Assembly (NCBI GenBank): GCA_000934665.2
Contig: KZ538366.1
Coordinates: 60,291-80,290 of the forward strand
Source of the DNA: Catajapyx aquilonaris
Lineage: Eukaryota
DNA length: 20,000 bases
Direction: 5' to 3'
Part shown: positions 1-20,000 of the stretch, piece by piece
Layout of the letters: every line of letters begins with the position of its first letter
How positions within the stretch are numbered: position 1 is the first letter of the stretch
Notes under the pieces: generated by a model
What the model saw: the letters and a program-made list of their open reading frames with translations, nothing else
Databases searched by the model: none
What the model was told of the DNA's origin: nothing
Made by a program: the position numbers and the translations under genes

Positions 1-252
1 TTCCGCATTGTTCCAGCAAAGATTATTTATAGTCGTTACCGCAATGTTGTCACGTTGCCAGGTGAAATTTGGCAGCATTGCTTTCCCCCCCCCCCCCCCN
101 NNNNNNNNNNNNNNNNNNNNNNNNNNNNNNNNNNNNNNNNNNNNNNNNNNNNNNNNNNNNNNNNNCCCCCCCAAAAAATATCTCCAAAAAGTTCTTTCAG
201 AAGCCTCTCAGCCTCCGAGACGTTTGGACCAGATTTTTTTTTTTTTTTTTTT

Positions 253-356
253 TTTCAAATATTGGCGGGCATCGTGCATCAAAAAAAGACCCCTTCTGAT
301 TGGTCGCTTCCCCTGATGAAACCTGGAATCCGATTGGCTCCTAAGCCCAATTGAAA
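253..356 (+). promoter_or_regulatory. Putative cell-cycle-type promoter of SSX2IP (CCAAT boxes, E2F-like and CHR-like words)
   Basis: ATTGG at 261, 299 and 333, CCAAT at 347, TTGGCGGG at 262-269 and TTCAAA (reverse CHR) at ~254-259. Short motifs only. Confidence 0.35.
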
Positions 357-542
357 TACGGTAATAATTACAGTCGTTTTTAAAAACAACAACAATTTGG
401 CCCTGGAATTAATTTATTATGTTTAAATAATTGTAGTCTTAATAATGAGAGGTGTGGGTTTGTGGAGCTGGGCCTAGTTATGCAATTCTGGACCAAAATT
501 ATGATGACCTTCACACATGTCAAGTACTCTGTGCGCTCCTAG

Positions 543-925
543 TGTAATTGTTGGTCTAATTGCAAGTGTAATTGTTGGTCTAATAACCACTGTAATTGTT
601 GGTCTAATTGCCCCCCCCCCCCCAGTGGGTAACTGTTGTCTAATTGCCATTGCAAGGCACATTGCAATTGTTGTCTAATTGCCAGCAGTGCAATAATTGT
701 TGTCTAATTGCCCCCAGTGGGTCAATTGTTGTCTAATTGCCATTGCAATTGTTGTCTAATTGCCACCCTAATTGTTGTCTAATTGCAATTGCAATTGTTG
801 TCTAATTGCCACCCTAATTGTTGTGTAATTGCCATTGCAATTGTTGTGCAATTGCCACCCTAATTGTTGTCTAATTTCCACCCTAATTGTTGTGTAATTG
901 CCACCCTAATTGTTGTGTGATTGCA
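543..925. repeat. Degenerate minisatellite built on TAATTGTTGTCTAATTGC(CACCC/CATTG) units
   Basis: More than a dozen visible recurrences of AATTGTTG(T/G) followed by TAATTGC, ending just before the SSX2IP ATG/acceptor at 936/937. Confidence 0.9.
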
Positions 926-936
926 GCAATTATTAG

Positions 937-3900
937 ATGATGGCCAGCAGTGCGCCTTCGCCACGTCGCAACTCGTTGTCGACGGCTAACGTCTGCACTG
1001 GTGACAATGTGGAGCAGGTGTTTGACGTGGTGTCGCGTGAGTTCTACGCGCTTGGGTACTACGACTCATCGGGCGGGGTGTCGTCCAACGGGGGTAAGCC
1101 GGACTTGGTCGCGCTTCTCAACGGGGCGATGGCGATGCTGAGGCAGGTGCGTCGGAGCGAGATGCATCGGGAGGAACTGCAGCAGCGGTTGAACCGTGCG
1201 AACTCGGATATGCAGCATCTTCAGAAGGTGCGGGACTACCTAAAAGAACAGCTGGCGTCGAAGGAGAAAGAGGTGGCCGAAGCGCAAGAGAAGGAACGGC
1301 AATCCAGCCAACAATCGGCTGAATTGCAACTGGAGCTGAAATCCAAAAAAGCACAGGTCGTATCAAAATGTACGCTTCGTACATGTTTGAATCTACATGT
1401 CCAGTATAATTGCAGGTGGCGCAACTGGTGTGCTCGCAACAGCATCGGGAGATCCAGTTTCAGCATGAGCTGCGGAAGACGTCGAGCGAGAACCAGCGTA
1501 TGAAGGAGCATCTTCACCGCAGCATGGCTAACAAGAAGGCGGAAGCTGCATTGGGAATGGAAATACTTAATCCGGGCGGACGAGGAACACTGTCGGGGCC
1601 GTGCAAGCGGTTGCAATGGAAAACCGAAGCATCGCTCGCAAAGTAACGACATTACAAACATTACTAAACAATTGTAATGTTATCATGAAAATGGACTTAG
1701 GGGACTTTGGAATCACTCGTCAATATTACGAGATGACTGAAATTGTAATAATTGCAGGGTCGAACAACAGGTTGATCTGGATGTGATTCGGATGCTGGAG
1801 CGTCGTCAGCAGGAGTTCGTCGAGGAAAACCATTCGCTGTTGGGGCTTCTGACGACTGCGACTCATCACATGCACATTTGGACCAGGAGGATGTCGGATT
1901 TGCTGAAGGTACCGGTATGATCGGAATATACAGCAGTTGTACTTTATTTGGCGTACATAACAGCGTGAAGGGTCAGAGTGGCGTACATTGTAACCAGGAA
2001 GGTTAAGCTAGTGGCGCTGCTGGCCTCTATCGGCATCGTTTCATTGGCGTGGATGACCCGAGGTATGCAGTGACCCTCTGGAGTGAGCTCGTCCGCAAAT
2101 GTAGCCGTCGACTGCTCCGGATCGCCAACGCATTTACCGGACTCCAATAGCGACTGGTGATACTCAGATTCAGTTCCGTTTCCACGTGCGACCATAACGA
2201 GCCAGCCCAACTCGTCACATTCGCATCTGAACACATTTTGGGACACCGATACATTTCGGAAGGACGCGACGTCCGGATGGAGCGAACCAGGCTCGGCCAG
2301 ATGAACGTAGTTGCCGTTCATTACGAGCGTTTCGCCGGAGACACGCTCAAACGCACCTGTCGCCAAGTGATAAAACACGTTGCTGCTTATGTTCACCAAC
2401 TGCGATTGAACCTTGAGTGCGCCAGGCTCCACCGGTTCCTCCACACTATTGGAGCTGAATTCAAACTGGGTTGATGTCACCTCGACCGATCCGGCCTCGA
2501 GGTGAATAATGTGGCAGCCGTTAAATGTGACATGAGTTGCGTCCAGCTTAAGTCCGCCTGTTTGTACGTTGAAAAAGTACGAACCGGCTATGTACACATG
2601 GCTTGTCTCGTTTAACGGTGGCGACACTTGAATCGCGCCCGGTGCAACTATCCGCACCGAGCAATTCACTAACTGAAAGCTACGTGCCAGTATGTCGCTA
2701 AATGCGCCTGGCGATATTGTACCGATTTCCGTGTTTTCAAATGCGACCGATTGCGGCTCGTACGATTGGATCGCAAACGTTTGAGTTGGGATCTCCGGTA
2801 TGTACTCGATGTTTTGGAACGCAACCAGAACTGTCGAGGTGAACGCGCCTGGCGAGAGATCGACTCGCGCTATGTCACGAAGGCGTACAAACGGTACGTG
2901 AACCGTCACAGGCGGGATGGAAACCTCAGCGCAGCCGGACAACGACAGTTCCAGAACGTCATCCGGAATGTGGAAGTTGAGCGATCCGAGATGCACAACC
3001 TGTCGGAAACATTTAATTAGAATCGACTTGGGTCTAATTAGTGCGTACTTACAGATATGTTGGCGTCACAATTGCAGTCGATACTGATGAGCCCGAATTC
3101 CTCGGCGCAATTGCAAATGTGCAGATCGCAAAGTGAACCTTCCGCATTGTTACAGGCGGCAACGAGAAGGATTAATAGAATGAGCGGCATTGTTTTGCTG
3201 CCGAAATGCTTCATGCCACGCTTTCATTTAGTGTATGAGATTAGCCGTGGGGCAACCTCGTGATTAATTTGTTGCGTGGGATGAAAAGCATTGAACCAAT
3301 TTGATTACTTTATTTCGGGAGGGGGAGGCCACGGGAGGGGAAAATGGTTTTGTTGACGCTCACTTTTTTTATTGATAAAACCAGTTTTAGTGCTCGTCAT
3401 TCTACAAGTGTCGAGCAGGTGGTGCTGCACAGCTTCCTGTGATTGCATGCTGTTGGAGGGAGAGATAAGTCTGCGAAGAATATATTACTTCCTGTGGTCG
3501 GTCCGTACACAATTTTGCTTTACTAATCAAAAGCCACTGCACAACATTTTCAAGTTTGTATCGGCACATTTGTACCTAAAACAACATTGCAAGCACCCAA
3601 AGAATAATCGAGTTAATACATGTTACAATCGCACTGGCCGCAGATTTTTCATTGTTTTTCGGGCAGGCTGTTGTTGTCGAGATTGTCGGTTTCGATTGCG
3701 AACTGGTGCCTCCTTCCTTGTTGCATAGGTCCAAAGCGATCTTGATTTTCTCGCCAGAGTTGCAGTCGTTGTCGTTGACCAGCTTCAGGAACAGTTTGTC
3801 GTACTGTGTGTTCATGAACTCGGCTTGCATACCTTTCAGTACCCAAGGAAGCATATTGCAATCGCATGGAAACTTGTTCCCAGCCAGTTCGACCGTCTGC

Positions 3901-6488
3901 GAACGTACCTCAAACGGAGCGTCCACGTCTCTGATTGTGTTGCTGTTCATCGTGAAGAGCGAAGAGTTGATTTGAAATGCGCCTCGTTCGATTATCTGCA
4001 AAGTGCTGTTTGAAATATGGAACGTGTGGACGCTGATTTGGAATGCGCCAGATTCGACTAGCTGTACTTTTGAATCTTGAAGTACGAACGAAGCGTCTTG
4101 CGACATCGTTGCTTTCACAGCGCCCGATTGAAACGCCCCGATTTTGCAGTTGCGGAACTCGATATTCCCGATCAAGAAGGCCTCGTCGAACGTGTCGCCT
4201 CCGACGTACCCAATATACGAGTCCAAATACGTGACGTTGCTCATATGCTGCGGATTGATCAACATATTCTCGGTGACATTAGTGTCCTTCACGTTCTCAA
4301 CCAGCAAATGAACTTCGGAGCTGAGGAACAACGCTTGTATGAGCAGCCGCTTAACGTTGAACACGTGCACATGATGAACCTTATCGAAGTAGAAGACGTC
4401 ACCAGCCAAAGTCACATTCTCGCAGGACGAGAAGGAAATGTTGACGGCCGTCGTTGGGATGCTGTAAGCTCCGATAACAATGTCGAATTCCTGGAAGAAC
4501 ACCAGTTCAAATGTTAACAATTTGCACACTTTTCCTTTATACGTAACTAGCGGTTTTAGCGAGATAATTACTGATATTGAAATGTAAATCATGTCGACAT
4601 GGCTTTAGACAACTCGTGCCTACTGCGACTGAAATAATACCTGATGATCAGAAGGACACTTGCAGTCTATCGTCACCGGAGCCTCATCATCCGGAAAACA
4701 CTGACAACCGCTCTCCAGGCACATGTGAATCTTACTCTCAACCCGATGCGAGACCGCAATCGCAACGATCAGCAGTACGAAAAGCACTATGCACGACATG
4801 ATGTCAGAATGGCACAAAAAGGCACTACGGTTTTGATTTTATAAAAACAATATACTTCGGAAAGAGCAGGAAGTGGGAAGCATTGGTCAAGACGGCTGCA
4901 CCAAGGAGGAAATAACTTGCAAAAAATGTGAGCCGCACGGATTTTCAGTTGCGTGATAGACTAATAAAATATCCAAGCATTGCATGGTGCGATTACTGTA
5001 CCTGATTATTCGGTGTGCACTTGCAGTCTATAGTCAGTGGAGACGAGTCGTTCGGAAGACACTGGCATCCGCTTTGCAGACAGATGTTCCCCTTGTTTTC
5101 CACCTGATACAACGAGTGACACGAGACGATGACTGCCGCCACCACGACAAGAACGAAGCGTGACATGTTGTCGGAATGGCGCAAAAGCAGCAATGACTTT
5201 TTTTTTTAAGGGCTACTCCAAGAGGAGCCTTCCAAAGGCAGGAAGTGGTGAACTTCCGCTCTTAGTTGGCTGTGGTTTTTATTTTATTGCTATTAGTCAC
5301 ATACGTAGGCTAAACCGGAATGATTTTGACCACATCCTGTTTGCTGCAGATTCATTCTCGTTAATATGAATTCTCCATAATTTTTTATAGGAAGAAGAGC
5401 AGAGTACTTGTGAGAACGGAGCGGTTTCCGTCGACAGCATGCCGAGCCAGCTGGTCAAGGGAAAGGTCACAAGGGTCATCAGAAAGTGCGACGAGACCTG
5501 CGAGAGAGCAGCCGAGTACGCCGCAAACAGTCAGTTCCATTTGATTCGATTCATTAAGGTTAATCAGAAATCTCAGTACGTTGGAAATAATGTACAAAAA
5601 AAAGTTATGTCCCCACCGAATTGCGGCTTCGGGAATTTGAATGCCGCACTTACGACTTTCTGAGGCAAACCTTTTAAGGAAATAAATTTATGCGCTTCCT
5701 GCCTTTATGCAACTACTGACTTTTTAATAACTGTGCAATTGAAGAATTACGATCCGTTGAATCCGCGGCATTGGAACATTTGCGCTGATGAATTACATGA
5801 AACCGCATAATCCGTCATCGATTTTATATCGATCTAATGCGTACTTTTGTTCTCAAGGACTGGCCTCGTTGGAGTCGGAATTGGAGAAGTACGAGCATAA
5901 GGAGCACGAGTGGAAGGAAATCATGGCGAAGTATCTGGACAACCCACTCGGACAAGGTACTGTGTTGTTGATTGTTGTCATGCCGATTTTAATGTACCCG
6001 GCCAAGTAGGTCCGTGCGGGGATGATAATGCGAACGTGGCCTTCCTACACGACGCTTATATCCTGGAAGAGAAGACGCAGTTTGAGCAGGAAAAGCAGGA
6101 GCTGGAGAGGGAGAAGCTGCGGCTAGCCGAGGAGAGACGGACTTATACGGACTCATTCAGCCAGCTCTACGTCGAGGTCGGTTTATCGCAACTTCTGTAC
6201 CGCATTTTTCCCTAACGTCTTTTTAATCTCATGTAGAAAGAGGCGTTTCGTCAGCAGAAGATGAAGTTCTTTCTGTCGCAATTCTGCCAGACTCCAGCCG
6301 GACGCAGCAACGATAATCCGTGGTACACGCCTCCTTGTCGGACGCCTGGAGTCGTCCGGATCACCTCGGAGAACAACACTCCAGCGACTAGCCCCACTGC
6401 CAAATCTAGAACCCGAGGACACTGGTCCGCCCCTCCTTCCACGGCCAGGTCGAGGCTCAAGTTCTCGCCAACCGACGATACCGACTGA
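937..6488 (+). CDS. SSX2IP: Afadin- and alpha-actinin-binding protein (SSX2IP/ADIP/Msd1)-like centrosomal coiled-coil protein, ~486 aa; exons 937-1356, 1416-1642, 1758-1914 (alternative donor after 1908), 5391-5529, 5858-5956, 6010-6176, 6237-6488
   Basis: All six introns are GT..AG and phase-consistent (0,2,0,1,1,0); spliced length 1461 nt = 487 codons. Motifs recalled from the ADIP family: CTGDNVEQ..REFYALGY, QFQHELRK..ENQRMKEHL, GMEILN..QWKTE, RRQQEFVEENHSL, FLHDAYILEEK..EERRTYTD. A short upstream coding exon (517-543, MSSTLCAPS, donor at 544, acceptor TAG at 934-936) is possible but unsupported. Confidence 0.85.
1944..3190 (-). CDS. LRR-like secreted, probably GPI-anchored cell-surface protein, paralogue A (~397 aa); exons 3190-3053 and 2999-1944; nested in SSX2IP intron 3
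   Basis: Exon 1 translates as MPLILLILLVAACNNAEG-SLCDLHICNCAEEFGLISIDCNCDANIS (signal peptide + Cys cap) followed by donor GTAAGT; 53-bp intron ending ttccgacAG; exon 2 has repeats of the type NxxIxxIxPGAF, an LRRCT-like NVFRCECDELGW..C..C and a hydrophobic C-terminus preceded by small residues (EASSA). Confidence 0.85.
3576..4799 (-). CDS. LRR-like secreted, probably GPI-anchored protein, paralogue B (~357 aa); exons 4799-4641 and 4490-3576; nested in SSX2IP intron 3
   Basis: Exon 1 MSCIVLFVLLIVAIAVSHRVESKIHMCLESGCQCFPDDEAPVTIDCKCPSDHQ then GTATTA; acceptor ttcttccAG at 4492-4491; exon 2 repeats (NCKIGAFQSGAV, DSKVQLVESGAF, NSTLQIIERGAF), NKFPCDCNMLPW, Ser/Thr linker and hydrophobic tail IILWVLAMLF. 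Minus-strand AATAAA at 3373-3368 and 3314-3309. Confidence 0.85.
5002..5166 (-). CDS. Orphan duplicated first exon (signal peptide + Cys-rich N-cap, 55 codons) of the LRR-GPI family; candidate alternative first exon for paralogue B
   Basis: MSRFVLVVVAAVIVSCHSLYQVENKGNICLQSGCQCLPNDSSPLTIDCKCTPNNQ with intact ATG and phase-0 donor CAG|GTACAG; 17/27 identities with B exon 1 over the Cys cap; no body exon between 5002 and the B promoter region. Confidence 0.75.
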
Positions 6489-7563
6489 TTGTGATCTAAT
6501 GAATATTTTTACACTTTAGCAATAAGAACAATCGAGGTGCGTTGGGCAGCGTACATATCTATGCATTTCATTGTGATTAATTCGGCTGCCTTAAAGTTCG
6601 TCCCGAGTTGACTGATGTGCGGCCTTGTACGCAAGGTTAAGTCAATCCCATTTGGGGACAGTTTAACATGTGCTCGTCGCAATGGATAGTTCAATTTTTA
6701 CGCCCATATTGTCAGATTAATATTTATTGCCAAGTACTTGTTCATTAATTGTTGAGTACGTGAAGAAATTAATATCGTTTGCTAGCCCATTTGGCATCGA
6801 CGCATTTGCACACCGATAATAACTTTTTGAGTGTGTTCGCTACGTGAAATGCGCTTATCCGCGTCCTTTTCACGCTAAAGCCGTGTACGCTAAGCGTTGC
6901 TCAACTTTGTATATAATTATGTGTAACGAGAACGGCGACTTTTTTTTTTGTACAGGATTTAAATTGAAAAAAAAAACGTCTATTTATGTACCTCTTTTTT
7001 GCAAAGTAATAATTACAGTACTGAGCTATTTTTCGTGCATTTTCTTTGCTGGTACCTTCGCCAAGTAACAATGGCTTGAGAACCATGGCCTCATCGATTT
7101 ATTTAAAAAGCGTGACGACTTGGGGAAAACAATTGGTTTAATAGCATCCAGCCATTGTTTCCTGCTCGGTAGTTACAGTTGGGGAATTGGACACGCATTA
7201 TTCAATTAGCAACACATGCCATTAATATTTAGCAATTTCGGGTGCGATTGCCCAATTCCAGCAGTACTTAACCGCCAGCCGTACTTAACCGTAAGTACTT
7301 GCTCGAGTCGCGCTCTACAAAATTTTCTGAAATGAGGCTGTCGGTTTCGTTTTATTCTGGATAAATGCGGATACATTGGGTCGTCAGGTAGAAGGATCGA
7401 CAGCAAACTTTATTTTCGTGCATTAAAAGCAGCCATTACATGCATGAACGTTTCCGTTTGGATAAAGCAGAATCTTCGATTGCACAGTGTACGACCTGAC
7501 GTAACGGCCAAAGCGCTAACGAGTTGTCGTAATGTACGGGAAATCCAATTGTCGCATCCGGTG

Positions 7564-8943
7564 TTAGAAACGTATGGTAATCCACAGCAACGTTATGGTT
7601 AGGAATGTTGCGGATGGAGCATCGGCTCCACATTTGCTGACTTGCGGTGCGGGCGTTGACGACGTTTTGGTTCGTCTTTTTGCCTTTGTTGCTGTGGTTG
7701 GCTTTGTTGTTGTGATTCGCTTTGTTCGCACTGAAGGCGGCGGGGTTGAAACCGTAGTTGTTGTCATGTCGGCCATACAATTGTCGATGTCAAGTTTCAT
7801 AATATTTTTCGTTTGCGTGCACCAGTTGTTGTACACAAAGTCCGGGTACGTACCAGTCTCACTAACAACGGCCATTATCCACATCACATGCTGGCAATCA
7901 CAGGGCAACGTGTTGTTGATGACCACCGATTTTTCAGATCTGACGTTAATCTGGCCGTCTAAATAGTCGAATCGATTGTTAACAAACGTAAAGGTAGTCA
8001 CGTTCAGCCAGAATGAATCAATTTCGGCCCAGTTGAACGTACTGTCCAGGAGCATGAATTCATGTATGTTCATGGCGAACGCGGCTGTGTGAGTCTTACT
8101 GACGATGCTATTGGTCATGATGAACATACCCAACGGAGCATAAGTTGCGTCAAATGCACCCGTTTCAATGGTTCCGATTTGCGTGTACCTGATCTCAACA
8201 CTTCCCAATTCCAACGCACGTTCAAACGCATTCCTTTCGATAACCCCAACGTTAACATTCCAAAAAGTGATGTTCGTCGTATAAAATCTGTTGGTCAGGA
8301 AGCCCTCCGTGAAGTTAAAGCTCCCTATGTTTTCCACCTGCAAATGTACATTCGACAAGAAGGTAACCCTCTGCATATGGAGATACTGCACGTTCTTGAT
8401 GCGGACCAGCTCCAGATCGGACGAGTTGAACCAGAAGGTGTCGATATTCAAATATTGACAACCCATGATGCTCAGGCTGACCGCATTTAGCGGAAACTCA
8501 TGCAGGTCATTGTGAAGAGTCATATTCTGGAGAAAAAAAAAATTATGTCATTCAGCAACGTAACGATGAATGAAAACCATAACGTACATTGGGTTTACAT
8601 CGGGGTTACATCAGGTTTACATCGGGTTTACATCGGGGTTACATCGGGTAAAACATAGCGCACTTTACGACGATGTACAAACGACGTAAAGTCCGCACCA
8701 TTTCAACAGATTGAGCTTAATTCCGAAACGCATCTGCGGTACCTCTAAGAGTACCGGTACAGTTAAAGTGACGTACAGAGCTAATATGTAAACTCTTACC
8801 TGTATTTCCGGGCTACATTTGCAGGCAATTATCACAGCGTCCTGGGCTTCTCCGACACATTCACACCCTTTCGTATCGCATATGCTCTCAGCGTCGGCCA
8901 GTATGTACGTGCCACACAGCACGATGAGTACGAGGCACCACAT
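7564..8943 (-). CDS. LRR-like secreted, probably GPI-anchored protein with Thr-rich stalk, paralogue D (~368 aa); exons 8943-8800 and 8526-7564
   Basis: Exon 1 MWCLVLIVLCGTYILADAESICDTKGCECVGEAQDAVIIACKCSPEIQ then GTAAGA; acceptor polyT-ctccAG at 8528-8527; repeats NVNVGVIERNAF, YTQIGTIETGAF; NTLPCDCQHVMW..NNWC; Thr/Pro/Lys-rich stalk; tail GADAPSATFLTITLLWITIRF. Minus-strand AATAAA at 7414-7409. Confidence 0.85.
8591..8649. repeat. 11-bp tandem repeat GGGTTTACATC, ~5 copies, in the intron of LRR paralogue D
   Basis: gggtttacatc ggggttacatc aggtttacatc gggtttacatc ggggttacatc gggt. Confidence 0.9.
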
Positions 8944-9612
8944 GGCTGCGTACAAACGCTGACTGTGAAGACTTGGAGCAGTGCAAACATGTAACTTTGG
9001 CCGTGGCGGAAAAGAAAAGACATTTTTTTTTTTACAAAAATATTGTCGGGTAGGACAGGAAGCAATTTCCTGGCATTTAAGTATGGCAATTAGACCTACA
9101 AGTCCGTGTTATTAGTTTCCTTTCTCTGCAATTTATTTGCAATATGCAACTATTTGCACGTACGTAATAACGCCTGTTGTCATCACGGACAATGTGCGAT
9201 TCGCTTTAAAATTACGCCTAGATCTGGACCGGTTTTTTGATAATTGTCATGCCGTTCTAATGAGCGACTTACTTCCTACGTGCTGGCGACTACGCTGCCT
9301 CATTTACCATGAAAGTACAAATCACGGCACGTGCTACGCAACAAGTCAATAAAAAGACTTGAACGTTGCTGCGGAAAAAGGCTCCCAATTTTATGGAGTC
9401 CTTCCTAGTTGCTCGCGGCTAGTTTACACATATTTGCTTCATTTCCCATGTAATGTGGCAAGCGGATTTTTACGTGAGTTAACAGTTGCGGACCATTTCG
9501 ATGCGGATGCCGCATTTTTTTGTGTACATATCCTTGCAATTATTGCCCTTGAAGATTTAAGGTACTTAGAAAATGGAGTATGTACAAAATGAGCCTCTTT
9601 ATTTGCGGATGA

Positions 9613-10192
9613 TCATGATGTTTTGTTTATAGCAGGGTGTGCCATGCGGAATAGTTGTCCGTTCCGTCCGTTCCTGATGGCCAGCTGCTCCGCTGTGTCT
9701 CCGGCCATGTTCTTGATTGTCGCGTCCACATGCGGATTCATCAGCAGCACCTCGATTGTCTTAGTCGCGTTGTGAGCCGCAGCCAGATGCAACGGGGTCT
9801 GTCCGCCACTGGTGAGCCCGTTAACGTTAGCGCCACGGTTCATCAGCAGATCCACACACTCGTACTGATCCCACCTGCAAAGTACGACCATCAGTACAAC
9901 ATCCGCAATGGGTACGGAAAGGGGCGTACCTGGCAGCCGAATGCAACGGCTGCCACCCGTCGTTGGTGCAGGCGCTGGCGTCCGCACCGCTGAACAGCAG
10001 GAAATCCACGACCTCCCTGTGCCCGTTGTAGCAAGCCCGATGCAGCGGAGTGTACCCGTCGGAGTCCCTCGACTCAGCCAGGAGACCCAGGTGCTCCTTG
10101 ACCTTCTGGAGGTCACCCGCTTCGGACGCCTTCAGAAGCGGATCCGACTCATCCTCGTAATCGTCCTCACTCGAACTCGACTCGACCTGCAT
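9613..10192 (-). CDS. ANKRD49: Ankyrin repeat domain-containing protein 49-like (~174 aa); exons 10192-9930 and 9874-9613
   Basis: Ankyrin repeats DSDGYTPLHRACYNGH, TNDGWQPLHSAARW, TSGGQTPLHLAAAH..IEVLLMNP match the recalled ANKRD49 pattern, with an acidic N-terminus; 55-bp phase-2 GT-AG intron; AATAAA at 9603-9598. Start at 10192 is inferred from an acceptor at 10195-10194 and a non-coding upstream exon ending at 11457 (AAG|GTAAGT). Confidence 0.85.
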
Positions 10193-10225
10193 CCTTCGAG
10201 ACAAAGAAACCATTGGGTTCACTAT

Positions 10226-11215
10226 ATGCTGTTGCCATGTGCAAACAAACACACAAACTTTCCGTTATATACGTGTAAATTTTGCATGTTTCATGGATTG
10301 TATTGTACCCAGTTTTACATTAATTGCGTAATTGTTGCCATGGCAAGCCATTGCTATGGTATGCTGTTGCCACGGTAGGCCGGTAGCTGTTAACATGGAT
10401 CATCGCAATGGACTCCCGTGGCAACAACTTGTCATGTTAAGCCGTTGCCATGATAAGCTGTTGCCATGCATGACAATGGCTTATCATGGCTACGGCTTAA
10501 CATGACAACGGCCATGATAAGCCGTTGCCATGCTATCCCGTTGCCATGATAAGCCGTTGGCATGCTAAGCTGTTGGCATGGACAAACAAACACACAAACT
10601 TTCCGTTATATACGTGTAAATTTTGCATGTTTCATGGATTGTATTGTACCCAGTTTTACATTAATTGTGTAATTGTTGCCATGGCAAGCCATTGCTATGG
10701 TATGCTGTTGCCACGGTAGGCCGGTAGCCGTTAACATGGATCATCGCAACGGACTACCGTGGCGACAGCTTGTCATGTTAAGCTGTTGCCATGCATGACA
10801 ATGGCTTATCATGGCTACGGCTTAACATGACAACGGCCATGCTAAGCTGTTGGCATGGACAAACAAACACACAAACTTTCCGTTATATACGTGTAAATTT
10901 TGCATGTTTCATGGATTGTATCGTACCCAGTTTTACATTAATTGCGTAATTGTTGCCATGGCAAGCCGTTGCTATGGTATGCTGTTGCCACGGTAGGCCG
11001 GTAGCCGTCAACATGGCAACGGCTTATCATCGCAACGGACTACCGTGGCGACAGCTTGTCATGTTAAGCCGTTGCCATGATAAGCTGTTGCCATGCATGA
11101 CAATGGCTCATCATGGCAACGGCTTAACATGACAGCAGCCATGATAAGCCGTTGCCATGCTATCCCATTGCCATGCCAAGCTGTTGGCATGGACAAACAA
11201 ACACACAAACTTCAC
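10226..11215. repeat. Higher-order tandem repeat: ~3 units of 341, 277 and 334 bp built from ~16-bp palindromic GTTGCCATGGCAA-like subunits
   Basis: Anchor CAAACAAACACACAAACTT recurs at 10242, 10583, 10860 and 11194; GTTGCCATGGCAAG at 10334, 10675 and 10952. Confidence 0.92.
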
Positions 11216-11456
11216 CTCACATACATTTTACAGTATTATGTAAAATTACATTGGCATATACAGTATTTTACCATGTTTTATGTATTGTATTGTACTATTT
11301 ATTTTACATGAATTATATGTAATTTCGATTGGAACGTGCAGGTAATTGAGGATAGCAAGTACGGTGCACTAATTGCCAGCTCGTTACGGCCTGATTAGTG
11401 GCTCAAACGGTGCACAAGCGTTGTACGAAATATTTGCATCGACATGTGCTACTTAC

Positions 11457-11645
11457 CTTAAAGCTGTAATTGCATCGTAATTGCAAAAAATATATATATA
11501 TTATTTGCGAGATTCGATGTGTTCTTTTTTTTGAAATGTGTCGATACTATCGGTGTGTATCGGTATCGGTGTTTCAACCAGGCGGTGTAAAAGTGCTGGT
11601 AGCGATCATTGGTCGGTACTATCGCGTGTTCGATTTCCTCCCGAG
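11457..11645. promoter_or_regulatory. Putative bidirectional promoter with non-coding first exons of ANKRD49 (-) and GST (+)
   Basis: A strong minus-strand donor (11456) and a strong plus-strand donor (11646) face away from each other ~190 bp apart; DRE-like (TATCGATA-related) words TGTCGATA, TATCGGTG and TATCGGTA cluster at 11539-11571. Confidence 0.5.
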
Positions 11646-11827
11646 GTGAGTTCGGTCCTGGTTTTTTTGGCCTCGGGGCGGCCCCAGGGGCGGGCTGGAG
11701 TTGGCCCGTGGGCTGCCCCCATGTTGGCCCATGGTCTGCCCTCGAATTGGGCCGGATGGTCACACATACCCAAGTTCAGTTTTAATGACCTCTGCGTCTA
11801 ATTACAGGTTAATTAGGGCCCCATAAA

Positions 11828-12606
11828 ATGAGTGAGCTGGACCTGTACATGATCCTGCCAAGCGCACCGTGTCGTGCGGTGCTTCTAACCGCAAACGCAC
11901 TGGGGCTGAGCCTCAACCGTAAGATGGTCGACCTGTCCTTGAAGGAGCAGCTGAAGCCAGACTTTGTCAAGGTAATGCGGAACACGTAACGATGAACATT
12001 GCTAATCAAAGCATATTTCAGATGAATCCGCAGCATTGTATTCCGACGCTTGTCGACGGGGACTTCATAATGTGGGAGAGCCGGGCCATTATGGCCTACA
12101 TGGTGCAGCAGTACGGGAAGGACGACTCGCTGTACCCGAAGGATGCGAAGATACGTGCGAGGGTGGACCATCTGCTGTACTTCGACATGGGGACACTCTT
12201 CTTGCGGTTCCGATACTGCTACGTATGTCGTACTTTCCTTACGGGGTCGACAGGAGACTAACGCTCGTATTTGCAGCGACCGGTTGTGTTCGACGGGGAG
12301 CATTTTGATCCGAAGAAAGAAGAGGCTGTGTGCGAGGCATTGGGTTGGCTCGACGCCATGATTGGGGATAAGAAATGGGCCGCGTGCAACCAGCAGACCA
12401 TTGCGGACCATGCCCTGGCTGCTTCGTTGGCGACCCTCGAGAATGTTTGCGTGGCCATTGATTTCCAGAAGTACCCCAACGTCACCCGCTGGCTGCAACA
12501 GTGCAAGAAGGAGCTGGCCGGATACGAAGAAAACCACGAGGGAGCCAAGACATTCGGGGACATGTTCAAGCGAGCAATGGCCAAACTGCACATCCAACCT
12601 GCCTAA
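11828..12606 (+). CDS. GstD: Glutathione S-transferase, Delta/Epsilon class (224 aa); exons 11828-11971, 12022-12222, 12277-12606
   Basis: MSELDLYMILPSAPCRAVLLTANALGL..NPQHCIPTLVDGDFIMWESRAIMAY..LYPKDAKIRARVDHLLYFDMGTLF..TIAD..YPNVTRW; three exons joined by phase-0 GT-AG introns; putative non-coding exon ending 11645 (GAG|GTGAG) with acceptor at 11807; AATAAA 12645-12650. Class (Delta vs Epsilon) not resolved. Confidence 0.92.
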
Positions 12607-12738
12607 TTGTACAAAAATCACAGCACCATTGTGCATTATCTGATAATAAAAATGTGAAGCCCATTTGCTAGCAACTGGCTGTCAACAATCCGTATTGTTA
12701 AAGTAACCTCCCAACAGCAAAATGGATTGAGCGCAAAA

Positions 12739-13824
12739 ATGTCATTGGATTTGTATATGGTCCTGGCGAGTAACTCATGCCGTGCGGTGTTACTGACGGT
12801 GCACGCTCTGGGATTGCAAGTGAACCGGAAGATTGTCGACCTCCAGGCCAGCGAGCAACTAAAACCGTATTTTCTCAGAGTAAGTACCGCTGGGACCTTC
12901 AGTACTGTACGACTGATTTGTTGATTCATTCCGCAGCTCAACCCGACACACAGCCTGCCGGTTCTAGTCGATGGCGACTTCGTGCTATGGGAGAGCAGAG
13001 CAGTAATGGCCTACCTGGTGAACAAACAGGGGCCGGACAACGACCAACTGTATCCGGTTGATCCAAAGCGAAGAGCTCGGGTGGATCAGTGTTTGCATTA
13101 CGACCATGGGACCCTATTTACACGATTCAAGTACTGCTACGTAAGTCAGGTTACTGTTTGTAATAAGGACTATGAAGTAGTTGACAAACGGTAATTGCAG
13201 CAACGTGTGGTTCGAACTGAAAGCTACGTGGACCCGCGAAGGGAAGCCCTGCTATGTGAGGCTGTCCATTGGCTCGACCAGTACATCGGGGATCACAGGT
13301 GGGTCACAGGTAACCATCAGACCATTGCCGATCACGCCCTGGCTGCATCGATGACCACTATCGTCAAGTCCGCCTTCGTTGTTCATCTTGACGATTACCC
13401 CAACATTCAGAGGTGGCTGAAGACATGCAAGAGCGAGCTGAGAGGGTTTTCCGAGAATGAAGCAGGTGCTGTGGAATTTGCCCGCCTGTTCCACCGCTCG
13501 TTCTTTACCGGGCTAAAGACAGGATATGATGACACAAGGAGTGTCGTCTCAGAGGTATCTGAGCCTACACCGAGCGTCACACCAAGCGTCACTTCCCTGC
13601 AAAGCATTAGATCAGTCGCCTCGTCAATAGCTGATTCTGTGAAGAAGAAGTTCAGTAGGAATAAACCCTCTCAAAAACAGTACACATGTGCGTTTAAAAT
13701 ACTTTTTTTTTTTTTGCAATTAGTCTCTCGTTGTGTACAGATTTGGCAAACGGTTAAGCTAATTCACGTATGCGTTCAACTTTTTCGTCCTCGGTTTCGC
13801 TACATTCTTCCCAGATGCTTATGA
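12739..13824 (+). CDS. GstD: Second tandem Delta/Epsilon-class glutathione S-transferase with an apparent Ser/Thr/Pro-rich C-terminal extension; exons 12739-12879, 12937-13140, 13201-13824 (3' end uncertain)
   Basis: MSLDLYMVLASNSCRAVLLTVHALGL..LNPTHSLPVLVDGDFVLWESRAVMAY..TIADHALAAS..YPNIQRW; same intron positions as the upstream GST. The GST fold ends near 13500 but the frame stays open to 13824. Confidence 0.85.
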
Positions 13825-16304
13825 ACAGTCTTGCTAATCGGTGTGCAAACTTGTCTTGAGTTAGGATAGTGCGACACTCTGCAATCCATCGTTTCGTCTG
13901 TAAAAAAAACATGTTTGCTGGTGACTAGTCAGCAGAGGACAACCAAATGAAAGGCATATAACTTGCCTGGTTTTGCATGGAGTGATATTCCTCGTCTTTC
14001 TTCATAATTTCCTGCAACTCTTCTTTCGATACATTAAGAACAGAGCATGTGAGCGACTCTATTTCGTCCACTGTCGCGGACGACACCATCGAGGATTGGT
14101 CTGCATTGCGCTGCGCTTGCACCCGCTGACCCACCACTCTGACATACTCCTGGGCAATCGGAAACATTTGAGTACCGAATAGCATTACCAGCAACTAACC
14201 ATCGTACCTCCAGTGCCTTCATCATCTGGTGGGACTTGCCGTCTTCCTTCCTGGTGTGATGCGACAGATCAGTCTGCAGCCGGAACAAGTCCTCCTCCCG
14301 CAGCCTGATTTTTTCCTTCATTGAGGACAGCTGCAATGAACCAAGCGTCACCATCGCTCTAATATGACTGGAGGACAGTACCTGTCTGAAGTGCTCCTGA
14401 CGTTCATGGTTCAACGTGCTCAGAAGCTCCTCCTTCTGCTTCTTCTGCGTCCACAGCTGAGTCCTTAACGATGAACACTGCGGATTGCAAAGAGCGTACA
14501 TTGGTTAAAGAGTACGGATGGGTACAGGGTGACCCACAGGTAAGCTCACCTCAGCCTGCGCCTTCTTGCACTGGTCCCCCATCCTCTTGGCCTCATCCTG
14601 AGAGTCGGTCAGCTTACCCGTGACCTCCGCAGCTTCCCTCTTCAGGTCGCTTATCTTCATCTTGTACGCCTCCAACAGCAGCCTCCGGTTCTTGCTCTCG
14701 TTCACCTGCCGACGAATCCTGCAATATGCACCACAAGGATTATTTCCTTCAACAACCCATACTCAAGTGGATATGACCTGTCTTTGAGCGCATATTCTGT
14801 GTCTGGGTCGATCTTGACCTGCTGCTGTTGGTTGACCTGATCCTGTTCCTTCTGTCCTGATTTCAGCAGCATCTCCAGGTAGTTCTTGGTGTCCTGGAGC
14901 CTGGCCTCCAGCTTCCCGTGCTCCTCCAGATGCTTCTGGAGGGTCTGGCTCTTCGACTCCAGGTCGCCGTGGAGGACAACCATTGCCCTCTCGGTGTTCA
15001 TCTGCCTCCTTGTAACCACGTGTAGCTGGGAAAAATATCAGTTGAAGATGCCTGTTTACGTCCTCGCGATTTGAGCCTCTGTCGCACGACTTGAGCCTCT
15101 GTCGCACGACTTGAGCCTCTGTCGCACGACTTGAGCCTCTGTCGCACGACTTGAGCCTCTGTCGCACAACTAAAGCCTCTGTCGCACGACTAGAACCTCG
15201 GTCGCACGACTAGAAACTTTGCGACCTAGGGGAACCTATTTTTGTCGGTTTCAAAGCGTCTGGTCGTGCGACCGAGGCTCAAATCGTGGGGGCGTAAACA
15301 GGCCTTGAAGTGAACTACGCACCTTCGATCGCACGCGTCGAAGGAAGTACGTAACCTTTCCAGACGACGACGACTTCGGTTTGCAATTTAGTCGCGTGCG
15401 ACTGACGCTAGTAGATGCTGCGACCGAAAGCGGCTTATCGCTTTTGGCCGCTTTCGGCTGCTGCGTTTCTTCCGGAACTTGCTGTGCGGTCTCGACGCAG
15501 CTGGTCGCTTGTTGGGGTTGTCCTATACCCATGTAGACTGTGCTCTCACTGTCAGTGTCGGCAGCGGATAGGACGGACACGTGGCTCGCTCTGTTGTCGT
15601 CCAGCTTCACCGGGGGCGTCGGAGCGCGTTGCGACCGTGCGGACATGATGCTTTCGGTCGCTTCATTCAGAAGCTGCTGAAGCGGGTCGGCGTGACGCTC
15701 GTTGCGTCGCTGAGTCGGATCAGGAGAAACGCGACGTCGTTGCGCGTTGTCGCGTCGCTTATTCGAATCAGGAGAGCCACGACGTCGTTGAGCGTCGTTG
15801 CCGCGTCGCTGAGTCGAATCAGGAGAGACACGACGTCGCTGCGCGTCGTTGCCGCGTTGCTTACGTTCAGATTTAGTGGCGATCAGGGGCGTCCGCCTAT
15901 AGTATAAAAAAATGAACTGATATAATCACAGGCCTGTTGACGCCCTCACGATTTGAGCCTCGGTCGCACGACCAGACGCTTTGCGACCGACGAAAATAGG
16001 TTCCTCATAGGTCCGGTCGGTACGATTCGAATGTAGTCGTTCCTACCGGACATGTAGCAAAGCGTTGGTCGTGCGACAGAGGCTTTAGTCGTGCGACCGA
16101 GGCTTTAGTCGTGCGACCGAGGCTCAAATCGTGAGAGCGTAAACAGGTCGCTGTAGCATGAACTGACCATGGTGCTGCAGCGAGAGCTTCAGAGAGGAAC
16201 CTCTGTGACAGGAGGTCAGTGTCGATTGAGGCGGTTGACCCGCGTGATATCGACGTTGCGCTCAGCGAAGATTCAGACACGTCGTCCCACAGGTCACCAA
16301 CGGC
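13754..16304 (-). CDS. CNTLN: Coiled-coil protein, centlein-like (at least 546 aa, 5' end unresolved); exons 16304-16168, 15896-15356, 15025-14778, 14718-14550, 14477-14382, 14330-14208, 14149-13967, 13897-13754
   Basis: Eight exons join in frame (1641 nt) with canonical acceptors, six GT donors and one GC donor. The C-terminal part ALEEYVRVVGQRVQ..IESLTCSVLNVSKEELQEIM..KRWIAECRTILTQDKFAHRL resembles my recollection of the centlein segment LHEFVKALAKELQ..AASILNISRSDLEEIL..EWMLYIQKLLEGQLPFA. The gene structure is better supported than the name. Confidence 0.65.
15049..15304. mobile_element. MITE-like non-autonomous element, copy 1, with ~41-bp terminal inverted repeats and seven internal 20-bp tandem units
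   Basis: Left GCCTGTTTACGTCCTCGCGATTTGAGCCTCTGTCGCACGAC (15050-15090) is the near-perfect reverse complement of 15263-15303; TTGAGCCTCTGTCGCACGAC x7 at 15071-15210. GGCCTGTTTAC-type termini resemble PIF/Harbinger (Tourist-like) ends, but no TWA target duplication is visible. Confidence 0.8.
15930..16149. mobile_element. MITE-like element, copy 2, same family, opposite orientation, three 20-bp units
   Basis: 15930-16004 is the reverse complement of 15231-15305 with a few mismatches; right end GTCGTGCGACCGAGGCTCAAATCGTGAGAGCGTAAACAGG; 20-bp units at 16068-16127. Confidence 0.8.
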
Positions 16305-17349
16305 CTGAAAACGGGAGAAAAGCGCTGACCAACTTTGCCTTTTATAATCATTAATAATAATGAAGAATATAGCCTACAACATCGCTCTGACAGAGTCACT
16401 TGATCGTGTAAACACAGCACATAAAAAATGGTAGGAATAAAATCTCATTAAAAAAATAGATTAAAAATTGGCAAGGGGGATCTGAGCAGTGGTCAGTAGG
16501 TGTGCAACTATGGAGCTAGAAAGACATCGAAATCCACAGCAGGGTGGCGAGAAGATGTCATAAAAGCGCCATTTAGCTGAGGGAAAGCCACACATTTCCT
16601 GGTCGGGGAAGTATGTTGAGGGCCGTTCTGCAGGTACCGATTGCGGGTGAGTATTAGGTAGTACACGCAAAAGCCTACAGTTGGTAGACCTGTTTTGGCG
16701 GTAAGGAAATTGGCGGTCAGGCCGGCGACCCGTCACCACTGCTCCCATTCCGTTACTCGTATCGGATTCGTGACACCTTGTATCGTCATGGATTCGCCAG
16801 GCGCACCTACACCACCGGCGTTTGGTGCGCCTGCGATGCTCCGGCGTACAGCGATGCTCAGAGCAAACAGGGGCATAAGCGCCAAGTCATTCTTTTGGAG
16901 TGGACTTGGCTTGTTTTCCGATTCCAGCGTCACTTCCAACCAAACGAACCAGCAGACTAATAGCATTAATCTTATTTTTTTGACGGGAAGAAACGAAACG
17001 TATTGCGGAGGAATTTTCCTTCGTGGATTTGACGCTTTCACCCGCGAGAATTCGAAAGGGCCCAATAGGCCGGGGAAAATATGTTGTACTATACAACAAA
17101 TTCAGTTGGTACAATTCCCTTTATACAAAATTGGGGGCTGCAGGAGCAAATTGTATGCAACCCGAATCGACATCTTAAGGTCCCACAACCCTCAGGGATG
17201 CTGCTCAGACTTGGAGATGTGCTGCCCTCACCTCCTCCTAAAATTTGAAAGTCAGATATCCTATGCCCCGGATATATATACAAGTGACCCCGGCTCTAAA
17301 ATTACTTCTCCGTTCTTTTCGTTGCGGTTGCATTTTTATAGCACAGTAA

Positions 17350-19892
17350 ACTCTTGAGGTGTTGTAAACACCCTGTGTGTCCATGTCAGCCAATTTGACT
17401 CTGGGTATATTTACGCCGAATCTCCTCCGATTGGTGTGCTCTCTCCTTTTTTTTTTGGCTTTAATTTCCTCGAATTTCCCAGAGAGAGTTTCTCTCCCTC
17501 ATTTACTCAGGGGGAGGGCCTCCAACCAGCAGCCAGGGCCCTCCTTTTTAGAGAAATGAAAACTCTCCCAGCAGAGAAGCTTCCCCCAGATCGATGTGGT
17601 CAGCGAGTGCGGGGGTCACAGAGCGTCAATTTGCATTGGGGGGGGGGGGGGGGGGAAAAGCCCTTCCCNGGTGGAAAAGCCCTTCCCCTGCAAGAGAAGG
17701 GATGGAATATGCCATGGCTTTTCTCAGCAGCTAAACATGGAGTTAACAATAATTATAGGGACCAGAACGAGGCGATGGAAGTGTCGTATATTACAGGCTG
17801 TATTGGCATCACATTGACCTAAATGAGTTGTGTCGTACACTCTTTTCTCGTTGGATATTATGATTTTGAGAGGGGGGGTGCCTCTCTCTCTCTCCCTCCT
17901 CTTTTTCCCAACCCCCGGAGCCTCATCATGGGGGCCCAGATGGCCCCCCCTATGCCCGGATTTGCATGACGGAGCCGTTAGCGGCGATGTAATTAAAATC
18001 GGACAGCCGCGCCTAATGAGGAGGCAATGCTAAGCAGCGCAGAGGAAAAGGAGAGAGAGAGTGTGTGTGTGTGTGGGCGGGGGGGGGGGGGGGGGNGGGG
18101 AATTTTCAAAAGCTGTATACACATTTTGGGATGGAAATATAGGATGTTTAACGACACTTCGATTTATCTTTTTTTTTACATATACAGTAGATGATTATGA
18201 ACTACAGTAGTAAACCAGTTTGGCAACACTGCCCGGCCTACTCACTCGGATAGTACTATTTGTCGCAACTAGATGGCGCGCAGCTCTCCGCAAGCTACTG
18301 CCACTCCACGGGAAAAGTGGTGACTACATGCACGTTGGTGATGAGTCAACGCCTGCATGGGGGCAAAGTCACGGCTATAGCCAAATCCTATATATGATAT
18401 AAGCATATAGGATAGGTGACGTTTTCTTCTTGCACATCCCAGCCGATATTTTATAACCCATGACGCTCTTTTTTCTTCCTCATTTTTTTCTCTCTCTCGT
18501 ACCTTCTCTCGCGCTTTGCCTTTTTCTCTTACGAAAAAGAGAGAGAGAGGCGCGTCTCTCCCTCTCTCTCTCCTCTCTTCCCATTAGCCGGGGCCGAAGC
18601 GCCTCATCAGCCGTGCCCATATTTCACGGCGAGATTGCGCCCAGTCACCTGCTGCCGTATTTTTTAATTAGGCGGCCGCCCGGGCTGCTTTGCATATCGG
18701 GCAGAGGCTTCATCACCCCCCCCTCCTCCCCATCTCCTCCACCCACTTTTCCTCCATCCACCCCCCAGCTTCCAAACCAAGCCCCTGAGATGCCAGGCTG
18801 AAAAGAAGAAGAAGAAAAAAGATCTTTGCATATATATACACCATGAAGCTATATAGCCATGTCGCTATAGAGGTCATCTGGGAGGTCACAAGGTGCAAAT
18901 CGCTTATATAGTATAAACGAGAAAGTTTGTTTGCATGTCCGGGCTACCTAACCCACTTTAGGACTACTGAGAGCTCGGAAAATTGGCGCACTGAATTATA
19001 CGCGCGGCTGGGTTGAGGGAAAAGTCAGAAAAACGCCTACTCGTCATGTATAAATAATTTAATAAATATTATATCCGATGTCAGGTAATCCAATTGGGAT
19101 TTGTCAACAATAATTTGGCTCAAAGTACAACTTGGAGAAAAATTGTTGACAAATCCCCCAATTGGACCTGACATGATCCAAGTTACCAACTTGAGCAAAT
19201 TTATTGTTGACAAATGACGTATGATCGGATAATCATTATTTTTCTTTTTGAGTCGAATCAGTACCATATAATAATTGTTTGAATAATTTGTTAGCCTCTG
19301 AATTGCACGAGGCATTGTTGCAGATGTTTTTTTTTTTTTCTCGGAGTGGGGAGGGGGGTGGATGGAAAAAAGATTGGGAAGCGAGAGATGGAAAAGGAGA
19401 AAAAGAAGAGTCTCCTTGCAGGCGACTTGCCATGGCTAATTAGCAAAGCCTAGGCCCTTCCCCCCCCCCCCCCCCCNGGGGGGGGGGGATGAAGCAGTTT
19501 AAAAAGATGGTGTTTTTTTTGCTATTTAAATGTCTCTTTTACTAATACTTTTTTCTCCTGGAAATTTTCCGAGCAGATTCTTTGCCAAATTGCAATTTTT
19601 TTTCTTTCTTATTTGCAACCGCAATCCACTGGCAGATTATCAGTCGAAAACCAATCGACAAACTCTCCCTCCGAAAAAAAAAAAGTGTAGATTCACCCAC
19701 TTTGCTAATTCTAGTCCTTCAAGCTCTCCTGAATTTCCCCCNNNNNNNNNNNNNNNNNNNNNNNNNNNNNNNNNNNNCCCCCCCCCCCCCTGCTCCCTAC
19801 CTCTGCCAAGTATATAGGGAGGAATTGGGAAGCTTGAAGGAAGGTTTTGCCCTCGCAATGACCTTTTTTTTCTCTCCCTCCAACCAGGTTTT

Positions 19893-19927
<35 letters not shown>

Positions 19928-20000
19928 CTGTTTCACAATGGCGAGGCCTCGTTTCCCTAAGAGCCTCTTCGCTTCTCCGGGGTAGCCAGCCATTTGCATA
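17350..20000. other. Non-coding low-complexity region with poly-G/poly-C runs, (CT)n/(GA)n/(GT)n microsatellites and an assembly gap
   Basis: No credible ORF or exon chain; homopolymers at ~17638, 18080 and 19460; (CT)n at 19898-19924; N-run at 19742-19777 (another gap at 100-165). Confidence 0.75.

What the first reader, a model, noticed from the sequence alone, without database searches (positions are those of the whole stretch)
1944..8943. Antisense cluster of divergent GPI-anchored LRR-like receptors interleaved with a centrosomal gene
Seen: three complete paralogues (A, B, D) share one architecture: signal peptide, a 5-Cys cap (C-x4-C-x-C-x(10-11)-C-x-C) on exon 1, a conserved sixth Cys early in exon 2 (LSGC/FSSC/IMGC), atypical Ile/Val/Phe-rich repeats (NxxIxxIxxGAF), a CxC-x3/4-W C-cap, a linker and a hydrophobic tail with no cytoplasmic domain. 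A and B sit inside SSX2IP intron 3 and D lies beyond its last exon, so host exons 4-7 interrupt the array. Established: this domain layout parallels GPI-linked LRR proteins such as Drosophila connectin and lamprey VLRB. Inference: a fast-diverging recognition or adhesion receptor family; no homology to those proteins is claimed and I cannot name the family.
Basis: partly seen in the sequence, partly recalled or inferred. Interest (0 to 1): 0.75.

Follow-up and report, generated by a model that had tools for sequence, protein, structure and literature searches.

The report
Arthropod GPI-anchored LRR-like solenoid genes
Three neighbouring genes in an arthropod genome encode cell-surface proteins built on a cysteine-capped repeat solenoid; they belong to a widespread but unstudied arthropod branch of the leucine-rich-repeat family and probably act as surface binding or adhesion molecules.

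Summary
On the minus strand lie three intact two-exon genes (A 1944-3214, B 3576-4799, D 7564-8943) and a fourth, orphan exon 1 (C, 5002-5166). Each gene encodes a signal peptide, a 5-Cys N-cap, a sixth Cys, 21-25-residue Ile/Val/Phe-rich repeats with an Asn/Ser/Cys ladder, a 4-Cys CxC...W cap, a stalk and a terminal hydrophobic tail.

- **Expression:** transcript-like contigs from an independent run confirm D's 273-nt minus-strand intron and cover part of B.
- **Nesting:** A, B and C lie in an intron of an ADIP/SSX2IP gene. D lies beyond its 3' end.
- **Homology:** it can be claimed. Profiles hit solved extracellular LRR proteins (LRRC15 5e-25, LRIG1, TOL-1, Slit2, VLRs), and the alignments run through both caps.
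- **Relatives:** uncharacterised proteins from insects, an ostracod, a lobster and a mite, mostly with the same terminal tail and mostly invisible to Pfam.
- **Fold:** a high-confidence AlphaFold model (pLDDT 94) is an all-beta solenoid. It superposes best on straight right-handed beta-helices and on the flat TSH/FSH-receptor LRRs, and poorly on curved LRR arcs.
- **Untested:** GPI anchoring and any binding function are inferred. Nothing supports an immune or rapidly diversifying role.

Verdict: an uncharacterised, structurally unusual branch of a known kind. Interest is moderate.

The parts
3053..3214 (-). Gene A exon 1: start codon, signal peptide, 5-Cys N-cap (54 codons, phase 0)
   Evidence: Sequence read; spliced model; weak match to the N-terminal part of the family HMM. 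No transcript cover in run X5.
1944..2999 (-). Gene A exon 2 (with stop at 1944-1946): sixth Cys, about 11 solenoid coils, 4-Cys C-cap, linker, weakly hydrophobic tail
   Evidence: AlphaFold model pLDDT 94.3. Family HMM E 3e-78. The 53-nt GT..AG intron (3000-3052) is predicted only.
4641..4799 (-). Gene B exon 1: signal peptide and 5-Cys N-cap (53 codons)
   Evidence: The 150-nt intron (4491-4640) is predicted only.
3576..4490 (-). Gene B exon 2 (stop at 3576-3578): solenoid, C-cap, stalk, hydrophobic tail; 3'UTR reaches at least 3319
   Evidence: X5 contig covers 3319-4264.
5002..5166 (-). Orphan exon 1 'C' (55 codons, intact start codon and GT donor), 200 nt upstream of B's start codon; possibly an alternative first exon of B
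   Evidence: 28 of 51 aligned residues identical to B exon 1; pS 0.66, pN 0.23. A low-depth X5 contig covers 4951-5195 and runs through the donor.
8800..8943 (-). Gene D exon 1: signal peptide and 5-Cys N-cap (48 codons); 5'UTR reaches at least 9002
   Evidence: X5 contig covers 8800-9002 and joins to 8526.
7564..8526 (-). Gene D exon 2 (stop at 7564-7566): solenoid, C-cap, Thr/Pro-rich stalk, hydrophobic tail; 3'UTR reaches at least 7467
   Evidence: X5 contig covers 7467-8526; the 273-nt intron (8527-8799) is confirmed with CT..AC ends on the + strand.
937..6923 (+). Host gene with ADIP (SSX2IP-type) domain; its large intron holds A, B and C on the opposite strand
   Evidence: Pfam PF11559 at 48.4 bits on ORF 937-1503. 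Last intron 6177-6236 and last exon to 6923 come from an X5 contig. The other exon borders are not verified.

Best explanation
A, B and D are genes for glycosylated cell-surface proteins of the extracellular leucine-rich-repeat (eLRR) superfamily. They belong to a divergent, uncharacterised, arthropod-wide branch of it.

How each gene is built: exon 1 supplies the signal peptide and an LRRNT-like 5-Cys knot. Exon 2 supplies a sixth Cys, then an all-beta right-handed solenoid of about 9-11 coils. The C-terminal coils are regular 21-25-residue units with the LRR core phi-x-phi-x-x-N/S/C-x-phi. After that come an LRRCT-like 4-Cys cap, a Ser/Thr/Pro-containing stalk and a terminal hydrophobic peptide.

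How it most likely works (inferred): the protein enters the ER and is N-glycosylated (6-7 sequons). The tail is exchanged for a GPI anchor. The solenoid is displayed on the outer leaflet, where a flat beta-sheet face binds a partner, homophilic or heterophilic and currently unknown. This is how connectin, chaoptin and the Nogo receptor work.

Shown here: gene structure (D), expression (D and part of B), homology, predicted fold.

Inferred: GPI anchoring, glycosylation, binding function.
For: Gene models and expression:
-; D's intron is confirmed and B is partly covered.

Homology to eLRR proteins:
- A profile of the three window proteins alone hits 15 solved chains at E<=0.01, all eLRR proteins (TOL-1 8.4e-8, Slit2 D2 4.6e-6). 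The alignments run through the N-x-x-P-C-D-C..W cap.
- The 34-sequence family profile gives LRRC15 5.2e-25, LRIG1 2.2e-21, TOL-1 5.7e-21, VLRA 4e-15 and Toll 1.4e-14. All 60 rows shown (of 179 at E<=1) are LRR proteins, and the N-cap aligns with LRRNT.
- Language-model neighbours are an unnamed arthropod cluster (0.90 and 0.92), then LRR families.

Family:
- The profile search of 1.84 billion representatives gave 327 hits at E<=1e-3 and 33 at E<=1e-10.
- In the 34-row family alignment the relatives share the LxIxxC motif and the CxC..W..C..C cap, and most rows that reach the C-terminus end in a hydrophobic tail.

Fold:
- The AlphaFold model of A has pLDDT 94.3 and pTM 0.91 and is an all-beta solenoid with a helical C-cap.
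- The model of B has pLDDT 73.
- Foldseek lists only LRR proteins at the top, with probability 1.00.

Surface topology:
- N-terminal hydrophobic region, no internal TM segment, a hydrophobic stretch at the C-terminus with no cytoplasmic domain behind it (D's is interrupted by an Arg at the second-last position), and small residues 17-25 positions from the end.
- 6-7 N-x-S/T sequons.
- Dolan et al. 2007 used the same manual criterion for tentative GPI assignment, and give connectin as SS, LRRNT, 11 LRR, LRRCT1, GPI (PMC2235866, passages seen).
Against: - No Pfam LRR, LRRNT or LRRCT model reaches its threshold on the window proteins. The best is LRR_8 at 12.7 bits in B against a cut-off of 27. 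A's best hit is Beta_helix at 23.8 bits, and D has none.
- A's tail is only weakly hydrophobic: mean Kyte-Doolittle 0.61 over the last 15 residues, against 2.15 for B and 1.61 for D.
- No GPI or signal-peptide predictor could be run.
- Run X5 is not on record as RNA. Its transcript nature is inferred from the intron-skipping joints.
- No ligand, tissue or phenotype is known for any family member.
Confidence: 0.72

Rival explanations
1. They are parallel beta-helix (PbH1/pectate-lyase-like) proteins that bind or modify polysaccharides, for example chitin or matrix glycans. The LRR resemblance would be convergent.
For: - Pfam Beta_helix is the only near-threshold hit in A (23.8-24.4 bits against 25.9).
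- Beta_helix passes its threshold in four relatives: P0048 53.3, P0026 43.2, P0004 36.5 and P0061 34.6 bits.
- UniProt names some relatives 'Right handed beta helix domain-containing protein'.
Against: - Every sequence-level match to a solved protein is an eLRR protein, and these matches include both Cys caps.
- Foldseek's 3Di+sequence ranking is topped by LRR proteins throughout; its few beta-helix rows come lower down.
- No catalytic motif was identified or tested.
Confidence: 0.08
2. They are immune recognition molecules under diversifying selection, comparable to lamprey VLRs or mosquito LRIMs.
For: - Tandem paralogues with low identity (17-29%).
- VLR-like layout with a Thr/Pro stalk and a GPI-type tail.
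- Very long branches across the whole family (median end branch 1.01 changes per column).
Against: - The genes are complete in the germline. Only 3 bodies lie in the 20-kb window and there are no cassettes.
- A groups with a subfamily of beetles and Orthoptera, with a mayfly protein beside it, so the A versus B/D split looks old and not like a recent expansion.
- No expression or challenge data exist.
- The only print mention found of a relative is an unnamed row in a whitefly virus-acquisition table, where it is mildly down-regulated (PMC7290374, passages seen).
- The comparison with LRIMs is recalled, not tested.
Confidence: 0.1
3. The proteins are secreted, or held by a C-terminal transmembrane helix, and are not GPI-anchored.
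For: - A's tail is weakly hydrophobic and ends in Lys.
- No predictor was run.
- Some relatives of 700-900 residues have a real transmembrane segment and a long conserved cytoplasmic tail (P0115, P0130).
Against: - B and D end in a hydrophobic stretch (22 uncharged residues in B; about 15, broken by one Arg, in D) with no cytoplasmic residues behind it, preceded by small residues 17-21 positions from the end.
- The same terminal tail recurs in most full-length relatives.
Confidence: 0.1

Closest known systems
Drosophila Connectin (GPI-linked eLRR adhesion molecule)
   Same: Layout: signal sequence, LRRNT, LRRs, LRRCT, GPI (connectin's layout as given in PMC2235866). Arthropod. A lobster relative of the window proteins was named 'Connectin-like' by its submitter. 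The ESM 'Connectin family' cluster scores 0.82-0.84, which counts as a lead only.
   Different: Connectin is 691 residues with 11 Pfam-recognisable LRRs. The window proteins are 357-405 residues with Ile/Val/Phe-rich 21-25-residue repeats that Pfam LRR models do not score above threshold. They carry a 5-Cys N-cap plus a sixth Cys. Orthology was not tested, because no connectin sequence was fetched.
TSH and FSH receptor LRR ectodomains (flat, beta-rich LRRs)
   Different: They are domains of vertebrate GPCRs, have no GPI tail and have different caps. Sequence identity in the superpositions is 9-12%.
Nogo receptor, chondroadherin, LRIG1, LRRC15, Slit and TOL-1 (canonical capped eLRRs)
   Same: Sequence homology over the repeats and both caps. 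Top Foldseek matches with probability 1.00. NgR is GPI-anchored (PMC2235866).
   Different: They are curved arcs. Global superposition on the model of A is poor (TM 0.30-0.48, rmsd 6-11 A).
Lamprey and hagfish variable lymphocyte receptors
   Same: Layout of LRRNT, LRRs, LRRCT, Thr/Pro stalk and GPI-type tail. Solved VLRs are hit by the family profile (4e-15 to 1e-8).
   Different: VLR genes are assembled somatically from cassettes (recalled). Here the complete coding sequence sits in the germline with one intron. The similarity is that of LRR proteins in general.
Right-handed parallel beta-helix proteins (Pfam Beta_helix PF13229; phage tailspikes, PL6 lyases, AlgG)
   Different: No sequence-level match to any solved beta-helix protein appears among the rows shown. 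Beta-helix enzymes lack LRRNT and LRRCT cysteine caps. Most are microbial or viral.
Uncharacterised arthropod proteins found here (e.g. XP_031346899.1 Photinus, XP_018913143.1 Bemisia, XP_022650897.1 Varroa, KAF4516732.1 Ephemera)
   Same: True family members. They share the LxIxxC motif, the repeat type and the CxC..W..C..C cap, and most full-length ones share the terminal tail. The family HMM scores the window proteins at 3e-78 to 3e-56 (the window proteins are themselves part of that HMM).
   Different: They are only 14-28% identical to A. Many beetle and orthopteran members have a different N-cap (C-x5-C ... C). All are unnamed.

Membership tests
Extracellular LRR (eLRR) superfamily | Tandem repeats with the core LxxLxLxxN/CxL (L = L, I, V or F; N = N, T, S or C) | tested here: met
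   6-8 consecutive 21-27-residue units in A and B and at least 4 in D fit phi-x-phi-x-x-N/S/C-x-phi. The definition of the core is quoted from the abstract of PMC2946307 in the listing.
Extracellular LRR (eLRR) superfamily | Significant sequence similarity to established LRR proteins | tested here: met
   15 of 15 hits are eLRR proteins, the best at 8.4e-8, using a profile of window proteins only. LRRC15 5.2e-25, and all 60 shown rows are LRR proteins.
Extracellular LRR (eLRR) superfamily | Pfam LRR models at their gathering score | tested here: not met
   B scores LRR_8 12.7 bits against 27; A and D have no LRR hit; of the 34 family members, 6 hit LRR_8, 1 LRR_5 and 1 LRR_1 at E<=0.001.
Extracellular LRR (eLRR) superfamily | LRRCT cap: CxC, then W/L, then two further Cys | tested here: met
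   One search gives the Cys positions: A 260, 262, 291, 312; B 209, 211, 243, 256; D 209, 211, 236, 250. It aligns to the LRRCT of Slit2 and TOL-1. Pfam LRRCT itself gives no hit.
Extracellular LRR (eLRR) superfamily | LRRNT cysteine cap | tested here: inconclusive
   The 5-Cys motif C-x4-C-x-C-x10/11-C-x-C is present. The N-cap of the family profile aligns to the LRRC15 N-terminus. Pfam LRRNT gives no hit on the exon-1 peptides. The cap could not be modelled together with exon 2.
Extracellular LRR (eLRR) superfamily | Arc or horseshoe-shaped solenoid | tested here: inconclusive
   The models are solenoids, but they fit straight beta-helices and the flat TSHR LRR better than curved arcs. This is a prediction only, and the coordinates could not be inspected.
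Right-handed beta-helix (Pfam PF13229 / PbH1) | Pfam Beta_helix at its gathering score | tested here: not met
   A scores 23.8-24.4 bits against 25.9; B and D have none. At E<=0.001, 4 of 34 family members hit it.
Right-handed beta-helix (Pfam PF13229 / PbH1) | Three-stranded straight right-handed coil geometry | tested here: met
GPI-anchored proteins | N-terminal signal peptide, plus a C-terminal hydrophobic peptide preceded by small omega-site residues, with no cytoplasmic domain | tested here: met
   by inspection only. A's tail is weak. No internal TM-like segment.
GPI-anchored proteins | Positive call by a trained predictor (NetGPI, PredGPI, big-PI), or release by PI-PLC | not testable with these tools
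   No such predictor is on hand. An experiment is needed.
Connectin orthologues | Reciprocal best similarity to Drosophila Connectin | not tested
   No connectin sequence was fetched. Only the layout was compared.
Variable lymphocyte receptors | Incomplete germline gene completed by somatic insertion of LRR cassettes (recalled definition) | tested here: not met
   The complete coding sequences lie in the germline DNA with one intron each. No further cassettes are in the window.
Pan-arthropod uncharacterised capped-solenoid family (defined here, alignment A3) | Full-length match to the family profile, with LxIxxC, the repeat body and CxC..W..C..C | tested here: met
   A scores 144.9 bits to firefly P0001 and 86.2 bits to Photinus P0091 in local phmmer.

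The most novel reading that the evidence does not exclude
This arthropod-wide family is an eLRR lineage, LRRNT- and LRRCT-capped and LRR by sequence, whose repeats have shortened to about 22 residues and straightened into a three-sided right-handed beta-helix. It would be a natural bridge between the LRR and PbH1 solenoid classes, displayed on cells by a GPI anchor. In addition, gene B may use two alternative first exons (B1 and C), each encoding its own signal peptide and N-cap.
Probability: 0.3. Interest if true: 0.6.

Novelty: new variant of a known kind. Interest (0 to 1): 0.4.

Why it matters
GPI-linked LRR proteins such as connectin, chaoptin and the Nogo receptor are key cell-recognition molecules. 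The survey by Dolan et al. 2007 found only about two GPI-linked eLRRs in the fly (PMC2235866).

The family found here adds a conserved arthropod group spanning insects, crustaceans and a mite. Most of it is invisible to Pfam, and it is currently labelled either 'uncharacterized' or 'right handed beta helix'. Recognising it as capped eLRR proteins gives these genes a testable role in surface binding or adhesion.

If the predicted straight beta-helix geometry is real, the family would also show how an LRR arc can turn into a beta-helix. That bears on how solenoid folds are classified and how they evolve.

Tried and rejected
Searches that gave little or nothing:
- Word-indexed homologue search with B: none at E<=0.01.
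- The same tool with the 34-row alignment: only 3 psyllid proteins, because only the 7998 candidates sharing the most words were scored.
- Whole-genome search: no genome is held for this window. So no genome-wide paralogue count or synteny was possible.
- Earlier findings of this scan: none by place, by sequence or by words.

Sequencing runs:
- No RNA holder is listed.
- Gene A, B's exon 1 and the 5' part of B's exon 2 had no cover in X5.
- No contig joins exon C to B's exon 2.
- Depths were not used to rank genes.

Structure and family scans:
- Foldseek against the PDB gave no match at E<=0.001 for either model.
- Pfam LRRNT and LRRCT gave no hit on the window peptides at E<=1.

Literature:
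- Three keyword searches and one search on six locus names found no description of the family.
- The one hit, PMC7290374, lists a whitefly member only as 'uncharacterized' in a table.
- PMC12858984 (passages seen) held nothing relevant.
- Supplementary tables were not opened and could list family members.

Considered and dropped:
- Mosquito LRIM-type proteins (recalled: they need a coiled coil, and none is seen here).
- Insect antifreeze beta-helices (recalled: small and Thr/Cys-rich).
- Pseudogenes (the ORFs are intact and two of the three are transcribed).

Selection of rows:
- Alignment A3 uses 31 of the 150 listed profile hits. I chose single-domain proteins of 240-485 residues.
- The tree uses 35 proteins (33 of the 150 listed profile hits and the two psyllid proteins), four script-cut pieces of P0001 and P0004, and the three window proteins, 42 rows in all.
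- Multi-domain canonical LRR proteins and the transmembrane forms were left out of both.
- Names were looked up for 30 proteins. 19 carried an organism: 18 arthropods and one nematode, the nematode protein being a canonical LRR_5 protein.


Full report
**What is there**

The window is eukaryotic DNA: 105 N in assembly gaps, 39-56% G+C and introns of 53-273 nt. On the minus strand between 1944 and 8943 lie three open two-exon genes.

| Gene | Exon 1 | Intron | Exon 2 (coding part) | Length |
|---|---|---|---|---|
| A | 3214-3053 | 53 nt | 2999-1947 | 405 aa |
| B | 4799-4641 | 150 nt | 4490-3579 | 357 aa |
| D | 8943-8800 | 273 nt | 8526-7567 | 368 aa |

All introns are GT..AG and phase 0.

A fourth exon 1 without a body of its own (C, 5166-5002) has an intact start codon and GT donor. 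It sits 200 nt upstream of B's start codon. A family HMM run over all 520 stop-to-stop ORFs of the window finds exactly these three bodies and four exon-1 caps, and nothing else.

All of them are present.
- Exon 1 encodes a hydrophobic signal peptide and C-x4-C-x-C-x10/11-C-x-C.
- Exon 2 opens with a conserved sixth Cys in an L-x-(L/I/F)-x-x-C context.
- The C-terminal half consists of 21-25-residue units of the form phi-x-phi-x-x-N/S/C-x-phi-x-x-phi-x-x-G-A-phi.
- Next comes CxC-x4-W with two further Cys.
- Then a linker with 22-39% Ser+Thr+Pro and a terminal hydrophobic stretch, with no cytoplasmic residues and no internal TM-like segment.
- Each protein has 6-7 N-x-S/T sequons.

**Expression and context**

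No run on record as RNA holds the stretch. Run X5 is from the same coded organism but a different study than the DNA runs, and it behaves as a transcriptome.
- One contig joins 8526 to 8800, skipping exactly the predicted 273 nt with CT..AC ends on the + strand. That is a minus-strand GT..AG intron of D, and the contig spans 7467-9002.
- A second contig covers 3319-4264, which is B's exon 2 and 3'UTR. It stops a few bases before an AATAAA on the minus strand.
- A third, low-depth contig covers exon C and runs 50 nt past its donor.
- Other contigs confirm a 55-nt intron in the neighbouring ankyrin gene and the last intron (6177-6236) and last exon (to 6923) of the plus-strand host gene.

The host gene's first ORF carries the ADIP (SSX2IP-type) domain: PF11559 at 48.4 bits against a cut-off of 34.3. 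The exon numbering was not verified.

The ankyrin gene is ANKRD49-like. Its best named matches are Odonata, a termite and Hymenoptera at 53-59% identity. The organism is therefore an arthropod, probably a hexapod, with no closely related annotated genome in the protein collections.

**What it is related to**

Pfam is nearly blind to these proteins. A gets Beta_helix at 23.8 bits (cut-off 25.9), B gets LRR_8 at 12.7 bits (cut-off 27) and D gets nothing. A word-indexed search found nothing.

A profile of the three proteins searched against 1.84 billion representatives gave 327 hits at E<=1e-3 and 33 at E<=1e-10. They fall into two kinds.
- Canonical multi-LRR proteins (slit-like and chaoptin-like, Pfam LRR_8 up to 4e-119). 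These are matched through profile positions of about 80-215.
- Proteins of 300-480 residues that match end to end and mostly carry no Pfam family.

The second kind shares the LxIxxC motif, the F-x-N-V-x-I..AF type of repeat, N-x-F-x-C-x-C..L-x-W-L and N-x-C....C-x-L-P...C. Most of the rows that reach the C-terminus end in a hydrophobic tail.

Names were looked up for 30 hits, and 19 carried an organism. Eighteen of those are arthropods:
- beetles: Lamprigera, Pyrocoelia, Photinus, Coccinella, Diorhabda, Phyllotreta
- Orthoptera: Anabrus
- a cockroach: Diploptera
- Hemiptera: Bemisia, Adelges, Nezara/Halyomorpha
- a stick insect, a wasp and a mayfly (Ephemera)
- an ostracod (Cyprideis), a lobster (Homarus) and a mite (Varroa)

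The nineteenth is a nematode protein that is a canonical LRR_5 protein.

All are 'uncharacterized' or 'hypothetical', apart from automatic labels such as 'Right handed beta helix domain-containing protein', 'LRIG3' and 'Connectin-like'. Of the 34 rows of family alignment A3, 6 hit LRR_8, 4 Beta_helix, 1 LRR_5 and 1 LRR_1 at E<=0.001.

**Homology to LRR proteins**

- The profile made only of window proteins hits 15 solved chains at E<=0.01. All are extracellular LRR proteins (TOL-1 8.4e-8, Slit2 D2 4.6e-6, LRRC4, chondroadherin, TLR5-VLR, ELFN1). The alignments run into the C-terminal N-x-x-P-C-D-C..W cap.
- The 34-row profile gives LRRC15 5.2e-25, LRIG1 2.2e-21, TOL-1 5.7e-21, LGR5 about 1e-15, VLRA 4e-15 and Toll 1.4e-14. 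All 60 rows shown of 179 are LRR proteins, and the family N-cap aligns with the LRRNT of LRRC15.
- The language-model atlas agrees: an unnamed arthropod cluster comes first (0.90 and 0.92), then LRR families.

The repeats fit the canonical positions L4, L6, N9, L11, L14, F19 and L22 of a typical LRR, with Ile, Val or Phe in place of Leu and a period of about 22 instead of 24 (the canonical numbering is recalled).

**Fold**

- B, folded with only three sequences, gave a beta-solenoid at pLDDT 73 and pTM 0.78.
- A (exon 2 up to the C-cap), folded with the 34-row alignment, gave pLDDT 94.3 and pTM 0.91. It has about 11 coils with 2-3 strands per coil, no helices in the repeats and a helical C-cap.
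- Foldseek's top rows for A are all capped LRR proteins (chondroadherin 1.3e-3, LRIG1, SALM2, LINGO-1, NgR) with probability 1.00. But TM is only 0.30-0.48, rmsd is 6-11 A, and none reaches E<=0.001.

So by sequence and caps this is an eLRR protein, and by predicted geometry it is a nearly straight, all-beta solenoid. I could not inspect the coordinates, and the N-cap on exon 1 could not be modelled together with exon 2.

**Relations among the copies**

- B and D are each other's nearest relatives: 138 bits in local phmmer, 28% identity, sisters with 82% SH-aLRT.
- A is far from both (51 and 33 bits) and closer to beetle proteins (144.9 bits to firefly P0001, 86.2 bits to Photinus P0091). It joins, at 92% SH-aLRT (unstarred), a clade of 22 rows: 20 beetle- and orthopteran-type proteins, a mayfly protein and A itself.
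- All branches are long (median end branch 1.01 changes per column) and the tree tool warns about long-branch joins, so only these coarse statements are safe.
- The cluster therefore holds at least two old subfamilies. It is not one recent burst.
- Firefly P0001 is a single gene model holding three family copies in a row. This suggests tandem arrays elsewhere too.

**Exon C**

Exon C aligns to B's exon 1 from about 25 nt upstream of the start codon to the GT donor, and not beyond it. Of 51 aligned residues, 28 are identical. Synonymous differences are near saturation (pS 0.66) while non-synonymous ones are few (pN 0.23, ratio about 0.17). The one coding indel block keeps the frame. This points to a maintained coding exon, most simply an alternative first exon and promoter for B. 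The sample is small and no C-to-B splice was seen.

**How it most likely works**

Shown:
- two-exon genes, of which D is spliced as predicted and B is partly covered
- membership of a pan-arthropod family homologous to capped eLRR proteins
- a confidently predicted capped beta-solenoid

Inferred:
- ER entry and N-glycosylation
- replacement of the terminal hydrophobic peptide by a GPI anchor. This uses the same manual criterion as Dolan et al. 2007 (PMC2235866, passages). B and D look typical and A is weaker.
- display of the solenoid as a binding surface for an unknown partner, as in connectin, chaoptin and the Nogo receptor

The rivals are a glycan-acting beta-helix, an immune diversifying receptor, and a protein that is not GPI-anchored. 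They are set out separately, and none is excluded by experiment.

**Novelty**

Three keyword searches and one search on six locus names of the paper library found no description of the family. The only mention is an unnamed row in a whitefly expression table (PMC7290374). Supplementary files were not read.

The kind of protein, signal sequence-LRRNT-LRR-LRRCT-GPI, is well known. The branch, its repeat type and its predicted straight geometry are not described. I rate it a new variant of a known kind, of moderate interest.

Noticed in passing
window 5002-5166 (-), with 4925-5320 compared to 4560-4960: The orphan exon 1 'C' duplicates B's exon 1, from the 5'UTR to the donor. It looks constrained (pS 0.66 against pN 0.23) and has a low-depth transcript contig that reads through the donor. 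It may be an alternative first exon and promoter for B.
   Followed up: partly
window 11813-13824 (+): Two adjacent glutathione S-transferase genes. GST_N and GST_C Pfam hits fall on ORFs 11923-12261, 12262-12606 and 13195-13824. That their motifs look like the insect delta/epsilon class is recalled, not tested.
   Followed up: partly
window 9613-10264 (-): ANKRD49-like ankyrin-repeat gene. Its 55-nt intron (9873-9927) is confirmed by an X5 contig. The best named relatives reach only 53-59% identity (Odonata, a termite, Hymenoptera).
   Followed up: partly
window about 10160-11320: ORF translations recur almost word for word at several offsets (for example 10161-10331, 10501-10719, 10782-10949, 10826-10996). 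This indicates a tandem or dispersed repeat block between the ankyrin and GST genes.
   Followed up: no
window 1683-1714, inside the host gene: DNA run X1 shows a depth spike (214 against about 31), and several contigs break here with loose ends. This is probably a short, high-copy repeat.
   Followed up: no
proteins P0115, P0130, P0087, P0026, P0035, P0061, P0079, P0118, P0135 (profile hits): Relatives of 700-900 residues carry the same N-cap and solenoid, plus (read in P0115 and P0130) a transmembrane segment and a long cytoplasmic tail with shared motifs, ending in ...N-R-P-L-P-x-K-P.... The four whose names were looked up (stick insect, stink bugs, wasp) are uncharacterised insect proteins. 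This is a transmembrane sister group of the GPI-type proteins.
   Followed up: partly
protein P0001 (Lamprigera firefly, 1111 aa): One gene model contains three family copies in a row. It is either a fused annotation of a tandem array or a true multi-solenoid protein. It is the best hit of the window profile (3.5e-39).
   Followed up: partly
window 4016, 4026, 4065, 7739, 8903: Differences between run X5 and the window: in B, I212V and two synonymous changes; in D, P311L (stalk) and I14T (signal peptide). These are too few to say anything about selection.
   Followed up: partly
window 14000-16400 (-): Long minus-strand ORFs (for example 15251-15925 and 14702-15037) have a repetitive Arg/Gln-rich stretch and no Pfam match. 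They were not examined further.
   Followed up: no

What the first reader, a model, noticed from the sequence alone, without database searches (positions are those of the whole stretch)
4490..5260. Four N-cap exons but three body exons: candidate alternative or combinatorial first-exon usage
Seen: 5166-5002 is an intact copy of exon 1 with no body exon of its own, ~200 bp upstream of B exon 1. Its leader is homologous to B's (minus strand: cttttgcgccattccgacaacATG vs tttttgtgccattctgacatcATG), so the promoter and exon appear duplicated together. Cys and signal-peptide character are conserved while other residues differ, which suggests selection rather than decay. All four first exons end in phase 0 and all three body exons start in phase 0, so up to 8 collinear in-frame combinations are possible. 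Inference: promoter choice swaps the N-terminal cap on a shared LRR body, loosely like variable-first-exon clusters (protocadherin, UGT1).
Basis: partly seen in the sequence, partly recalled or inferred. Interest (0 to 1): 0.8.

Follow-up and report, generated by a model that had tools for sequence, protein, structure and literature searches.

The report
Orphan duplicated first exon upstream
An arthropod gene for a secreted leucine-rich-repeat-like surface protein has a second, old but still intact copy of its promoter and first exon just upstream; this copy is probably a minor alternative first exon, but its splicing has not been shown.

Summary
The minus strand holds four signal-peptide/Cys-cap first exons (8943-8800, 5166-5002, 4799-4641, 3190-3053) but only three body exons, with no relic of a fourth. 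The orphan exon X and about 86 nt upstream of it are homologous to B's promoter and exon 1.

X looks selected rather than decaying. pN is 0.23 against pS 0.66, and X has changed no faster than B's exon 1. Its ATG, open frame, five Cys and GT donor are all kept, which is unlikely under neutral drift.

Usage is not settled. The one spliced RNA data set has a low-depth contig that covers X but runs unspliced 51 nt past its donor. No polyA signal lies between X and B's 3' UTR, and B exon 1 cannot follow X in frame. An X-started transcript therefore either splices 5002>4490, giving X cap on B body, or carries X as an upstream ORF.

The cluster-wide, protocadherin-like combinatorial idea is not supported. 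Each body has its own stop and tail, and A is seen joined only to its own body.

The family is an uncharacterised arthropod LRR-like solenoid. Interest is modest.

The parts
5167..5252 (-). Promoter-like region and leader of the orphan exon X. It holds CTTCCTG (5245-5239), an A-rich TATA-like run (5211-5198) and the leader TTTTGCGCCATTCCGACAAC.
   Evidence: Homologous to 4879-4800 upstream of B: 60 of 76 aligned bases are identical. The motif was found. Promoter function is inferred, not shown.
5002..5166 (-). Orphan first exon X: 55 codons encoding a signal-like peptide and a five-Cys cap, ending in phase 0.
   Evidence: An RNA contig covering 4951-5195 (depth 2.2) includes it.
4981..5001 (-). 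X's donor site (GTACAG) and the first 21 nt after it, which are still alignable to the start of B's intron. An in-frame TAA lies two codons after the exon end.
   Evidence: 15 of 21 identical. The RNA contig runs through this stretch unspliced.
4880..4980 (-). Spacer between the X unit and the B unit. It has no detectable similarity to the rest of B's intron or to the sequence upstream of X.
   Evidence: scores 16-20, within the shuffle range.
4800..4879 (-). B's promoter-like region and leader. It holds CTTCCTG (4873-4867), TATAAAA, and the leader TTTTGTGCCATTCTGACATC.
4641..4799 (-). B exon 1: 53 codons, with donor CAG|GTATTA.
   Evidence: The junction to the body is inferred from homology to A's confirmed junction; no RNA contig covers it.
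4491..4640 (-). B's intron (150 nt), ending in the acceptor ttcttccag.
   Evidence: Inferred.
3576..4490 (-). B's body exon: 304 codons plus the stop. It encodes an LRR-like beta-solenoid, a CxC...W cap, a Ser/Thr stalk and a hydrophobic tail. It is the only acceptor-bearing exon that X could reach before a polyA signal.
   Evidence: An RNA contig covers 3319-4264.
7564..8943 (-). Paralogue A: exon 1 at 8943-8800, intron at 8799-8527, body at 8526-7567 plus the stop.
   Evidence: The splice 8800>8526 is shown by a contig of depth 67.6.
1944..3190 (-). Paralogue C: exon 1 at 3190-3053, body at 2999-1947 plus the stop.
   Evidence: The junction is inferred.
1907..5388 (+). Intron of a plus-strand ADIP-domain gene, whose seen exons are 1800-1906, 5389-5529, 5858-5954, 6008-6174 and 6235-6923. 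X, B and C lie inside it in antisense orientation.
   Evidence: Joints. Pfam ADIP match on 937-1503.

Best explanation
An old local duplication copied the core promoter, leader, first exon and start of the intron of gene B, and placed the copy (X, 5252-4981) about 370 nt upstream of the original. Both copies have since been kept as coding sequence.

The most likely working model has four steps:
1. Transcription can start at X's own promoter at a low level.
2. With no polyA signal in the way, the transcript runs through B's promoter and exon 1.
3. The cap-proximal donor at 5002 is joined to B's only acceptor at 4490.
4. B's exon 1 is removed as part of a 511-nt intron.

The product is B's LRR-like body, stalk and tail carrying a different signal peptide and a different 30-residue five-Cys N-cap, 55% identical to B's own.

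Shown: the duplication, the selection signature, that the X sequence is present in RNA, the lack of a polyA signal, and the lack of any in-frame route through B exon 1.

Inferred: the start site, the strand of the RNA contig, the 5002>4490 splice, and the protein.
For: - Homology covers the promoter, exon and donor: score 145 against shuffles of 25 +/- 3.8.
- X versus B exon 1, over 51 aligned codons: 28 amino acids identical, pS 0.66, pN 0.23, dN/dS about 0.17. Fisher test on synonymous versus non-synonymous changes gives p = 1.6e-5. Codon positions 1+2 are 72% identical against 55% for position 3, a pattern of selection rather than gene conversion.
- Relative rate: X-unique versus B-unique amino-acid changes are 3 versus 4 with outgroup A and 3 versus 3 with outgroup C; for nucleotides, 13 versus 19 and 12 versus 16. 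X has not sped up.
- Neutral simulation: the chance of keeping the ATG, open frame, GT and five Cys is 0.0005 at 0.4 substitutions per site and 0.017 at 0.2.
- The upstream 86 nt are better kept (60 of 76 aligned) than third codon positions. CTTCCTG sits 68-79 nt before the ATG of both X and B and 113 nt before A's. The motif occurs 9 times in the window against 2.3 expected, and 0 of 200 shuffles reach 9.
- X's donor matches the consensus as well as B's does: CAG|GTA followed by three mismatches in both (the consensus is recalled).
- The cap has five Cys and the first body repeat has one Cys that is invariant in A, B and C. The same 5+1 pattern appears in an orthopteran and an ostracod homologue. 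An odd-Cys cap probably needs a body; this is an inference.
- There is no AATAAA or ATTAAA between 5001 and 3373, and 0 of 6 AG sites between X and B's ATG give an open in-frame route.
- An RNA contig covers 4951-5195 with 0 differences.
Against: - No joint from 5002 is listed in the one RNA data set. Its only contig over X (245 nt, depth 2.2) runs on 51 nt past the donor unspliced.
- In the same run, A's intron and the host gene's introns are joined across at depths 67.6 and 22.1, so leftover pre-mRNA is not generally abundant there. Contigs show presence, not absence, and give no strand.
- The contig's upstream end at 5195 abuts an A10 run, so it need not mark a start site.
- X's TATA-like element is degenerate, whereas B has TATAAAA.
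- B's proximal donor at 4641, with its 150-nt intron, could out-compete X's. X would then become an upstream ORF.
- No orthologous locus could be examined.
- A recent loss of X's own body cannot be excluded. The simulation still gives 0.12 survival at 0.1 substitutions per site.
Confidence: 0.45

Rival explanations
1. X is an upstream promoter with a non-productive first exon. X-started transcripts keep 5001-4800 and use only B's own donor (4641>4490). X is then a 57-codon upstream ORF (it would read ...NNQVQ then stop) in a long B leader, or it is simply a recently orphaned relic whose weak transcription is noise. It may descend from a full paralogue whose body was deleted not long ago.
For: - The only contig over X's donor is unspliced.
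- TAA lies two codons past the exon end.
- There is no polyA signal before B.
- Depth is 2.2 against 13.2 for B's 3' part (contig depth is a poor measure).
- A short neutral period cannot be excluded: 0.12 survival at 0.1 substitutions per site.
Against: A relic or a pure uORF does not explain several results. pN is far below pS, X's rate equals B's, and the five Cys, the signal-like core, the phase-0 end and the GT are all kept across a divergence that has nearly saturated silent sites. The deletion would also have to be recent and to end neatly between X's donor region and B's promoter.
Confidence: 0.3
2. X encodes a free-standing small secreted Cys-rich peptide, about 35 residues after signal cleavage, translated from the unspliced RNA.
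For: The unspliced contig, the complete ORF with a signal-like start that stops two codons after the donor, and the evidence for coding constraint.
Against: - The mature part has five Cys, an odd number. In this family that pattern goes with a sixth Cys in the first body repeat.
- The conserved CAG|GTA phase-0 end and the alignable intron start point to a kept splice donor.
- There is no polyA signal of its own.
Confidence: 0.08
3. The four first exons form a variable-first-exon cluster whose caps are combined with any downstream body, giving up to 8 products as in protocadherin or UGT1A clusters.
For: All four exons end in phase 0 and all three bodies start in phase 0. The genes are collinear on one strand.
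Against: - Each body ends in its own stop, stalk and tail, so there is no shared constant region.
- A's exon 1 is joined to A's body in a contig that runs on to A's 3' UTR.
- Plus-strand exons lie between A and X.
- AATAAA at 3373 and 3314 ends B before C's ATG at 3190.
- No cross-gene joint is listed (contigs cannot show absence).
Confidence: 0.03
4. This is an assembly artefact: two alleles or a collapsed or expanded repeat placed in tandem.
For: The placement of X next to B is not bridged by any independent contig. The RNA contig stops at 4951.
Against: The copies differ at 66% of silent sites and by two in-frame indels, far beyond allelic difference. There is no N in 3000-9500. X with its own flanks is reproduced exactly in RNA contigs.
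Confidence: 0.03

Closest known systems
Alternative first exons with their own promoters, arising by tandem duplication of the 5' end of a gene (general phenomenon; recalled, no paper read for it)
   Same: There are two promoter-plus-first-exon cassettes in tandem, both in phase 0, ahead of one acceptor. The downstream cassette has no usable acceptor, so the two would be mutually exclusive.
   Different: Use of the upstream cassette is not shown. The only RNA contig over it is unspliced.
Variable-first-exon clusters: clustered protocadherins and UGT1A (recalled)
   Same: The proposed logic of promoter choice selecting the N-terminal part of an extracellular protein is the same, and so is the use of a cap-proximal donor.
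   Different: In those clusters many variable exons, each encoding a whole ligand-binding region, share one set of constant exons. Here there are three complete two-exon genes plus one extra first exon that encodes only a signal peptide and a 30-residue cap. There is no shared constant region.
Extracellular LRR ectodomains with Cys caps: TSH/FSH receptor LRR domains, Nogo receptor, Slitrk, hagfish VLR; arthropod GPI-linked LRR proteins such as chaoptin and connectin
   Same: The predicted fold of B's body (pLDDT 83.9) aligns best to the TSHR LRR domain (Z 17.9, rmsd 3.2, 198 residues), then FSHR (Z 16.5) and Nogo receptor-2 (Z 15.4). It has an N-terminal Cys cluster and a C-terminal N-x-F-x-C-x-C...W cap. 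The Atlas neighbours are arthropod LRR proteins, scoring 0.84-0.86, which are leads only.
   Different: Pfam LRR models do not reach their cut-off on the window's proteins: LRR_8 gives E 0.092 and 13 bits against a cut-off of 27. Parallel beta-helix enzymes score nearly as well (Z 13-14.7), and C's body nearly reaches Pfam Beta_helix (24.1 against 25.9 bits). The cap has five Cys rather than the usual four (the usual count is recalled).
Uncharacterised arthropod proteins found by profile search (for example XP_057663483.1 Diorhabda, XP_044766839.1 Coccinella, XP_067013006.2 Anabrus, CAG0886177.1 Cyprideis)
   Same: The architecture is the same: signal peptide, Cys cap, solenoid, CxC...W cap, and often a hydrophobic tail. 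196 proteins have E<=1e-3 and 28 have E<=1e-10.
   Different: They are only 15-21% identical to B's body. All 8 of the 10 looked-up clusters that carry a name are named 'uncharacterized', 'hypothetical' or 'unnamed'. Their gene structures could not be seen.

Membership tests
Two-cassette alternative first exon (one gene, two promoters) | Two first exons, each with its own promoter, upstream of one shared acceptor | tested here: inconclusive
   The conserved upstream 86 nt, the shared CTTCCTG and the TATA-like elements suggest a promoter, and an RNA contig covers X. No start site or strand could be read from contigs.
Two-cassette alternative first exon (one gene, two promoters) | The upstream first exon is spliced to the shared second exon | tested here: inconclusive
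   The one run laid lists no joint from 5002, and its contig over the donor is unspliced. Contigs show presence, not absence.
Two-cassette alternative first exon (one gene, two promoters) | The downstream first exon cannot be included after the upstream one (mutual exclusivity) | tested here: met
   0 of 6 AG sites between 5001 and 4800 give an open in-frame path into B's ATG.
Variable-first-exon cluster (protocadherin / UGT1A type; features recalled) | All variable exons share one set of constant exons | tested here: not met
   A, B and C each have their own body with a stop codon and tail. A's exon 1 is joined to A's body.
Variable-first-exon cluster (protocadherin / UGT1A type; features recalled) | The variable exon encodes the whole ligand-binding region | tested here: not met
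   X and B exon 1 encode only a signal peptide plus a cap of about 30 residues.
Extracellular LRR proteins with LRRNT/LRRCT caps | Sequence match to curated LRR models above their cut-off | tested here: inconclusive
   B's body gives LRR_8 E 0.092 and 13 bits against a cut-off of 27. The homologue P0003 passes with 36.6 bits.
Extracellular LRR proteins with LRRNT/LRRCT caps | Curved solenoid fold like solved LRR ectodomains | tested here: met
   AF2 model with pLDDT 83.9. Matches: TSHR Z 17.9, FSHR Z 16.5, NgR2 Z 15.4. Foldseek alone is weak, with best E 0.01, though all its top rows are LRR ectodomains.
Extracellular LRR proteins with LRRNT/LRRCT caps | Cys clusters flanking the repeats | tested here: met
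   C-x4-C-x-C-x11-C-x-C in the first exon. C209, C211 and C243 are kept in 90% or more of the 42 aligned sequences.
Right-handed parallel beta-helix (Pfam PF13229) | Match above the Pfam cut-off, or best structural match to beta-helix proteins | tested here: inconclusive
   C's body scores 24.1 bits against a cut-off of 25.9. PL6 lyase and tailspikes give Z 13-14.7, below the LRR receptors.
GPI-anchored surface protein | C-terminal cleavable hydrophobic signal with an omega site | not testable with these tools
   A Ser/Thr-rich stretch followed by a hydrophobic C-terminus can be read in A and B. No predictor was available.

The most novel reading that the evidence does not exclude
The locus is a small variable-first-exon system in an uncharacterised arthropod LRR-like surface-protein family. 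Promoter choice swaps the signal peptide and five-Cys cap, and read-through past weak gene ends lets X, B1 and perhaps A's exon reach more than one body. The cluster would then make more cap/body combinations than it has genes.
Probability: 0.04. Interest if true: 0.7.

Novelty: new member of a known kind. Interest (0 to 1): 0.3.

Why it matters
If X is spliced to B's body, one gene makes two surface proteins that differ only in signal peptide and N-terminal cap. The arrangement would have been held by selection since a duplication old enough to nearly saturate silent sites. That would be a clean natural case for asking what the cap of an LRR-type solenoid contributes to folding, secretion, tissue-specific expression or ligand choice, in a family found across arthropods that has no known function. 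If X is not spliced, it is an example of a duplicated promoter and first exon acting as an upstream ORF or a recently orphaned relic, which is ordinary. Either way it is not a protocadherin-like diversity generator.

Tried and rejected
- **Sequencing runs.** Only one run (X1) was listed, and no RNA holder was listed. The record does not say RNA, but its contigs are spliced.
- **Parts without contig cover.** In that run 4265-4950 (B's 5' body, intron, exon 1 and promoter), 2051-3305 (C) and 5196-5388 have no contig. Nothing is concluded from this. B's and C's own junctions therefore stay unconfirmed.
- **Word-based protein search with B's body.** 718 candidates, none at E<=0.001.
- **Naming the organism through a GST exon.** 24 GST hits, none close or with a species name.
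- **Whole genome.** None is held, so paralogues elsewhere and a possible body for X outside the window could not be sought.
- **Earlier findings.** Nothing was returned.
- **Alignment of 4980-4880.** Compared with the rest of B's intron, with X's upstream region and with A's and C's introns, all scores fall within the shuffle range. A 370-nt tandem unit can be neither confirmed nor refuted.
- **Foldseek against PDB.** No match at E<=0.001.
- **Paper searches (listings only).** Nothing on this family or on a comparable duplicated cap exon. No paper was read.
- **Not run.** A cap-plus-body complex prediction, because a pass was expected from homology and would not bear on splicing. Also a third word-based search with the 55-residue X exon, because one search showed that no close relatives are in that collection.
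Full report
**What is in the window.** The window is eukaryotic and arthropod-like. Introns are GT..AG, and every named relative of the proteins in question comes from insects or a crustacean.

Three two-exon genes of one family lie head-to-tail on the minus strand:
- A: exon 1 at 8943-8800, body at 8526-7567.
- B: exon 1 at 4799-4641, body at 4490-3579.
- C: exon 1 at 3190-3053, body at 2999-1947.

There is also a fourth first exon, X, at 5166-5002.

Each first exon encodes a hydrophobic signal-like start and a cap with five Cys (C-x4-C-x-C-x10/11-C-x-C). Each body encodes a repeat region, an N-x-F-x-C-x-C...W motif, a Ser/Thr/Pro-rich stretch and a hydrophobic C-terminus. The bodies are 20-28% identical to one another.

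**Checking the observation.**
- X is an open 55-codon frame from ATG to CAG|GTACAG, 202 nt upstream of B's ATG.
- Local alignment pairs 5252-4981 with 4879-4617: about 86 nt upstream, the exon and about 21 nt of intron. The score is 145, against 25.1 +/- 3.8 (max 37) in 200 shuffles.
- Profiles of bodies and caps over all 782 six-frame ORFs of 15 aa or more find 3 bodies and 4 caps and nothing else. The next best body hit has E 0.55. The cap profile contained X, so one search is the independent test.
- All first exons are multiples of three in length and all bodies start in phase 0. One small correction: C's exon ends at 3053.
- The region has no N.

**Is X decaying or kept?** The evidence says kept.
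- Between X and B exon 1, 28 of 51 aligned residues are identical. pS is 0.66 (near saturation) and pN is 0.23, giving dN/dS of about 0.17. The Fisher test gives p = 1.6e-5.
- Codon positions 1+2 are 72% identical and position 3 is 55%. This is a selection pattern, not gene conversion.
- With A or C as outgroup, X has no more unique changes than B exon 1: 3 versus 4 and 3 versus 3 for amino acids, 13 versus 19 and 12 versus 16 for nucleotides.
- In a simple neutral simulation, the chance of keeping the ATG, open frame, GT and five Cys is 0.0005 at 0.4 substitutions per site, 0.017 at 0.2 and 0.12 at 0.1.

X has therefore been a coding exon for most of the time since the duplication. Only a recent loss of function remains possible.

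The upstream 86 nt are kept better (60 of 76 aligned bases) than silent sites. They include CTTCCTG about 70 nt before both ATGs. The same heptamer lies 113 nt before A's ATG, and two copies in the other orientation lie upstream of C. It occurs 9 times in the window against 2.3 expected, and 0 of 200 shuffles reach 9. Its likeness to an ETS-type GGAA core, and the TATA and initiator readings, are recalled and not tested.

**RNA evidence.** Only one public run was offered. Its contigs are spliced, so it is RNA. It shows four things:
- A's junction 8800>8526, in a contig of depth 67.6 that runs to 7467.
- A plus-strand gene with exons 1800-1906, 5389-5529, 5858-5954, 6008-6174 and 6235-6923. Its N-terminal ORF carries an ADIP domain. 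X, B and C therefore sit antisense inside its 3482-nt intron.
- B's 3' part, 3319-4264 (depth 13.2).
- A 245-nt contig of depth 2.2 covering 4951-5195 with no differences. This is X, 29 nt of leader and 51 nt beyond X's donor, unspliced.

No joint from 5002 is listed. In the same run A's intron and the host gene's introns are joined across, so unspliced RNA is not generally abundant there. Even so, a contig at depth 2.2 represents a handful of reads. Contigs give no strand, drop rare forms, and this one ends against an A10 run. The evidence shows that the X sequence is present in RNA. It leans slightly against efficient use of X's donor in that sample.

**What an X-started transcript must do.** The first AATAAA or ATTAAA after X's donor is at 3373, in B's 3' UTR. 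None of the 6 AG sites between X and B's ATG gives an open in-frame path. An X-started RNA therefore carries B's body and has two possible fates:
- Donor 5002 is joined to acceptor 4490, giving in-frame X cap on B body, with B exon 1 removed inside a 511-nt intron.
- Only 4641>4490 is used, leaving X as a 57-codon upstream ORF that stops at a TAA two codons after the exon end.

X's donor (CAG|GTACAG) fits the recalled consensus no worse than B's (CAG|GTATTA). It would be cap-proximal, which from recalled knowledge favours its use. The five-Cys cap goes with one invariant Cys in the first body repeat in A, B and C, and the same is seen in an orthopteran and an ostracod homologue. This suggests the cap is not a self-contained unit, though that is an inference.

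**Weighing.**
- X as a minor alternative first exon of B: 0.45. This best explains the long-term coding constraint, the kept donor and the kept promoter-like sequence.
- A non-productive upstream promoter, uORF or recently orphaned relic: 0.30. This best explains the unspliced contig.
- A free-standing small peptide: 0.08.
- Assembly artefact: 0.03.
There is no shared constant region, each body has its own stop and tail, A is seen joined to its own body, plus-strand exons separate A from X, and B has its own polyA signals ahead of C.

**What the family is.**
- Pfam gives only sub-threshold hits: LRR_8 E 0.092 on B, and Beta_helix 24.1 bits against a cut-off of 25.9 on C.
- A profile of the three bodies finds 196 proteins at E<=1e-3, with 28 at E<=1e-10.
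- Of the 10 proteins looked up, the 8 clusters that carry a name are 'uncharacterized', 'hypothetical' or 'unnamed'. They come from beetles, a katydid and an ostracod.
- An AlphaFold model of B's body built from 42 sequences (pLDDT 83.9, pTM 0.79) is a beta-solenoid. It aligns best to the LRR domains of the TSH receptor (Z 17.9, rmsd 3.2, 198 residues), the FSH receptor (Z 16.5) and Nogo receptor-2 (Z 15.4). Parallel beta-helix enzymes follow at Z 13-14.7.
- Foldseek is weak (best E 0.01), but all its top rows are LRR ectodomains.
- The Atlas neighbours are arthropod LRR proteins scoring 0.84-0.90, which are leads only.

I file it as an uncharacterised arthropod LRR-like capped solenoid. It is probably a surface or secreted protein. 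The GPI reading is untested.

**Novelty and verdict.** A duplicated promoter-plus-first-exon cassette is a known way to make alternative N-termini. This would be a new instance in an unstudied family, and it is not a new kind of system. Interest is 0.3.

No supplements or paper texts were read. Statements about protocadherin/UGT1A clusters, splice-site consensus, cap-proximal donor preference and promoter motifs are recalled.

Noticed in passing
window 1800-6923 (+), intron 1907-5388: A plus-strand gene with an ADIP (afadin/alpha-actinin-binding) domain has a 3482-nt intron that holds genes B and C and exon X in antisense orientation. C's stop at 1944 lies only about 40 nt from the host exon at 1800-1906.
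   Followed up: partly
window about 8585-8650 (-), inside A's intron: A short tandem array of about 11-13-nt units (CCCGATGTAAA-like, about 5-6 copies) can be read in the sequence.
   Followed up: no
window 1995, 3433, 3488, 4867, 5239, 5695, 8296, 9056, 14247: The heptamer CAGGAAG/CTTCCTG occurs 9 times against 2.3 expected. Copies sit upstream of the first exons of A, X and B in the same orientation, and two copies in the other orientation lie upstream of C. It may be a shared regulatory motif of the family.
   Followed up: partly
window 11923-13824 (+) and 9613-10264 (-): Two neighbouring glutathione S-transferase genes (GST_N and GST_C matches) and an ankyrin-repeat gene lie next to the cluster.
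   Followed up: partly
window 14763-15925 (-): Open frames here contain repeated peptide units (such as SCDRGSSRATEA.VVRQRLK and QRRGNDAQRRR.SPDS), suggesting a tandem repeat inside a coding region. They have no Pfam match.
   Followed up: no
window 4016, 4026, 4065, 7739, 8903: The RNA contigs differ from the window by single bases in B's body (3) and in A (2). These are probably strain or allele differences.
   Followed up: no
window about 100-170, about 17660, about 19740: Runs of N (seen as X in the translations) mark assembly gaps near both ends of the window.
   Followed up: no
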